This document shows positions 1 to 60,967 of a stretch of DNA of 60,967 nt, piece after piece. Origin of the DNA: a virus (lineage: Duplodnaviria; Caudoviricetes). The translations under genes were made by a program, and so were the position numbers. Location of the stretch: positions 1 to 60,967 of IMG/VR virus record IMGVR_UViG_3300024331_000060. One strand, 5' to 3'. The notes under the pieces are model-generated. The model saw only the letters and a list, made by a program, of their open reading frames with translations, was not told the DNA's origin and searched no databases. Position 1 is the stretch's first letter, and each line of letters starts with the position of its first letter.

Positions 1-13
1 AGAAGACTCTGGT
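1..13. repeat. 13-nt terminal direct repeat (assembly overlap of a circular contig), left copy
   Basis: agaagactctggt at 1-13 equals 60955-60967; joining the ends gives a continuous ORF. Confidence 0.9.
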
Positions 14-181
14 ATTAATCATCTTCATCACGCCCTGGCTTGTATTGCTATGCTCATTGATGGTTCCTCAGTGGGTAAATTAAACGATAATAGACCACCC
101 AAAGGTGCAGCTAGCAAGATGCAAAAGAAATGGATTGATCGAGGTAAACCCGTAGTGACGGACGAGAGTGAAGGTGGATAA
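2..181 (+). CDS. dATP/dGTP diphosphohydrolase (DUF5664-like), 3' part, continuing across the window join
   Basis: Frame 2 reads EDSGINHLHHALACIAMLID...EGG*, continuing ...AALRHIQSWWDGEDLA from the window end; DxxSGxxHLxHA motif. Confidence 0.8.
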   Translation, partial: EDSGINHLHHALACIAMLIDGSSVGKLNDNRPPKGAASKMQKKWIDRGKPVVTDESEGG

Positions 182-347
182 GTTTTATCATATTCGGAGG
201 TTAATCGAAGAGGTATTGGTGGTCTGCAAGAATGACGATACTTGGGTTACCGTGGATCTTCTAGAGCCAGCCAAGAATGCTGCTACGGAGATTGGGATGA
301 CCTCAGAAGAAATAAAAGAATTGCTAGGAGAGTCTATTGAAGCTTAA
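174..347 (+). CDS. hypothetical protein, 57 aa (not in ORF track)
   Basis: GTG start overlapping the upstream stop; MDKFYHIRRLIEEVL...SIEA*. Confidence 0.55.
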   Translation: MDKFYHIRRLIEEVLVVCKNDDTWVTVDLLEPAKNAATEIGMTSEEIKELLGESIEA

Positions 348-1056
348 GATTGGCAATCATCGAGTATTGGTCATATCGGATTTGCAAGAGCCCTTCGCCC
401 ACAAGGACGCTTTCGAATTCGTTAAGGCTGTACGTGATAAGTACAAGACGGATACTACTGTAAATATTGGAGATGAGGAAGACTTTCATGCTTTTAGTGG
501 TAGGTTCCCTCACGATCCTGATGGTCATAGCCCTGGTAAAGAGCTGGAGCTGGCAATCGAGGCACTTGGAAAGTGGTACAAAGAGTTTCCCGACACCAAA
601 GTCTGCATCTCCAACCATCTCGATAGGTACTACAAGAAGGCGTTCAATGCGGGACTCCCTAAACGGGCAATACTTAGCCCTCGAGCGCTCCTCGGGGCTC
701 CAGAGACTTGGGAATGGAGGAAATATTGGGTCATCGATGGTGTTAAATACGAACACGGTGATAATCAGGGTGGCATCGACGCCGCAAGGCTATTGGCTAT
801 CTCGAACCGGCAGAGCACCGTTATTGGTCACCACCATGCACACGGAGGAGTCCGATATATTGCTAACGACGATGATGTCATCTTTGGGCTTAACACGGGA
901 TGCCTCGTTGACCGTCATGCATATGCTTTCGCTTATGGAGCGGGATCAAAGTTCAAGCCTACACTTGGATGTGGCGTTGTTCTTTACGGAGTACCCTACT
1001 TCGTACCCATGATTCTTTCTGGTAAGTATGAAAGGTGGATTGGAGAGATAATTTAA
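337..1056 (+). CDS. calcineurin-like metallophosphoesterase
   Basis: ISDLQ, IGDEED, SNH, HGD and GHHH metallophosphoesterase motifs. Confidence 0.85.
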   Translation: MKLKIGNHRVLVISDLQEPFAHKDAFEFVKAVRDKYKTDTTVNIGDEEDFHAFSGRFPHDPDGHSPGKELELAIEALGKWYKEFPDTKVCISNHLDRYYKKAFNAGLPKRAILSPRALLGAPETWEWRKYWVIDGVKYEHGDNQGGIDAARLLAISNRQSTVIGHHHAHGGVRYIANDDDVIFGLNTGCLVDRHAYAFAYGAGSKFKPTLGCGVVLYGVPYFVPMILSGKYERWIGEII

Positions 1057-1058
1057 CT

Positions 1059-1247
1059 ATGAAATATATAGTCATTTGGGCATTATTTAATATTCATACT
1101 CAGACTTTGAGCAAGGTTCGAGTAGAGGAGCCTATGGAACAATTGTCTGCCGCAGAATGCTCTCAGGCTCTTGCAGATAAAGGGGCGCAGAAGCCAGATA
1201 AAGACGGTAATATCAAGCTCTACGAATGTATTGAAGTTCTTCAGTAA
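1059..1247 (+). CDS. hypothetical protein
   Basis: ATG just after the upstream stop; hydrophobic N-terminus and two Cys. Confidence 0.55.
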   Translation: MKYIVIWALFNIHTQTLSKVRVEEPMEQLSAAECSQALADKGAQKPDKDGNIKLYECIEVLQ

Positions 1248-1250
1248 GAT

Positions 1251-1280
1251 AAAAAATAAAGGGCTCCGAAAGGAGCCCTA
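1251..1280 (-). terminator. intrinsic terminator; U-tract on the minus strand, possibly bidirectional
   Basis: GGGCTCC-GAAA-GGAGCCC hairpin preceded by AAAAAATAAA. Confidence 0.7.
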
Positions 1281-1298
1281 ATAGTTTGGAGAGTAAGA

Positions 1299-1466
1299 AT
1301 GATACCTGAATTTAAAGCTTTTCCTAAGATTCCTCGTGTAAGTAAGGGCGTTGTTACCACAGAGAAGATTGACGGTACTAATGCTTGCGTACTGTGGATG
1401 AACGATACGTACAGTAAATTCCTGCTTGAGAATAATGATATCCCAAAGAGTCTGGTAGCAGCGTGA
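1299..1466 (+). pseudogene. truncated RNA ligase (Rnl2-like) N-terminal fragment, 55 aa
   Basis: MIPEFKAFPKIPRVSKGVVTTEKIDGTNAC contains nucleotidyltransferase motif I (KxDGxN), then stops; GGAGAG RBS. Confidence 0.65.
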
Positions 1467-1639
1467 ATATTCTACATGGTTTTTATGCACTCGGCAGTGT
1501 AGCTATCTTATTTGGAGTACTAATAGCTTTAGTTCTCCTTGGGGATTATTTAGGACAATATCATCCACAATTAGGATCTTTTCTAATCTGGCTTGTTATA
1601 GCTACTCTAGTTTTCCTAGTAGGAGCCTCTTTTACGTGA
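1463..1639 (+). CDS. small two-TM membrane protein, 58 aa (not in ORF track)
   Basis: GTGA overlaps at both ends; two hydrophobic stretches. Confidence 0.6.
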   Translation: MNILHGFYALGSVAILFGVLIALVLLGDYLGQYHPQLGSFLIWLVIATLVFLVGASFT

Positions 1640-2028
1640 GAGTAGTAGTCTATGGAGGTAGGGACTATCCTAATAGAGAGAATGTATTTCGTTGGTTGGG
1701 AAATTTGTTTAATCCTGTTTATCCAAATGATGAAGAGGGGAGAGCAGGAACTTGGCTTCCGAGACCAGATCTACATCTTATAGTAGGTAGAGCACCTGGA
1801 GTAGATTCTTTTGCTGAAGATTGGGCAGTTGTCCATTGGGTCCCGTACACGCCCTACGAAGCAGACTGGCCTAAATACGGGAAATCTGCGGGATACATAC
1901 GAAATAAGCAGATGCGAGATGAGGGTAAGCCGGACATAGGCGTGGCTTTTCCAGGAGGAAAAGGGACAGCTAATATGACTGCTCTTCTTAAAGAACGTAA
2001 AATACCTATTTTAGAAATATACGAATGA
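1636..2028 (+). CDS. SLOG-family protein (DUF2493/YspA-like)
   Basis: MRVVVYGGRDY, GxAxGVD, AGYIRNKQM and AFPGGKGTANM motifs. Confidence 0.8.
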   Translation: MRVVVYGGRDYPNRENVFRWLGNLFNPVYPNDEEGRAGTWLPRPDLHLIVGRAPGVDSFAEDWAVVHWVPYTPYEADWPKYGKSAGYIRNKQMRDEGKPDIGVAFPGGKGTANMTALLKERKIPILEIYE

Positions 2029-2279
2029 GAAAAATAATCAAGAATAGTGCTAAATGCACAGCCTGCGGAGTAGTAGTTTCATCTGTACACCGTCATGATT
2101 TCAACCCGCATTATTGCGATGTAGCATCTACGCCCGGCATGAAGTGGATAGGCGAGGGTGTAGATATGGAACTAGTACCTAGCGGAAAGACCACTTACCG
2201 CTTTGCCGTCGATGGCGGTACAGACTATTTACGTCGAGTAGGTACTGGATACGAGGACGTGTCTCAATATGGTGACTGA
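2025..2279 (+). CDS. Zn-binding hypothetical phage protein
   Basis: CxxC...HRHDF...C...AVDGGxxYLRRVG. Confidence 0.7.
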   Translation: MRKIIKNSAKCTACGVVVSSVHRHDFNPHYCDVASTPGMKWIGEGVDMELVPSGKTTYRFAVDGGTDYLRRVGTGYEDVSQYGD

Positions 2280-2457
2280 TTTACGGCTAGTTATTAGTCC
2301 TAAAGGCCACATAGTTTTACAGGCTGAGTACTCAATGTGGGACGGGGAAGGGCATCAGTGGAGAAACGTACGAGTAGTCCACTATGAAGGGCTAAGTGAT
2401 TACGACAAACGTGAAGTAGACGAATATGAAAAACCCGAAAGTCTACGTAATTTCTGA
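2269..2457 (+). CDS. hypothetical protein
   Basis: Overlap-coupled ORF in the plus-strand run. Confidence 0.5.
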   Translation: MVTDLRLVISPKGHIVLQAEYSMWDGEGHQWRNVRVVHYEGLSDYDKREVDEYEKPESLRNF

Positions 2458-2944
2458 TACGCACTTTGGCCATAGGAACATCATTAAGTTCGAACAAGAA
2501 AAAAGGCCATACTCTACGATTGAAGAGCATGACCTTGATTTACTACAGAGATGGAACTCTGTAGTACGTCCTATTGATACCGTATGGCACCTAGGGGATG
2601 TTTATTTTAGTGATGGATGGAGGATCTTACCTCAGTTAAATGGGAACAAGAAGCTAGTCCTAGGGAATCATGATGCTAAGAAAGAAGAAGTACTTATGAG
2701 GTACTTCTTTAGGATCTACGGAGTTGCGCAATTTGGAGACTGCATATTGTCTCACGTACCCGTACATCCGTATCAGTTAGCGACTAGGTATACCAAAAAT
2801 ATCCATGGACATATGCATAGTAAGAGAGTTCAAACTGACCATCCTATTAAAGATGAAATTGATGAAAGATATGTCTGCGTATCCGTAGAACAGACTGATC
2901 TAAAGCCTGTTCTACTTCAGCATGTCATCCATAATGGACTTTAA
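2426..2944 (+). CDS. calcineurin-like phosphoesterase
   Basis: ISDTHFGH, HLGD, GNHD, SHVP and HGHMH motifs. Confidence 0.85.
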   Translation: MKNPKVYVISDTHFGHRNIIKFEQEKRPYSTIEEHDLDLLQRWNSVVRPIDTVWHLGDVYFSDGWRILPQLNGNKKLVLGNHDAKKEEVLMRYFFRIYGVAQFGDCILSHVPVHPYQLATRYTKNIHGHMHSKRVQTDHPIKDEIDERYVCVSVEQTDLKPVLLQHVIHNGL

Positions 2945-3201
2945 AAAATACTTACTGTATCTCCTGTGTTAAAGACATAGCTAAAATTGGCAACTAAATC
3001 CGCTTGTATAGAAGCTTTAGCCAATTCAAATACATCACATTTATCTTTATAGCCAGGAATATTACTTACAACTACACTTCCACTGACAGGATTAGAAGAA
3101 TCGAGGCCAGCGTATCCTACTACAACGTAGTAGGTACCTGCAGGAGTTACTGAAGAATTGTAATTTATAGATTGGATAGAGCCAACAGCTAGTACAGTCA
3201 T
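2941..3201 (-). CDS. hypothetical protein after the tailspike
   Basis: ATG 3201 with AAGGA RBS; last gene of the minus-strand arm. Confidence 0.55.
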   Translation of the reverse strand: MTVLAVGSIQSINYNSSVTPAGTYYVVVGYAGLDSSNPVSGSVVVSNIPGYKDKCDVFELAKASIQADLVANFSYVFNTGDTVSIF

Positions 3202-3212
3202 TAATTTAGTCC

Positions 3213-4949
3213 TTATGCACCAATGAAGCCGACATTTTTTAAGATAGTGAGAATTTCTGCTATAGTAGTCGAGCACTGAGCCAAAGTAGCAGGACCTCCT
3301 CCCGGGAAATTCGCAATGACACCAGCCCCTGTAGGTACACCAAAGCCGCTTACTAGAGCTGCTGGGGGCTGGTTCGAGATACCAAGAACCCCATTGGTTC
3401 GAATATCCCCCGTATTAGAATCAATAGTAGTAGTTTTAGTACGAGTACCAATAGTAATTGTATTACTACCGATGATGAAGTTACTGGTAGAAGTTCCAGA
3501 TATCGTTATTGGAACTGCCCCCATCTCGCAATGGGAGTTCTGCATGGTGGTACAAGCAACCCCGGTACCCGATAGCTGCTTAATCTGAGTGATGAAAAAG
3601 CTATCCAGAACTACTAGAGCAGGAGCAAAGATGGCATTAGTGAGTGCAGGGAAATAGCAATCATCTATACGCCATTGGGAAGGCGTCCCTGCAACGTTAG
3701 AGAACGTAATACCATACAAATTCTGTGTGGTAAGATTCTCGGTCTCAACCCCGCTCAGGTGCACATGTCCCGTAGCACCATTAGTCATATCTACGTAGAA
3801 GATAGCCCTACCGCCAACTCCGGCGCCATTCTCTACGCTCACCCAAGGGCCAAAAATCTTAATATGTCCTGCTGCATCAAAATAGAACACATCGGCCGCA
3901 GCGTCTGAAGATGCCATTAGGAACTGTCCACCGAAATACTCGTGGTCTAGGCACGATTGGGCACCAGTCCGTATCGTAACGAAACTCGAAGTAAGTCCGA
4001 AGATATTATTGGCCGTTATAACTACTACTTTGCCTGCACCTGTGTAGGTATTGGCCCAGTAGTTGCCTACGTACAATCCATCCTCAGACCCATAATTGTA
4101 CTGAATACATCTGCTAAACTTCCCTACTACTTTAGTGTTGATTATTCGAGGGAACTGAGAGTTACTCCCAGCTACGTTGGCACGAGCCTGGAAGAAACAG
4201 ACCTGAGGGAAGGTCGTAGCATCCGTAGAAATGGTGCAATCATAGAAGGTGTACGCATCGCATCCTGTGAGATCGAAGCCATACCCCGTATGCTGAAAGA
4301 TAATAGACGGACCCGGCGGATACCCGTCCTGAGACGTACTGCCCTCATCTCGGAATTTCAATCCGAACTGATTGGCACTTGATCCGAAAGTACAATTCAA
4401 AGTACTAGTGATCAAATACGGAGCAGTAGCACCCCATCGAATGACCCCTCCGCCCTGTTTGCAGACATCAATAGCATGCTGAAATGCTAGAGTCATATCT
4501 GTAGTTCTCGGGCTAGTATTCGTAGCGTACCTGTCCACGTACATAGCAGGATAGCTATAGTTGACAGGAGTAATACCTAGAGCCAACTCAGCAGCCGTCT
4601 GCGGATATAGCACCTGACCAATCTGAGCCTGCGTAGGTACTGATACCGGAATATACGGATCAACGTCCTCTAAGAGAGTACCCGTAGAACTGTATAGTTG
4701 ATACCTGTACGTAGTAGCAGGATTCAAATAGATAGGTACCAATCTACCATCTGAAGCAGCCGTCGTAGCTCCCGTACCAGGAGTCTGGCTAAGAGGAGTC
4801 GTAAGACTTCCATCTGCGTAGACATTGGTAAGAGTAGTCGTACCCGTCAAATAGAACTGGTAGTAAGCTCCCGGCTGAATAAGCCCCACAGTAGAGAGAG
4901 GCTTAGCTCGTGCTTCGTAAAATAGTACGCCGGTCGGTGGTGCAGACAT
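3213..4949 (-). CDS. tailspike / receptor-binding protein with a probable beta-helix domain
   Basis: N-terminal particle-binding segment (VYADGSLTTPLS...SDGR..PIYL...YRYQL), DMTLAFQHAID pectate-lyase-3-like cap, beta-rich body. Confidence 0.7.
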   Translation of the reverse strand: MSAPPTGVLFYEARAKPLSTVGLIQPGAYYQFYLTGTTTLTNVYADGSLTTPLSQTPGTGATTAASDGRLVPIYLNPATTYRYQLYSSTGTLLEDVDPYIPVSVPTQAQIGQVLYPQTAAELALGITPVNYSYPAMYVDRYATNTSPRTTDMTLAFQHAIDVCKQGGGVIRWGATAPYLITSTLNCTFGSSANQFGLKFRDEGSTSQDGYPPGPSIIFQHTGYGFDLTGCDAYTFYDCTISTDATTFPQVCFFQARANVAGSNSQFPRIINTKVVGKFSRCIQYNYGSEDGLYVGNYWANTYTGAGKVVVITANNIFGLTSSFVTIRTGAQSCLDHEYFGGQFLMASSDAAADVFYFDAAGHIKIFGPWVSVENGAGVGGRAIFYVDMTNGATGHVHLSGVETENLTTQNLYGITFSNVAGTPSQWRIDDCYFPALTNAIFAPALVVLDSFFITQIKQLSGTGVACTTMQNSHCEMGAVPITISGTSTSNFIIGSNTITIGTRTKTTTIDSNTGDIRTNGVLGISNQPPAALVSGFGVPTGAGVIANFPGGGPATLAQCSTTIAEILTILKNVGFIGA

Positions 4950-4962
4950 AGTAAGTCCTTAA

Positions 4963-7944
4963 TTAAAGAGTAGAAGGGTCTACGCCGTAGAAGGTAGCGC
5001 CATTGGCAGAACGCATAGGCACCATCTTGTGGCTATTAGTAATAGGTCGATCTTCAGATAGACCCGTATCCGTCGAAGGAATTGGAGATTTCTGAGATGG
5101 GCTGCCTTCGGGACTTCCTGCTTGTCTAATCAATGCAGCCAAATCTTTGGCATCGGGGTCTTTGTTCCCCATCTTATCCAACTGAGTCAGAAGTACAGGA
5201 ACCATTCCCTTAGGGGCTTTAGTGGCCTGAGCAAGCCAAGCAGTGGTCTTAGGGTTGGTTAAAACCCTAGACATAATCGGATTACCTGCTGCTATTCCTA
5301 CAGCTCCTGTGGCTGCTCCCGCAGCTAGGAAGGGATGTCCTTCGGCAATGTGGGCAATAGTTCCACCACCGCTATGGGCTAGATAGGCCAGGGCTCCAAA
5401 GATTCCTACCTTCTGAAGTCCAGCATTTCCTTGCTCGACTCCCTTCACAAAGCCGGATTTAATGTAACCCTGCTTTTCCAGTAGAGTAAGAGTACTGCTC
5501 AGAGAATCGAGACTCTTCCTTAGCTGAGTCGGAGGACCTGCACCTGCACCTTCCCCGAATAGGACATTCTTAGCCTCAGGAGACATGTTTCTCCAGTTGT
5601 TCAGGTAGGTATTGGCATCAAAGGGTTTATCCATGGCTCCGCCTGCTTTGCCCATTCGAGATAGAACAGTTGCCTGGAAGAAGCTCTTACCTTCCTTGTC
5701 CAAAGCACCCATAATTGGAGCAATCTTGGAAGCACCATCTTTAGAGCCATTCATAGCGGCTCTGAATACTGACTCAGGACCACCTGCCTTTCTAATAGCT
5801 TTAACTAGGCCCCTCTGAGTATCTCCATTAGTCTTAGCTACGTTATTGAATAGCTCGAAGGCAGACTCAGCTTCAGGACCTTTGGCTTTAACTCCTTCCT
5901 TCAAATCCTCACTCAAAGCGCCATAGAGCTGCTTCAACTGTCCTTGGCGAGTATCGGACATTCCAGGCCGAATCTCTTTACCAATAGCGGACCGCAACTG
6001 CCTAAGACTGTCGAAAGTCCAAGGAGTTTCTTTATTTAGAACTGCCTGTGGACTTACTTCTCTCCCATTAGTTGAAGTAGGGGTTTGAATTTCTCCAGGT
6101 TCCGATCTCCCAGTTTTAGTGTCATAAGAAAATTCAATACCAGCACCTGTGTTTGCATTCGCTGGTTTTTCATCGAACCCACCTCTAGCCTTAGCTCTAT
6201 TGGCCAATCCTCTAGCCGCATTCGCTGGCTGACCGCCCCGGTCTAGGATTGTGTAATTCCCATCCCTATCTATTTGAGCAATTACGTGTCCCGCAGGTGC
6301 ACGAGCATCTACGGAATCTACTCCCGTAAGAGGCATAGTATTGCCATCAGGGTCTATTTGAACTCTTCGAAGTCCTGCTTCTTTTTCTTGGGCTACCCGA
6401 TTGATGGCTTCCTGACTTGCTGAGCTTTCACCAGAAGCATTATTGGTTATCTCTTGGTCGCCTGTATTGAGATTCGTCTTAGTTCTAGGCGCTTTTATCG
6501 TATAGACTGGGTTTTTAGGGCTATCGCTAACTATACGGCCCCGTTCAGTGGTCTCAGCATTCGGGTTCTTTTCTACAGTCCATCCTCTGCGAACCAATTT
6601 CTCAAAATCCGAGGCTTCTTGAGGACTTACACTTATATCACTAATTAAATGGTTGCCTTGAGATGTAGCCGCATGGGCCATAGTCTCTAATCTATCGGTG
6701 CCTTCTTTTCCTGCATCATGATAAGTGACTTTAATATCTCCAGACCCGGACTCCACAGCATGGGTTTCTCCATTTGGAGAACTAGCCATGTGTGCGCCCT
6801 CTCCATCTGTACTGTATGAAGCAGGAGATTTCCTGTTTTCCGCAGCTACACCTTCTGCAGCTTTAGCTACTTGCTTAGTCTTTGAACTAGTCACCAGATC
6901 ATCTACAGACTGAATACCTGTAGGGCTGGTGATTTTCTTTATGGTGTCTTCGAATCTAGGAGCAGAGAACGGAGTCTCCTTCGGAATATGCTCATGCATG
7001 GCATTAGCAGCTTCGTTGGTCTCATTCTTAAGAGTCTCAATTCGCTTAGTAGCACCTTCTTGAATAGCTTCTCCCGCTGCAGTAGGCGTAGCCTGCCTCT
7101 GCTGCATATCTGGGGCCAATTTCTTCGTAATATTGGACACAGACTCTTCAACTTGTTTATTCAATCCCGCCCCACGAGTCTCTGCTAAAGGACCCCCTCC
7201 AGGTATCTTTGCACCAAGTGATTCTGTGTTTCGTAAAGCCTTGTTTTCAGATGCTTGCCCGGCAGACAGTTTAATTCCAGCATTTTCGGCGTTGTTCAGG
7301 TTTTCCTGCATAGTAGCAGCCCCTTCGTTGCCACCACGAACCAAAGCTCGGGTAGCACCTGCCAAAGCTGAAGGAGCAAATGGGGATAATCCCGCTGCGA
7401 ACTGAGCTACAGGACCTCCCCCCATTTCGGCTGCTGTCTGAGAAGCAGCGCCAGAGGCAGTTACAGGCGCTATAGATTCAAGAGCTGCTTCGGGGCCTGC
7501 CAGCAATGCAGATGGAGCTGCCTCAATACCTTTACCTACTATACGCTCGATAGCCCCCTGATTTTTAGGCCGCAGGGACGGAAGATGCTTTTCGAGTCTA
7601 TCTGCCAGTTTCTCAGCTACCATGTGCTCCATGGGATGAGGCTCATCCTCCACTCCTTCAGGATGAAAAGCTGTATCCCAGATTTCCCCGGGAATAGCGG
7701 CAATGTCGCCAATACCTTCAATGATATTACGAGGAAGCTGTTTAGCTATATTTGAACCTATTTGGCCAAGTTCTTGGGTAACAGGCGCAGACTCGGTAGG
7801 TTTAGAGGTAGCTCCAAGACTATCCGAGCCACTCCAGTCTGTGCCACCCTCATGTCCGAGGTCGGATAGAAGACTGTTTACAGCTTGAGCTGGTTCAGTT
7901 TTAGTGGCAGAAGTATCTCCACCGATATCGTCAAGTAGTGCCAT
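4963..7944 (-). CDS. large DNA ejection / internal virion protein (P22 gp16-like position)
   Basis: ~993 aa, Ala/Gly-rich and helical; last of three pilot-like genes; ATG 7944 coupled by TAATG. Confidence 0.6.
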   Translation of the reverse strand: MALLDDIGGDTSATKTEPAQAVNSLLSDLGHEGGTDWSGSDSLGATSKPTESAPVTQELGQIGSNIAKQLPRNIIEGIGDIAAIPGEIWDTAFHPEGVEDEPHPMEHMVAEKLADRLEKHLPSLRPKNQGAIERIVGKGIEAAPSALLAGPEAALESIAPVTASGAASQTAAEMGGGPVAQFAAGLSPFAPSALAGATRALVRGGNEGAATMQENLNNAENAGIKLSAGQASENKALRNTESLGAKIPGGGPLAETRGAGLNKQVEESVSNITKKLAPDMQQRQATPTAAGEAIQEGATKRIETLKNETNEAANAMHEHIPKETPFSAPRFEDTIKKITSPTGIQSVDDLVTSSKTKQVAKAAEGVAAENRKSPASYSTDGEGAHMASSPNGETHAVESGSGDIKVTYHDAGKEGTDRLETMAHAATSQGNHLISDISVSPQEASDFEKLVRRGWTVEKNPNAETTERGRIVSDSPKNPVYTIKAPRTKTNLNTGDQEITNNASGESSASQEAINRVAQEKEAGLRRVQIDPDGNTMPLTGVDSVDARAPAGHVIAQIDRDGNYTILDRGGQPANAARGLANRAKARGGFDEKPANANTGAGIEFSYDTKTGRSEPGEIQTPTSTNGREVSPQAVLNKETPWTFDSLRQLRSAIGKEIRPGMSDTRQGQLKQLYGALSEDLKEGVKAKGPEAESAFELFNNVAKTNGDTQRGLVKAIRKAGGPESVFRAAMNGSKDGASKIAPIMGALDKEGKSFFQATVLSRMGKAGGAMDKPFDANTYLNNWRNMSPEAKNVLFGEGAGAGPPTQLRKSLDSLSSTLTLLEKQGYIKSGFVKGVEQGNAGLQKVGIFGALAYLAHSGGGTIAHIAEGHPFLAAGAATGAVGIAAGNPIMSRVLTNPKTTAWLAQATKAPKGMVPVLLTQLDKMGNKDPDAKDLAALIRQAGSPEGSPSQKSPIPSTDTGLSEDRPITNSHKMVPMRSANGATFYGVDPSTL

Positions 7945-8087
7945 TACGCGGTTTTCCAACAATATGACCGAGAAAAATCACAAGAATATTCGGCGTTCAA
8001 AGCCCCAGAATCCATTACTTTGCGAGTAGTGGGAGGCGATACGCCTGTACTGGCGATAAATAGAATAGCGAGTAAGAAAGCTTTCAT
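7944..8087 (-). CDS. 47-aa peptide with a signal-like N-terminus and a Cys pair (not in ORF track)
   Basis: MKAFLLAILFIASTG...YSCDFSRSYCWKTA*; TAATG overlaps at both ends. Confidence 0.65.
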   Translation of the reverse strand: MKAFLLAILFIASTGVSPPTTRKVMDSGALNAEYSCDFSRSYCWKTA

Positions 8088-9892
8088 TATTTAATGGTAG
8101 CTCCAGACGAGGTCAATTTATCTTGTAGTATGGCCAAAGGGATACCTAATTTAGCAGCAGCAGAACTTACTTCGGTTGCAGAGTAAGATTTACCGTTCAC
8201 CTTTGAGAAATCTGGCATTCCCTTTGGATGCAGAATACTAAGAGTACTGTCTACGAGATCTTGCTTAGGGAACTTCTCCCGGTAGTCTGTGTCGAAATTA
8301 GCTACCGATTTTCCGGCCTGAAGCAAATGACTGGCTACCTTGGATTTCTCCATAGTGTACTTGGCATCAGATGCCTGCCACTGAAGCATTTGCTGGATGG
8401 CAGATTTAGTAAGATTAGGATTAGCTGCAAGCTTTTCCATGATAAGTCTGGACTCGTATGCACCTAAACGTACCTGAGCCCCCTCACTGTGAAACTGCTG
8501 CAGAAGGTCATTCATCTCTGAAGCATTCAATACTTTACTGAGAATCTGATACGCACCTGCTTGGCCAGAAGGAGTTCCTGTCCAGTTCTCTAGGACCGTA
8601 CGGAGCTGAGCATATTCATGTGAACCTGGACCTAACGTAAGGCCGGGAGTAGCCAGAAGAGTATTAATCCTTTTAATCTGAGCCACGCTGTCCTGCGCAC
8701 GGGAAAACTCTGTATTCGTATTCTTAGCCAAATCCTCTGCCTGTTTTCTATAGATGTCCCTCTGTTTCTGATCATCCGAGTTAAGTTTCTGATTGCTCTT
8801 GATCTGAGGGAAAGCAGACGGCTGCTGTTTCACGAAATCCGACTGTTCAGCACTAAGGCCAGGAATAGGAGGACCTCCCTGAGAGCTGGGAGTGTTCCTT
8901 GCTTGCTCGGGAGTCATGTGCTTGACAGGACCTGCACCTGACGCATTGGCGGGAGCTTGGGCGGGAGTTCCCGCTTGAGCAGAGCCCCCAGAAGAACCAC
9001 TAGGCGGCGGTACAGAGAATTTAATAGATTTGTTATTGGTAAGATCGCCATAGCTTTTGATGCCGAGATCTTTAGGTTTAACAGTAGTATCTCTATTATC
9101 GATTGTCACTGTCTGCGGAGTATTGCTCCACTTGCCAATATCTATCTGTTCACCGACAGTAGGTCCAGCCTTCGGGGCAAATACGGGAAATTTAGTATCC
9201 TTATCCCGAATCTCATCTCCTATGACTTCAGTCCCTCTTCCCGTGTATTGATGAGAATACTTGGCAGCAGCTTGAATGGCCGTTCTAGCCATAGCGTCTT
9301 TCTCTTCAGGAGATTTATCCTGCATAGAAGCTATAGCTTTACCTACGTTGTTCAAGTATGAGCCGGGGTGAGTAGTGGTTAAAAGAGTCTGTAAACCAGC
9401 ACCAGAACCGGATAGAGCTGAAGCAGTTTGGAAGATATCGTTTGCTTCGTTCTGGTTCTTGGAAGTCTGGGCAGCTACGAGGGTTTTCCTCATCTCTTCT
9501 GCCCTGGCTGCTTCTGCCGGGTTCACCCAAGCTGTGGCATTAATATATTGCTGTATGCCAGGAGGTCCCATAGGATTAACGTACATCTTCTTGTTGAGAG
9601 AAGATGCCACTCCAGTTTCACTGGGATCGCCAGCAGGAGTTTCCCCTGATTGCTCGTCTTGCCCATTAGGAAGATTCTTCAGAGACTCCATAGCTTGACG
9701 GATCATCTGGACTTCGAATGCAGCTTTCTGGGTCTGCATTTGAGTAAGACCTGTCTGCGCCCCGACTAAACCAGTCTGAGCCCCTGTCAATTTTGTATTA
9801 GCCTGAGTATTTTCTATGTTGGCTTGATTCCGAGGAAAAGCCGTCATTAGATTGCCAAATTCAGGTATAGATTGTGCTGAAATATCTGCCAT
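8087..9892 (-). CDS. DNA ejection / internal virion protein (gp20-like position)
   Basis: 601 aa, Gln/Ala-rich; synteny. Confidence 0.55.
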   Translation of the reverse strand: MADISAQSIPEFGNLMTAFPRNQANIENTQANTKLTGAQTGLVGAQTGLTQMQTQKAAFEVQMIRQAMESLKNLPNGQDEQSGETPAGDPSETGVASSLNKKMYVNPMGPPGIQQYINATAWVNPAEAARAEEMRKTLVAAQTSKNQNEANDIFQTASALSGSGAGLQTLLTTTHPGSYLNNVGKAIASMQDKSPEEKDAMARTAIQAAAKYSHQYTGRGTEVIGDEIRDKDTKFPVFAPKAGPTVGEQIDIGKWSNTPQTVTIDNRDTTVKPKDLGIKSYGDLTNNKSIKFSVPPPSGSSGGSAQAGTPAQAPANASGAGPVKHMTPEQARNTPSSQGGPPIPGLSAEQSDFVKQQPSAFPQIKSNQKLNSDDQKQRDIYRKQAEDLAKNTNTEFSRAQDSVAQIKRINTLLATPGLTLGPGSHEYAQLRTVLENWTGTPSGQAGAYQILSKVLNASEMNDLLQQFHSEGAQVRLGAYESRLIMEKLAANPNLTKSAIQQMLQWQASDAKYTMEKSKVASHLLQAGKSVANFDTDYREKFPKQDLVDSTLSILHPKGMPDFSKVNGKSYSATEVSSAAAKLGIPLAILQDKLTSSGATIK

Positions 9893-9901
9893 AGTGTATC
9901 T

Positions 9902-11212
9902 CTAGTATTTAGTGCCCGAGCGGCTGTTAGGTCTTGCTACTGCTGCTCCAGTGCCTGAAGTTGTTGGGAAGCTAATACCGTATTTATCGAGGATCGCTTG
10001 GGCCTCAGGTCCATTAACTTTATCCTGCCCAACCATACCCAGAAGCTGGCTAACTGCATTCCAGTAATTGCCTACTTGCTGAGGAGATGCATTAGGTCCA
10101 GGTTTCCCTTGCTGTAGACTAGTTTCTATTCCTGCCCAGTAACTCTTATGAAGATCTACGGGATTTCTACGATTCCCATAGAGTGCGGCCGCTAATGGAA
10201 GGGCTACTGCCAAAGTTCCACCAGCAACAGGCCCTAATGTAGCTCCTGCGGCAGCGCCTCCTCCAGCACTTCCTCCTGCAGCAGCACCTGCCCCTGCTCC
10301 GGCACCAGCACCGGCCCCTGCAGCTCCCGCGTCTATTGCTGCCTGAACACTGGGTAGAACCGCAACATCAGCTCCGGTGCCTATAGAGGCTAAGGCCGGG
10401 GCGCCTCCTGCCAATACACTGGCCCCTCCTGCAGCACTTCCTACTCCGCTACTCCCAGCGGCTTGCCCGCCAGCGCTAGAAAAATCCCCACCTAGATCGG
10501 TCAGTCCACTAAAATCTGTACTACCTAAGTACGCATCATCCGCTGCGTACATGGACGATACGTCTCCAGCCGACATTCCTCCGCCAAATAGCGATTGATA
10601 GCCGTTGTAGAGATTCTTTCCAGTCTTATAGTCGTTGAGTAAATTCGAGACTATTCCAGATTGATTGGCCGCACCGCCAGCACGAGCATTACCTTGGTTC
10701 TGCTGCAACTGACTGATATTCGAGCCAATACCGTATATATTGTTCCCCAGACTTGAATTACCTTGAGCACCCAGTCCGGCAGCTTGCATTAGCTGACTGA
10801 TATAATTATTGTAATTTTGAGAGGCATACCCAGTATTGTACTGAGACAGCATAGCCAGCGTATTTGGAGTATAGAGACTCCCATTAGCGGCTGCAGTTCT
10901 CTGTATTGCCTGGTTGCCTTGGTCTTGGGCAAACTTAAATCCGGGAGAATTATTGAAAGCCGAATAGTCAGGAGTTCCTGTTAAGCCAAGTTGCTTAGCA
11001 AGAGATGCGTCTGCTCCGGTACCCAATGCTCTCTGAGTTCCATAAATATCAGTAAGCTGCCCCTGCAGTCCTGTCTGAGTATTTATGGCATTCTGTTCTG
11101 CTTGGGTTAGGGCATTGGTTGCATTTTTATTGCCAAAGTAGTTATTAGCTAGATTTGCTCCAGCTCCTATAACTTGTGCCCAACCGTCCCAACCTGATTG
11201 ACTATCAGCCAT
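9902..11212 (-). CDS. DNA ejection protein (P22 gp7-like)
   Basis: SPGFKFAQDQGNQAIQRTAAANGSLY motif typical of gp7-like pilot proteins; Gly/Ala-rich. Confidence 0.65.
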   Translation of the reverse strand: MADSQSGWDGWAQVIGAGANLANNYFGNKNATNALTQAEQNAINTQTGLQGQLTDIYGTQRALGTGADASLAKQLGLTGTPDYSAFNNSPGFKFAQDQGNQAIQRTAAANGSLYTPNTLAMLSQYNTGYASQNYNNYISQLMQAAGLGAQGNSSLGNNIYGIGSNISQLQQNQGNARAGGAANQSGIVSNLLNDYKTGKNLYNGYQSLFGGGMSAGDVSSMYAADDAYLGSTDFSGLTDLGGDFSSAGGQAAGSSGVGSAAGGASVLAGGAPALASIGTGADVAVLPSVQAAIDAGAAGAGAGAGAGAGAAAGGSAGGGAAAGATLGPVAGGTLAVALPLAAALYGNRRNPVDLHKSYWAGIETSLQQGKPGPNASPQQVGNYWNAVSQLLGMVGQDKVNGPEAQAILDKYGISFPTTSGTGAAVARPNSRSGTKY

Positions 11213-11218
11213 AATTAA

Positions 11219-11578
11219 TTACCCTTTGACCTGTTGATAGACGTGCATACCGCCCAATCCGAGCATTCCGCCCGTTAAAGTGAACAGTTCATTGCCATCT
11301 AATAGCGGTATGTGGGCTCCAAAAGAATTTGCCCAGGGGACCAGTACGAAGTTGTTAAAATATGCTAGCACGCACACCCAACCTAGGCCCCCGCGCCAAT
11401 GCTGCAGAGGATCACTAGATGCTGCCTCTGCCTTATCGATATCTGTCTGAGCTTGGATCTGGGAAAGCACAGCAGCGAGCTGTGCTTTCTCAAGTTCCGT
11501 CTTATCAGGCCAAATTTTGTCGGCTAAGCCTTTTAGGGCAGTGAGTCCTGCACCAATTCCTGTGATATCTAAACCCAT
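11219..11578 (-). CDS. holin, 3TM gene-transfer-release family-like
   Basis: KIWPDK...EAAS...WRGGLGWVC...GMLGLGGM pattern. Confidence 0.75.
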   Translation of the reverse strand: MGLDITGIGAGLTALKGLADKIWPDKTELEKAQLAAVLSQIQAQTDIDKAEAASSDPLQHWRGGLGWVCVLAYFNNFVLVPWANSFGAHIPLLDGNELFTLTGGMLGLGGMHVYQQVKG

Positions 11579-11616
11579 ATTTCACCTATAACCAAGAGAA
11601 TAGCCGACAGATTAAA

Positions 11617-11931
11617 TTACACCACCGACAAGTTCGTAGGCGCCATCGGCACCGCGAGAACGGGAAACGTCACCGGCGACGTAAAGTCGCTCGTATTTCC
11701 CTCCTTATTTGTGATAGCAATTGCTACCGTGTGATTTCCAGATTTGAGCGTAGACCACGCAGCGAGCGTACTAAGATCAAAACTGTTAATCTCACTAGAT
11801 GCGGGAACATCTACAGCAGGACTGCCATCCAAAGAGATCTCTACTGCCGCAAAATCCGTTGGGTCGAAGGCCGTGCCATCGGTATTAGCAGTAGGATTAG
11901 TCCAATTAATCGTGTGTACTTGAGTCGTCAT
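11617..11931 (-). CDS. Ig/FN3-like beta-sandwich protein
   Basis: WTNPTANTDGT...HTVAIAITN.EG..SD...PMAPTNL. Confidence 0.6.
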   Translation of the reverse strand: MTTQVHTINWTNPTANTDGTAFDPTDFAAVEISLDGSPAVDVPASSEINSFDLSTLAAWSTLKSGNHTVAIAITNKEGNTSDFTSPVTFPVLAVPMAPTNLSVV

Positions 11932-12380
11932 AGTTTTTCCTGGGCCGGGTATTGGCCAGTCAGTAGGTAGCCGGCTATTCGCTCTGATCGAGTTTTTCCG
12001 ACTTGTTTAGCCCAGAGGCTCTTTAAGAGATCGTCGTGGGCTGCCTGCCAGTCTTTATTCCCTATATCAAGCCTGGTCTTGTAAAACTTTATCCATCTAC
12101 CAGCCATATTAAATTCGAGTTCTATGACTGCATTCTTTCTGCAAGGAGTATCCAAGCTTGGCCACTCTACAAGGTGCATGCACCTCGCTTGCGCTTGTTC
12201 CAGATCTTCCTCAAGATAGCTATCTGCCTGTTCCTGAGTAATTGTATGATCGGCCCAACTAATAGTCTGATTCGGAAGAAGATGTCCATACCCTATCGTC
12301 CAGTACCCGAGAGAGTCTTTGTATGCTTTTAAACGATCTCCCTCGGCTTGCTTAATATCTTTTACTAGTCTGGCGTCCAC
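11928..12380 (-). CDS. endolysin, T4-type lysozyme (GH24)
   Basis: EGDRLKAYKDSLGYWTIGYGH (E-x8-D-x5-T) and SLWAKQV. Confidence 0.9.
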   Translation of the reverse strand: MDARLVKDIKQAEGDRLKAYKDSLGYWTIGYGHLLPNQTISWADHTITQEQADSYLEEDLEQAQARCMHLVEWPSLDTPCRKNAVIELEFNMAGRWIKFYKTRLDIGNKDWQAAHDDLLKSLWAKQVGKTRSERIAGYLLTGQYPAQEKL

Positions 12381-12383
12381 AGA

Positions 12384-12563
12384 CTAGCCCTTTCGCTTAA
12401 ACTTGTAGTAGATTGTCACCAATCCTGCTACTATAGCTACTATATACGACAGAGCCGCAAGAGCCGGTTCTGCTTCCACCAATAGTTCCATAAGTTTTCC
12501 AAACCCCAAAGCAATAGCAGTCAGAGCCAAGGACAGATCGGAAGTAAGAGGAGTGTGACTCAT
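12384..12563 (-). CDS. small two-TM protein, putative holin
   Basis: Two hydrophobic helices and a basic C-terminus, directly upstream of the lysozyme. Confidence 0.55.
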   Translation of the reverse strand: MSHTPLTSDLSLALTAIALGFGKLMELLVEAEPALAALSYIVAIVAGLVTIYYKFKRKG

Positions 12564-12567
12564 ATCT

Positions 12568-12741
12568 CTACTCCGCATTTTCCAGCGGTAGAGCAGCATG
12601 CTTAGCTATCTCTACTTGAGCTAGTCTATTTATCTCGTTCTGGACGTATTGGTGTGCTTCGCACCAAGCGTAGGCTTCACTTCCTGTAGCCGGAGAACGT
12701 TCTAAGAATTTCAAGATGTTACCTAAGATTTGAATATTCAT
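12568..12741 (-). CDS. hypothetical protein, 57 aa (not in ORF track)
   Basis: MNIQILGNILKFLERS...ENAE* with GAGGA RBS; fills the gap after the fibre gene. Confidence 0.6.
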   Translation of the reverse strand: MNIQILGNILKFLERSPATGSEAYAWCEAHQYVQNEINRLAQVEIAKHAALPLENAE

Positions 12742-12747
12742 GCTTCC

Positions 12748-14427
12748 TCACCATGCAGGGATTGATCTGACTGTACCGTTATCATTGATCTTTATCCATT
12801 TCGTAGGATTTCCGGCTGCCGGGGCATTCGTGAGAGTCCCAGTAGCTGCACCGGAATTATTAGTCAGAGCCGCTAACGTGAATAGAAGAGTTCCGTTAGG
12901 AGCTACGAAAGTTTCACCGTCTCCGCGAACTTTGAAATAATCTGTGGTATTAGCTGCGTTAACTATTCGAATCGAGTAGTCAGTAGAAGAAGTACCAGCC
13001 TGAACTCGATGACCAAAGGATTGGTTGGCAGTATTAGGGGCTACCAGAGTAGCTGTATCGTTATTGGCAAGACCAGTTACCGCAAAGGCAGTACCACTAC
13101 TTGGGGCCGGAATAACTACATTTCCAGTAGCATTCCATTTAAGTACCGCAGTACCTAAAGTAGTATTGGTTGTACCTGTAGCTAAAGACCAGTTATTGCT
13201 GGAATCATTCTGGATGAATCCAAAATTTGATCCGGAAGAATTGAGTACAAAAGACGGAATTCCATTACGTACCGAGAATACTCCTCCGGAGGTAAGAATT
13301 ACCATTTGCTCCGTGAGAGTAGGACCTCCGCCAGTAGAAGCCCAGATTTCTAATTGTCCGCCAGACTCTTGTATGTAATGGCCTGTGGTATTAGTAGTAT
13401 CATTCAGGAATATATTAGGACCTTGAGCGGCTTGGTTAATAGTACTTCCTGCTCGGGTGACCTTAATATCCGCACCTCCCGTACTTCCGGGAAGTCCAGA
13501 TGCCACTATCATGGCTATGCCTGAGTTATTACCAGTAACTGTGAGGCTGCTTCCGCTGCTCGGAGCTGTAGTAGTAATAGCCTGAGTATTGGCTATGGTA
13601 ATCGCATTGGTCGTAGCATTGTCCGTTATGCCGCGAGAAGTGAAAGCTGCTCCGGTAACGGTTAGGCCCAGATTAGCAGTGACCAAAGCACTGAATGTAT
13701 GAGCACCAGTCCAAGTAGGAGTAATGGATTGACTTAGAGCAGGGGCTCCGTCCGATCTCATGAACGTAGTAGCTACGCCATTGACCGCAGAAAGTCCTAC
13801 TGATGCCGTAGGATTAGCTCCACTGGATACAGGAGGTACAGCCCAAGTAGCATCAGCTCTAAGGAAGTTGGTAGTACCGCCCCCGCTGGCAGGAGCTGCG
13901 CCCGATAAAGTAGAAGTAAATACGTTTACTAGAGCAGTGAGCTGGGCCTGAGTGAGAGCTACGGCTGCAGCCGATACACCACTTACATTTCCCAGGACCG
14001 TATTGTTCGGAATAGCCGCAGATCCGGAAGGAATATTCCAAGTACCGTCTGCTCTTAGGAAGTTTACAGTTCCTCCGCCACTAGCGGGGACTGCGCCGGA
14101 TAGAGTCGAAGTGAATAGGTTGACTATAGCAGTTAATTGAGCCTGAGAAATAGCCGTAGGTACTGCCGTCACTCCACTCACATTGCCCATTACCGTATTA
14201 TTGGCAATTGGACTGGGGGATATGGTTACTCCCGTGCTACCCGTTCCGGTAGTACTATTTCCACTAACATTGCCGGAAATAGTGATACCTGTACCTGTGG
14301 CATTTCTAATATCCGCATTCACCAAGAAATTATTGATGAATAGCCGGAACCACTGCCTATCCCATTTTTCAGGGATATTAGTGACAGCAGGGGCCGATAT
14401 GCCTTGTTTTACAGGTAGAATAGGCAT
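12748..14427 (-). CDS. tail fibre protein with an internal ~65-aa tandem repeat
   Basis: Thr/Ser/Gly-rich; two copies of NNTVxGNVSG...QAQLTA.VN.FTSTLSGA.PASGGGT.NFLRAD.TW. Confidence 0.7.
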   Translation of the reverse strand: MPILPVKQGISAPAVTNIPEKWDRQWFRLFINNFLVNADIRNATGTGITISGNVSGNSTTGTGSTGVTISPSPIANNTVMGNVSGVTAVPTAISQAQLTAIVNLFTSTLSGAVPASGGGTVNFLRADGTWNIPSGSAAIPNNTVLGNVSGVSAAAVALTQAQLTALVNVFTSTLSGAAPASGGGTTNFLRADATWAVPPVSSGANPTASVGLSAVNGVATTFMRSDGAPALSQSITPTWTGAHTFSALVTANLGLTVTGAAFTSRGITDNATTNAITIANTQAITTTAPSSGSSLTVTGNNSGIAMIVASGLPGSTGGADIKVTRAGSTINQAAQGPNIFLNDTTNTTGHYIQESGGQLEIWASTGGGPTLTEQMVILTSGGVFSVRNGIPSFVLNSSGSNFGFIQNDSSNNWSLATGTTNTTLGTAVLKWNATGNVVIPAPSSGTAFAVTGLANNDTATLVAPNTANQSFGHRVQAGTSSTDYSIRIVNAANTTDYFKVRGDGETFVAPNGTLLFTLAALTNNSGAATGTLTNAPAAGNPTKWIKINDNGTVRSIPAW

Positions 14428-14428
14428 C

Positions 14429-15901
14429 TTACCATTTACACATTTCTACATCTGTCGTTATATTGACAGTGAAAGTAGGAGTAGGATCGCTAGTAGAGAA
14501 TTTGTATACTCTATTTCTAGTCTGGCCTAGATTGAACCAGATAACTCGAACGAAGAAACTTCCCGTAGATCCTAAATTCCTTAGAGGAAAGCCTCGGAAG
14601 GTATTACCAGAATCATCAGATACGTACAGAGAAAGCACAGCACCCGTGAATCCGCCTTCTCCAGTAGAAATTACTAGTTCTAGGCGACGGTTGACTATTC
14701 GATTGTGTTCACTGTAGATAGGTTGAGTGGTGAAGCTAGCTACCAGAGTATTTCCGAATTCTGTGAATACGGAAGTATCCAAGTACCCAATCTTTCCGCT
14801 CTGACTATCTCCTACAAACTGCTTTCCGTAGGCGTTAACGTAAGACAATGCTCTCCAATACCCTAGATTATACGATTCAATCTCAAACCATTCCGAGGTA
14901 AGACAATCGTAGGCTATAGTTCGAAAGGCCGCCGGCATGACAAATACCCAAACAGGATGTCCTGCAACATTCGGAGTGAGAGCGTAGGAGCCTTGAAGGT
15001 TGGCATGCTCCAATATAGCCTCAATGCCACTATTGGATATTCTCTGAGGAGTTTGTCCGTTCTTACGTCGTACTGTTTTGTCGTTAGCTACCCAGATTAA
15101 GGTTTGATCCTGAGTTGCTACGGAATAGCCGGCTTGAGGATGACACCCCATTTCCATAAAGGTCTGAGGGGCGGTAGAAAAAGGAGTTCCTACTGGATTG
15201 CCTACGTTTATGTATCCCTCAGAAGTCAAAGTACCAAAATTGGTTATTTCCCTATGCTCAACCCCTATACCTACGAATAGATCTGTGCCGAATTCTCGGG
15301 GAAAAGAAGCATTAGTCGTAAAGGTAATCTGATTTTGACCCGAAATTACCTGTCCGTCATCGTTGTAGAACAATCGGCCATTCGAGGCTAGGAAAACTAT
15401 GTAGCTATCTAGAAATTTACAATCAATAGCCCCGTACGTAGTAAACAGAGAACCTGCAAGGGGTAAAAAAGCAGCTTGACCAGATGCATTGGGGCAATAC
15501 GTCCAAGCATACGTAGTATTAGGGACCAGAATTACCAGACAGGCGGTATTATCCGTCATTCTGACGAAAGTAGAGCCTACTATACCTGTGCCCAATTGTG
15601 TGAGAGTTCCTACTGAATCTACTTTGTATAAAGTAGGACCAATTACGGCGTACAGAACTCCTTGCATTGTCCACAACCCACGAACAGGATCATTAGTCCC
15701 ATTGGTTGCAAATTGGGTGATACCAGCCCATCTACGTAAATAAGCCGGAACAGACTCCTGAGAGGGATTTCCCGACTTTAACTCTGCCAATACCGAATCC
15801 TGCGGAGAGGGCTCGCTCATGACATTCACTAGTCGTTTGCAAGATGCCGTAGGGTCTGCAGCTACGTAAGAACCTACCGGCAATGGTATGGACATCGTCA
15901 T
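14429..15901 (-). CDS. packaged-DNA stabilisation / tail hub protein (P22 gp10-like)
   Basis: 490 aa, beta-rich; SDDSGNTF...W.NLGQ.RNRVY motif; synteny. Confidence 0.75.
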   Translation of the reverse strand: MTMSIPLPVGSYVAADPTASCKRLVNVMSEPSPQDSVLAELKSGNPSQESVPAYLRRWAGITQFATNGTNDPVRGLWTMQGVLYAVIGPTLYKVDSVGTLTQLGTGIVGSTFVRMTDNTACLVILVPNTTYAWTYCPNASGQAAFLPLAGSLFTTYGAIDCKFLDSYIVFLASNGRLFYNDDGQVISGQNQITFTTNASFPREFGTDLFVGIGVEHREITNFGTLTSEGYINVGNPVGTPFSTAPQTFMEMGCHPQAGYSVATQDQTLIWVANDKTVRRKNGQTPQRISNSGIEAILEHANLQGSYALTPNVAGHPVWVFVMPAAFRTIAYDCLTSEWFEIESYNLGYWRALSYVNAYGKQFVGDSQSGKIGYLDTSVFTEFGNTLVASFTTQPIYSEHNRIVNRRLELVISTGEGGFTGAVLSLYVSDDSGNTFRGFPLRNLGSTGSFFVRVIWFNLGQTRNRVYKFSTSDPTPTFTVNITTDVEMCKW

Positions 15902-15907
15902 ATTAAA

Positions 15908-16309
15908 TTAGATCCAATTTGGGCCGCCCCACGGTCCGCCTTGAGGACGGGGGAACTCACTGAAATCAGCCTCGCTATACTGCAGTGAGCGCTTTACCAA
16001 TTGAGTTTTAGCAGTCTGAATATCGTCCAGAAGTGCTGGATTCTGAATTATAATTCCGTAATGACTTGCCAACTGTCTAGCAAGCAACAGCTTCACTCCG
16101 TGGACATCTTGGTCTCTCAGAGGCGCCGTAGCAGAAAGGCTCGTCTGCTTGAACCATCCAAGTCGTAGGCCATCTGCTGCTTCGTTAAGCAAATAGTCAT
16201 TGAGTACCGTAAGCCCAACCTGCCCCTGCTCGTTGCTGGGGCTCGAGTTTTCATCGATAACCCCTATTTTCTGGTATGAAAAAGTAATAATTTCTAGATT
16301 AGTTGCCAT
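15908..16309 (-). CDS. head-tail adaptor (P22 gp4-like)
   Basis: Size, position and IG.I...P..E....GL..LN pattern. Confidence 0.65.
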   Translation of the reverse strand: MATNLEIITFSYQKIGVIDENSSPSNEQGQVGLTVLNDYLLNEAADGLRLGWFKQTSLSATAPLRDQDVHGVKLLLARQLASHYGIIIQNPALLDDIQTAKTQLVKRSLQYSEADFSEFPRPQGGPWGGPNWI

Positions 16310-17054
16310 ACGCCGCTATTAGCTCCGGGTTTTCAGCAATCTTTTGATTCTTTTCCCAGGCTTCTGGGGTATTCTGTCCCTCAAATCCAGCCTTAGCTTC
16401 TTCCTTGAGGGTTTCTGATAGATTTCCACCCCAAGCTTTGCGGCCCCAGTGCTTGAAATTCAAATCTGTTTCTACGTAGATCTTAAATCCTGCAGCACGA
16501 ATGCGCTCACAGGCAATATAGTCTTCCCCTACTTTATGCTTACCGTAAGGACGAAGATCAAAAAACCAAGGAGATAGTCTAGAAGTCCCGTCATGATCAA
16601 TTTCGTACCACTCACAATCTTTGACGCATTTTTCAATGACATGGCGCTTCATGCACATGAATCCGCCAGGCACTCTTTCCGCCAATTGCAACCCTTTGAC
16701 AACGGGGCCTAGAGCAGTGTACGGATAGATTGGGTTATTCTCATTCTTAGTGGTGTATATTCCACAAACTACATCCAAATTTCTATTGACCAATTTGGCT
16801 ATTGAGTCAGGAGTAAATCCTAGATCATCATCAATCCAGAATAAATGCGTGTAAGGTTTACTGAGGAACTCTGCCACCAACCAATTTCGAGCATATTCGA
16901 CGAGACTGAACCCTGCGGCTGTGCGGGGCTCAAGCCATATATTTTGTAGTGCACAATGGGCTCCTGCGAGACAGAGGGCTGAAGAATACTCCACGCAGAC
17001 CGTTCCGGTATAGCTAGGGGTAGCAAGCATCACATAAGCTTTTGGCTTGGCCAT
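16299..17054 (-). CDS. glycosyltransferase, GT-A fold
   Basis: ATPSY...ARN.LV..FL....THLFWIDDD (DxD), GFM, GEDY..C, H.G. Confidence 0.75.
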   Translation of the reverse strand: MAKPKAYVMLATPSYTGTVCVEYSSALCLAGAHCALQNIWLEPRTAAGFSLVEYARNWLVAEFLSKPYTHLFWIDDDLGFTPDSIAKLVNRNLDVVCGIYTTKNENNPIYPYTALGPVVKGLQLAERVPGGFMCMKRHVIEKCVKDCEWYEIDHDGTSRLSPWFFDLRPYGKHKVGEDYIACERIRAAGFKIYVETDLNFKHWGRKAWGGNLSETLKEEAKAGFEGQNTPEAWEKNQKIAENPELIAAYGN

Positions 17055-17176
17055 ATATTCTCTTAGTAGGGGCGGGATTTCTCTCTATCCCGCGAAGTCA
17101 CGGTCCCCGAGATGAGGTTCCTAAAGTCTAGGTTCCGTTACCTAGGCCAGTCTTGAGAAGGGAGACTGGCAAGACC

Positions 17177-17947
17177 CTAGATACGTTTAGCTAATGCTTT
17201 ATTCAATAGTTCTGTAGGATTTTCAGGTTCTGTAGAATTACTCCCGCCGGGCTGCCGAAGCATATACCTGTGAAAATTACCGGGATATATGGCGGGCTTA
17301 CCTTCTGAGGCAGCACCGGGACCAGAGTTGTGGGCGACATCAATATCCGGTACAAGCCAGATCTCTCCTCCAATATCGGTCCAGTTTCTACTGAAAGCAT
17401 AATCTTCTCCCCACCAAATCCTTTTATGTGCCCCGTGATTGAACAGATCTACGCTGGGATTACTGTGCTCTCCGAAGCAAAGTTCTGGATAGGATTCCAT
17501 GAAAAAATTAACGGCTCCCCGAGTAACTTTTAGGAAGCCCCCAGGAATAGCCGTTGCTTTAATTGCTCCGTCTGATTCCCGTACAAAAGGACGGCCAAAG
17601 GGACCAGGAGCAAGGTTCCCCATGTATTCTTCTTCCTCTTTCTTGAAACGGTAAGTTCCAGCAACTACTTCCCCTTCGGTCTCAATGACTTTCAGTAAGT
17701 CTCCAGGAGACCAACTGAGATCTGAATCAAGAAAGAAGGCAACCGTAGCTTTAGCATCGAGCGCTTTTCTGAGCATAGAGGCCCGAGCAGCACTGATATA
17801 CGGATTACCTATTTCGCTAACTATGCCATGCTCCCATCCTGCCTTCTCCAGAAGGGGAACTTCGTCTTTAATCGACTCCAGAGTCGCCGGATGAGGCTTG
17901 AAGGGAAAGGTCGGTAGACAGATTACCACTTTCTTTTTCTCGGTCAC
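17177..17947 (-). CDS. glycosyltransferase, GT-A fold (paralogue)
   Basis: AR..MLRKAL...FFLDSD (DxD), PGGFL, GEDYAF. Confidence 0.75.
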   Translation of the reverse strand: MTEKKKVVICLPTFPFKPHPATLESIKDEVPLLEKAGWEHGIVSEIGNPYISAARASMLRKALDAKATVAFFLDSDLSWSPGDLLKVIETEGEVVAGTYRFKKEEEEYMGNLAPGPFGRPFVRESDGAIKATAIPGGFLKVTRGAVNFFMESYPELCFGEHSNPSVDLFNHGAHKRIWWGEDYAFSRNWTDIGGEIWLVPDIDVAHNSGPGAASEGKPAIYPGNFHRYMLRQPGGSNSTEPENPTELLNKALAKRI

Positions 17948-18461
17948 TCTTCACTCCAAAACCATATAAATTGTAAGCGTAGGGGCCAGACAGCCTCTCT
18001 ACAACAACATTAGAAAAACCAGCATCTTCGAGGGCTTGCCTCAAAGTAGCTTGAACAAATCCGCCCTTATGGGCCATAGCAGGAGAATTCTTGAGCCATT
18101 TCTCCCATCCGTAGTACATATCAAAACCAGTTACTGGTCCGGATGCAGCTACATATAAAACTTCTTTAGTAGGTTGAACTCCTTCAAGGTCGGGTACAAA
18201 AAGAATTACTGATCCACCTGGCTTAAGAACTCGTAGCCACCCTTCTAGGCAAGGCTTTACTTCATGAGGCCAAAGATGCTCCAGAGCATGAGAGGAAAAT
18301 ACAGCATCAAAAGGACCTATATTTTCCGGCAATTCAGCCATATTGGCTAAAATGTCTGGCTCTGTTTCAGGATCAATATCTACTTTAATTTCTTTACAGT
18401 GCTGCATGTAGAACGGTAGCGGAGACCCGCCAGCACCACAGTGCAATACTAATTTTTGCAT
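17868..18461 (-). CDS. class I SAM-dependent methyltransferase (Methyltransf_11-like)
   Basis: VLHCGAG motif I, VDID, FDAVFSSHALEH, RVLKPGG, VPD. Confidence 0.85.
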   Translation of the reverse strand: MQKLVLHCGAGGSPLPFYMQHCKEIKVDIDPETEPDILANMAELPENIGPFDAVFSSHALEHLWPHEVKPCLEGWLRVLKPGGSVILFVPDLEGVQPTKEVLYVAASGPVTGFDMYYGWEKWLKNSPAMAHKGGFVQATLRQALEDAGFSNVVVERLSGPYAYNLYGFGVKSDREKESGNLSTDLSLQASSGDSGVD

Positions 18462-18472
18462 ATTTTAAGATT

Positions 18473-18504
18473 GCCGGGGCAATGACGCCCCGGCTTTCCT
18501 TTTT
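18473..18504. terminator. GC-rich hairpin behind the capsid operon; T-tract on the plus strand
   Basis: GCCGGGGC-aatgac-GCCCCGGC followed by TTTCCTTTTT. Confidence 0.5.
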
Positions 18505-18545
18505 GTTTCTCTTAGCCGTGGAACGGATATACCGTCCCTTGGGCG

Positions 18546-18791
18546 TTAGCTGATCGACCAGAGGCCATAAGCCGCAAGAGTGTTCATCACTTCCTGCAAA
18601 CTCGTGACTACCTGATTGAAAGCAGCCGTGCTGACACTGATCGTGCCAGTAGCGGTAGAGAGATTTGACGTACGCTGGACCGAAGTCGAAGCGCGCTGTG
18701 CAACGGGCGTAGTCCCGTAGAACACAATCTTGGAGTTGGCTGGAATTGAAACACCATCCGAACTCCCGTCACCAAGCTGATTAACTGCCAT
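18546..18791 (-). CDS. small virion protein after the coat gene
   Basis: KIVFYGTTPVAQ...NTLAAYGL; synteny; GAGGA RBS. Confidence 0.6.
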   Translation of the reverse strand: MAVNQLGDGSSDGVSIPANSKIVFYGTTPVAQRASTSVQRTSNLSTATGTISVSTAAFNQVVTSLQEVMNTLAAYGLWSIS

Positions 18792-18807
18792 TGTAGTATT
18801 CCTCTAA

Positions 18808-20070
18808 TTAGGCCGGGAGCTGGATCAAGCGAACCGCGAGTTCGGGGTACGCAAGAACTTCACCGGAAATGGTGTCGATACGAGCCGGGAGAAGGTCGTT
18901 ATTCGGGTCCCACTGCTGGGCAAACCGGATATTGTAGCCTTCAAACGATTCCTGGGCCGTGAACTTCACCAACTGAGACAGGTCCAGCATCGGAGGATTC
19001 GCGAACACGATCGCATCTCGATACCAAGCCAGAGACTGTTTAACGGTAGCACCGGAGATATTCGCCACAGCGGCACCCATAACCGTGATAACCGCAGCCG
19101 CTGCCGGCTGAGCACTCACGTTCTGGTACGCACCACCGTAGATAATTCCGGGGCTGATGCTGACGGTGATTCCGCCCGAGGTATCGGAAACAGTCGAGTT
19201 GACCACGAACTGCTTAAGACGACCGAGCGAAGTTTTCGATTCCGGATCAACGTCGTTGACACCCGAGATCGTGATGACATCACCAGCAGTCAAAGTCGTA
19301 GCACCCGAGTTCCAGCCCGAGGTCACCAGAGCGGTAGAGCTGATAAAGGCATTGCCCGTACCCGCATTACCCTGGCCAGCGCCCGAGACCGTAGGAGTCG
19401 AAGAAGCCACAACACCGACCGTATGCGCCGGAAGCTTGGTATTACGGAAAGCCACGAAGCCCGCGACCTTGTCCGCAATCACACCTTCCAACCACTGGTC
19501 AGAGATGCTCGCCTCAGGATTGAACAGACCCTTGTTGTCAAGGATAAACTCATAAGCCGCCTGAGGGTTAGCAGTCAAAGTCCGACGATCATCTTCCGGA
19601 GCCAGAGCTTCCGTGAGGAAACGCTCAGCCTGGAGGACGGTCTGGAAACTGACCGGAGTGTTGTACGCACCTACGAACTTCGGAACCGAGTTCACGAGGT
19701 TTGCAACGTCAACCTCAAGCAAAGCAGCAACCTTAGCCATTGCTGGCTCCAGAACCTGCTCTTCGAAGTTGTTCAACTGCATCGCCCGCTCAACGGACGT
19801 GAAGTTGATGTCCACACCGCGCTGATTGGTAACGTTCAGAGTCGCATATCGCTGAACCGAATTCTCAGCAGACATGGTAGCGCCGGTACGACCGACGTAC
19901 TGGAAGGGCAGCCGGATACTGAGCTGCTGACCGAGGATAACCCCATTAATGGGACCCGGCAGAAGACTCTGGTAGTCACGGTTAGTCCGCCCCGTCATAT
20001 TGGCCTTAGCGTGCAGGAGGACGAGAGCCTTCCGTGCAACCCATTGGGCCGTAAGGAGTGAATTAGCCAT
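18808..20070 (-). CDS. major capsid protein (P22 coat-like)
   Basis: MANSLLT..WVARKAL, LSIRLP, VLEPAM, RID...G....YPELAVRL; C-ending codon bias. Confidence 0.9.
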   Translation of the reverse strand: MANSLLTAQWVARKALVLLHAKANMTGRTNRDYQSLLPGPINGVILGQQLSIRLPFQYVGRTGATMSAENSVQRYATLNVTNQRGVDINFTSVERAMQLNNFEEQVLEPAMAKVAALLEVDVANLVNSVPKFVGAYNTPVSFQTVLQAERFLTEALAPEDDRRTLTANPQAAYEFILDNKGLFNPEASISDQWLEGVIADKVAGFVAFRNTKLPAHTVGVVASSTPTVSGAGQGNAGTGNAFISSTALVTSGWNSGATTLTAGDVITISGVNDVDPESKTSLGRLKQFVVNSTVSDTSGGITVSISPGIIYGGAYQNVSAQPAAAAVITVMGAAVANISGATVKQSLAWYRDAIVFANPPMLDLSQLVKFTAQESFEGYNIRFAQQWDPNNDLLPARIDTISGEVLAYPELAVRLIQLPA

Positions 20071-20095
20071 ATTTAATTAACCTTAAAATTTTCCT

Positions 20096-21163
20096 TTAAC
20101 GCATCGCATTGCGCATCTTTATTCGCGCCTGCTTCTCTGCGATCTTCCGATTCCTCTCAGTTGCTACCCATTCATCCATAGTCATGATGCTCTCAGGTTT
20201 ACTGACAACACCCGAACTCGACGATACGGGCTTCGGAGGAGGCGGAGCCTTTGTCACTTTAGCCGGAGCTTTTGTGACTTTTGACGGTTCTTTTTGCGCA
20301 TTAACAGCATCGGCCTTAGCGCGTACGAGTTGTTCCTCAAGCCGTCCAATTGCAGCAGACTGGGAAGCTGCGTCCATCCTGGCAATCCTCACAGCCAAGT
20401 CCGGATTTTTACCGAGATGGTAAATAATGTCCGGGCCATTGTCTGATCGAACTACTACCCTGGCGGCATCTGGTGCCAATTGGGGAAGTGCAGGATTTGA
20501 AATAACTACGTCAAAATCGGGAGCCGTTTTACGGAACTCCGCTGTACGATTTTCGAATGCTTGGCGAGTAGCTACTTCGCTTTGGCGACTCTCAATCTGC
20601 TTTACAGCCGATTCGACTCGTTTTTCGACTTGCTTCTGAATCCATTCAGTCTGCATTTTGGTAAGCTTGACTGGATCGTACTCAGCACTCTCAAGCGTAG
20701 GAGCAGTATCATCTACAACTGTGTCCTGATGGGCGGGTTGCGATTCCGCCACCGGCTTAGCCGGAGCCTTACGCATCTCATCGACCTGAGTTAAGAGATA
20801 TTCTCCATACTTTCGAAGTGCATTACGTTCTGCAACCAATTCTTCGATACGCTCCTGAGCCCTACTGCGAGGCTTGCCGTCTGCAAGATCCTCTGGATCG
20901 GGGTCTTTTTCGCCTTCAGGAGTGGCGTCTGCGGCAGCTACCGACTCTGCCTGGTTTTCGGTAGTAGAACCGTCGTCGCCCTGTGCGGCGGGCTCCGTAA
21001 CATCCTCAGGTGACGGGTCTGGGGAGGCTTCCGCTTTAGCCTGCGGATCGGCTTCAGGATTCAATACATCCTTGGTATCTCGGGGACTCCAAGGATCATG
21101 GTTAGGGTCCATAACTGGAGTTTGGGTTTCATAAGTCTTCAAATCATCTCGGCTAAATGCCAT
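20096..21163 (-). CDS. scaffolding protein
   Basis: Acidic/coiled-coil; QERIEEL, GPDIIYHLGKNP, IGRLE, KAPPPPKP, MDEW; lies between portal and coat. Confidence 0.8.
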   Translation of the reverse strand: MAFSRDDLKTYETQTPVMDPNHDPWSPRDTKDVLNPEADPQAKAEASPDPSPEDVTEPAAQGDDGSTTENQAESVAAADATPEGEKDPDPEDLADGKPRSRAQERIEELVAERNALRKYGEYLLTQVDEMRKAPAKPVAESQPAHQDTVVDDTAPTLESAEYDPVKLTKMQTEWIQKQVEKRVESAVKQIESRQSEVATRQAFENRTAEFRKTAPDFDVVISNPALPQLAPDAARVVVRSDNGPDIIYHLGKNPDLAVRIARMDAASQSAAIGRLEEQLVRAKADAVNAQKEPSKVTKAPAKVTKAPPPPKPVSSSSGVVSKPESIMTMDEWVATERNRKIAEKQARIKMRNAMR

Positions 21164-21205
21164 ACTAGTCTCCTATACATAGTTTTACGAACTAAGAAAC
21201 GGTGG

Positions 21206-23536
21206 TTATTTGGCTGGTTTAGCCTTCTTTGGTTTAGCCGCTGCTACTGCTTTGGCTTGGGCTATTTTAACTTGTCCAAGTTCATGGGCATGCTTCTTGG
21301 CTTGCTCATGTTTCTCGTGGGTACGTCGCATCTCAGCCTCATGAGCATGCTGTTTCCGAGTTTCCTCGGCTACATGGGCATGATGACCATGAATCAAATC
21401 TTGCTGATGCTGCTGGGTCTGCTGAGCAAGGTCCTGGAGACCTTGGACGGATTTTTGTTGGTTGTCCAATTCATCCGCATCGGCTTCTGCTTGAGCGGCT
21501 GCTTGAGTACTACCCAATTCAGCCCCCATTTTCAGATTAGACAGATGCTTTCCAGCAACCTCGTAGGTCATCTTATTAGTGATGAGAGGAATCATCTCAG
21601 CCTTATGCTGCTGGATTACCGCTGAAGCGGCATCTCTCTGCGCCAGAGCCGTTTCCCTTTGGAGCTGTGCTTGCATCAACTGCTCTTGGGGATTTGGTTT
21701 CGGAGGAGGCATATTCTTTGCTTCCTCGTCTGTAGGCTTAATGATGCCCTGCTGAATCAACGGAATTCTAAGACGACGAGTAAGCTCATCGGCATCCGGC
21801 AGATCAATATTTTTAGCCAGAAGATCGGGCGCAATCTGAGCAATCATTGGAATTGCATCTGCTGCATCGATCATCGTAGCCAAAGCTTCTTGTCGGGCTG
21901 TCTGGTAATTCGGACCTATCGTAACCTTACAGCTATAGGCACCTTTCTTGAGATCATGAAGAATGTCGCCACTTTCAGGATCTTCCTGGTTAATGGCTAC
22001 CATCTTCTCAATCTCATCGTTGCCTACGATGCGGACGATACGCTCAGAATCATAGATAGTAGGAATTATATCGAGACCTATTTCCCAAGTTAATTGGAGA
22101 GCGTCCCCGTATCCGTCTATGAACTCGAAACTGCCAAGATCGGATCTACGGGTATGCTGAATTAGAGCTTTGCCCGATACTCGATTCATATCTTCAGCAT
22201 TGCCGATAGCAGGATCAAAATAGCCGGTAGTGGCTTGAATGTCCTGAGCTGCTTGCTGAGCCAGCGCCAGAGAGCCCTGAGGCATATCTATGGGGGCATT
22301 GCGGATAGGTAGAGCTTCTGGGGCATTCTTATCTACGTTGTACGGCAAGTACGGACGAGAGGCAGTATTGCTCTGAGCCCATTCCTGCTCGTACCCCTTT
22401 ATCATGTTCTCAGTAACAAGATACGGGGCTTTTGGAATGAGAGCTGACCGCTCGATCATATCGCAAACACGACTATTGTACGTGCGCTGAGCATCCTTGG
22501 CATGCCGGATCAAGCTTTGGAGTTTCTTACGTCCCTCAATATTGATGTATCGGCCTGGGACTCGTACAACTGGGATTCGCTTCCAGTCATAAAAGATAGG
22601 ACCTTCTAGGACCTGGCTGCCATCGCATTTGCACCACATTACTCGCCATTTAAGGACTTTACGAGTACGTACTATGCGCTTAACTTGATCTGGGCCTAGA
22701 CCTTGGGCCTGGTACTCCTCATCAGCCTTCTTAATCTCTGGCGTGAGATCTTCAATAGATCCATCTGAGAAAAGAACGATTTCCTTTTCGAAAGGAACTC
22801 GCTCCATGTACTCTACGACTCGGACTTCTTTGTCAGTAAACCAGCCGTAGGAATCCCGTGAAATCTGAAAACTAATCTCGGACTCGGAGTTCGGGAATAG
22901 AGATCTATACTTCTCTTTGGATAGACGCTCGCCGATAAGGCACCACATAGCATCGCCAGCACATGCATCAGAGCACTCCGGGTCCCAGATAACGGTCTGG
23001 GGATTTGGGATATCTTTTATTCGAAGGACTTGATCGAAAGAATCTTCGGAGGCATACTCAGGCATCAGCCTCCAAGCACCAAACCCTCCTGCAACTGCAA
23101 ATTTGTACTGATTCTTGTAGATAGGATCAGCTCGGGATTCGTCCTCAATAGATCGCATAAGTCCAGCAAGGACTTCAGCAGTGGCTTCATTTGCGGCGCC
23201 ATTTGTAGGACGCACCTTTCCAGCAGGTCGCGTTTGGCGCATATCGGCCACGACAATGTTAACCGGCCCAATGACTCTGTTGAAAGTGTAATTAGGTTTG
23301 CCACGTCTAGCCTCAAGTACTACCGGGTCCCATTGACCCATACTCTCTGAATTATAGACGAAATTAAGATCTTCAGAGTGCATCCTCCGATTCTCTTCGA
23401 ACGCACCTACTCCATCATCGTATCTATTACGAATACGACTTAAGAGATCTTCCAGATCCAAAGTATCATCTGAATCGGTCTCTACCCTTTTCTCGGAAGA
23501 AGGGACAGGAAAGAGATTAGGAGGAGTTTTATCCAT
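21206..23536 (-). CDS. portal protein (P22 gp1-like)
   Basis: EDLNF...GQW, FN, GGFGAWR, KDAQRTYN, SGKAL, GPNYQTARQE, C-terminal coiled coil. Confidence 0.9.
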   Translation of the reverse strand: MDKTPPNLFPVPSSEKRVETDSDDTLDLEDLLSRIRNRYDDGVGAFEENRRMHSEDLNFVYNSESMGQWDPVVLEARRGKPNYTFNRVIGPVNIVVADMRQTRPAGKVRPTNGAANEATAEVLAGLMRSIEDESRADPIYKNQYKFAVAGGFGAWRLMPEYASEDSFDQVLRIKDIPNPQTVIWDPECSDACAGDAMWCLIGERLSKEKYRSLFPNSESEISFQISRDSYGWFTDKEVRVVEYMERVPFEKEIVLFSDGSIEDLTPEIKKADEEYQAQGLGPDQVKRIVRTRKVLKWRVMWCKCDGSQVLEGPIFYDWKRIPVVRVPGRYINIEGRKKLQSLIRHAKDAQRTYNSRVCDMIERSALIPKAPYLVTENMIKGYEQEWAQSNTASRPYLPYNVDKNAPEALPIRNAPIDMPQGSLALAQQAAQDIQATTGYFDPAIGNAEDMNRVSGKALIQHTRRSDLGSFEFIDGYGDALQLTWEIGLDIIPTIYDSERIVRIVGNDEIEKMVAINQEDPESGDILHDLKKGAYSCKVTIGPNYQTARQEALATMIDAADAIPMIAQIAPDLLAKNIDLPDADELTRRLRIPLIQQGIIKPTDEEAKNMPPPKPNPQEQLMQAQLQRETALAQRDAASAVIQQHKAEMIPLITNKMTYEVAGKHLSNLKMGAELGSTQAAAQAEADADELDNQQKSVQGLQDLAQQTQQHQQDLIHGHHAHVAEETRKQHAHEAEMRRTHEKHEQAKKHAHELGQVKIAQAKAVAAAKPKKAKPAK

Positions 23537-23537
23537 T

Positions 23538-23735
23538 TTACGTGGGGACTTCTTGAACTACAATCCTACGATCTTCGCCTACCCATACATCTACACTAGT
23601 GCCTGGTTTAAGATAGCCGTCCACTGAGGCTGTCCAAGTCTTTTTCTTTGTCTTGGGATCAATCTCAGCAACCTCAGGAGTAACCCTAAGTTCATTCCGT
23701 TGATTCGTATTCTTAATCGTGATATTAGTCGGCAT
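23538..23735 (-). CDS. hypothetical protein
   Basis: TAATG-coupled to the terminase C-terminal ORF. Confidence 0.6.
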   Translation of the reverse strand: MPTNITIKNTNQRNELRVTPEVAEIDPKTKKKTWTASVDGYLKPGTSVDVWVGEDRRIVVQEVPT

Positions 23736-24463
23736 TAACCGCTCCAGAAATTAGGTGGGGACCAATGAAACCAGGGTGTACCGGTAAAGCTGGGCTCTAC
23801 CTTTGCTCGATCCAAGCCACTCATTACGAGATAGCGGAGAGCATCCATTAAGTGATCGTTCTTTTTAACTACTTGACCTTTTTCATCCCTACGATAGAGC
23901 CTGTACTCGGATATCGTATTTGCACAACTTTTGAAGACCTTGAGTCGGCCTTGACTGAGCATCTCCCAGACTTTGTAGATACCAGCTTCACGTGCATTTT
24001 CAGCTACTTCGAGATCAAGTCCAAGTCCTTGATAAAGTTCCAATAGTCGAGAGCCATCTGTTTGCATTCTTCCCCGGGAAGCGGGATCGATAACTCCAGG
24101 AATCCACTTACCCCGTTGTGAGATGGCAGCGGTATGGACACTCGGCTCGGCTTGCCCTCTATAATATTCATCGTAAATGTAGAGAGTAGCTGTCTCTCGA
24201 TCATAGGCACCCCAAAGTGCTGCAGTACGATTCCAGCCTACGTCCATTCCAAAGCTACGCGGCCAGTGCTTAGGGATTTCGAAGCCTTGAATGGTGATGT
24301 CGCTCTCTGGTACTTGGTATATTGCTCCAGAGCCAAGTTGAGGAACACCTTTTGTACGGCTATCTCTCTGCCAAGCGGGGATGCTTGAGAGGATTGCTTT
24401 CTTAAGTTCTTCTGGTAAGTGCGGGACATCTTCCCATTCCACGAATGTACATGCTTTGGACAT
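23735..24463 (-). CDS. terL: terminase large subunit, C-terminal (nuclease) ORF
   Basis: WEDVPHL, RTKGVPQLGSG, GMDVGW..TAA, YRRDEKG.VVK.NDHLMDALRY. Confidence 0.85.
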   Translation of the reverse strand: MSKACTFVEWEDVPHLPEELKKAILSSIPAWQRDSRTKGVPQLGSGAIYQVPESDITIQGFEIPKHWPRSFGMDVGWNRTAALWGAYDRETATLYIYDEYYRGQAEPSVHTAAISQRGKWIPGVIDPASRGRMQTDGSRLLELYQGLGLDLEVAENAREAGIYKVWEMLSQGRLKVFKSCANTISEYRLYRRDEKGQVVKKNDHLMDALRYLVMSGLDRAKVEPSFTGTPWFHWSPPNFWSG

Positions 24464-25263
24464 TAGTTGAGTTTCTTGGCGAAGTCTTCTGGGGCTGGCA
24501 TGTATTCAGGCATGAAGCTGAGCATCAGATCGGTGAGGCCCATAAGAGGAGTGGCGGTAACGTATATAATACCGTTAACAGTAAGAGTACGGAGAAGGCA
24601 CTCAGTATAAATATCCATAGGGCATTCTTCATCTAGGTGTATCACGTGTTGGCTAGTACCTTGGAAGACTTCCCGTCCCTGGTCATAGGACTTGAACTGG
24701 ATATTGCTGAGTCCACCTGAGACGTGCTTGACGTAGATAGACTCGATGGCATCTGATAGGCCATGTTTCGAGGTATACCTGTGTATAAGTTCCCCAGGTA
24801 TGAGACCAGTACCGTATTGCTCGGTATTTCCGTACGGACCAACGAGCATCGACTGCATAATATCTCGGACATTCTTCGCAGTATCTCCTGCTGTCCAGGC
24901 ACTTATAGGCTCATTGAAAGTCTTACCTTCCCACCAATTAGGGTATAACCCGGTAAGATGAAGAGACATCTCGTACCCACCTGCCAGACTCTTCCCTGAT
25001 CTATTCCCTCCCGCCAATAACCTTTCATTATGAATAGCCCCTAGACGGAAATGCTGCATCTGTTTAGGATAGTCAGCTCGAATTTCAGGAGTGTTGAAAT
25101 ATTGATCTATCTTTCGGCGGGATTTACGTTTATCCAGCTCTTCTAGAAGCTCAAGAAGCTGTAATTGCTCGTGTTTCGGTAACTGGTGTGCATTCGACTT
25201 CAATAACGTCAGGTCGGAGCTTGTTAAGGAGTCGAGAGAGGCGAGCCTGGAGCTGTCGGTCAT
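24463..25263 (-). CDS. terL: terminase large subunit, N-terminal (ATPase) ORF
   Basis: GGNRSGKS Walker A, FKSYDQGRE.FQG, HLDEE Walker B, TATP motif III. Confidence 0.88.
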   Translation of the reverse strand: MTDSSRLASLDSLTSSDLTLLKSNAHQLPKHEQLQLLELLEELDKRKSRRKIDQYFNTPEIRADYPKQMQHFRLGAIHNERLLAGGNRSGKSLAGGYEMSLHLTGLYPNWWEGKTFNEPISAWTAGDTAKNVRDIMQSMLVGPYGNTEQYGTGLIPGELIHRYTSKHGLSDAIESIYVKHVSGGLSNIQFKSYDQGREVFQGTSQHVIHLDEECPMDIYTECLLRTLTVNGIIYVTATPLMGLTDLMLSFMPEYMPAPEDFAKKLN

Positions 25264-26176
25264 CTAATTTTTCCGTAACATTCATGTCAACCTTAATATT
25301 TTCTCGATATTCAGGCTTTTTGACACTTAGTACTTTAGTTAGTAGTTTGTCGTTCCCGGCCAAAGCCAATTGGATGGCTCTTTCTTCGAGAGCAAGATGC
25401 GCGAGCGGATCGGCTTCCTTAAGACGCTCCGAAAATACCGAATTTCGTGCCAATTCTTGGAAATATTCGAACGGAGTGACACCAATGGAGTCTCTAGCAG
25501 TAGCCAGATCGCCAGTATTGATATAAACTTCGATAATCTTGTCATGTTTTTCTTTAGTCCAGATAAATCCTTCTGAAGAATTTACCTTTTTAACCCCTAA
25601 ACGCTCTTCCAGGGCTTCGTAAGCTGTCCGAAACGATCCTGAATACGACAGTCGAGCTTCAATTTTGGACTCTTCTATCGAAATTGCTTCGCAAGCTGCC
25701 TTGAAATTCTTGTGGTAGGCGTAGGCTTCTAGGAATCTTCGCTCCCAAGCATCTACTTGAGCAGGTTTCTGGACATTGACAATGACTCCACTAGCGTTTC
25801 CAGTTCCCTTTTTACCGGTTTTATTGTCAATTCCGGTACGTTCGCCTATAGTTCCTTTGCCCGCCTTTAGCCGAGTGCAATCAACGCATTTACGAGGATT
25901 GCTAGTATAGCGGGGAGCAACATGACCATAGCGACACGGGGTAGCAGAGAAACAATATCCCCAGCCTCGAAACTTGGCTTCTTCGACAGGAACCATCCGA
26001 GTAGGCATGTGATTATACAAATCAGGCCCACCAGCCCTATTGATAGGAGCAATAGCTTTAATATCATCTAGAGTCAGCTCAGGATAAAGATTATTCTGTT
26101 CCTGGGAGGAAATTTCCGTGTCGGTCTGTTCCTGCGACTGTTTGCCAGAGGAGGGATTCGTGAGGTTTTGAGTCAT
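25151..26176 (-). CDS. putative terminase small subunit with an N-terminal C-x2-H/CxxC module
   Basis: Directly upstream of terL; PCRYGH..RY...CVDC; LEERA..LA..G.DKLL..L....PEYR. Confidence 0.55.
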   Translation of the reverse strand: MTQNLTNPSSGKQSQEQTDTEISSQEQNNLYPELTLDDIKAIAPINRAGGPDLYNHMPTRMVPVEEAKFRGWGYCFSATPCRYGHVAPRYTSNPRKCVDCTRLKAGKGTIGERTGIDNKTGKKGTGNASGVIVNVQKPAQVDAWERRFLEAYAYHKNFKAACEAISIEESKIEARLSYSGSFRTAYEALEERLGVKKVNSSEGFIWTKEKHDKIIEVYINTGDLATARDSIGVTPFEYFQELARNSVFSERLKEADPLAHLALEERAIQLALAGNDKLLTKVLSVKKPEYRENIKVDMNVTEKLDDRQLQARLSRLLNKLRPDVIEVECTPVTETRAITAS

Positions 26177-26549
26177 TACTAGTTCCGTAAATAGCCTGTT
26201 CCCATATCCAGACTAGTTTTTCACCTTCAAAGTCCCATTCGATTTGGTTTCTTGGGCTGAATTCGACGATGTCTCCGACTTTGACTCGCATCGGTCTCGT
26301 TTTGCCCGTCTCTGCACCATCCTCAAAATAAAGGGATCGAGCTGTGGCGAGATGTCCTTCTTTGAGATCAAAGCGCACCTTCTTGCGAATCCGTCTTCCG
26401 GGACCTACTGCTATTACCACTCCCTTCTGAAGAGTGACGCCGATTACGGCTAGAGTAGGGTGCTCGTACTCGAGTCTCTGTACTAGAACGCGATCCCTTA
26501 AGGGTCGTACCGTCTGCGATAGACTCTTCAATCTCTTGTTCAATTTCAC
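26091..26549 (-). CDS. groES: co-chaperonin GroES-like
   Basis: VRPLRDRVLV, GVVIAVGPG and PMRVKVGDIV motifs; long insertion. Confidence 0.8.
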   Translation of the reverse strand: MKLNKRLKSLSQTVRPLRDRVLVQRLEYEHPTLAVIGVTLQKGVVIAVGPGRRIRKKVRFDLKEGHLATARSLYFEDGAETGKTRPMRVKVGDIVEFSPRNQIEWDFEGEKLVWIWEQAIYGTSNDSKPHESLLWQTVAGTDRHGNFLPGTE

Positions 26550-26554
26550 GAGTG

Positions 26555-26806
26555 TTAAGCCTCATACACTAAGTCTAGGTCTTGTTCTTTGAGGATACGT
26601 ATGGAGCTACCGGCAATCCTCGCGTCCATTCCAACTGCTGCTCCGAAGGCGGTCTGCATCCCTGGCAGCACTTCGCGGCATCCCGGGCCAACCGCAATAA
26701 TCGTTCCAGTGAAACTTCGTTTCCAGTCGGGAAGTTTGATATTTCCTTTTTCTTCATCAAATTTAACAGCGACCAATTCACCTATGAGATTCAAAGGGAA
26801 AGACAT
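26555..26806 (-). CDS. groES: second, divergent GroES-like protein
   Basis: GNIKLPD, GTIIAVGPG.REV.PG, RILKEQDL. Confidence 0.7.
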   Translation of the reverse strand: MSFPLNLIGELVAVKFDEEKGNIKLPDWKRSFTGTIIAVGPGCREVLPGMQTAFGAAVGMDARIAGSSIRILKEQDLDLVYEA

Positions 26807-27195
26807 TACGCACCGTTAGGCGTCTGGATTGCGAGCAGCTCAAGTACCGAGACACCTTGGGCGGTACAAGAAGCCGAAGTAACGGTATCTACCCAAGTAG
26901 CTGTCATCCAGATCTGGAAGATCTCACTGCCTTGCCAATTATGAGTCATCACAAGGCGAGAGCCTGGGATCTGAAGAGTGTACGTAGAAGCTGCAACCAC
27001 TACGGTAGTCTGAGGAATTACATTGACAGCATTGGTAATATCGTCTACTTGATATTTAAACGAAGTAGGAACTACCAGATTGCCTGCATGATCGAGGAAA
27101 GTAAGGTCGATGAATACATCTGCACCTTGATAGGACCTATAATCTACATAAGGTAGAATAGGTTGACCCGATAGACCTCGATTATTAATTGGCAT
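26806..27195 (-). CDS. hypothetical beta-rich protein
   Basis: TAATG-coupled ORF in the late arm. Confidence 0.6.
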   Translation of the reverse strand: MPINNRGLSGQPILPYVDYRSYQGADVFIDLTFLDHAGNLVVPTSFKYQVDDITNAVNVIPQTTVVVAASTYTLQIPGSRLVMTHNWQGSEIFQIWMTATWVDTVTSASCTAQGVSVLELLAIQTPNGA

Positions 27196-27199
27196 TTAA

Positions 27200-27274
27200 C
27201 TAGACCGGATACTGCTGGTTCGGACGAATATTGACGAAGATCTTGCCGGAGCGGATCTGGCTAACTACGATCAT
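27200..27274 (-). CDS. possible 24-aa peptide
   Basis: ATGA overlap with the upstream stop; MIVVSQIRSGKIFVNIRPNQQYPV* fills the gap. Confidence 0.35.
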   Translation of the reverse strand: MIVVSQIRSGKIFVNIRPNQQYPV

Positions 27275-27561
27275 TTTACAATCTTATGGGCGTGCTTGAT
27301 TACGTGGTTGGCCCGACTATGGATCTTCTTGTGCTTAGCATCCGAAATATGGCCTGCTACCCACATACGAGTTGCGTGAAGCTTCTCTTCGTGAGCAATC
27401 TTCTTGACCTTCATAGCCGGAGTAGGCTCTTTCATTTCATCATCAAGTTCACCCACTTGGGTGTGCGTACCACCCGTAGTGGCTGCTTCCCCAAGCTTCT
27501 TGGGAACCTTAGATTTCTTAGCGGGCTTCTGATATGCCCCCTGAAGCATTACACTTGGCAT
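27271..27561 (-). CDS. basic, His/Lys-rich hypothetical protein
   Basis: ORF with AAGGA RBS. Confidence 0.6.
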   Translation of the reverse strand: MPSVMLQGAYQKPAKKSKVPKKLGEAATTGGTHTQVGELDDEMKEPTPAMKVKKIAHEEKLHATRMWVAGHISDAKHKKIHSRANHVIKHAHKIVK

Positions 27562-27572
27562 ATTAGTTTTCC

Positions 27573-28178
27573 TTATGCGCTGAAGCCGACGTTGTCTACG
27601 TAGAACTGATTTGGGGAGATTCCCGAACCATCTGCAATAGAGAACTTGAGAATCAGTTTATTGGTCAATCCGAAGTCTGCCAGAGGAATCTTGTACGATC
27701 CCCACTGACCTGCGACCGGAGCAGGGCCGTACTTTGTGATAGATGTACTGACCGTGGTAATCGGAGTACCATCTGCTACATCTCCTGTAGCCGCAAAGCC
27801 GGTAGCAAAAACTGCATTGGCTTTTGTAGGTTTGATGGAATAGAGCAGATACTTGTACGGAGATGTATCGAAAGCTCCACCCTGAGCAAAGGGCTGATAG
27901 CCGCCCCAAGGACTCACAACAGGAACTGAGATATCGAACTGGCCAGAAAGAGGCTTACCTGCAGTATCTTGGTAATTAATAGGACCAGTACCAAATGAGT
28001 AGTCTCCTGCCCAATTGAACTGACCATTATAATAAATCCAGAATACACCAGTAGCCGGAGGAGTCGTAGAACCCGTAGATCCTGTACTCGTAGACTGCTG
28101 AGACAGGTACGGCTGAAGGGCCGTAGCAAGAGCCTGAAGATCAATACTACCCGAAGTCGAAATAGAGAAAGTTGCCAT
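27573..28178 (-). CDS. carbohydrate-binding-module-like protein
   Basis: FDTSPY.YL..SIK...W.SYKIPLADFG...FYVDNVGF jelly-roll pattern after a Ser/Thr linker. Confidence 0.6.
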   Translation of the reverse strand: MATFSISTSGSIDLQALATALQPYLSQQSTSTGSTGSTTPPATGVFWIYYNGQFNWAGDYSFGTGPINYQDTAGKPLSGQFDISVPVVSPWGGYQPFAQGGAFDTSPYKYLLYSIKPTKANAVFATGFAATGDVADGTPITTVSTSITKYGPAPVAGQWGSYKIPLADFGLTNKLILKFSIADGSGISPNQFYVDNVGFSA

Positions 28179-28179
28179 A

Positions 28180-28521
28180 TTAGGTACCTGTAGATCCTTG
28201 TCCCGGAGTAATTTCAAATCCTGATGTGCCGGCCACGTACGCCGCCGAGGAGATGAAGAAAGTAGTTGAAGGAAGTTCGAGAGTGATAGCTACTCCGCCA
28301 GACACTGCGATAGACTGAGCAAAAGCCCCTGCTGATGGAGCTGCTGAAGAAGTCTTGGCTGCCGTATCTCCCCACCCGATTCTCTGTGCGGAAGTACCCA
28401 CACTATAAATACGGAAGGAGACCATACCACCAGGGCCGGTACCAACAGGAATTACCTGTACGGCTGAATTAGTGAGACCGAAGGTTTGAGTCTTCGGTTG
28501 AAACGCTGTATCTATGCTCAT
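28180..28521 (-). CDS. hypothetical protein, probably virion-associated
   Basis: Small beta-rich Ser/Thr/Gly ORF. Confidence 0.55.
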   Translation of the reverse strand: MSIDTAFQPKTQTFGLTNSAVQVIPVGTGPGGMVSFRIYSVGTSAQRIGWGDTAAKTSSAAPSAGAFAQSIAVSGGVAITLELPSTTFFISSAAYVAGTSGFEITPGQGSTGT

Positions 28522-28739
28522 GTCTTATATTCACCTACGTTAGATTTAGCATCGCCATGAGCCCATTTATTAAGCTTGGACTTGCGATCCTTAGCTCGGT
28601 CCGAGCGGGAAGCTTTTACCTTATCCGCCCGGACAAATTCTTTAGCGACTTTCTTCGGAGGCCCTTTGATCTTGTCGGGCCTCCATCCGTGAGCTACTGC
28701 TCGCATAAGACGAGCTTGAGCTTTCGAGGTACTAGGCAT
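28518..28739 (-). CDS. small basic phage protein
   Basis: MPSTSKAQARLMRAVAH...VAKEFVRAD pattern. Confidence 0.65.
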   Translation of the reverse strand: MPSTSKAQARLMRAVAHGWRPDKIKGPPKKVAKEFVRADKVKASRSDRAKDRKSKLNKWAHGDAKSNVGEYKT

Positions 28740-28747
28740 TTTGTAAT

Positions 28748-28822
28748 TGGTCAGGACGGCAGGACTTGCACCTGCGGCTTCCGAGTTCCGGGCTCGGCTG
28801 TCTGCTGCTGACTTACGCCCTG
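28748..28822 (-). tRNA. non-canonical tRNA-Pro(CGG)-like gene with encoded CCA
   Basis: Cloverleaf CAGGGCG/CGTCCTG, CCGAG/CTCGG, GCAGG/CCTGC, A73-CCA; T-loop TGCAAGT, C33, A37, no D-loop GG. Confidence 0.8.
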
Positions 28823-28854
28823 AAAGAGCGTAGTCCTAGCCGCCTGACTTTATA

Positions 28855-29043
28855 TTACAGTCCTGGAAGACCGCCTTTGCGGTTACCTGAGTTAATCGAC
28901 TTAGCTGCCTTAGCAAGCTCGGCCGATCCACCACCATCACAAGATCCACCGGTATCGATAGTCTTGGGGGTGCCATTACGGACCATACGGCCCTGATTGT
29001 CTTTAACGCCACGATGGCCGTTGAAATTCTGACCTTTACTCAT
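28855..29043 (-). CDS. hypothetical protein
   Basis: AAGGAA RBS, Gly-rich, 62 aa. Confidence 0.55.
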   Translation of the reverse strand: MSKGQNFNGHRGVKDNQGRMVRNGTPKTIDTGGSCDGGGSAELAKAAKSINSGNRKGGLPGL

Positions 29044-29164
29044 AATTGTTTTCCTTTAATTTAAATAGTTTCCGGTTGAATCTTCGAGAGACCGGAGGCT
29101 CTGGGGCTAATACCGTTACCCACTTCGCCACACAGCAGTAGTGGTCGGTGTACTCGCCGTCGAA

Positions 29165-29602
29165 TTAGGTTACCGCTGCGCCGCCAAGATCCTGAAGAGT
29201 GACCGTGGTCGGGCTAGTAACTGTTACCAAATACTGACGCTCAACACCCGTAGCAACGGTAGCCGTACCTGTAATGGTGACTCCGGTGCCCGCAGTAATC
29301 GTCAGACCGCCAGCCGTAGTCCAGATGTACAGGACGTAGTTGACACCTTGAAGAGATGCATTCGTAGGCTGCAGAAGCGGAGCTGCTGTCTGTACTGCAC
29401 TCGCGATAGCTGCGATAATGTTTACCGCAGTATCCGTGGTTAGAGCGGTAGCTGCTGAATTCTTGTAATAGACTTCAGTGGCACCTGTAATTCGGGATGC
29501 GGTGAGAGTACCTGATGCCAGAGCATCCGAAGTGTACTTAACCATCGGCAAAGTACCGGTAATATTGTAAACGTCGTCTCGAAAGACGCCAAGAGTAGTC
29601 AT
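29165..29602 (-). CDS. Thr/Ala-rich probable virion protein
   Basis: LTITAGTGVTITGTATVA; upstream AAGGTTAA as before the coat gene. Confidence 0.6.
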   Translation of the reverse strand: MTTLGVFRDDVYNITGTLPMVKYTSDALASGTLTASRITGATEVYYKNSAATALTTDTAVNIIAAIASAVQTAAPLLQPTNASLQGVNYVLYIWTTAGGLTITAGTGVTITGTATVATGVERQYLVTVTSPTTVTLQDLGGAAVT

Positions 29603-29617
29603 ATTTAGGATTAACCT

Positions 29618-29775
29618 TTAATTGATTTTCTTTCGTCTTTCTAGGAAAGACTTAATTTTAGGGAGCGAAGCACCTACTTCGTCCGCATACCATTTTTGGA
29701 CTAATTGATCTTTCTTTTACGGTCCAAAAAAGAACGTATTCTGGGAAGTGAAGCATTCACTTCATCAGAATACCA
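29618..29775 (-). repeat. diverged tandem duplication of a 75-nt gene 3' end
   Basis: 29701-29775 encodes WYSDEVNASLPRIRSFLDRKRKIN*; 29618-29692 encodes WYADEVGASLPKIKSFLERRKKIN*. Confidence 0.85.
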
Positions 29776-29928
29776 AAGAATTTCCCCGTTGATCCTTACG
29801 GGAAGGGGAACTTTCTTTTCTCGGAGTAGATAGCCAAGATAGCCCTGGCTTACTCCGTAGATTTCTACAAGCTTGTCGCGAGTGATGGTTGGCATCATAG
29901 ACTGGACGCCAAGTGTAATGGGAGCCAT
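29701..29928 (-). CDS. AlpA/excisionase-like HTH DNA-binding protein
   Basis: ITRDKLVEIYGVS..YL..LL....VPLPVRI.....W..DEV. Confidence 0.65.
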   Translation of the reverse strand: MAPITLGVQSMMPTITRDKLVEIYGVSQGYLGYLLREKKVPLPVRINGEILWYSDEVNASLPRIRSFLDRKRKIN

Positions 29929-30395
29929 GAGCGCCTATCCTCGACTATAGGTCGTTTAGATTTAAGAAATTTGTAAGCGCTATCCAGATCGGATTGGCGC
30001 TTACTCCTCACCAGCCAATAAGCCAAAGTGAGGGGGGATCTTTCTATTCCTGCCCAGCAATGAACTAGAAGAGGAACTTCATTAAGTATGTGGTCGTCTA
30101 TGATCTCGCAAGCCGTATCTAGCTGAGTGATTAAGGCTCGAGGAGGTAGACAAGTACCCCAGACATTATCCTCATCATGGTCCAATATGGGTACATAGTA
30201 CGTCATATCTGGATATCTATCTTCTGGAGCTGTCTCAATAACGCAGAGGGTCTGGAAGCTCGGATCTAGTCGAGTAGCCATTAAAGCACCATGCCAATCC
30301 CCTAAATAGAGGTTTGACTCAATCTCATTCATGCTACTCTGCTTGCTTGATTCTGTCGGGTAGAGCAGGGGTATGCTCTGGTAATTCTGATACAT
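29895..30395 (-). CDS. dual-specificity protein phosphatase
   Basis: NLYLGD, LLVHCWAGIERS (HCxxGxxRS), KRP. Confidence 0.85.
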   Translation of the reverse strand: MYQNYQSIPLLYPTESSKQSSMNEIESNLYLGDWHGALMATRLDPSFQTLCVIETAPEDRYPDMTYYVPILDHDEDNVWGTCLPPRALITQLDTACEIIDDHILNEVPLLVHCWAGIERSPLTLAYWLVRSKRQSDLDSAYKFLKSKRPIVEDRRSWLPLHLASSL

Positions 30396-30537
30396 CAGGC
30401 TCCCCTACTAGATCTTGAAAGGCTTGAAGGGTCTGGACTGTCTTTCGGAGGAGTTTTCGAAGGGAGGGGTCTGTGGGGTGCTTGATCCAGAACTGCAACT
30501 CGGGGATGAGTTCTCGGACTTCGAGAGGGCGGGCCAT
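30334..30537 (-). CDS. hypothetical protein
   Basis: First ATG ORF downstream of a putative late promoter. Confidence 0.5.
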   Translation of the reverse strand: MARPLEVRELIPELQFWIKHPTDPSLRKLLRKTVQTLQAFQDLVGEPDVSELPEHTPALPDRIKQAE

Positions 30538-30612
30538 TCTAATACTCGAATCTTGGGCTTACAGTTTTGCCAAGCATGGGGAGGACCATTTACAATGCAC
30601 ATAAAATTTGGG

Positions 30613-30639
30613 GTAGACTATTTAGTCAGATATAGTTCA
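30613..30639 (-). promoter_or_regulatory. putative sigmaE/ECF-type promoter
   Basis: GAACTAT-N13-GTCTAC pointing into the late arm. Confidence 0.45.
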
Positions 30640-30713
30640 GACTTTCGGAAATCCCTATATCTGCGTTAACCCGGTCTACTAAGCGGGGAGAGGGTTACAC
30701 GTATCCGTTACGC

Positions 30714-30869
30714 TTAAAGCTTGTCTTTTACTTCCGTAACTACTTTCTCAATATCTGCCTTGACATCTGCGACGACTGCGTCTACTGCGGACTTAGCTTT
30801 ACCCCTGATGGAGCGATAAACTGCATAGCAAGCAATCAGTACAGCGATAGCGATAATTGTATAAACCAT
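30714..30869 (-). CDS. single-TM coiled-coil protein, 51 aa (not in ORF track)
   Basis: MVYTIIAIAVLIACYAVY...EVKDKL* with AGGAA RBS. Confidence 0.65.
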   Translation of the reverse strand: MVYTIIAIAVLIACYAVYRSIRGKAKSAVDAVVADVKADIEKVVTEVKDKL

Positions 30870-31014
30870 TGATATTCCTAGTATTTTTATTTAGCTTATT
30901 TCGGATACTATTCCGGTAAGTCTAGTGCTTTCTTATCTATCTCCAGTATGTTACGATACTGAAGCTATCTATATTTACCAAACTATCGTTTGCTAAATAA
31001 CGAAATCACTATCC

Positions 31015-31042
31015 TTAGACAACTCAAACTTAAAATAGTTCC
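31015..31042 (-). promoter_or_regulatory. putative sigmaE/ECF-type late promoter
   Basis: GGAACTAT-N14-GTCTAA, resembling RpoE/AlgU GAACTT...TCTAA. Confidence 0.55.
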
Positions 31043-31496
31043 CCTAAATCGGTGAACTATTTCTTAACCTATTGATTCTCTTCATAATTTAGTTTCCACT
31101 AAATTCTTCAGAGAATCTATGCAATGCTCGTAAATACTCGCATTGCTAGATACCCTGCTTCGCAGGGATGTAACATACCAGGTATTCGCACCTTCCAGGT
31201 GCTTCGGCTTCCTTGCCTCCTACCTGGTAAATACCAATACTCGAACTTCCTTGTTCTCGTATAGAACTATTCTTAATTCTTATTACCACGAGCCATATCA
31301 TAGATAACCATAAGACGGCTGAAATGTAGACTATAGTCCTAGTTGGCTAAGTCCTTGATTGGCCTTTGCAAGTCCTTGAATTCCCTAGGAATTATGTAAA
31401 CGATTTTCGACCTCGGCGGGTAGATTGATGGGGAGACCTCTATTACCCATCGCCAGGGGGTTTTGACTTATTCTTCCCCAACTTACCATAAGGTAC

Positions 31497-31556
31497 TAGC
31501 CTAGGCAACCATAGCCTAAGCAGCGATAGCGTAGGCAGCTACAGCCTAGGCAATGA
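31497..31556. repeat. 4 x 15-bp tandem repeat with a GCCTAGGC core
   Basis: tagcctaggcaacca / tagcctaagcagcga / tagcgtaggcagcta / cagcctaggcaatga. Confidence 0.8.
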
Positions 31557-31984
31557 TCATGGTACGGCTAAGCCTACGCTGCTGTGCAGCGCGAACAGAG
31601 CACAATCAATGACTTAGGCTGGTAGGCTTAGGGGGCGATGATCCGCCCCCACAGCCATAGCCATAGCCTTAAGCCCCTAGCCCGTAGTCCTCAGTAGCTC
31701 AAGACCTAGGTCTGAGTACAGAGCTTCCATGATCCAAGCCCATTCCCTCCAGGAGTCGAGGCTGTTGTACGGATCGTATCCAAAGTGCAACGTCTTCATA
31801 GCAAACTCCAGTCACTGTGAGTGGACATGATGATAACCGGGAACGTGTCCCGATATATGAGCCGAATGAACAGAGACGAGTCAAGTGCGGACCGTACCGC
31901 TAAGGCTATATCCAGTCTAACCATAGGCTGGCTAGTAGCCTGGACTCGTTCCAATCCTTCTTCCAGAACCATGATGACAATCTC

Positions 31985-32176
31985 CTACCCGTGAGTGAAT
32001 CGATAAAACCCTATCACAACAGCCAGAAAGGCTGCCCAAGACGCCAAGAGAGACAAGAGCCACCATCGAGCAGCCGTGCAGCGAGCACGTCTCTCAAGCG
32101 TTCTATTGCTCTCTAGGGGCCTATTGCAGAGCACACGCCTAACCAGAGAGCTATTGCTTGTTACCGGATCGTACAT
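31985..32176 (-). CDS. small membrane protein
   Basis: GGAG RBS; C-terminal TM helix. Confidence 0.5.
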   Translation of the reverse strand: MYDPVTSNSSLVRRVLCNRPLESNRTLERRARCTAARWWLLSLLASWAAFLAVVIGFYRFTHG

Positions 32177-32315
32177 AATCTACTCCCTTTAATCGATCTA
32201 AGAGCATTATGGATTGGCACGAAGGACAGACAGGGGGCTCTGGTTTGAGGGGCGGAGCCACGTCTATTTCCTTGTGGCACGCTGGACACCGAAAGATGAA
32301 TATTTCATTCGGCAT
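32151..32315 (-). CDS. small Zn-ribbon protein
   Basis: CPAC...CPSC. Confidence 0.6.
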   Translation of the reverse strand: MPNEIFIFRCPACHKEIDVAPPLKPEPPVCPSCQSIMLLDRLKGVDYVRSGNKQ

Positions 32316-32482
32316 ACAGCCACCTACAGCGACCGTAGACCAGCCAGAATGCCCTAAGAGCATTGGATGCCTCTATGGTGGCCTGGGCAAATCGGTAGTC
32401 AGCATCTGTTAAATACATCGTATTTCTCCCAATAGACTAGGTTAAGTACCAATATGCGCTCTAAGGTATTGATTAAATTAGA

Positions 32483-32731
32483 TTAAACCGGATCATCCGA
32501 CCATTCCGCTCCATGATCTTGTTCTAAGGCTTCCGCCGTGGCCTTAGGAATGGTGATGGTGATGAGTGCACCCGTACCGTCCACGTCGTTATGACGTGAG
32601 TCGATAACGAGCGCATAGGTTGGACGACTGAACTGCATTCCTTTGGCCGTGTGCGTCCTTCTATGGACTGTCAATTTCTGCGTAATCGGTTGATTTTTAT
32701 GCATAAAAACGCTCCTTTCCCTAGAGCGCAT
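32483..32731 (-). CDS. hypothetical protein (start probably 32704)
   Basis: AGGAG RBS before the internal ATG. Confidence 0.55.
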   Translation of the reverse strand: MRSRERSVFMHKNQPITQKLTVHRRTHTAKGMQFSRPTYALVIDSRHNDVDGTGALITITIPKATAEALEQDHGAEWSDDPV

Positions 32732-32791
32732 AGGGCTACCTAACCCGAGGGAGGGTAGTCAACAGCACTATGCACTCCATATGTGATTGAT

Positions 32792-32998
32792 TTAATTAGC
32801 GTCTACAAATCTCGCATTCCGCCATTCCTTGTGAACTACCCAAGCTGTCCCGTCTCGATTAACTATGACAAAAGTAGCTGGATTTCCGCAGAGATACCCT
32901 CTTTCGACTCTAATTACAGGGAAAACCCTATCTTCCGAGCCGTGACCGCACACATCCAGCCATTTGCCTGGGACCATCAAATATGATTCGTTAGCCAT
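32792..32998 (-). CDS. hypothetical protein
   Basis: Directly follows the upstream ORF. Confidence 0.5.
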   Translation of the reverse strand: MANESYLMVPGKWLDVCGHGSEDRVFPVIRVERGYLCGNPATFVIVNRDGTAWVVHKEWRNARFVDAN

Positions 32999-33001
32999 GA
33001 T

Positions 33002-33208
33002 TTATGACCCCAAATGAGTACGATTGTCGTATTGTTGCAACACTTTCACTGGTACGTGGTACAAGATAGCGATCACTATCTCTAGCACGTACTCTGCCCT
33101 CTCATCCGGAAGCATTTCCGCTAGGGCATCTACTGCCTTTGGGTACTTGTCGCAATAAGCTGCGACTAATCGACTGTGAGCCTTTGATAAGCGCTTACGC
33201 ATATACAT
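33002..33208 (-). CDS. hypothetical protein
   Basis: AGGAG RBS; first leftward gene from the divergent region. Confidence 0.55.
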   Translation of the reverse strand: MYMRKRLSKAHSRLVAAYCDKYPKAVDALAEMLPDERAEYVLEIVIAILYHVPVKVLQQYDNRTHLGS

Positions 33209-33862
33209 TCTCCTATGACCTAGGAGTGCATAAGGCTATCGACTACCTACGGGAGTCTTGCCACACACTTGCGTGCGTACGTGCTCTCTCCCACCTAGTA
33301 CCTTCGACTCCGTCGTGAGTGCGCGCGACTAGGAACGCTAGCCCCAAAATGCCACTACTCAATGGCCTGATGTAGCCTATTTAACATAATAGCATAGAAA
33401 TATTTAGTTTGGCAAGTATCGTAGATTGGCACACTTTATGCTTTGTACTGTATGCAATCCCATTTCTATACAGTTTATCCAGTGCGCAAGTTATTGATTC
33501 TTACACCATGTAAAAACTACAATTCGAGAGTCCTAGGGCTAAGGGTGCGGGTACACCTCAGAACGGCGTATAGACCACCGTATGCGGTCCTAGAGGCATA
33601 CGCCAAAGCGAGCGCATGCGAGCGTGTACGTGAGCATGTGTGCAAGCGCTATGCCCGATATGATTAAGAATAAGACATATTCATAACTATATTTATTATA
33701 CTAAGACTATGAGTATTCTTAGAGATTGGTACGTTATTTGCTAACGTTATGCGGAAAGACATGGATATCGGAAGTTATACGTAATTTATATATAAACTCC
33801 GTAAAAGATAACGTACTGATTTCATTGAATATTTTGCTAAGCCATTGATTTCTTGGGGAAAT

Positions 33863-33891
33863 TTGACAACTCGTCATAATGCGCGTAGAAT
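33863..33891 (+). promoter_or_regulatory. sigma70 early promoter
   Basis: TTGACA-N17-TAGAAT with an IHF site 12 bp upstream. Confidence 0.8.
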
Positions 33892-34031
33892 AGTGTCTGT
33901 ACAGTGATGAAAGGCTTGCAACGTCAGAAATGACATGCTAGTCTTCAAATACCTAGATCACTAGGGCGAGGCAAGCCATAGGCGGGATTTTCCGCCGATT
34001 GGTGCGTCTCTCCGACCAAGTACCTAGGATG

Positions 34032-34044
34032 GCTCTTTAACAAT
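34032..34044 (+). promoter_or_regulatory. rrn-type boxA antitermination motif
   Basis: GCTCTTTAACAAT in the leader of the first early gene. Confidence 0.65.
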
Positions 34045-34133
34045 CAGGCTTGCACTGCGCGGAGTTACGCTGCGTAGTCCATAGTGGAATTACGCGGCGC
34101 CGCGTGGTCAAGTCATACTTTGGAGTAATTCAA

Positions 34134-35132
34134 ATGTTTAACTTGATTAACACAGCCGTACATGCCGCAGTAGCCAATGCTGAAGCCCCCAAGGGCGGAA
34201 GCGCAGGCGCAGTGCAGAATACTTCGATCATCGAGAACACGACTCTTGACGGCAAGACCATGGGCCAAGTCGTGAACGATCTGGACAAAGGAGACCTGAA
34301 GAAAGCGTATAAGGCGATTGATGCCGCGTACGACATTCATTGGGGCAAGGACGGTATCTCCGACACGCAGGCCAAACTGGAAGGTCTGCAGGGTAAGGTG
34401 GGAGAGCACGTGTACGACGTGCTCAAGCTGTCAATGCAGCACTGCAAAGGCAAGCTTCCGCTCGTCAAGGCATACTTTCAGGCACTTTGCAAGAAGGCCG
34501 AGGAGTACCTGCAGAGTCGTTACGTCAAGGAAAATCGGGAGGAAAAGCCGATTTCCGAGATTGTACCGCTCTGGCCTTCGTACAAGACGAGCTTTCTCAA
34601 GGGTATCGATTTGGGCATGTCGCCTGACGATACCATCGAGGATACCGACGCCCCTCGTTGGCCAACGGCGGCCAAGTTCCGCACGGAAGTGCAGAAGCGG
34701 GAGCGGGAAGCTAAGGGCGGCAATGCGCAGGCTCCTGGTGAGCGTAACAACGCGAACCAGACAGCTACGCAGTTGCAACTCGTGACCAAGGGATGGAGCC
34801 CGCAGATGTCGGCAAGCATGGCCGTACTGTGTCAGGAACTGAACCGTCTGGACCATGAAGAGCAAGACAAATTTGCTCCCATGGTTCTCGAACTGGCCCA
34901 TCAAGTTCAGGTGTACGCCAATTCAGCGGAGCGGGAAGCGCGTGGCGATACGCGCACGGAGAATCAGCGTGCTGTTGGCGCGGGTTCTACCGAGGAACTG
35001 GACCCAGGCACAAAGGCAGCCATGCAGGCGGCCATTGACAAGGATGGTGCAGGCGCAACGGATACAACGTTGCGTGATGCTGCGGATCAGCACAAGGCTG
35101 GAAAGGGACGTAAGGGCGCGAAAGCAGCCTAA
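34134..35132 (+). CDS. first early protein, 332 aa, unknown function
   Basis: GGAG RBS before ATG 34134; G/C-ending codon bias; followed by a terminator. Confidence 0.8.
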   Translation: MFNLINTAVHAAVANAEAPKGGSAGAVQNTSIIENTTLDGKTMGQVVNDLDKGDLKKAYKAIDAAYDIHWGKDGISDTQAKLEGLQGKVGEHVYDVLKLSMQHCKGKLPLVKAYFQALCKKAEEYLQSRYVKENREEKPISEIVPLWPSYKTSFLKGIDLGMSPDDTIEDTDAPRWPTAAKFRTEVQKREREAKGGNAQAPGERNNANQTATQLQLVTKGWSPQMSASMAVLCQELNRLDHEEQDKFAPMVLELAHQVQVYANSAEREARGDTRTENQRAVGAGSTEELDPGTKAAMQAAIDKDGAGATDTTLRDAADQHKAGKGRKGAKAA

Positions 35133-35158
35133 GTTCGAAGTGTTCTGTGCGTAGAGTT

Positions 35159-35191
35159 AACCGGGAGTGCTTGCGGCTCCCGGTTTTCTTT
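35159..35191 (+). terminator. intrinsic terminator
   Basis: AACCGGGAG...CTCCCGGTT-TTCTTT. Confidence 0.8.
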
Positions 35192-35205
35192 ATTGGGAGG
35201 GTTTT

Positions 35206-35367
35206 ATGGCTGTTACAGAGTATTTTCGAGCCGCAGATGCAGCAGTTTATGCGTTCAATCATGCGGCAGAGCTGCACAAGCTCGACAAGCGGGCTCAATT
35301 GCTAGCCGCCAAGCTGCTGCTTAAGGCAGTACAGGAACTTATAGAACGTCTGGGGGCGGAGGTGTAG
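35206..35367 (+). CDS. hypothetical protein
   Basis: GGAGG RBS before ATG. Confidence 0.6.
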   Translation: MAVTEYFRAADAAVYAFNHAAELHKLDKRAQLLAAKLLLKAVQELIERLGAEV

Positions 35368-35371
35368 CGCC

Positions 35372-35539
35372 ATGGGTACGCTATTTGCATTCCTATTCGT
35401 GCTATGGCTGTACGAGCCGACCAGGGAAGCAATTACAAGCTTCATAGGCTGGCTGGCTATGGCGTTCCTAGTCTTGGCGGGCCTTACTGGGACGTTTCTA
35501 TTTGGGATGATCGTGTTTCACATGTCGCACGGTATGTAA
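35372..35539 (+). CDS. small membrane protein, 55 aa (not in ORF track)
   Basis: GGAGGT RBS; MGTLFAFLFVLWLY... Confidence 0.6.
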   Translation: MGTLFAFLFVLWLYEPTREAITSFIGWLAMAFLVLAGLTGTFLFGMIVFHMSHGM

Positions 35540-35559
35540 AAATCATGGGCAAGACTGAA

Positions 35560-35596
35560 AGGCCGGTAGGCGAAAGCTTACCGGCCTTTTTCTTTT
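35560..35596 (+). terminator. intrinsic terminator
   Basis: AGGCCGGTAGGC-GAAA-GCTTACCGGCCT followed by a T-tract. Confidence 0.85.
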
Positions 35597-35604
35597 GTCT
35601 AATT

Positions 35605-35669
35605 GCCTAGGCAGAGGTTGCCTAGGCTGATTTCGCCTAGGCTAGTTAACTTATTCTGGTTAACTTATT
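35605..35669. repeat. 3 x GCCTAGGC at 15-bp period plus 2 x GTTAACTTATT
   Basis: GCCTAGGC at 35605, 35620 and 35635; GTTAACTTATT at 35645 and 35659. Confidence 0.8.
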
Positions 35670-35759
35670 TCCTCCCGTATTATGTCGCTTGCAAATATGT
35701 CGAGCGCAGATAACGCGATCTTTAACTAAGATCTGCGCGTGAAGGTCCTTGAAATTTGA

Positions 35760-35824
35760 TCGCAGTCCGAATAGTCGCAGTCCAAAACTATCGCAGCCCA
35801 GGCTATCGCAGTCTGGGCTTTTTT
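35760..35824 (+). repeat. 4 x TCGCAG(T/C)C at ~15-bp period, merging into a terminator
   Basis: TCGCAG at 35760, 35775, 35791 and 35806; AGCCCAG...CTGGGCT-TTTTT. Confidence 0.75.
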
Positions 35825-36088
35825 ATTGTTTAAAATCAAGGAGTTGAGAAATGGTTCCAATCTACGTAGTCCCTATGGTGGGGCTAATTATGTTTGTTCT
35901 TGGCCTGTACATTGGGGAGCAGTGAAGATGATTTATTTATCTCCAGAGTGGAGAGCTAGAAAGCAGGCTAGGTGGGAACGTTATGCTCGGAAGCACAGTA
36001 TAGTGTGTGACAGAGAATGGAACAGACGATGCTGGTGCTCCGGCTGTTTTAAACCCGATATGTCCAAATTTGTAGGAGTTTCACAGTA

Positions 36089-36919
36089 ATGAAGATCATT
36101 GATAGTGACGATTACCGTGCATCGGGGGTTGAGGCCATGTTCTTTCCCGGCGGAGAGCCTCACGTCAAAATTCCTCTATTTGAGGAGGAATTGCTTTTGT
36201 TTCTCAAATTACGTACTTGGAGTGACGTAGGTATCGCAGCCTGCCTAATCAATGCCTTAGATTGGCAAGGAACTGCGTACCAGACTTTCATACCGTACTA
36301 TCCGGGAGCCAGACAGGATCGCACCGACGGAACAGCCCCTCTCACAGTAGCTATGATAAGTAGACTCCTAGAGGCTACTCCTTTGGCCGTATTCGATCCC
36401 CACTCTCGGATATTGGGGGATACTGTAGATTACATTTACATGCCTAAGGATCTACCTATTCCAATAAATCCCTCCGTTGTGGGAATTATTGCTCCAGACG
36501 AAGGTGCGCAAGGACGGGCACTGCAATTCTTGGATAAGTTCTATCCAAATGCGGATTTGATTCAAGCCTATAAAGAGAGGGATTCTAAAACAGGCCAACT
36601 CAGTAACTATTCAATGGAATATCTCACTCAATCGGGGACCTATATCATCGTGGACGATATTTGTGATGGTGGAGGCACATTCAATCTTCTGGCGAATGCT
36701 TTTGATGAAGACCCAATTGCTTCACAGTGCGAACTTGAGATGTTCGTATCTCATGGCATATTTTCTAAAGGATTGGACAATATTTCTCCAAGAATCAAGA
36801 AGATAATAACTACGGATAGTTGGTGTGATCCTTCTCGTTCTCGATATAACTCGGAAAGACTCACAGTCATTCCTTTGATGCCAGCCCTTTTGCCTCATTT
36901 CTCAACTAAGGAGTATTGA
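36089..36919 (+). CDS. prs: ribose-phosphate pyrophosphokinase-like protein (candidate NARP1 ADPR-PP synthase)
   Basis: FPGGE, PYYPGARQDR, DPHS, APDEGA, IVDDICDGGGTF, SHGIFSKG. Confidence 0.88.
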   Translation: MKIIDSDDYRASGVEAMFFPGGEPHVKIPLFEEELLLFLKLRTWSDVGIAACLINALDWQGTAYQTFIPYYPGARQDRTDGTAPLTVAMISRLLEATPLAVFDPHSRILGDTVDYIYMPKDLPIPINPSVVGIIAPDEGAQGRALQFLDKFYPNADLIQAYKERDSKTGQLSNYSMEYLTQSGTYIIVDDICDGGGTFNLLANAFDEDPIASQCELEMFVSHGIFSKGLDNISPRIKKIITTDSWCDPSRSRYNSERLTVIPLMPALLPHFSTKEY

Positions 36920-38385
36920 TTATGCTCGATTTCATCCAATGCACAGATTTCTACAAGACAGGCCACATCCATCAGATGGCCCCTGGGACTACTCGGCTTT
37001 ACGAGAACTGGACAGCCCGAGCACCACGAAGCCAAGGATGGGACTGGGTAGTCAATTTCGGACTTCAAGCGTTCCTGAAATACGATTTGACGGATTTGGC
37101 GAATAGGACGTTCTTTAGCCGGGCTCGCGGGGATGTGCTGTACGACTACCAGAAGCTACTTGATAACTCCCTTGGGCCATTAGGTCTAAGTATTGAGCAC
37201 ATCGGGGCATTGCACGATTTGCAATATATCCCTTTGGAGTTCTGTGCTCTGCCCGAGGGCGTGAAGGTCCCGTACCGTATCCCCATGTTTACGACTGAAA
37301 ACACGCATCCTGATTTCGCTTGGGTAGGGGGATACATAGAGACCCTTCTTTCGTCCCGGCTCTGGATGGCATGTACAAGTGCTACCACAGCCTTACGATA
37401 CCGTAAGCTACTGGACACCTACGCAGAGCTGACAGGAGGGTCTAAGGACTTCGTAGACTGGCAAGGGCATGATTTCAGTTTCCGAGGTATGGCATCTCCA
37501 GAAGCTGCAGCCCTCTCAGGTGCAGGACATCTTCTGTCCTTCACAGGAACGGATACCATACCGGCCATTAAACTTCTCCATGATTGCTACGACGGTAAAG
37601 GCATTATTGGCGGCTCAGTCCCAGCCACCGAGCATATGGTTATGTGTCTTGGAGGAGATGGAAATCACGACGAATTGCGTACATTTCGCCGACTTCTGCA
37701 GCTATATCCAAAAGGAATCGTATCTGTAGTATCAGATACTTGGGACCTGTGGTATGTATTAACTGCAATACTTCCGGCACTTCACGACGAGATTAAAGCT
37801 AGGGACGGTAAATTGGTTATCCGGCCAGATTCGGGCGACCCTGTTCTGATAATCACAGGCGATGCTTCAGAGCCTGCGAACTCTCCTGCACACAAAGGCG
37901 TAGTTCAATTATTGTGGGAACAGTTTGGTGGAACTTACAACTCCAAAGGATTCAAGGAACTGGACTCTCACATTGGTACTATCTACGGAGATTCAATCAC
38001 GGAGGAACGTGCTCGACAGATATGCGAGCGATTGAAAGAGAAAGGATTCGCGTCAACCAACGTAGTCCTAGGGATAGGCTCGTACACATACCAATACTGC
38101 ACTCGTGATACTCACGGCTTCGCAGTCAAAGCCACCTGGGCGGAGGTGAACGGCAAGGAGCAGTTCCTATTCAAGAATCCTGTTACGGACAATGGGACTA
38201 AGAAATCGGCCCGAGGAAGGCTCGCGGTCGTAGAATCGGACGGGGCTCTGCAGTTACTTGAAGGGCTCAGTGAGTACGGCCAGAAGCAGATTGAAGGTAA
38301 TCTACTTCAACCCGTGTGGGGAAACGGACGCTTCCTTAAGAGGCAGACTCTGGCTGAAATTCGAGCACGCCTAAGGTCAAGCTAA
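36916..38385 (+). CDS. nadV: nicotinamide phosphoribosyltransferase-like protein (candidate NARP1 Namat)
   Basis: TDFYK.GH, HDFSFRG, SVPATEH, VSDTWD, IRPDSGDP, IYGDSIT, KKSARG. Confidence 0.92.
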   Translation: MIMLDFIQCTDFYKTGHIHQMAPGTTRLYENWTARAPRSQGWDWVVNFGLQAFLKYDLTDLANRTFFSRARGDVLYDYQKLLDNSLGPLGLSIEHIGALHDLQYIPLEFCALPEGVKVPYRIPMFTTENTHPDFAWVGGYIETLLSSRLWMACTSATTALRYRKLLDTYAELTGGSKDFVDWQGHDFSFRGMASPEAAALSGAGHLLSFTGTDTIPAIKLLHDCYDGKGIIGGSVPATEHMVMCLGGDGNHDELRTFRRLLQLYPKGIVSVVSDTWDLWYVLTAILPALHDEIKARDGKLVIRPDSGDPVLIITGDASEPANSPAHKGVVQLLWEQFGGTYNSKGFKELDSHIGTIYGDSITEERARQICERLKEKGFASTNVVLGIGSYTYQYCTRDTHGFAVKATWAEVNGKEQFLFKNPVTDNGTKKSARGRLAVVESDGALQLLEGLSEYGQKQIEGNLLQPVWGNGRFLKRQTLAEIRARLRSS

Positions 38386-38387
38386 CG

Positions 38388-38432
38388 TAAGTTCTTGATA
38401 AACTTGACAATGGCAGTGGGATCTGCTATAAT
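38388..38432 (+). promoter_or_regulatory. perfect-consensus sigma70 promoter with an adjacent IHF site
   Basis: TTGACA(38404)-N17-TATAAT with extended -10 TG; TAAGTTCTTGATA at 38388-38400. Confidence 0.85.
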
Positions 38433-38481
38433 GGTTGTGTAAAGTGAGAATTGGTTCTCGCTTCTAACGGGAGACTGAGAA

Positions 38482-38718
38482 ATGCAGAAACATCAGGTTT
38501 TGATTATTTCGGAAGGCAAACTCATTGGTCCTTTCCCGAGCCAAGAGATTGCCCAGGGATGGATAGATGCTCCGCATCATGTGGACAGGAATTACGAGAT
38601 GTACTCCATCTGGGAGCGGGAGCCGGGAACTGCCGAAACTGCCCACGAATGTGGTAGTCGTCTGGTAGGCATTGACGAAGCGACCAAACAGACCGGCCGC
38701 AAGACTGCCGGGGCCTGA
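38482..38718 (+). CDS. hypothetical protein
   Basis: GGAG RBS; first ORF after the promoter. Confidence 0.6.
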   Translation: MQKHQVLIISEGKLIGPFPSQEIAQGWIDAPHHVDRNYEMYSIWEREPGTAETAHECGSRLVGIDEATKQTGRKTAGA

Positions 38719-38760
38719 TTTCCTTTAACGGCGCAATACCGCGTCATAGGAGTAACTGTT

Positions 38761-38955
38761 ATGCAATTGTCAGATCTTGGACGGGTAACGAAAGAAACCC
38801 ACGGGCAAGTCAATCAGCCTTTCCTTGAGGGCGGTTTACCCCCCTTCAACAAATGGGCTCCGTACGATGCGGGGAGGGCGTCACAGGTTACCAAGGGAGT
38901 CAACAATGCTCCTTGGTTTGAATTAGCTCCACCGCCGTTTACCACGCGGTTCTAA
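38761..38955 (+). CDS. putative tandem (two-core) lasso-peptide precursor
   Basis: AGGAG RBS; two 31-aa units DLGRVTKETH|GQVNQPFLE and DAGRASQVTK|GVNNAPWFE, each with Thr(-2), Gly1 and Glu9. Confidence 0.75.
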   Translation: MQLSDLGRVTKETHGQVNQPFLEGGLPPFNKWAPYDAGRASQVTKGVNNAPWFELAPPPFTTRF

Positions 38956-39100
38956 GGAGTCGGATAGCGGCCCCCGGCTGCGATTTGTTTTGCAATCTCC
39001 CACCAAGATGGCAGGCGGACCGGCCGGGGGTTCGCTTATAAAGAGATTTGAGGGTAGGTAGCTGTTACGCCTAGATGGTGGTCTGGGTAAGGCAGTTTGA

Positions 39101-39610
39101 ATGAAAAGCAAAAAGTCCCGGATTGATGTACCGGGATTTTCCTTTGGTGAAAAAACAGGGGAGTTTATCGATGTACCCAAGATTTTTGGAGGTAAACCGA
39201 CGCCTAAGCGATCCGGTCGTCCGCACTCGCTTAATGAGCAAATTGGCGCTCAAACGATCTCGCGTGCTCGTAAGGCATTACAGCTTGCTACTAGCATTGC
39301 TAAGGAAGATTACTTCCGAAGGAAAAGGTCCCGACAGCGGGAATTAAAACGGGCGATAACAAATAATTCCCTGCCCAAAGCGTGCAGTCGTAGATTTTTC
39401 GAGCATATGGGGACTGATGCTCGCTTCCTTTCGTATGAGGAAGACCCCGAATTGTTTATAAGTAAATCAAAAACGGCGTATGAAATTACTGACGGCTTTT
39501 GTCCAATGGTAACAACTACAAGTGCCCGTGAGGCGCTAATCATCTGCGCGTCTCTAGCGCGCTACGGTATCGCAGCCTACTTTAATAAGATCGCGGTACC
39601 CCGATCCTGA
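39101..39610 (+). CDS. basic hypothetical protein
   Basis: 169-aa ORF followed by a terminator. Confidence 0.6.
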   Translation: MKSKKSRIDVPGFSFGEKTGEFIDVPKIFGGKPTPKRSGRPHSLNEQIGAQTISRARKALQLATSIAKEDYFRRKRSRQRELKRAITNNSLPKACSRRFFEHMGTDARFLSYEEDPELFISKSKTAYEITDGFCPMVTTTSAREALIICASLARYGIAAYFNKIAVPRS

Positions 39611-39650
39611 CACCAAGTCGGTCGCAGCCAAGCTGCTGGCCGCATCTTTA

Positions 39651-39680
39651 AGCCCCAGGCACTTTGCTGGGGCTTTTTTA
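39651..39680 (+). terminator. intrinsic terminator
   Basis: AGCCCCAG...CTGGGGCT-TTTTT. Confidence 0.8.
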
Positions 39681-39689
39681 TTGTCTTCG

Positions 39690-39856
39690 TTCCGGGGGAC
39701 ACCTCCTGTGCAACCTTTCGCGCTTGCTTCCTAGGTTAAGGCAAAGGCTCGGTTGTATGGCAAGGGTCCCCCGGGACACGGTTCAGGCACTCTTCAAGTC
39801 CGGTCAATAGCGCGGAGTCGCAGCGCAACGGACTTGATAGGGTGCCTTTTTATTTG
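39690..39856 (+). ncRNA. candidate structured RNA: two long interrupted stem-loops, the second ending in a T-tract
   Basis: CCGGGGGAC/GTCCCCCGG with TGCAACC/GGTTGTA; AGGCAC/GTGCCT with TCAAGTCCG/CGGACTTGA. Confidence 0.5.
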
Positions 39857-39889
39857 CCCATATGGCCAAGCTAACGCTGGAGGTACGTC

Positions 39890-40045
39890 ATGACTACATC
39901 TCTCAAGATCCTTCTTACAGAACTTGTTCTGATAATTTTCTTTGCCCTTTTGTATAAAGGGTCAGGCAAACGGGGACATGCGACAGCATTTGGCCTACTG
40001 GTTATAGTCTTTGTAATCACGCTAATCATCAAAATATGGCTATAG
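39890..40045 (+). CDS. small two-TM membrane protein (not in ORF track)
   Basis: GGAGGT RBS; MTTSLKILLTELVLIIFFALL...IKIWL*. Confidence 0.6.
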   Translation: MTTSLKILLTELVLIIFFALLYKGSGKRGHATAFGLLVIVFVITLIIKIWL

Positions 40046-40257
40046 ACCGAACCTAAGGAGATAGTCCATGAGTTGGGAACAATACGGCTACATCCTGTGG
40101 CATCTACAGTCCGATATTCGGTTCTACCAGTGGTACGACAAGGGGTACAAGATATGAGTGATGATCGCTTCAAACAGATTATGAAAACGATTGACTTCGT
40201 TATCTTCGCAATCTGTGCTTTTGGAGTTTTTGGGTACATAGCTTGGAGGGTTACGGT

Positions 40258-40593
40258 ATGCGTGCACTAATGTGGGTACTAATCGCAGTAGCAGCAGTTG
40301 GCTCTTTGATCATAGGATTGACAGGCTGCCACCCCGTAGTAGCACAACCAGGAATAGCAGGAGGCTGCAATAAAGCAGGAATCTGCTGCTATGTTCTTCC
40401 GAGCGGGGACGCCCTTTCCTGCGTAGCAACCAAAGTTCAAATCACTGTTTCTCCTGGAGAAATCAAAGATGAAGTACAGTCAGGGTCTAGTCGAGTACCC
40501 GATAACCAAGGAATGCCGTCGGCTGTTAGAGAAGTCTCAGGTAGAGCGCTTGAAGGCCGACTTCTTCTCAACCCTGGATTTGGAGAACGATAA
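40258..40593 (+). CDS. putative lipoprotein, Cys-rich
   Basis: GGAGG RBS; signal peptide ending in lipobox LTGC. Confidence 0.55.
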   Translation: MRALMWVLIAVAAVGSLIIGLTGCHPVVAQPGIAGGCNKAGICCYVLPSGDALSCVATKVQITVSPGEIKDEVQSGSSRVPDNQGMPSAVREVSGRALEGRLLLNPGFGER

Positions 40594-40729
40594 TGGGACG
40601 ACATCTCAAAAGGTGGGAAAAAGCGTACATTCGCAAAGCTTTGGCTTTGAGGAAGAAACTTACCTATAAAGCCATCGCAGCCCGATTAGGTATCAACGTT
40701 CGCACAGTCGAGAGCTACAGAGAGTAATC

Positions 40730-40969
40730 ATGCCGAAGTTCAAGCAACCGCCAGTAAAGTACGACTACACAGTCCGGACCATTGCCGCCGTCAGAGGGGG
40801 GAAGTTCATTACGACAGGAGAGTTCAACTGCGAGTCCGGAGCTGATGCCCGTCAGGCTGCGGACCGGCTTCAGCGAGAGTTCGATGTGGATTGTGATCCT
40901 TGTCGGACTTACGTGTACAACAGTGCGGGTCCTTTGCCGGTGTATGCAGGTCTGGGTAGGAGGGACTAG
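40730..40969 (+). CDS. hypothetical protein
   Basis: ATG ORF with a GAGAG RBS-like sequence. Confidence 0.55.
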   Translation: MPKFKQPPVKYDYTVRTIAAVRGGKFITTGEFNCESGADARQAADRLQREFDVDCDPCRTYVYNSAGPLPVYAGLGRRD

Positions 40970-41066
40970 GTGCGCAAGCTTATCAGGCTACTTATGAGCG
41001 GATCTATTTGCAGTCGTTGTCGTGAAGTCTGGGTTCCCGGACATCGTTGCTGAAAAGAGGTAAATC

Positions 41067-41981
41067 ATGGCGGATATAGACTACGGACCGCGTATTGGTG
41101 CTGATCCTGAGTTGTTCGTTCAGGACAAAGAGGGCAAAGTAGTGCCCATCTGTGGAAAGGTGGGAGGTACGAAAGAGCAGCCTCTGGTAATCAACCATTT
41201 GATAGAGGCCCTCTATGGACGAGAGATGGATGCTCGTGGACGGAGTCCGATAGATCGGGAGGGAAACTACGCAATTCAAGAGGACAACGTAATGCTGGAA
41301 TTCAATGTCCCAGCATACAAGGATTACACTACTTTTACCGAAGCAATCAACAAAATGCTTACGGTTATTGAGGGGCCAGTTCTCAGCAAGCATGAACTTC
41401 GAATTAAAAACGAGGTCATGTACACATTTCGGGCAGAAGACATTGCCCCCTTTCCTCAGGCATTTACTGTTGGATGTACGCCCGACATAGACGCTTATGC
41501 GGAAAGTGAGCGTCTGCCGTTCAATGCTACGCATTTCGGCAATCACCGTTTCTGCGGCGGACACATCCACGTACAGTACAATCATCACAATGTCCCTCGC
41601 CACATCTTCGCTCAATTCATGGATGTAGTAGCCGAATTGCCATTCCTTCGATGGGACAGGCAGAAGATGCGACGGATGTTCTATGGTCAGCCCGGCCTAT
41701 ACCGAGAAAAGCCCTACGGAATTGAGTACCGGACTCCGTCGAACTACTGGCTCTCCAAGAACTTCCGGGACAAATATTTGCTCCAATTGGTGGACAATGT
41801 ACTTGCCTTGGGGCGGACCGCCAACAATGAGCCAGAGCAGCTCAAGAGTGCGTACAGTAAGATTGATTGGGGCGATGTTCAGCACGCCATCAAGACAGAA
41901 AACCACAAACTGGCGGACGAGATCATCGATTTCACCCGCACAAAGGTGGGTTTGTATATAAATCCTCCTGCAGTTAGGTAG
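41067..41981 (+). CDS. phiEco32-like COOH-NH2 ligase type 2
   Basis: IGADPELF, GGTKEQP, QEDNVMLEFN, GCTPD, GGHIH, YREKPYGIEYRTPSNYW. Confidence 0.9.
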   Translation: MADIDYGPRIGADPELFVQDKEGKVVPICGKVGGTKEQPLVINHLIEALYGREMDARGRSPIDREGNYAIQEDNVMLEFNVPAYKDYTTFTEAINKMLTVIEGPVLSKHELRIKNEVMYTFRAEDIAPFPQAFTVGCTPDIDAYAESERLPFNATHFGNHRFCGGHIHVQYNHHNVPRHIFAQFMDVVAELPFLRWDRQKMRRMFYGQPGLYREKPYGIEYRTPSNYWLSKNFRDKYLLQLVDNVLALGRTANNEPEQLKSAYSKIDWGDVQHAIKTENHKLADEIIDFTRTKVGLYINPPAVR

Positions 41982-41995
41982 TTGCAGGAGGATAA

Positions 41996-42676
41996 ATGCT
42001 TCCAATTCAAAGACAGTGTGATGTAGAGAATCTCTCGGACTTTGCGAGGTATTATCAGTCTTCCTGGGTGGGCTGGCATTCGGACAAGGAAGATAAAATA
42101 GTGCCTTGCTTCGTAGGTTCTATGCTGGACCATGAGCGCATACAGTTGCGGGCGTTATCTAAACTGGAAACTGGACAATTCCACATAGATACGGGCTTCT
42201 CCGCTACGTGGGAGGGTCTCAAAACTCAATTGGATTTTGGGGTACCAGATCTAGGGATGGTGCAAGACGGGCCTACGGTCTGGTTTTGCTCTTACTCCAC
42301 TCCACGAGTTCCCAAAAAGGGATATCGTTCCCGTGATACTCAGAATACGGATTTCAATAGCTGGGATATCCGTAGGAAGTACGTATCTCGAAATGGAGGG
42401 GATAGGTACGACTGGACTTGGTTTGTGTTCAATCCAGAACACTATACCTTGGAGCAAGCGGAGGATAAGCTTAATAAAGGAGAAGTAGTAGGAGTTCCTA
42501 TCAGCAGGACTCTCGCAGTCTACTCAGCCCCCAAGTTCAAAAATTCTCTGTTGGCCTACAAACGGTGGACAGTAGGTCACGTGGTAAATCCTTTCCTTAT
42601 CCACCTCAAGCGGGAGTACTCTGACTACGAAGAAGACATAGCCCGACAAACGGGGGCGGAGGTAATTGTACGATGA
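41996..42676 (+). CDS. hypothetical protein within the amide-ligase cluster
   Basis: AGGAGG RBS; 226 aa. Confidence 0.7.
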   Translation: MLPIQRQCDVENLSDFARYYQSSWVGWHSDKEDKIVPCFVGSMLDHERIQLRALSKLETGQFHIDTGFSATWEGLKTQLDFGVPDLGMVQDGPTVWFCSYSTPRVPKKGYRSRDTQNTDFNSWDIRRKYVSRNGGDRYDWTWFVFNPEHYTLEQAEDKLNKGEVVGVPISRTLAVYSAPKFKNSLLAYKRWTVGHVVNPFLIHLKREYSDYEEDIARQTGAEVIVR

Positions 42677-42771
42677 CGACAGTATTTGCAGCAGGAATTG
42701 CTGCGGGTTTAAGTTCTTGTCTACTTTTGCTGCTGCTATGGTGGTTAAATTTTTGGAATAATGATCTATGA
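42673..42771 (+). CDS. 32-aa single-TM peptide
   Basis: ATGA overlaps at both ends; GGAGGT RBS. Confidence 0.5.
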   Translation: MTTVFAAGIAAGLSSCLLLLLLWWLNFWNNDL

Positions 42772-44033
42772 GTCTTGCAAGAATTTTGGGGAAGTCTAGA
42801 GGACGACAGTCCTTCATTTCCGATCCTCGATGGGTACTACCTACATCTTTCATTGGACTGGAGCATGAGTATGAGGGAGTCAAAGATCTCACGTTGCCTG
42901 ACCATACCTTCGCAGATTTCTGGACTTACCACGAGGAAGGTAGTCTTAAAGACCACGGCGCAGAGTACGTCTTTGCTACACCTCTATTCGGAGTTGATGC
43001 GTACAATGCCCTCGAATGGCTTGTTGCGCATGCCAAGGATTCTGGATGGAAGTGCACAAAAAGGACTGGTATACACGTACATCTCGATGTAAGAGATCTT
43101 ACCGTTCCACAGTTGGCAGGGATGAGTATCGTATACGCTGCTGTGGAACCTCTGCTCTACCACTGGATAGGGGATGGCAGGGATAGCTCCCACTTCTGCA
43201 TTCCCTTGTACCGCGCGGATGAGGCCCTCTTAGGGACTTGCTCAATCATACGTTGTGCTTTCAAGGACGACAAGACAGACGGTCACAGCACTCTAGGGGA
43301 GGCTGAAGCTTTTCAAAGGTATGCAGGCTACAATCTCCAAGCACTGCATAAGTTTGGCTCTGTCGAATTCCGACAGCTCCAGACCACTCATGATCTGGGT
43401 CGGATTACGGATTGGATCAATATCATCATGTCTCTTAAGGCGACAGCGTTTAAGTTGCCACAAAGTGATGGTGCCGTAGTCCGTATGCTGCAACACATGG
43501 GAGCAAAAGAACTCCTCCACTACATCTTTCCTTCTCATCTGGCAGAAAAGCTGTATACCGATAAGTCCGAGGAACAGCTATTCGTAAGAGGTCTTCCGTC
43601 TGCCCGGGACATAGCAGTCCACGGATGTTCGAATGATATGTGGATAAAAAGGGACTTTCCGAGGGGACAGCACGAAGGTTTTGCAAAATGGATGAAAGAT
43701 GCCAAAAATGCAAAATATTCTCCAGCGGCAGAAGAAGAAATGCAGGAACCCGTGGACGAGATAGACTTTGATGATGTGGAGGAAGATGTAGCGCCAGTTC
43801 CAGATTGGCGTGCTCCGGGGGCTCCTGCTCCTATTGGCGGAGTTGAACTTCGGCTAGAAGCACAACGAGCCCTTGCAGGATTTGATGCGGTTTTCAATCG
43901 TATCCAGCCGCCCAATCCTCAGGGGCTCAATGTCAACATCGGCGCAGCAGATCCTTTTGGTCTTCCTGTAGGTGATAGAGTACGTGTAAATCAACCACCT
44001 ATATTTCGTCGTCGTCCGGCCCGTCCTCGATAA
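42768..44033 (+). CDS. putative amidoligase (Amidoligase_2-like)
   Basis: IGLEHE, EEGSL...GAEYV, RTGIHVHLD, RY.GYNL, GSVEFRQ. Confidence 0.85.
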   Translation: MSLARILGKSRGRQSFISDPRWVLPTSFIGLEHEYEGVKDLTLPDHTFADFWTYHEEGSLKDHGAEYVFATPLFGVDAYNALEWLVAHAKDSGWKCTKRTGIHVHLDVRDLTVPQLAGMSIVYAAVEPLLYHWIGDGRDSSHFCIPLYRADEALLGTCSIIRCAFKDDKTDGHSTLGEAEAFQRYAGYNLQALHKFGSVEFRQLQTTHDLGRITDWINIIMSLKATAFKLPQSDGAVVRMLQHMGAKELLHYIFPSHLAEKLYTDKSEEQLFVRGLPSARDIAVHGCSNDMWIKRDFPRGQHEGFAKWMKDAKNAKYSPAAEEEMQEPVDEIDFDDVEEDVAPVPDWRAPGAPAPIGGVELRLEAQRALAGFDAVFNRIQPPNPQGLNVNIGAADPFGLPVGDRVRVNQPPIFRRRPARPR

Positions 44034-44063
44034 GAATCAATAAGTTAGGAGAGTTTCGATACA

Positions 44064-45629
44064 ATGTGTGGAATTATTGGCGTAGCGTCTAGTGAAGGTA
44101 TGAAAAGTCGTTTGAGTCGGCTGCAGTTCCTGAAGATGGGACTGGATATCGACTCTTGGCGAGGATGGGAGAGCACAGGTCTAGCCTTAGTGCCTGAAGG
44201 TCTCAAAGACGCTCCGATCGTCTACAAACGTGCATTGAACGGTCGCGATTTCATTCAACTCAAAACTGTGGATAAGCTCCTCAATGACATCGAAAAGTAC
44301 CCTATTGCCATCGGTCACAATCGTGCTGCCACTACTGGGCGTGGTAATATTACTGATCATAATGCTCATCCCTTCCAATACGGTAATATTACTCTTGTAC
44401 ATAACGGACATATTAGGAATACTGATGATCTCAAAGGAGCCCACCAAGGAGCAGAATGTCTAGTAGATAGCGCCCATGTCGCGTTCTCTATGAATGCGAA
44501 CGGGGAGAAGGAGACCTTGGAGTCGGTCGATGGCGGTTTTGTATTCGTCTGGTGGAACTCCGAGAAGGGACTTCTCAATATTGCCCGGAATACGGAGCGT
44601 CCGCTCCATATGGCCTTCGCCGCGAAAGAGAATACTTTCTACTGGGCATCCGAGCTTACCGAACTATTGCATCTACTCAAGGATGTTACGATAGATGAGG
44701 AAATTGGTATCTTGTATCCCAAGGCGTGGAACTGGTACCAATTCAAACTCGAAAATCTGCGGGAGTGGACCCGCGTCCCTTTTGTGAAAAGCCAAGGACG
44801 GCTGTCTCCCACTACACAGACTGGCCAAACAACTGGCGGGCGCACCAGCAGCCATACCGCCGGAACTCCGTGGACGGACGAGGAATTAATGGAGTGGGAG
44901 TGGGAGCAACAGGGACTGATGACAACGGAGCGAGCTACAGTGTCTACGGGTCGGATGTCTAAGAAAGAAACAGACGAAATCGAGGAAATTCGTCAACGAG
45001 CTGCAAATCAGCGACTCAAAGATATTAAGCAGTCAGGCATTCCTACCTCCAAGAAGCGAGTATTGCGGGCAACCGCAGAACTGGCAAAGCTGGGAATTCA
45101 ATACCAGGGTCTTCGAAATTGCATTGCCATGACGTGGTGCAAGTATAAGAATCAAGGAAATCTTGGTTCCGTAGTTGCTAGGACTAAGAAAGAAGGCTAC
45201 ACAGTGGAGGTACTTCAGGTCCGTTACGAGCAGTACCTAGACTACAAACGAGCAGGAAATCTCTTGGTAGACTGTGTAAATGTCCGGACTAGCGATAAAA
45301 ATGAGCCAAAGATCATTGGTGTTGTGAACGGTAGAATGAAACCTTATTTGGCCAAAAAGAAAGAAGAGGAAGAAGCTGAGAAGAAAAACGGAGGCTCTAC
45401 GAGCCGCGACTATTGCGGACCTCATGGTCAAAAGGTAACTTTAGCTCGATTCTTGGAGATAACAGACACTGGTTGCGCTAATTGTCTGCGCGACTTGGAT
45501 GCCAAGCAACACGAAGAAATAGTTTGGGTGGGACATCCAGCTAGTCCCCTGTGCAAAGATTGCGCAGAAGACCCTAAAGTAATGGAGCTATGCGGTATGC
45601 CGCAACGAATCGAGCTTGGTATTCACTAG
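44064..45629 (+). CDS. class II (Ntn) glutamine amidotransferase with a C-terminal Zn finger
   Basis: MCGIIG, RG.ESTG, GHNRAAT, NAHPF, HNG, VDS; CANC...CKDC. Confidence 0.88.
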   Translation: MCGIIGVASSEGMKSRLSRLQFLKMGLDIDSWRGWESTGLALVPEGLKDAPIVYKRALNGRDFIQLKTVDKLLNDIEKYPIAIGHNRAATTGRGNITDHNAHPFQYGNITLVHNGHIRNTDDLKGAHQGAECLVDSAHVAFSMNANGEKETLESVDGGFVFVWWNSEKGLLNIARNTERPLHMAFAAKENTFYWASELTELLHLLKDVTIDEEIGILYPKAWNWYQFKLENLREWTRVPFVKSQGRLSPTTQTGQTTGGRTSSHTAGTPWTDEELMEWEWEQQGLMTTERATVSTGRMSKKETDEIEEIRQRAANQRLKDIKQSGIPTSKKRVLRATAELAKLGIQYQGLRNCIAMTWCKYKNQGNLGSVVARTKKEGYTVEVLQVRYEQYLDYKRAGNLLVDCVNVRTSDKNEPKIIGVVNGRMKPYLAKKKEEEEAEKKNGGSTSRDYCGPHGQKVTLARFLEITDTGCANCLRDLDAKQHEEIVWVGHPASPLCKDCAEDPKVMELCGMPQRIELGIH

Positions 45630-45639
45630 GAGTTCATTC

Positions 45640-46512
45640 ATGACAGAACCTAATATTCAAGGTGTTCGTAGTCCTTCCAGCCCCCGAGAAGGGCTTCAGA
45701 AAGTCTTTGTATACGGAACTCTTAAGAAGGCGTACCACAACCATAAGTGGTATCTGGGAGAGGCTAGAGATCTAGGCCCAGCCACCATAGAAGGGTTGAT
45801 GTTTCATTTGGGCAGTTTTCCCGCCATCAATTTGGCTGAGAGTTTCTGCACCATACACGGAGAGGTGTACGAGGCTACCTGGGAGCAAATCACAGCCATG
45901 GACCACCTAGAAGGGGTGAGCAATGGCTTCTACACTCGTATCCAGGCCACAGTAAAGCCTCACGGAGTGGTCTGGATGTACATATTCACCCATGACAGGG
46001 CAGGAAAAGAGGAATGGCTAATCCCAGGAGGACGCTGGGAAGGGCCAGAAACGAATAAGGTGAAATGGCTTGGCTTCGGTAAGGGAGTCGAAGTAGGAGC
46101 TTTCGAAGCCAGATTAGCCTATCCCGGGGAAATCAAGATAGGACCCGGCGATAGTCCATATACCCTCCGCAGAAGCGGAGGGGACGATACTTATAAACTC
46201 ATAGACAAGAAGACAGGAGAAATCCTAGGTTCTTATAAGTATCTAAGAGATATGACGAGTAAAGATGGAACTCGAAAGCCCGTTCTTAGGCTACCTGCAG
46301 TTGCTCGTCCCACGCCAGAACAACCTTTGAATCCCCCCAAATCCGCTGAAATTACCGTCATCGGACCTCGGCCCGTAGATCAGCACCCCCATATCCCGAT
46401 AGTGTGGACACCGGACCAAAATGACAGGGATCTTGTCCATACTCCTGCTCCCGTTGAAGAAAAGATTCCACAGGCAGCCAAACTTCTTGGACTTAAGTAT
46501 GGAGAAGCTTAG
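45640..46512 (+). CDS. gamma-glutamylcyclotransferase (AIG2-like) domain protein
   Basis: VFVYGTLK...NH, GSFPA, IHGEVYE, MDHLEG...Y.R. Confidence 0.85.
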   Translation: MTEPNIQGVRSPSSPREGLQKVFVYGTLKKAYHNHKWYLGEARDLGPATIEGLMFHLGSFPAINLAESFCTIHGEVYEATWEQITAMDHLEGVSNGFYTRIQATVKPHGVVWMYIFTHDRAGKEEWLIPGGRWEGPETNKVKWLGFGKGVEVGAFEARLAYPGEIKIGPGDSPYTLRRSGGDDTYKLIDKKTGEILGSYKYLRDMTSKDGTRKPVLRLPAVARPTPEQPLNPPKSAEITVIGPRPVDQHPHIPIVWTPDQNDRDLVHTPAPVEEKIPQAAKLLGLKYGEA

Positions 46513-46625
46513 ATTGAACGAAGAGCAGAGGAAAGCCCTGGAAATCATAGCTGAAATGGTATTTCCAATAGGAGCCTATGACGATGTAGACGGTACCATG
46601 GAGATTCGTTTACACGGAGAGGCCC

Positions 46626-47657
46626 ATGAAATACTCTGCAATATCTTCAAAAGGAAATGGGATGAAAGGCGTAAGAGTAGACAAGTTTAAATTCTACGAT
46701 CTGGTGATCTATGCAGCTAGAGGTTCTAGTGGCGCAAGACGACTCGCTACCGCTCTTGGTTCTCGTCGATGGAGAGACGATCTGCCTGAGAGGTATACGA
46801 GGCGAAGGCCGTACTTCCGGGGGAACGACAGTCCAATGGTCGTTAATTGGGGGTCAACTATACATCCGAAGTGGCTCGACGACCACCGCTTTCGACTTAA
46901 GCCAATATACGTCAATCAAGCCGGGCCTGTTCGTAAAGCAATTGACAAGCTTGCTTTCTTTCAACACCTATCCGGAGTTGATGGGGTACCTCTGCTCAAG
47001 TGGACGGACCAGAGAGAAGCCGCTGCTCGCTGGCTGGAAAAAGGACGCGGAGTCGTCTGCCGAACTAAATTGGACGCAAGCTCTGGACAAGGCATTGTCC
47101 TCGCAAAGACCGTGGATGAACTCATCGACGCCCCTCTCTACACCCGATATTACCCCAAAACCCACGAGTTCCGAGTCCACGTCTTCAACGGAGAAGTGAT
47201 TGATTTAACTCAGAAAAAACTGAAAGGAGGCGCAGATGCTCGTCTTAATTCCGATACTTTTGTTCGCAGCCATGACAATGGCTGGGTGCATGCTCATGGT
47301 GCGTTGGATCTACGAGGAGTGGATCAGGAGAGATTGGGAAGGGCTGCTATTAGCAGTGTTTCTGGGCTCGGTCTCATTTTTGGTGCTGTCGATGTTTTGG
47401 CTGTTCTTGATCCCCCATCTATGGAAGACAGGTCTCGCAGTCTAAAATCTTTCAAGATCTGTGAGATAAACACAGGACCTGGACTAGAGAACCAGGCAAC
47501 CATTGAAGCGTATACAAGGGCCATTCTTGCCCTTAAATCGTCTCTAAAAGACGATAAAGCAATACTTGAATACAAGTCGGAGAAGAACAATGACGGCATC
47601 GAGCATAGTTTGGAAGGAATTTCCGGAAATCAACCGCAAAGTGGCGTTCCAATCTAA
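46626..47657 (+). CDS. ATP-grasp ligase (phiEco32-type)
   Basis: VVNWG, IDKLAFF, SSGQGI, APLYTRY, EFRVHV, VRSHDNGW, FGAVDV, EINTGPGL. Confidence 0.88.
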   Translation: MKYSAISSKGNGMKGVRVDKFKFYDLVIYAARGSSGARRLATALGSRRWRDDLPERYTRRRPYFRGNDSPMVVNWGSTIHPKWLDDHRFRLKPIYVNQAGPVRKAIDKLAFFQHLSGVDGVPLLKWTDQREAAARWLEKGRGVVCRTKLDASSGQGIVLAKTVDELIDAPLYTRYYPKTHEFRVHVFNGEVIDLTQKKLKGGADARLNSDTFVRSHDNGWVHAHGALDLRGVDQERLGRAAISSVSGLGLIFGAVDVLAVLDPPSMEDRSRSLKSFKICEINTGPGLENQATIEAYTRAILALKSSLKDDKAILEYKSEKNNDGIEHSLEGISGNQPQSGVPI

Positions 47658-48387
47658 CTTTATACCTCTGGACGGAGTGTCGCTGGGCTGTCATTGTGTG
47701 GCTATATCCGGAGTATCAGCTACTTTTGCGAATAGCTATCACGCTGCAAATCAGGGTCGCAACATAGCAGTCCTCGATGAAACTAAAGAGGAGCCTATTA
47801 AATACATCAAAGATAGACACTATGATCTTTGGATGGGGCCTATCGAGGAGTACCAGAAGGTAGTCAAATATCTCCAGGATATCAAGATAAAGCTAAAGGA
47901 TTTTGATACCAGCATCTACAGTGCAATTGCAAGTAGATGTAGTACATACCCCCTGTGGGTCATGAGTGATGTAATAAACTACGATGCACCAGCCCGAAAG
48001 ACGGATCTGGGTAGAAATACGGTGTATCAAATCGTTGGAAGTACCGGTGACTTCGCCCAATACTTAGTGGACAATAAAATTGGATACATAATGGGTACTC
48101 CAATTATCCAGAATCCTACGCATAGGACTTCCAAGAACTATTCCCTCAATAGAGGTTGGTTCTGGATTCCTCCGGACCATTTGAGTAGGGCAGTCAACGT
48201 TGCGGAAATTCACGGAGAAGAGAAAATCCCAAATAAAGAGACGTGGCTTGATACTGTAGGGCCTGATATCGGTATCCTTTACAACGGCGATAGCGCCGAT
48301 GCCGATAGGATTCTCAAGGCCGTCTTCAATGACGGAGTATTCCCGGAAGATAAACGATTTAAGCGAGAAGTTGCTCAGGAGGCATAA
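47590..48387 (+). CDS. hypothetical protein (CCG-motif-like family)
   Basis: LGCHC...FAQYL...G...QNPTH...WFWIP. Confidence 0.65.
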   Translation: MTASSIVWKEFPEINRKVAFQSNFIPLDGVSLGCHCVAISGVSATFANSYHAANQGRNIAVLDETKEEPIKYIKDRHYDLWMGPIEEYQKVVKYLQDIKIKLKDFDTSIYSAIASRCSTYPLWVMSDVINYDAPARKTDLGRNTVYQIVGSTGDFAQYLVDNKIGYIMGTPIIQNPTHRTSKNYSLNRGWFWIPPDHLSRAVNVAEIHGEEKIPNKETWLDTVGPDIGILYNGDSADADRILKAVFNDGVFPEDKRFKREVAQEA

Positions 48388-48797
48388 TGTCTCGAATTAC
48401 TATTAGCAATATCTATACAGAAGTTCCCGATGATTTGGCGGAGAAGGGTCTTGATGTTTCTACTGGCTTCACAGTTCGTGCGAGCAGTATACATCCACCG
48501 CTCGATAATAAGATCGGCACTTTTTATTTAGAGCCTATGCCGGGCTGTTGCGGTATAGTTGTGTCCACAAGATCTTTTCTTGAGACCAATTTCCGCGGCA
48601 ATCCGTACGGTGACTTATTCCATCAGTTAAAGGCTGCCGTAGCAAAACATGCTGGGTATTCAACCATGCTCATGACTACTCAGTTGAGGAATATTCCTGA
48701 AGTTGTGGGTGCCTCTAAGGCTCGATGGAAATTCTTCCATTATTTCCGCAATAAGCGGACGGACAACGATATTGGTATAGCTTTCAAGGACTTATGA
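48387..48797 (+). CDS. hypothetical protein (CCG motif, possible GNAT-like fold)
   Basis: PMPGCCG, FRG.PYG, GYSTMLMT, FRNKRTDN.I. Confidence 0.65.
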   Translation: MSRITISNIYTEVPDDLAEKGLDVSTGFTVRASSIHPPLDNKIGTFYLEPMPGCCGIVVSTRSFLETNFRGNPYGDLFHQLKAAVAKHAGYSTMLMTTQLRNIPEVVGASKARWKFFHYFRNKRTDNDIGIAFKDL

Positions 48798-48805
48798 AAT
48801 AGTTT

Positions 48806-48833
48806 GAAACTATTCGTGATTTGAGATGTCTAA
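48806..48833 (+). promoter_or_regulatory. putative sigmaE/ECF-type promoter upstream of the replication arm
   Basis: GAAACTAT-N14-GTCTAA, same layout as 31015-31042. Confidence 0.5.
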
Positions 48834-48969
48834 TAGTTCTTATTTTCTTCATAGTGAGTACAAGGATGTACGAACATAAGGACTATAAAATATTCATAGT
48901 TTTGTGAAGTATAGGATATACGTAACAAAACATAGCGTTCCACTACAGTGGAACGCATAGGAGATATAA

Positions 48970-49068
48970 ATGCTTTGGTACGATACTCTTCAGGTAATCG
49001 CTATTTTCCTATCAATAGCTGTTGCCTACTCCATTGTAGTTTGGGCTTGTAGCAAAAACTGGAACTGA
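48970..49068 (+). CDS. 32-aa single-TM peptide
   Basis: AGGAG RBS; MLWYDTLQVIAIFLSIAVAYSIVVWAC. Confidence 0.55.
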   Translation: MLWYDTLQVIAIFLSIAVAYSIVVWACSKNWN

Positions 49069-49069
49069 A

Positions 49070-49318
49070 ATGCCAAGATTTGATTACCATTCTGTTTTGG
49101 ACCATCGCATCGACAATCAGATCATCAAGAAAGAGGACCTGAGGTTCTACGAGCAGGAAACTGCTGAGGACTTCGCAGCTACCGAGTACCAGACCGATTT
49201 CATTCCTCGTAGCGTAGTTCGACTGCTCTCCGGAATGCATATCGTTCTTGAGAATCCGAGCCATATCCCGCACCCAAACGAAGTGTTCTATATCAATTCT
49301 ATGCCAGGAGAAGGCTGA
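49070..49318 (+). CDS. hypothetical protein
   Basis: Contiguous ORF in the plus-strand run. Confidence 0.55.
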   Translation: MPRFDYHSVLDHRIDNQIIKKEDLRFYEQETAEDFAATEYQTDFIPRSVVRLLSGMHIVLENPSHIPHPNEVFYINSMPGEG

Positions 49319-49319
49319 T

Positions 49320-49850
49320 ATGATTCCTTCAGCAGAACCTAGAGTGTACGATCAGCTCCACGAACATCTTAGTGCAAATTACACGCAGGTACCGGCGTTT
49401 ACACAAGTAGCACAAGCTATAGGAACATACGTTTCTTGCGGTGTTACCGTTCTTATGAACGTAGTCTTCGCGTCTCCTGAGCAAATAGTCCACAAAATAA
49501 TGAAAGAGCGGCATCCGAAAGATAACAAGACGATTCGGGAAGCATTCGTAATATTTTCGGATAAAGTTCGAGATGATGCTGAGGCTGCTCAGTATATTGG
49601 AACTGGCCAGCGCTTAGCGGACTATATTCGAGCGAATGCTTGTGGGGAGATCATTGAGATGGGTCCCAGGATGAACCCAAATTCCGGGAATATGATCAAA
49701 ATATGGGTATGGAGTCCAGCCCATGAGTCATTGGACCCTAAGCATAAGTACATGCCGGTATTCGGGAAAGTGCGGATGCCGGACATGTACGGAAATCTGA
49801 GTATCTATGAAGATGATCCACGATTTAATCGAGCTGTAAAGGCCCTATAA
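49320..49850 (+). CDS. hypothetical protein (CCG-motif-like family)
   Basis: VSCGV...FSD...LADYI...G...NPNSGNMIKIWVW; AGGAG RBS. Confidence 0.65.
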   Translation: MIPSAEPRVYDQLHEHLSANYTQVPAFTQVAQAIGTYVSCGVTVLMNVVFASPEQIVHKIMKERHPKDNKTIREAFVIFSDKVRDDAEAAQYIGTGQRLADYIRANACGEIIEMGPRMNPNSGNMIKIWVWSPAHESLDPKHKYMPVFGKVRMPDMYGNLSIYEDDPRFNRAVKAL

Positions 49851-49853
49851 AAT

Positions 49854-50123
49854 ATGTACGGTCCAAGTGATATGTACGGAGATCTGGATCTTGAAGATGT
49901 GGATGAATTCGAGGGGTTGCAGCCCGAAGATGGACGAGAGATTGCTCCTGATGGGCGGTTCCAAAGGGACGAGTACCGGACATTTGATGAAGACTTCGAG
50001 AATGATCTGGACGACTACGAAGAGGAAGAACTAGAAGAATATTGGGAATATGATCCAGAATCTGAAGAGGAAGAACTGCATGACGGAGATGGATTTCTCC
50101 CCGATGATGAGAGCCTTATATGA
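49854..50123 (+). CDS. highly acidic 89-aa protein
   Basis: 39 Asp/Glu by hand count; no Lys. Confidence 0.65.
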   Translation: MYGPSDMYGDLDLEDVDEFEGLQPEDGREIAPDGRFQRDEYRTFDEDFENDLDDYEEEELEEYWEYDPESEEEELHDGDGFLPDDESLI

Positions 50124-50437
50124 AAGGTGCAAAACCAATTCGTACGGTTAGGGACCTTATGGCCTACCTACAAGCCTGTCCTCAGGATGCTGATGTTCTC
50201 TTGATGCCGGAGGACGGAGAAGGTCTTATTGTGGGAGGAGTCCTTCAATTTGTCGATGTCAAACCCCCTCATAGGAATGAAGTCTGGATTCTTATCGATG
50301 AGTTCGGGGAGCAGACATCTACGGAGTGGGTAGAAGAGTGCGGAGAAGGCTGTGAGCGGCCAGGAGATATGGCTGTCATAGTCGAGGAAGAAAAGACGGA
50401 TGTAGTCCAAGTTCGTGGTCAAATGAGATCTGCGTAG
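50120..50437 (+). CDS. hypothetical protein
   Basis: TVRDL..YLQ.CP.DA.V pattern; ATGA overlap. Confidence 0.6.
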   Translation: MKGAKPIRTVRDLMAYLQACPQDADVLLMPEDGEGLIVGGVLQFVDVKPPHRNEVWILIDEFGEQTSTEWVEECGEGCERPGDMAVIVEEEKTDVVQVRGQMRSA

Positions 50438-50478
50438 CAGATACCTAGAATATCTTTTAACCAATTGGAGAAATTCAT

Positions 50479-50865
50479 ATGAATGGTGGATGGATACTTG
50501 CAGGAATCATTGCCGTCATAGCAACGGTAGCAGTCGGACTCGTTGGGTGCCCTCAGTACAGCGTATATGAGCAGAGGCTTACTGGAGAGGCCGAACTGGC
50601 TCGCGCCCAGCAGAACCGTCAGATTGCGGTTAATGAGGCTCAAGCCAAGAAGGATGCTGCTGTACTCTTAGCAGAAGCCGAGGTTGAGCGAGCTAAGGGA
50701 GTGGCTGCTGCGAATCAAGTTATCGCAAATGGGCTTAAGGGTAACGATGAGTATTTACGCTATCTGTGGATTACGGAAGTAGCAGCGGTTACTCATGGCG
50801 ATAAGACCGTCATCTATATCCCCACAGAGGCCAACATGCCACTTGGGGAGGCTGGAAAGCGATGA
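50479..50865 (+). CDS. membrane-anchored SPFH/band-7-like coiled-coil protein
   Basis: TM helix, then GEAELA...AEVERAKGVA.AN...YLRYLWI...IYIPTEAN.P. Confidence 0.7.
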   Translation: MNGGWILAGIIAVIATVAVGLVGCPQYSVYEQRLTGEAELARAQQNRQIAVNEAQAKKDAAVLLAEAEVERAKGVAAANQVIANGLKGNDEYLRYLWITEVAAVTHGDKTVIYIPTEANMPLGEAGKR

Positions 50866-51086
50866 AAACCAAAGGTTTTACGTTGGTAGAAGTAATAATC
50901 GTACTTGTGATTGCGGCGATTATTGCTCTTGTTTTCATCTCTCCATTGATGGGGTTTCCCTGCAGAATGCAGTGGGCTGAGTCGGGATTGCCGTACAAGT
51001 TCGGCATCCTTAGCGGATGCAAGATAAGTACCGATGGCGGAAAAACTTGGATTCCCGACAGCAAATACCGGAAAACGGATGAATGA
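50862..51086 (+). CDS. mini prepilin-like protein (type IV pilin N-terminal methylation motif)
   Basis: MKTKG|FTLVEVIIVLVIAAII with Glu5; Cys pair. Confidence 0.8.
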   Translation: MKTKGFTLVEVIIVLVIAAIIALVFISPLMGFPCRMQWAESGLPYKFGILSGCKISTDGGKTWIPDSKYRKTDE

Positions 51087-51907
51087 GCAATGAATACGTC
51101 CAATTACGGCACGCAGCGGCCGAGCTTGAGTCTGGCACCACCTCCCGTATCGAATGCCCCTTCTGCAATGGAGGATCAGATCGAGAAACTTCTTTCGCGA
51201 TCACGAGAACATCCGATGCTGAGGCTCTCTACAAATGTCACAGAGCCTCTTGTGGTAAGGCTGGACGACTCGCGGTCTGGGGATTCAGACTTCGGCAAAT
51301 ATCTGATAATTCTACCACTAAAGGGAAGTCGTTCACTCCTAGACTGTATACTCGTGAAACCAGAGAATTGGGAGAAGGCTGGACTTCCGAACTATTGGAC
51401 CGTTACGACATTAAATGTGATGAGTCAGCTTGGGCTGGCTGGCGCGAAGAATCTTATTCGAAGCTCCTCGTATGTCCTGTCCGCTCACCCTTGGGCGTGG
51501 TGCGCGGCTACGAGACACGTCGATCAAAGGTACAAGTACACAATGTCTCGTCCCCAAAGACGGAGCCGTACCGAATTCTGGATGAGCCGTGGTTGGGCTG
51601 GTACCGAAGAATTGCAACCGGTCCAGTTATCGTCATCGAGGACCCCATTTCATCGCTTAAAGTCTCTCGTCATTTCCAAGTGGCATGCCTTCATGGGAGC
51701 CACATCAACTTAGATATGCTGATAGAGATCATATCTCTAATCGGTAACGACGAGATCATTCTTGCCCTGGACAGGGACGCTACTAGCAAGGCCCTTAAAT
51801 TTGTTGTCGAATGGAGGTTCCTAGCTCCGAACTTTCGCTGTGTTCCACTGTCTAAAGACTTAAAGTATTCAAATGATTCTGAGATACGGGAGATACTCCG
51901 TGCGTGA
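51083..51907 (+). CDS. DNA primase (Zn finger plus TOPRIM)
   Basis: CPFC...CHRASC; VIED, LHGS, LALDRDA, DLK. Confidence 0.8.
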   Translation: MSNEYVQLRHAAAELESGTTSRIECPFCNGGSDRETSFAITRTSDAEALYKCHRASCGKAGRLAVWGFRLRQISDNSTTKGKSFTPRLYTRETRELGEGWTSELLDRYDIKCDESAWAGWREESYSKLLVCPVRSPLGVVRGYETRRSKVQVHNVSSPKTEPYRILDEPWLGWYRRIATGPVIVIEDPISSLKVSRHFQVACLHGSHINLDMLIEIISLIGNDEIILALDRDATSKALKFVVEWRFLAPNFRCVPLSKDLKYSNDSEIREILRA

Positions 51908-52367
51908 TCTATATGTAGAAAGTGTCGAGGGTAATTACGCAGGTTGCTGCGGGATTCAGGTAATTCACGGTTTCAATACCACTTCATCGAAGAAGCCTAT
52001 TACGGATGAAGAGTGGTACACCGTGATACTTACTAAAGAAGATCAAGAGTGGGACGATAATTTTGGCTTTGCGGATATTCTAGAGCCCAACGAATTGCTT
52101 CCAATAGTGACTTTTGCGCATGCCTCAAGCCAAACGGGACCTTTTTCTCCGAAGAAGTTTGCAGCGTGGCTGATCTCCAAGGGAGAGACTGTTGTAGAGG
52201 GACCTACTGCAACCAACCGTCCCTATCATAAAATCACTCCGTATTTCTGGGCTCCGTCCGAGAAATTCAAAGCCTCTGTGAAAGCATTCTGCGCCCAATA
52301 CAATAATAAGAAGAAAGTAGAAGCCAAAGAAGATGCAGGAACAAAACGAGGGACTGTCGCCGCCTAA
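51900..52367 (+). CDS. hypothetical protein (CCG motif)
   Basis: AGCCGIQVIHGF...FAAWL..KG...N....I..YFW. Confidence 0.6.
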   Translation: MRDLYVESVEGNYAGCCGIQVIHGFNTTSSKKPITDEEWYTVILTKEDQEWDDNFGFADILEPNELLPIVTFAHASSQTGPFSPKKFAAWLISKGETVVEGPTATNRPYHKITPYFWAPSEKFKASVKAFCAQYNNKKKVEAKEDAGTKRGTVAA

Positions 52368-52596
52368 AGATTATACGGAATATTGGGAAGCTCAGGTTCT
52401 TACCGTTCGAATTCTTCAGAACTCAGGTCTGAGGGTCGGAGTTAAGGATCGGCTTCCCATATTTCGTCTCTGGCGACTGATTGATAATAGGATGACAGGA
52501 GCTAGGAAGGATAACCTTTTGACGCTCCTCCAGGCAATGGTAGATATGAGAAAGGCAGGATTGGAACCACCACATAATGGCAAGACTTATGTATGA
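52333..52596 (+). CDS. hypothetical protein
   Basis: Overlap-coupled ORF. Confidence 0.5.
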   Translation: MQEQNEGLSPPKDYTEYWEAQVLTVRILQNSGLRVGVKDRLPIFRLWRLIDNRMTGARKDNLLTLLQAMVDMRKAGLEPPHNGKTYV

Positions 52597-52778
52597 ATTT
52601 ATTTTACCCTGTATTTGACCAAGCATGGGAAACTTTCTGCCCAGAACGCGAAGATGGTCAACACTGTGAGTGCTGGTATGATGGTGAAATCTGTTGTGCC
52701 TGTGGAGATGGAGAAGAACTAGAAGATGAACGAACGGAAGATATTGAGTGCATTCGTAAAGGATCGGAAGAGCTATGA
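52593..52778 (+). CDS. small Cys-rich acidic protein
   Basis: CP....HCECW....CCACG. Confidence 0.55.
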   Translation: MNLFYPVFDQAWETFCPEREDGQHCECWYDGEICCACGDGEELEDERTEDIECIRKGSEEL

Positions 52779-54036
52779 AGAAGTTAAAGAACTTCTTGAT
52801 CGCTCTGATTTTGATTCGATAACGCTACATCTGATTGATTTGGTTGGAGAATACTATGCCACCGACTCGAATGCTTCTAATGTCGATGTGGAGATCCTTG
52901 CCGACAGATTTGCAAGACAAAGCCAATCTGCGAAACTTGAGAATACTGTTAAGTCAATCCTCACCACACTTCCTGAGGTCTCTGGAGGAAATGTTCTTAA
53001 AGAACTCCGAGAAGTCAAAGCTTATCGACTTGGCCTCAAACTGGCGAATGCTTTCACTAAAGGTTCAACCGGACCCGAGGTTCAAAAGCTACTTCACGAT
53101 TACATGGAAGTTACCGAAGCAATTCCTGGTAATCGAGAAAATGACGAAGAGGAACCCCAGGACTTTACCGTCGAGGCGCTGGTTCGGAAGTCGTTTAATA
53201 CCGACGGGCTTATCAAGCTACTACCGAAATCTCTAACGGAGCATTTAGATGGGGGCGTACGTCCGGGCCATCATATTTTGGTTTTTGCACCGACTGAGAT
53301 GGGGAAAACTCTCGTTGTCATTAACATGGTGGCGGGATTCACAATGCAAGGATTGCGGACGCTTTATGTGGGAAACGAAGACCCCGTCGCAGATCTACAA
53401 ATGCGATACATTTCACGTCTCACAAACTTCAATAAACGAGAGGTCCTAAGTAATCCCTCGGAAGCCCAGAGACGCCTAGATAAGAGGAACTACAAAAATG
53501 TCATTTTTGCTCCGTTGGCTCCTGGAACTTTCCGCAAAATCAGGGACTTGGTCAAGAAATACCAGCCTCAGGTGGTGGTGCTGGACCAGCTTCGCAATAT
53601 CGATGTGGACAGCGAGAATCGCACACAGGCCCTTGAGAAAGCTGCTACGGAAGCGCGCAATCTCGCGAAGGCTATGGGAATTGTCGTCATCTCTGTCTCG
53701 CAGGCTGCTGACTCTGCATCTGGAAAACGCATTCTCAATCGGGGAGACGTGGATTCCTCCAACATTGGTATACCCGGACAGATGGACGTAATGATCGGTA
53801 TTGGGGCAGATGAAGAGATGGAGAAGATGGGCATGAGAATGCTCAGCTTTCCCAAGAATAAGATCTCGGGCAATCATCAACCTATTGAAATTATCATCAA
53901 TCCCTTGCTAAGCAAGGTGGTGGAGGCAGCAAATGACGAGTCGTATTCACAGTCGAGGTCTAGAGCAACTGGAGGCCCAGGTAGTGCACAAGGCAACCAG
54001 GGAGGAGCTGTATCTGGAACGAGTAAGGCCGCGTAA
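52726..54036 (+). CDS. dnaB: DnaB-like replicative helicase
   Basis: APTEMGKT Walker A, NED, VVVLDQL, VSQA, KNK. Confidence 0.9.
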   Translation: MNERKILSAFVKDRKSYEEVKELLDRSDFDSITLHLIDLVGEYYATDSNASNVDVEILADRFARQSQSAKLENTVKSILTTLPEVSGGNVLKELREVKAYRLGLKLANAFTKGSTGPEVQKLLHDYMEVTEAIPGNRENDEEEPQDFTVEALVRKSFNTDGLIKLLPKSLTEHLDGGVRPGHHILVFAPTEMGKTLVVINMVAGFTMQGLRTLYVGNEDPVADLQMRYISRLTNFNKREVLSNPSEAQRRLDKRNYKNVIFAPLAPGTFRKIRDLVKKYQPQVVVLDQLRNIDVDSENRTQALEKAATEARNLAKAMGIVVISVSQAADSASGKRILNRGDVDSSNIGIPGQMDVMIGIGADEEMEKMGMRMLSFPKNKISGNHQPIEIIINPLLSKVVEAANDESYSQSRSRATGGPGSAQGNQGGAVSGTSKAA

Positions 54037-54268
54037 GGCTTTCATGCGGACGGGGGAGAAATGTAAATATTGCAGTTTCGACCCTACAAGTGCAAGCGAT
54101 TATTGCGACGAGCACCGACCAGTCACTTCTTGGGACTCTCTTTCAGACGAGAAACTGCTAGAAAAAGCCAGTTTAGAGAGACCTGTGGAATTGTGGCATT
54201 GCTTTGAGGAACTTAAGAAGAGATATTTGCTTCTCAAAGCTCAGTCCCAGGACTATTCAGAGATATGA
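53933..54268 (+). CDS. hypothetical protein (start may be 54043)
   Basis: CKYC...CDEH. Confidence 0.45.
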   Translation: MTSRIHSRGLEQLEAQVVHKATREELYLERVRPRKAFMRTGEKCKYCSFDPTSASDYCDEHRPVTSWDSLSDEKLLEKASLERPVELWHCFEELKKRYLLLKAQSQDYSEI

Positions 54269-54412
54269 GTTTTCCTAATTTCTTTGAGGATCACTCCGAT
54301 GAGGATTTGATCCGAGAATTCCAAAACTGCTGTAATCCCAATTGTGCAGCTATAGCTGAGATGGTTAAACGATACAAGGAGGTTAAAGAGAGACTACAGG
54401 AGTACAAAGATC

Positions 54413-54616
54413 GTGGCTATTGATGATCTGGGCGAAATCTCCGATGAAGCTCTCTACGATAGATCTAAAGGGATGACGACGCTTATAGAGAAGCAGGCCA
54501 TAGCTATGAATAAAATCCACAATGAATTGTGGAGACGATATAAAAATAAGAAGAAAGAATGCGACGAGATTTCAAAGAAATTGGAGAGTGCCTCCCTAAA
54601 TTCCTGGTATCCTTAG
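54413..54616 (+). CDS. hypothetical coiled-coil protein
   Basis: AGGAG RBS and GTG start. Confidence 0.5.
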   Translation: MAIDDLGEISDEALYDRSKGMTTLIEKQAIAMNKIHNELWRRYKNKKKECDEISKKLESASLNSWYP

Positions 54617-56505
54617 ATCCTAATATATTCTGGAGTGATAACTATGTCGTCCTTGACTGGGAAACTACGAACCTCGAAAAAGGGTTTGCAGGTAACAAAG
54701 GCAATCGAATTGTTCTCGGCACTTGGGTTCTTGGTCCGGCCCACCCCCTTCGATCTGTACGGGCACTTGGCCGGATGGCCTCCAAAAATGGTCGAGGGGT
54801 ACGAGCTGGAGTTCAGTTTAAATACGGAAACGAATTTGAACAGGGAGAGCTGGTCGAGGCTATTCGGTCTGCTGACTTCATTGTCGCCCACTTCGCTAAG
54901 TTTGAACTTCAGTGGCTTACAAGAGCAGGAGTGGATATCTCCCGTATCCTCCCTTGGGACACTGTTCTTGGCGAATATGTACTTGCAGGAAATAGACGAA
55001 GGCCATTCGACCTCGATTCAGTTGCAAGGAGAAGGAAACTCGGAGACGGCAAAGAAAGTCTTGTTGCAGCCCTCATTGATGCGGGGGTATGCCCAAGCGA
55101 GATCCCCGAACAATGGCTCATAGAATACGGGTGTCAGGATACCTCATTAACTCACCAAATATTTCTACAACAGCGAGAGGAGCTGTCTTCGGCATCGTTG
55201 CTGCCGGTAATGTACACGCGGTGCATTACTACGCCAGTCCTTGCGGATATCGAACTAAACGGACTACAGCTAGATCCGGAGAGGGTAAAAGATGAATACG
55301 ACAGAACAGCGAAGGATCACGCACGTGCGAGTGGATTATTGGCTCGGATATCTGGAGGAATCAATCTCGATAGCCCTAAGCAAGTCGCAGGATTCCTCTA
55401 CGATAAGCTCGGCTTTGAAGAGCTATCCCGAGCTGGTAAACCCGACCGCACAGAGGCTGGAGGCCGCAGAACGGATGCTGAGACAATTGGACGACTCACT
55501 CCAAAGACTCCGGCACAGCGTGAATTTGCTGAAATATTCGGAGAATACGGACAAATCAATTTCCGTTTTGAATATCTAGGAAAATTACTAGATTGCTGTA
55601 GGGAGGATGGTGGTCTCCTATATGCGAACATTAATCAGGCGGTCACTCAGACCCATCGTCTTGCTAGTTCGGGTAAGAAGTGGAAAGTCCAGATTCAGAA
55701 TATTGCGAGGGATCTCAAGAAGCTCTTTAAGGCGCGCTACCCGGATTGGCTCGTTGGTGAAGCCGATGGTGCTCAGCTCGAATTCCGAGTTGCAGCCCAT
55801 CTTGGACGCGATCAGGTGGCACTTGCCGATATCCGCAATCCTGATTTTGATGCTCATTACCAGACTGCGGAAATCATTCTTAAAACGGTCCGAGCATTAA
55901 TATCTAAAGACCAAAGAAGCGACATTAAACCCTTTACATTCAAACCCTTATACGGGGGCATGAGTGGGACAGCCGAGGAAAGGGCTTACTATCGCTTCTT
56001 TCAGGAGAAGTATAATGGCGTCTATAAAACTCAAGAAGGATGGTCGTATCTCGTTCTGCGTGACAAAATGCTTGTTACCGAGTGGGGTCTTAAGTTCTAT
56101 TGGCCCGATACTAAACTTGAAGTCAACCAGAAAGGCGGGAAAGGTTACATTAAAAATCGCACGTCGATCTTTAATTATCCGGTTCAATCCTTTGCGACAG
56201 CCGAGATTATTCCAATCGCTCTCGTCTATACCTGGCATTACTTTAAAGCGCTTGACTTAAAAGGGTTCCTGGTCAATACAGTTCATGATTCCGTAATTGC
56301 GGAGATACCGCCGGAGGAAGAAAATGTGTTTCGCGAAATCTGTGAGTACTGTTTTACTAGTCTGGTGTTCAATTTCCTTCACAGGGTGTATCGGGTTCGC
56401 TTTACTGTGCCTTTGGGCGCAGAGACGAAAGTCGGCACCCACTGGTCGCAGGGCGAAGAGAGAAAGTACGATCTCGACCCAGACATCTATTTCAAGGCCG
56501 CTTGA
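54559..56505 (+). CDS. polA: DNA polymerase, family A, with 3'-5' exonuclease
   Basis: LDWET, YGCQD, THRLASS, DGAQLEFR (A), RSDIKPFTFKPLYG (B), NYPVQS, TVHDS (C). Confidence 0.95.
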   Translation: MRRDFKEIGECLPKFLVSLDPNIFWSDNYVVLDWETTNLEKGFAGNKGNRIVLGTWVLGPAHPLRSVRALGRMASKNGRGVRAGVQFKYGNEFEQGELVEAIRSADFIVAHFAKFELQWLTRAGVDISRILPWDTVLGEYVLAGNRRRPFDLDSVARRRKLGDGKESLVAALIDAGVCPSEIPEQWLIEYGCQDTSLTHQIFLQQREELSSASLLPVMYTRCITTPVLADIELNGLQLDPERVKDEYDRTAKDHARASGLLARISGGINLDSPKQVAGFLYDKLGFEELSRAGKPDRTEAGGRRTDAETIGRLTPKTPAQREFAEIFGEYGQINFRFEYLGKLLDCCREDGGLLYANINQAVTQTHRLASSGKKWKVQIQNIARDLKKLFKARYPDWLVGEADGAQLEFRVAAHLGRDQVALADIRNPDFDAHYQTAEIILKTVRALISKDQRSDIKPFTFKPLYGGMSGTAEERAYYRFFQEKYNGVYKTQEGWSYLVLRDKMLVTEWGLKFYWPDTKLEVNQKGGKGYIKNRTSIFNYPVQSFATAEIIPIALVYTWHYFKALDLKGFLVNTVHDSVIAEIPPEEENVFREICEYCFTSLVFNFLHRVYRVRFTVPLGAETKVGTHWSQGEERKYDLDPDIYFKAA

Positions 56506-56533
56506 AGGGGATGTTTCTGGCACCCAAGGATGG

Positions 56534-56737
56534 GTGCGGACGAATACTTTCGACAAGCAGCTTGATGGTGCAGTACAAAGAGCTAATGATTCCGTCCACA
56601 GTAAAATCCATAAAGATGGATCAAGTTGCTTCAGAGTGTTCTACCGCGTAGCTTGCGAGGAATGTGGCTATCCGCCTACTGAGGCTCGTTTCACAGATTG
56701 GACGGACTACAGTGAGCATTGGGAAAGGTATGAATGA
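56534..56737 (+). CDS. small hypothetical protein with CxxC
   Basis: GTG after AAGGA; H....C.....CEEC. Confidence 0.4.
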   Translation: MRTNTFDKQLDGAVQRANDSVHSKIHKDGSSCFRVFYRVACEECGYPPTEARFTDWTDYSEHWERYE

Positions 56738-56844
56738 AGTGCAAGCAATGTGGAGGTAAGACTTTCATAGTGAAAATGTGGGGCTATTTGTGCTCAAAAT
56801 GCCAATTATTTTACCCCTACTCAAAAGAATACCCTCGTGAGTGA
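56734..56844 (+). CDS. 36-aa Zn-ribbon peptide (not in ORF track)
   Basis: MKCKQCGG...CSKC; ATGA overlap. Confidence 0.5.
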   Translation: MKCKQCGGKTFIVKMWGYLCSKCQLFYPYSKEYPRE

Positions 56845-57034
56845 GAAATGTCCCTGGTGCCAGCAACCGATAAAGGATCTTAGCGATAATCCCGAATTTG
56901 TAAATCATAATCCAAACGCATTGAACTTTGCGAAAGAAGAGCTGTCTAAAGAATATTGGAGAGAATGTACAAAATGTGGTGATGAAGTTCGGGCAGATTG
57001 GCATTGGTGTAAGAACTGCGGAGAATACCAATAA
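56837..57034 (+). CDS. Zn-ribbon protein
   Basis: CPWC...CTKC...CKNC. Confidence 0.55.
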   Translation: MSEKCPWCQQPIKDLSDNPEFVNHNPNALNFAKEELSKEYWRECTKCGDEVRADWHWCKNCGEYQ

Positions 57035-57338
57035 AAGTAAAAAAAGTAGATCTGGTACTAGTCGAGTGGGAGGATGCCTGGGGAAGTAGTGGTTGGAGTT
57101 CCCCGGAGCAAGCAAATAATTCTCATAAACCTTTAGGAGTAACATCAGTAGGGTTCGTAATTAAAGCAGATAAAACTGGCATTTCTATAGCTCAAGGTTT
57201 CGATAAAAATAATAATCCAACGGGGCAACATTTCATTCCCCAGAAGATAATTAAAACAATAAGAAAGGTAAAATATTAAAGCACAGCAAGGCTGTGTAGA
57301 CTTTTCTCAATAAAAACAATAAGGTAGATTCGAAAAGT

Positions 57339-57908
57339 ATGGTATCTGGGGTAATCCAACGAGTTAACGACAAGCAGTGGAATGGCAAGACTTTCTATAG
57401 TTTTGCTTTGAGTGGCCAGGATGGCTGGTACAATACGGGGATGAAACGTCCTCCCGCTATTGGTACCTCTGTTCGATTCAACGATAAGACCAATAATAAG
57501 GGGTATAAAGAAGTCGATGGAAGCATCGAAATCCTTCAAGACCAGGCAGCAGGGGCTGCACCCTCAGTGGGGGCCGTTGCCGCGAAGGCTGCAAGCGGCG
57601 GAACAGCAAATAGTGGAGCTTACTGGGATCGTAAGGAAGCTCGTGACATTACAAATGACGCCGCTCGGGAACTCGGAGCGAGCCGAAATACTGCGATCGC
57701 TATCATCGATCTCGCTCTAAAGAATGAGGTGATCAAGCTTCCTGCAGCAGCTAAGCGAGAGGAATTTCTCTGGACTCTACTTGACAAATATACTAATCGA
57801 CTTATGGGCAAAGGAAGTACTGAAGGCAATGCAGAGGACAGCCCGCAAAGTGCATCGAATCAACAAGAACCAAGCACTACAGACCCACAATCGGACGACT
57901 GGAGCTAA
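57339..57908 (+). CDS. putative single-stranded DNA-binding protein
   Basis: OB-like N-terminus, acidic C-terminal tail ending DDWS, position between polymerase and exonuclease. Confidence 0.55.
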   Translation: MVSGVIQRVNDKQWNGKTFYSFALSGQDGWYNTGMKRPPAIGTSVRFNDKTNNKGYKEVDGSIEILQDQAAGAAPSVGAVAAKAASGGTANSGAYWDRKEARDITNDAARELGASRNTAIAIIDLALKNEVIKLPAAAKREEFLWTLLDKYTNRLMGKGSTEGNAEDSPQSASNQQEPSTTDPQSDDWS

Positions 57909-57917
57909 TAAAAAGAA

Positions 57918-58196
57918 ATGAGTAAGGCAAATGCGCAGGGCGCTATTGTAGATCAGATCCTTGCCGAACGGGACTATCAGGATCAGAAATGGGGTACCGA
58001 TTTTGATAATCGCAATACTGTCAATGATTGGGCTACCTATACTAACCTATATCTCGGCCGGGCCACTTCTATGGGAGCCACCAAAGAGACGCAGCGACTA
58101 GGCATTCTGAAGGCTGCTGCAATTCTCGTGGCAGCCCTTGAGACTTTTGATCGTAACGATGGCTTTGCGAACCGTCACTACGATGTGGCTGCGTAA
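57918..58196 (+). CDS. hypothetical phage protein, possibly MazG-like helical
   Basis: AERDYQDQKWG...NT.NDW...KAAA..VAALE. Confidence 0.6.
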   Translation: MSKANAQGAIVDQILAERDYQDQKWGTDFDNRNTVNDWATYTNLYLGRATSMGATKETQRLGILKAAAILVAALETFDRNDGFANRHYDVAA

Positions 58197-58399
58197 TGTT
58201 CAAAACTACGATTGATTCGATTATTTCGGATATCAGCGGGAAGGTGGGAAAGCTTCGGGAACTGGCGGAACAGCACAACGGCAAGGCTGAGGGTCATGTA
58301 AAAAGTGCTGCTGACCATACGAGCCTAGCAGTCCACTATACTGAACAACGAGACCGTGCTACTCGTATTGCAATCAAATTTGAAGAACTTTTGAAGTAA
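58196..58399 (+). CDS. hypothetical coiled-coil protein
   Basis: TAATG-coupled ORF. Confidence 0.6.
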   Translation: MFKTTIDSIISDISGKVGKLRELAEQHNGKAEGHVKSAADHTSLAVHYTEQRDRATRIAIKFEELLK

Positions 58400-58414
58400 G
58401 GATATAAAAAGAAA

Positions 58415-58711
58415 TTGAAGACTCCTATTATCTATTCTGTTGATGTAAATTCTGACGGCTCAAAGGTGCCTGTTTTCGCTCAGGGCGACTATGATGTTTT
58501 TGTGGGTGCCCTGGAGGAAGACAAGCTACCGATGTATGTGGTGATTAACCGCAATACAGGAGTAGTCGAATTCACTTGTGAAGTGACTATGGGCTATTTG
58601 ACTTGGTTGGATAGCATCACTGAGGCTATGGATCAGCGTACTCGACGGCAGGCAATTCAGTCAAATGCGGACACAGGACAGATTCCCTTGAACTTCTCAT
58701 TTAAGAACTAA
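58415..58711 (+). CDS. hypothetical protein
   Basis: Y.VINRNTGVVE pattern. Confidence 0.55.
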   Translation: MKTPIIYSVDVNSDGSKVPVFAQGDYDVFVGALEEDKLPMYVVINRNTGVVEFTCEVTMGYLTWLDSITEAMDQRTRRQAIQSNADTGQIPLNFSFKN

Positions 58712-58717
58712 AAGGAT

Positions 58718-58793
58718 TGGAGTGTAGTTCAGTTGGTAGAACGCGGACCTGTTAAGTCCGTAGTCGCAGGTTCGATCCCTGCCCCTCCAGCCA
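58718..58793 (+). tRNA. tRNA-Asn(GTT)
   Basis: 76-nt cloverleaf, CGGAC-CTGTTAA-GTCCG anticodon arm, GGTTCGATCC, G73-CCA; one acceptor mismatch. Confidence 0.92.
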
Positions 58794-58859
58794 CTTCCTG
58801 CCTAAGCACGGGCTAAGAGCAGCGGGCTAGCCTCACGATACGAGGCCCTTTGAGAAACT

Positions 58860-59726
58860 ATGCTAGAACAAATACAGAATAAGCATATTCTAATCGACGG
58901 CGATATAATTAAATACCGCTGCGCAGCTAGCGCGGAGAAAACAAAATACGTAGTCGAAACTCCCCAAGATTGGTATAAATTCGAGACTGCCAGAGAGGCA
59001 AAAGTATTCGAAAAAGAAGAAGTAACTAAGGGATATACAGTATTCATTTGGTCCCGTAAAGAGGTACAACCCCTTGAATTCGCACTACAGGCGTGTAAAA
59101 CGACCATCGAGTCACTTCTTGCTAAGCTTAGTCCTTCAAAGGTATCGATCTACCTTAGCCCGGATCGCACCTTTCGACACGATCTCGCGAGAACAAAGCC
59201 CTACAAAGGAAACAGAGTCCAGCCCAAACCCAAATACCTCAAAGAAGTAGAGAACTATCTTGTCAAACAATACGGGGCAACCTTTGGATCTAATATCGAA
59301 GCTGATGACGAGATTGGTATTGCTATTTCCAAAGATCCTGAAGGAACCGTATCAATCTCTATCGACAAAGACCTCCTGCAAATACCAGGATGGCACTACA
59401 ATTGGGTTAACGATACAGTTCAGCGAGTATCTCCCAGAGAGGGAGACTTTAACTTCTATACTCAAATGCTCACAGGAGATGTTACGGACAATATTCCGGG
59501 CATTGCAGGACTTGGCCCTAAAGGAGCGGCACGCATTATCGACGGAGCTAAATCATCGGCTGACCTCTGTTCACGAGTCTGGAGCGTATATCGAGGTGAG
59601 TTTACGGATGCCCAAAAGGCTCGTAATTACTTCTTTGAGCAAGCCGAACTTCTCTGGATCTTACGAGAACAAGAAAGATTTGGGGGGAAATTCAAAGGGT
59701 ATCACCCACCCATTACCCTCAAGTAA
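58860..59726 (+). CDS. 5'-3' exonuclease (T7 gp6/RNase H-like)
   Basis: LIDGD, YKGNR, EADD, IDKDL, GDVTDNIPG..GLG. Confidence 0.9.
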   Translation: MLEQIQNKHILIDGDIIKYRCAASAEKTKYVVETPQDWYKFETAREAKVFEKEEVTKGYTVFIWSRKEVQPLEFALQACKTTIESLLAKLSPSKVSIYLSPDRTFRHDLARTKPYKGNRVQPKPKYLKEVENYLVKQYGATFGSNIEADDEIGIAISKDPEGTVSISIDKDLLQIPGWHYNWVNDTVQRVSPREGDFNFYTQMLTGDVTDNIPGIAGLGPKGAARIIDGAKSSADLCSRVWSVYRGEFTDAQKARNYFFEQAELLWILREQERFGGKFKGYHPPITLK

Positions 59727-59785
59727 ATTTGAAGGGCCGTGCGAGTGCTGGGCATTTGGCAAAGAACAGTGCTGGGTTCATAAAT

Positions 59786-60214
59786 ATGAGTTACATACAG
59801 GAGACACCGACCATTAAGTACTACTTAGCTGGCCCTATGACGGGCTACCCTGAATTCAATATTCCCGCCTTCAGGGCGGCGAAGCTTAATCTTGAAGCCC
59901 AAGGCTTCGAAATTGAGCTTCCTTACGATATCGATAATACAGCGGAGAACTGGACCTGGGGGCAGTATCTTGCAGAAGATATCAAGCTCATTTGTGATCA
60001 ATGTCAAGGTATCATATTGCTCCCGGAGTGGGAGCGAAGTCGAGGGGCGAAACTCGAGATTGCTTGCGGACTTATGCAATCACTTAAGTTCCCTAACTTC
60101 GAGTTCCGATTCTACAGTAACGGGAAAGCTAGCGATCCAGTCCATCGAGACAGAATTGCCATAGCCTGGTACTGGAACTGGGAGACTTATAGCAAGGAGG
60201 TCCAAGCAGCCTAA
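59786..60214 (+). CDS. DUF4406 / nucleoside 2-deoxyribosyltransferase-like protein
   Basis: YLAGPMTGYPEFNIPAF, D......C..I.LL..WE.S.GA.LE. Confidence 0.8.
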   Translation: MSYIQETPTIKYYLAGPMTGYPEFNIPAFRAAKLNLEAQGFEIELPYDIDNTAENWTWGQYLAEDIKLICDQCQGIILLPEWERSRGAKLEIACGLMQSLKFPNFEFRFYSNGKASDPVHRDRIAIAWYWNWETYSKEVQAA

Positions 60215-60666
60215 TGCCTAGGAATTGGTCGTGGGGTAAAAAAAGAGAATCAGGCTACAGGAGCACAGCCGAAGAGGTCCTTGCAGAAAACTTAATTAAT
60301 TCTGGTATTGGCTTCAAATACGAGAGCTTAAAGCTCAACTACGAAAAGCCAGTAAGGAAGGGAAAGTGTAAGGATTGTGACGGAAAGAAAGTAGTTAAAG
60401 TAGCTACTTATACGCCAGACTTCGTTTTAGATAATGGGATAATAATTGAGTATAAAGGCAGGCTTACTGCCAGTGACCGCAGCAAGCTCATTGCTGTTAA
60501 AAAAACTAATCCAGAAATTCACCTTAGACTCTTATTTGGATCGGACAATAAACTTGCAAAGAACAACAATAAACGATACAGCCAGTGGGCAGCAGAACAC
60601 GGATTTGACTACGCTATCGGAACACCTCCGAGGCGCTGGCTTCGAAAACCTAGCCCGGCAATGTGA
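60214..60666 (+). CDS. endonuclease I-like Holliday junction resolvase (T7 gp3-like) with a Zn-finger insert
   Basis: YRS..E, YE, YTPDF, IEYKGR, DR.K, Y..WA..HGF; CKDC insert. Confidence 0.88.
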   Translation: MPRNWSWGKKRESGYRSTAEEVLAENLINSGIGFKYESLKLNYEKPVRKGKCKDCDGKKVVKVATYTPDFVLDNGIIIEYKGRLTASDRSKLIAVKKTNPEIHLRLLFGSDNKLAKNNNKRYSQWAAEHGFDYAIGTPPRRWLRKPSPAM

Positions 60667-60967
60667 AACTACGGGATATATAGGTACCTTCGGTCCATGG
60701 ATCATTGATCCAACAACAGGAAAGGTACCTCCCGTATCTTATCCTGACAATAATCCTAAGACTGCTTTCGGAGCTAAGAAGCTTCCGCTAGAACTAGTAC
60801 CACCGAGTGCGGTAGCGGCTCTAGCCGAGGCTTTTGCAGACGGAGCTAAGAAGTATGGACCTTACAACTGGCGTGAAAAGTCTATTAGTTCTAGTATTTA
60901 TTACGGGGCTGCTCTGCGGCATATTCAGTCCTGGTGGGACGGAGAAGACTTGGCAGAAGACTCTGGT
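60605..60967 (+). CDS. dATP/dGTP diphosphohydrolase (DUF5664-like), 5' part; start uncertain
   Basis: NPKTAFGAKKLPLELVPP...GAKKYGPYNWRE...AALRH...W.GED; no in-frame ATG, TTG 60605 assumed. Confidence 0.78.
   Translation, partial: MTTLSEHLRGAGFENLARQCETTGYIGTFGPWIIDPTTGKVPPVSYPDNNPKTAFGAKKLPLELVPPSAVAALAEAFADGAKKYGPYNWREKSISSSIYYGAALRHIQSWWDGEDLAEDSG
60955..60967. repeat. 13-nt terminal direct repeat, right copy
   Basis: Identical to 1-13. Confidence 0.9.

Follow-up and report, generated by a model that had tools for sequence, protein, structure and literature searches.

The phage genome analyzed here carries a short gene, ORF64, whose product is supported by profile searches and alignments as a true member of a proteobacterial lasso-peptide precursor family; judged by its sequence, and among the matches listed, it is the only member of this family in which a single chain combines two leader-core units. 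In the reading that we favor, a lasso-precursor cassette was captured by the phage and would be matured by the host, with a product that is likely a receptor ligand; we regard the chances of this whole reading as about even, while the borrowing of host lasso enzymes for ORF64, taken by itself, appears probable. Lasso peptides are usually regarded as the output of bacterial gene clusters that are complete in themselves. There are three departures from this picture, i.e., a precursor-only gene on a complete phage, the same pattern in three other unrelated phage lineages, and bacterial family members whose precursor gene is often found beside a receptor gene and at a distance from the enzyme genes. 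If host enzymes process ORF64, it would represent a viral auxiliary gene whose contribution is a substrate and not an enzyme, and lasso peptides would take part, at an outer-membrane receptor, in conflicts of phages with their hosts or with each other; the tandem arrangement, if used as proposed, would mean that lasso enzymes are able to use an internal leader, which would be useful for engineering. In the literature covered, with subscription journals mostly outside its scope, we found no earlier description of a phage that borrows host lasso enzymes and, in agreement with the initial annotation of this DNA, none of a phage lasso precursor or a multi-core lasso precursor.

Organization of the ORF64 cassette

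The window, i.e., the whole stretch of DNA analyzed, comprises the 60967 bases of the entire phage record, with a completeness estimate of 100% (CheckV, IMG/VR virus record). ORF64 starts with ATG and encodes the 64-aa product MQLSDLGRVTKETHGQVNQPFLEGGLPPFNKWAPYDAGRASQVTKGVNNAPWFELAPPPFTTRF; this ATG is the first potential start codon (ATG, GTG, or TTG) after the preceding in-frame stop. The promoter, ORF78, ORF64, and a downstream hairpin form a self-contained cassette (Table 1). A perfect sigma-70 promoter had initially been placed about 330 nt upstream of ORF64, and this agrees with our analysis, in which the promoter ends 329 nt before the ATG and is the sole perfect TTGACA-17-TATAAT match in the window; shuffled windows contained a mean of 0.25 promoter matches at no more than one mismatch. 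The AGGAG ribosome-binding site noted initially was likewise found. With regard to the 3' side, the fold of the downstream hairpin (-41.9 kcal/mol, z -1.57) is not significant on its own, and a search of positions 38200-39300 against Rfam returned nothing above threshold and only a sub-threshold hammerhead match (E 0.12). ORF78, the first gene of the cassette, matched only unnamed phage clusters in the Atlas (score <=0.84), and no relatives of ORF78 or ORF169 were found in viral contigs.

Table 1. Positions of the cassette features and of the candidate ligase cluster in the window
Feature	Position	Strand	Basis or details
Sigma-70-type promoter, cassette start	38404..38432	+	TTGACA-17-TATAAT, 12/12 match, TG before -10
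ORF78, 78 aa, function unassigned, first cassette gene	38482..38718	+	ORF list
AGGAG ribosome-binding site, 8 nt 5' of ATG	38748..38752	+	Read from sequence
ORF64, two-unit lasso-precursor homologue, including stop codon	38761..38955	+	Family HMM 64.6 bits, two domains
Unit 1 leader, residues 1-14: D(-10), G(-8), R(-7), T(-5), T(-2)	38761..38802	+	Alignments A3, A5
Unit 1 core, residues 15-35: Gly1, Pro6, Glu9, PPF 13-15, then NKWAPY	38803..38865	+	Alignments A3, A5
Unit 2 leader remnant, residues 36-45: D, G, R, S, T at the family's leader positions	38866..38895	+	Alignments A3, A5
Unit 2 core, residues 46-64: Gly1, Pro6, Glu9, PPF 13-15	38896..38952	+	Family HMM 35.1 bits
Terminator-like hairpin, T-rich tail, 12 nt 3' of stop	38967..38991	+	Part of longer hairpin, ~38964-39039
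Candidate ligase cluster: phiEco32-type ligase	41067
Candidate ligase cluster: Amidoligase_2	42768
Candidate ligase cluster: RimK-like	46626
Companion of ligase cluster: Ntn amidotransferase	44064
Companion of ligase cluster: GGACT	45616

The initial reading of ORF64 as a gap-free 31-aa tandem repeat is confirmed. Residues 5-33 and 36-64 align without gaps at offset 31 with 11/29 identities (D, G, R, T, G, N, P, E, P, P, and F), and when ORF64 was shuffled 20000 times, with all offsets of 15-44 allowed, only 9 shuffles had 11 or more identities. Because only 45 of the 87 aligned bases are identical (~48% divergence at the DNA level), the duplication of the unit is taken to be old.

Class II proteobacterial lasso precursors have a leader that ends in Thr(-2)-x and is followed by Gly (or Ala, Ser, or Cys) as core residue 1, and the macrolactam is closed on an Asp or Glu at core position 7-9. 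Both ORF64 units contain Thr(-2)-x-Gly1 (T13-H14-G15 and T44-K45-G46), in columns that are invariant in alignments A3 and A5, as well as a Glu9 (E23 and E54) that would close the ring, and in both cores bulky residues (F, W, Y, and R) follow the predicted ring. The core of unit 2 ends four residues past PPF, like bacterial cores. The leader of unit 2 lacks the hydrophobic pair (-12, -11) that precedes the D in the family alignment, and no in-frame start codon is present before unit 2.

ORF64 belongs to a family of lasso precursors

Homology was evaluated with a family HMM whose 16 distinct members came from bacteria and metagenomes and which included neither ORF64 unit. With this HMM, units 1 and 2 scored 34.0 and 35.1 bits, respectively, when searched singly, while the full-length protein gave two domains of about 32-35 bits each; the next-best of 1757 six-frame frames from the phage reached 8.0 bits. 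Random control peptides matched to the 11 residues of the search pattern (n=5000) scored 12.2 +/- 4.9 bits (highest score, 32.2), and none of the 5000 reached either unit. These scores bear out the earlier proposal of a phage-borne, lasso-type precursor with two leader-core units.

In a profile search with the ORF64 family, which returned 309 cluster representatives at E<=0.001, ORF64 was the top match (106 bits). The relatives are ORFs of ~40 aa that are named "hypothetical protein" in the source databases. Conservation of Thr(-2), Gly1, and Glu9 among homologues, on which the initial annotation had staked its interpretation, was found throughout the listed relatives (best 120 of 309), where T-x-G followed by Glu occurs in 119/119, with the Glu at position 9 in 117 and at position 8 in 2. 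ORF64 was the only two-domain protein among these best 120 hits; three longer hits were single-unit, and no other two-unit form was present among the matches listed (312 hits).

Curated lasso models in Pfam and NCBIfam gave scores below their cut-offs for ORF64, i.e., 18.5 bits against PF24178 Subterisin (E 0.002; cut-off 27) and 12.9 bits against NF033522 (cut-off 33). Although sub-threshold, the library match is lasso-specific, as no other family was matched, and 6 of 19 family members matched library lasso models at E<=0.01. An unbiased phmmer scan that covered 1.84 billion proteins recovered P0002, the only close relative of ORF64, in which every key residue is retained; P0002 matched PF24178 with E 2.1e-4 and the NCBIfam benenodin model with E 0.0087. 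By sequence, the ORF64 family is thus a separate and so far unnamed family that scores below the PF24178 cut-off.

A number of other searches were negative, including megablast of positions 36000-42000 against GenBank phages (no match), a word-based protein search with ORF64 (no match besides ORF64 itself), a search with the 3-row alignment A1 (no related loci in viral, genome, or metagenome contigs), and a search of viral contigs with a strict DNA pattern (no match). A 161-aa repeat protein (P0003, E 1.4e-4) has no lasso features and was set aside as a probable chance or low-complexity match; seven pattern matches were dropped as false, i.e., L091, L092, and L094 (<=5 bits) as well as L083, L049, L050, and L052.

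Bacterial relatives and their loci

Precursors in two bacterial loci adjoin lasso B and C genes, and the family is for this reason assigned, from sequence comparison, to the lasso precursors. One of these loci (L084) is a canonical A-B-C lasso cluster, in which the precursor gene is directly followed by two genes, the first matching PF13471 (62.7 bits) and the second PF00733 (69.8 bits); in the other, which is in a MAG (G006), the L070 precursor, a near relative, is encoded a short distance upstream of B and C. An STN-type TonB-dependent receptor gene is found directly upstream and on the same strand in 13 of 18 bacterial or metagenome loci, and the relatives' loci have a TonB-dependent receptor, FecR, and a sigma factor nearby. 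One genome (G007) contains a single B/C/D set with FecI and FecR, along with a precursor behind an STN receptor on another contig. No precursor was found beside this B/C/D set within its contig, which ends 1.3 kb past the ABC gene. Action in trans may thus be natural for the family, with an adjacent G007 precursor possible beyond the contig end.

The ORF64 family and subterisin/astexin-type precursors (PF24178), which it matches weakly but specifically, are alike in their short leader ending in Thr(-2)-x, in Gly1, and in an acidic residue at position 8-9, and the clusters of the latter, like the loci of the bacterial relatives of ORF64, contain TonB-dependent receptor and sigma factor or regulator genes. 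Consistent with this, isopeptidase-type lasso clusters are described, in the part of a review available to us, as carrying a TonB-dependent transporter and a sigma/anti-sigma pair (PMC9266682). Unlike the subterisin/astexin type, ORF64 is phage-borne, has no adjacent enzymes, and consists of two units. Its leader is also short, with 14 residues versus ~20-45 in most bacterial relatives (called starts).

Lasso enzymes are absent from the phage

The initial annotation recognized no lasso enzymes in this genome, and three kinds of searches agree. Six-frame HMM searches of the complete phage record with PF00733, PF13471, and PF05402 gave no matches at E<=1, with positive controls; tblastn with B, C, and D proteins from family clusters found nothing in the window at E<=1e-5; and no SGGxDS PP-loop occurs in any frame of the window. 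The enzymes for ORF64 maturation would have to be those of the host, since the phage is without B, C, and RRE. Two phage proteins were considered as hidden lasso components and rejected, i.e., ORF78 as a leader-recognition protein (RRE), which has no PqqD match and no Pfam, NCBIfam, or PHROG family, and a 521-aa amidotransferase as a cyclase, in which only an N-terminal GATase domain was recognized and no PP-loop. A complex prediction for ORF64 with an L084-type B protein (alignment A4), made without control runs, gave a score of 0.07 against a mark of 0.32, which speaks in neither direction on binding.

The cassette slot and other carrier phages

The peptide gene is absent from all five near-complete relatives of the phage. 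The slot that holds the cassette is variable, with other genes in one relative (G001) and none in another (G002), in which the NAMPT gene is directly followed by an ORF169 homologue. GC content rises modestly from 47.5% in the genome to 52% in the cassette and 52.8% in ORF64, a value reached by 13% of 195-bp windows. The features that define a phage moron are thus found here, i.e., an own promoter and terminator-like site, absence from relatives, and modestly different composition. By its terminator-like hairpin, its variable slot, and its absence from close relatives the cassette resembles known morons; unlike usual morons, which encode enzymes, toxins, or exclusion proteins, it would carry a substrate of a host pathway.

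Orphan precursors recur in other phages. Single-unit orphan members of the family (29-47 bits), which keep complete cores, are found on four viral contigs that represent three other unrelated phage lineages: G008; G009 (terminal repeats, 100% complete) with its fragment G010; and G011 (terminal repeats, 100% complete). As in the ORF64 phage, these contigs gave no match to lasso enzymes (PF00733, 0/4; PF13471, 0/4).

Proposed maturation and function of the ORF64 product

In the favored reading, host RNA polymerase would transcribe the cassette from its consensus promoter after infection. Host lasso B (leader-binding domain plus peptidase) would then cut after Thr(-2)-x and the C cyclase would close the Gly1-Glu9 ring, with both working in trans, as they appear to do on distant precursor genes of the ORF64 family. 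The predicted product is at least one lasso peptide, i.e., the 19-residue core 2, and possibly core 1 with its longer tail. By analogy, the product would most likely be a ligand of an STN-type TonB-dependent receptor; this role is proposed because the family in bacteria is tied to such a receptor and to a FecI/FecR pair. For the phage, it might serve to occupy the receptor or set off its signaling, with the effect, for instance, that other phages are kept from adsorbing or that expression of the receptor changes. A precedent for a role at the receptor level is the lasso peptide microcin J25, which, according to the portion of a review that we consulted, binds FhuA, a TonB-dependent receptor, and prevents T5 binding (PMC9311878). 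The parallel drawn here is one of function. Unlike ORF64, microcin J25 is plasmid-borne and has dedicated McjB, C, and D proteins, and bacteria produce it to act on other bacteria.

Several findings weigh against this reading, including the 14-residue leader, the missing -12/-11 hydrophobics of unit 2, the sub-threshold library scores, the 10-residue extra tail on core 1, and the GC content of the phage, which is lower than that of the bacterial loci and other carrier phages with family members. We know of no lasso peptidase that cuts at an internal second site. Multi-core RiPP precursors, such as those of cyanobactins, dikaritins, and cyclotides, hold several cores per chain, each with flanking recognition sequence, and lasso peptides are not among the multi-core classes in the sections seen of the review concerned (PMC8842026). 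ORF64 is similar to these precursors in having several cores in one chain; by contrast, multi-core RiPPs rely on a single N-terminal leader and on proteases or macrocyclases dedicated to them, whereas in ORF64 a lasso-type leader segment precedes each core and lasso B and C would do the processing. A broader proposal, which we advance only tentatively and consider doubtful as a whole, is that phages of Gram-negative bacteria repeatedly capture bare lasso precursors that are matured by host B/C/D, with products that serve as ligands of the cognate STN-type receptor, masking a phage receptor or driving signaling in neighboring cells; ORF64 would then be the first natural lasso polyprotein, giving two different lasso peptides through internal leader cleavage.

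Alternative explanations

A somewhat unlikely but serious contender is that the cassette, acquired from a bacterium or another phage, is a passenger that is neutral or encodes a peptide acting unmodified, e.g., by binding a host protein through its PPF motifs. The variable slot, the modest GC difference, and the occurrence of the identical protein on only one other contig fit such a passenger, but independent carriage in three other phage lineages argues for selection, the family-invariant residues are kept in both units despite their divergence at the DNA level, and the promoter, ribosome-binding site, and terminator-like signals are intact. The peptide could also be a decoy or inhibitor, with two leader-like segments that bind the host leader-recognition domain or B/C without yielding a useful product and thereby shut off the host's own lasso peptide, which, through a role coupled to the receptor, may be a hindrance to the phage. 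The family homology speaks for a decoy as much as for host maturation, two leader-like segments per chain would be expected to give higher avidity, the unit 2 leader is degenerate, and the consensus promoter suggests high expression. Nevertheless, we judge a decoy unlikely, as Gly1, Pro6, Glu9, and PPF, which a leader decoy would not need, are kept in both cores with only 45/87 bases identical, and as complete cores are also found in the single-unit phage copies.

Maturation could also be self-sufficient if ATP-dependent COOH-NH2 ligases of the phage itself closed the Gly1-Glu9 isopeptide without B and C. While such ligases have suitable chemistry, the bond being an amide that joins an amine to a side-chain carboxylate, and a ligase cluster lies 2 kb downstream of ORF64 on the same strand (Table 1), ligase-matching DNA is present in three of the five relatives (G001, G002, and G004) and the peptide in none, homologues of the cluster genes are absent from G008, G009, and G011 (tblastn, E<=1e-5), and ORF64 has a promoter and terminator of its own; we consider this route highly improbable. 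Finally, ORF64 is a short, Pro/Gly-rich peptide with library scores under the curated cut-offs, and might owe its resemblance to lasso precursors to chance, or be untranslated. That either applies is very unlikely indeed, given units of 34-35 bits in a profile that excludes both, a score not equaled by any of the 5000 motif-matched controls, and the recovery, by an unbiased scan, of P0002 with all key residues.

Features of the carrier phage

No integrase (PF00589) was found in the ORF64 phage, which for this reason looks virulent; it can be described as a virulent-looking, podovirus-like phage. As the GC content of the phage (47.5%) is lower than that of bacterial loci with family members (54-67%), its host may fall outside the group in which the family has been seen; the other carrier phages have a GC content of 57-59%. 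The portal protein shows, among the rows listed, no more than 35.5% identity to P22-like portals, from phages mostly of Gammaproteobacteria. One tRNA-Asn gene was also found in the phage.

A two-unit peptide encoded in an accessory cassette

The window phage, a complete IMG/VR virus record (60967 bp, CheckV completeness 100), encodes P22-like portal, major head, scaffold and head-closure proteins as well as a family-A DNA polymerase and a DnaB-like helicase, and no tyrosine integrase was found in it. ORF64 lies in a cassette with a GC content of 52%, compared to 47.5% for the genome, and the promoter upstream is the single perfect σ70-type promoter genome-wide. Residues 5-33 and 36-64 of ORF64 align gap-free with 11 of 29 positions identical, a number matched by just 9 of 20000 ORF64 shuffles; the initial annotation of a 64-aa tandem repeat with an AGGAG site and a perfect σ70 promoter upstream is thus confirmed. 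Because the two units agree at 45/87 DNA positions, the duplication is old rather than a recent slip, and because no in-frame start codon precedes unit 2, this unit can be made solely as part of the fused chain.

Features of the window and of related loci
Feature	Location	Strand	Remarks
Near-consensus σ70 promoter	33863-33891	+	TTGACA-17-TAGAAT, 1 mismatch; ~160 nt ahead of 360-aa ORF at 34050
NAD-salvage pair	36089-38385		just upstream of cassette
Promoter	38404-38432	+	TTGACA-17-TATAAT, extended -10 TG; 12/12 match
ORF78	38482-38718	+	78 aa, function not assigned; downstream of the promoter at 38404-38432
AGGAG site	8 nt upstream of ORF64 ATG	+	
ORF64	38761-38955	+	64 aa, MQLSDLGRVTKETHGQVNQPFLEGGLPPFNKWAPYDAGRASQVTKGVNNAPWFELAPPPFTTRF
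Terminator-like hairpin and T-rich tail	begins 12 nt past ORF64 stop	+	
Peptide-ligase-type cluster	41067-47657		conserved
tRNA-Asn (GTT)	58718-58793	+	single tRNA-Asn gene in the phage
Slot in relative G001	L047, G001:C1:8800-11500		between NAMPT gene and ORF169 homologue
Phage single-unit copy	L093, 7592-7732	+	2 Cys past PPF
Phage single-unit copy	L097, 9972-10133	-	5 Cys past PPF
S41 PDZ peptidase	L048, 6818-7891	-	
S41 PDZ peptidase	L051, 6694-7977	-	
S41 PDZ peptidase	L088		

Major head proteins 42-91% identical to that of the window phage are encoded at 36 IMG/VR loci; five of these loci come from near-complete genomes, and the ORF64 peptide was found in 0 of these 5 at E<=10. In the relative G002, the homologue of the flanking ORF169 directly follows the NAMPT gene with no insert; in G001, the corresponding position is occupied by three small, unrelated genes (of 113, 63 and 151 aa), which marks the slot as a hot spot of accessory cargo. 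The ORF64 cassette is accessory. The NAD-salvage pair consists of a 276-aa phosphoribosyltransferase-like protein (weak PF00156) and a 489-aa NAMPT (PF04095, E 3.9e-40), a pair that we take to resemble phage NAD-reconstitution pathways countering NAD-depleting defence.

Relationship to lasso precursors

The single Pfam match of ORF64 was to PF24178 (lasso peptide subterisin; residues 5-26, E 0.002, 18.5 bits versus a cut-off of 27), and its NCBIfam match was to benenodin, on unit 2 (E 0.078). When 1.84 billion representatives were scanned exhaustively with phmmer, one real relative emerged, P0002, a single-unit protein of 35 aa that is 59% identical to ORF64 and that matched the same models (PF24178, E 2.1e-4; benenodin, E 0.0087). 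All library scores of both proteins are under the curated cut-offs, and no family other than subterisin and benenodin was found for either, even at loosened thresholds of E<=1 and E<=10. The scan also returned P0003 (161 aa, from an ENA contig of 3883 bp), which matched ORF64 residues 13-49, spanning the unit junction (E 1.4e-4), and in which a motif made up of Y-D-A-G, K-G-Y and F-D-G-R-Y-V-Y-F, in this order, occurs three times; lacking lasso features and any Pfam assignment, P0003 was rejected as a relative, and the match is probably due to chance.

Additional family members were collected by back-translating D-x-G-x5-T-x-G-x4-P-x2-E-x3-PPF into a DNA pattern and scanning sequence collections, which identified 5 stretches (2 true) in species-representative genomes and 17 (16 true) in JGI metagenomes. 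The true matches are ORFs of 39-57 aa (starts as called in this analysis) whose leader ends in [LI]-I-D-C-G-[KR]-A-S-x-x-T-x and whose core of 19-21 residues consists of G-x4-P-x2-E-x3-PPF plus 4-5 residues before the stop. Against a profile of 16 distinct sequences, window excluded, ORF64 scored 64.6 bits in two domains, units 1 and 2 alone 34.0 and 35.1 bits, P0002 43.4 bits, and the best other of the 1757 six-frame frames of the phage 8.0 bits. Since the family had been collected with a window-derived pattern, 5000 random peptides with the same 11 pattern residues were scored as a motif-matched control; these reached 12.2 +/- 4.9 bits (maximum 32.2), with 0/5000 at 34.

Searching 5.8 billion proteins with the profile gave 843 candidates, of which 309 are relatives at E<=0.001; ORF64 was the best-scoring hit (106 bits; runner-up, 81 bits). 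Among the best 120 of these 309, source names read "hypothetical protein" throughout, bar one seemingly misannotated, and ORF64 alone has two domains. T-x-G-x7-E is kept in 117 of the 119 listed relatives (window protein aside), with the Glu one position earlier in the other two; Thr(-2), Gly1 and Glu9, whose conservation in homologues had been proposed as a check, are thus retained, and as far as homology and architecture are concerned, the earlier reading of ORF64 as a lasso precursor is supported. A search for a second two-unit form among proteins of 113-2000 aa gave three matches, all single-unit with over-called N-termini, which is weak evidence with 8000 candidates scored; within the searches made, the two-unit form appears unique to ORF64.

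Gene context in bacteria and in other phages

The bacterial/metagenome locus L084 encodes, in this order and on one strand, the precursor, a PF13471 transglutaminase-like protein (62.7 bits; B) and a PF00733 Asn-synthase-like protein (69.8 bits; C), with a convergent TonB-dependent receptor and with FecR, an STN fragment and a σ70 region-4 protein alongside. In the bacterial MAG G006, a near relative sharing this leader is located immediately upstream of B and C, and both family-carrying MAGs contain lasso B/C pairs (~5 in G006, 1 in G007). By gene context, the precursor family is a lasso family. In 13 of 18 bacterial/metagenome loci, the precursor is directly downstream of a homologous ~1000-aa TonB-dependent receptor on the same strand, and Pfam scans of two full-length receptors (L048 and L051) showed an STN signalling domain at the N terminus of each. 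The remaining five include two of the precursor-B-C type (L084, and L074, for which the available sequence ends at the peptide), two with <65 nt upstream, and L081, with 1.3 kb upstream and no such receptor. One G007 contig (L069, G007:C24) carries the genes for FecI, FecR, C, B and an ABC exporter; its available sequence contains no precursor and ends 1.3 kb past the ABC gene, so that a precursor may lie beyond that end. The precursor and the STN receptor are encoded on another contig (L051), which has neither FecI nor FecR. The G007 system thus looks split between contigs, which suggests that the lasso peptide is the signalling ligand of that receptor. Given the receptor-linked loci and this split, precursors of the family are therefore commonly encoded away from their own enzymes, and a phage-borne copy would need just that.

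Scanning viral contigs with a relaxed pattern (D-x-G-[KR-like]-x-[ST-like]-x2-T-x-G-x7-E-x3-PP) yielded seven stretches, four of them true (29.0-47.3 bits against the family profile) and three at 5 bits or less. The carriers are G008 (34.5 kb, 75% complete, with a large terminase within the same locus), G009 (71.7 kb, terminal repeats, 100% complete; grouped with the fragment G010) and G011 (46.5 kb, terminal repeats, 100% complete). PF00733 or PF13471 was found in 0/4 of these contigs, and they contain no homologues of the family B, C, exporter (D), FecI, FecR or receptor proteins. As single-unit orphan copies are present in other phages, orphan lasso precursors on phages represent a recurring pattern and not a one-off. 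The carriers have almost no gene content in common with the window phage, except for NAMPT (60% identical) and the phosphoribosyltransferase (51%) in G009. The single-unit copies match PF24178 at E about 1e-4; most have D-L-G in the leader where bacterial copies have D-C-G, which the G011 copy keeps, and in several the leader begins right at the conserved block. Their C-terminal tails tend to be longer and are Cys-rich in G008 and G011, with extensions at L093 and L097, whereas bacterial cores stop shortly after PPF.

Lasso enzymes and the peptide-ligase-type cluster

With regard to maturation enzymes, six-frame searches of the window for PF00733, PF13471 and PF05402 gave 0 matches at E<=1 (positive controls were detected), tblastn with the family B, C, D, FecI, FecR and receptor proteins gave 0 matches, and the SGGxDS motif is not present, in agreement with the initial annotation, which had recognised no lasso enzymes. 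A 521-aa downstream amidotransferase was rejected as a cyclase, as the resemblance is confined to its GlmS-type N-terminal domain. The peptide-ligase-type cluster encodes a phiEco32-type COOH-NH2 ligase, a 226-aa unknown protein, an Amidoligase_2 protein, a class-II glutamine amidotransferase (C-terminal ~300 aa without assignment), a gamma-glutamyl cyclotransferase (GGACT) and a RimK-like protein (phrog_2599); 3/5 relatives (G001, G002 and G004) contain DNA that matches the ligase gene of this cluster.

Proposed role and alternative explanations

We propose that the cassette would be transcribed by host RNA polymerase and that host B and C would cleave after T-x and then close Gly1-Glu9. A cut at K45/G46 would free core 2 (19 residues) for cyclisation, and a cut at H14/G15 would free core 1, with a tail that retains a 10-residue leader remnant unless trimmed. 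Since an STN receptor, together with FecI and FecR, accompanies the family in bacteria, we take the mature product to be a probable ligand of such a receptor. A review (PMC9311878) describes the lasso peptide microcin J25 as binding FhuA and preventing T5 binding; an analogous possibility is that the phage masks a receptor or sets off receptor signalling.

Counting against a host-matured lasso precursor are the GC content of the phage, which is well below that of the family's loci, the library scores under cut-offs, the short leader, and the lack of a hydrophobic pair preceding Asp(-10) in unit 2. Chance resemblance to lasso precursors is very unlikely given the profile scores and the motif-matched control, and a neutral passenger or lasso-independent peptide is argued against by recurrence in phages and by conservation. 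A decoy that jams a host lasso pathway is disfavoured by the intact cores. Maturation by the phage's own amidoligase cluster is a rival that would dispense with host enzymes; however, all three relatives with ligase-gene DNA are without the peptide, and tblastn found no homologue of the cluster in the other carrier phages.

No phage-encoded or multi-core lasso precursor was found in a search of a literature library that lacks most subscription journals; the passages of PMC13352647 covered by it contain nothing on phage lasso peptides. PMC11118758 links bacterial RiPPs to phage defence via co-expression, with viral contigs removed from its RiPP set. PMC9266682 describes isopeptidase-type lasso clusters as encoding a TonB-dependent transporter and a sigma/anti-sigma pair, and PMC8842026 describes multi-core RiPP precursors, in which a single chain holds several cores with flanking recognition sequence.

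Finally, an S41 (CtpA-like) PDZ peptidase is encoded ~2-3 kb from the receptor-precursor pair at three bacterial/metagenome loci (L048, L051 and L088), which represent two groups. This enzyme might trim tails or act as a regulatory protease, or its position may be coincidental.
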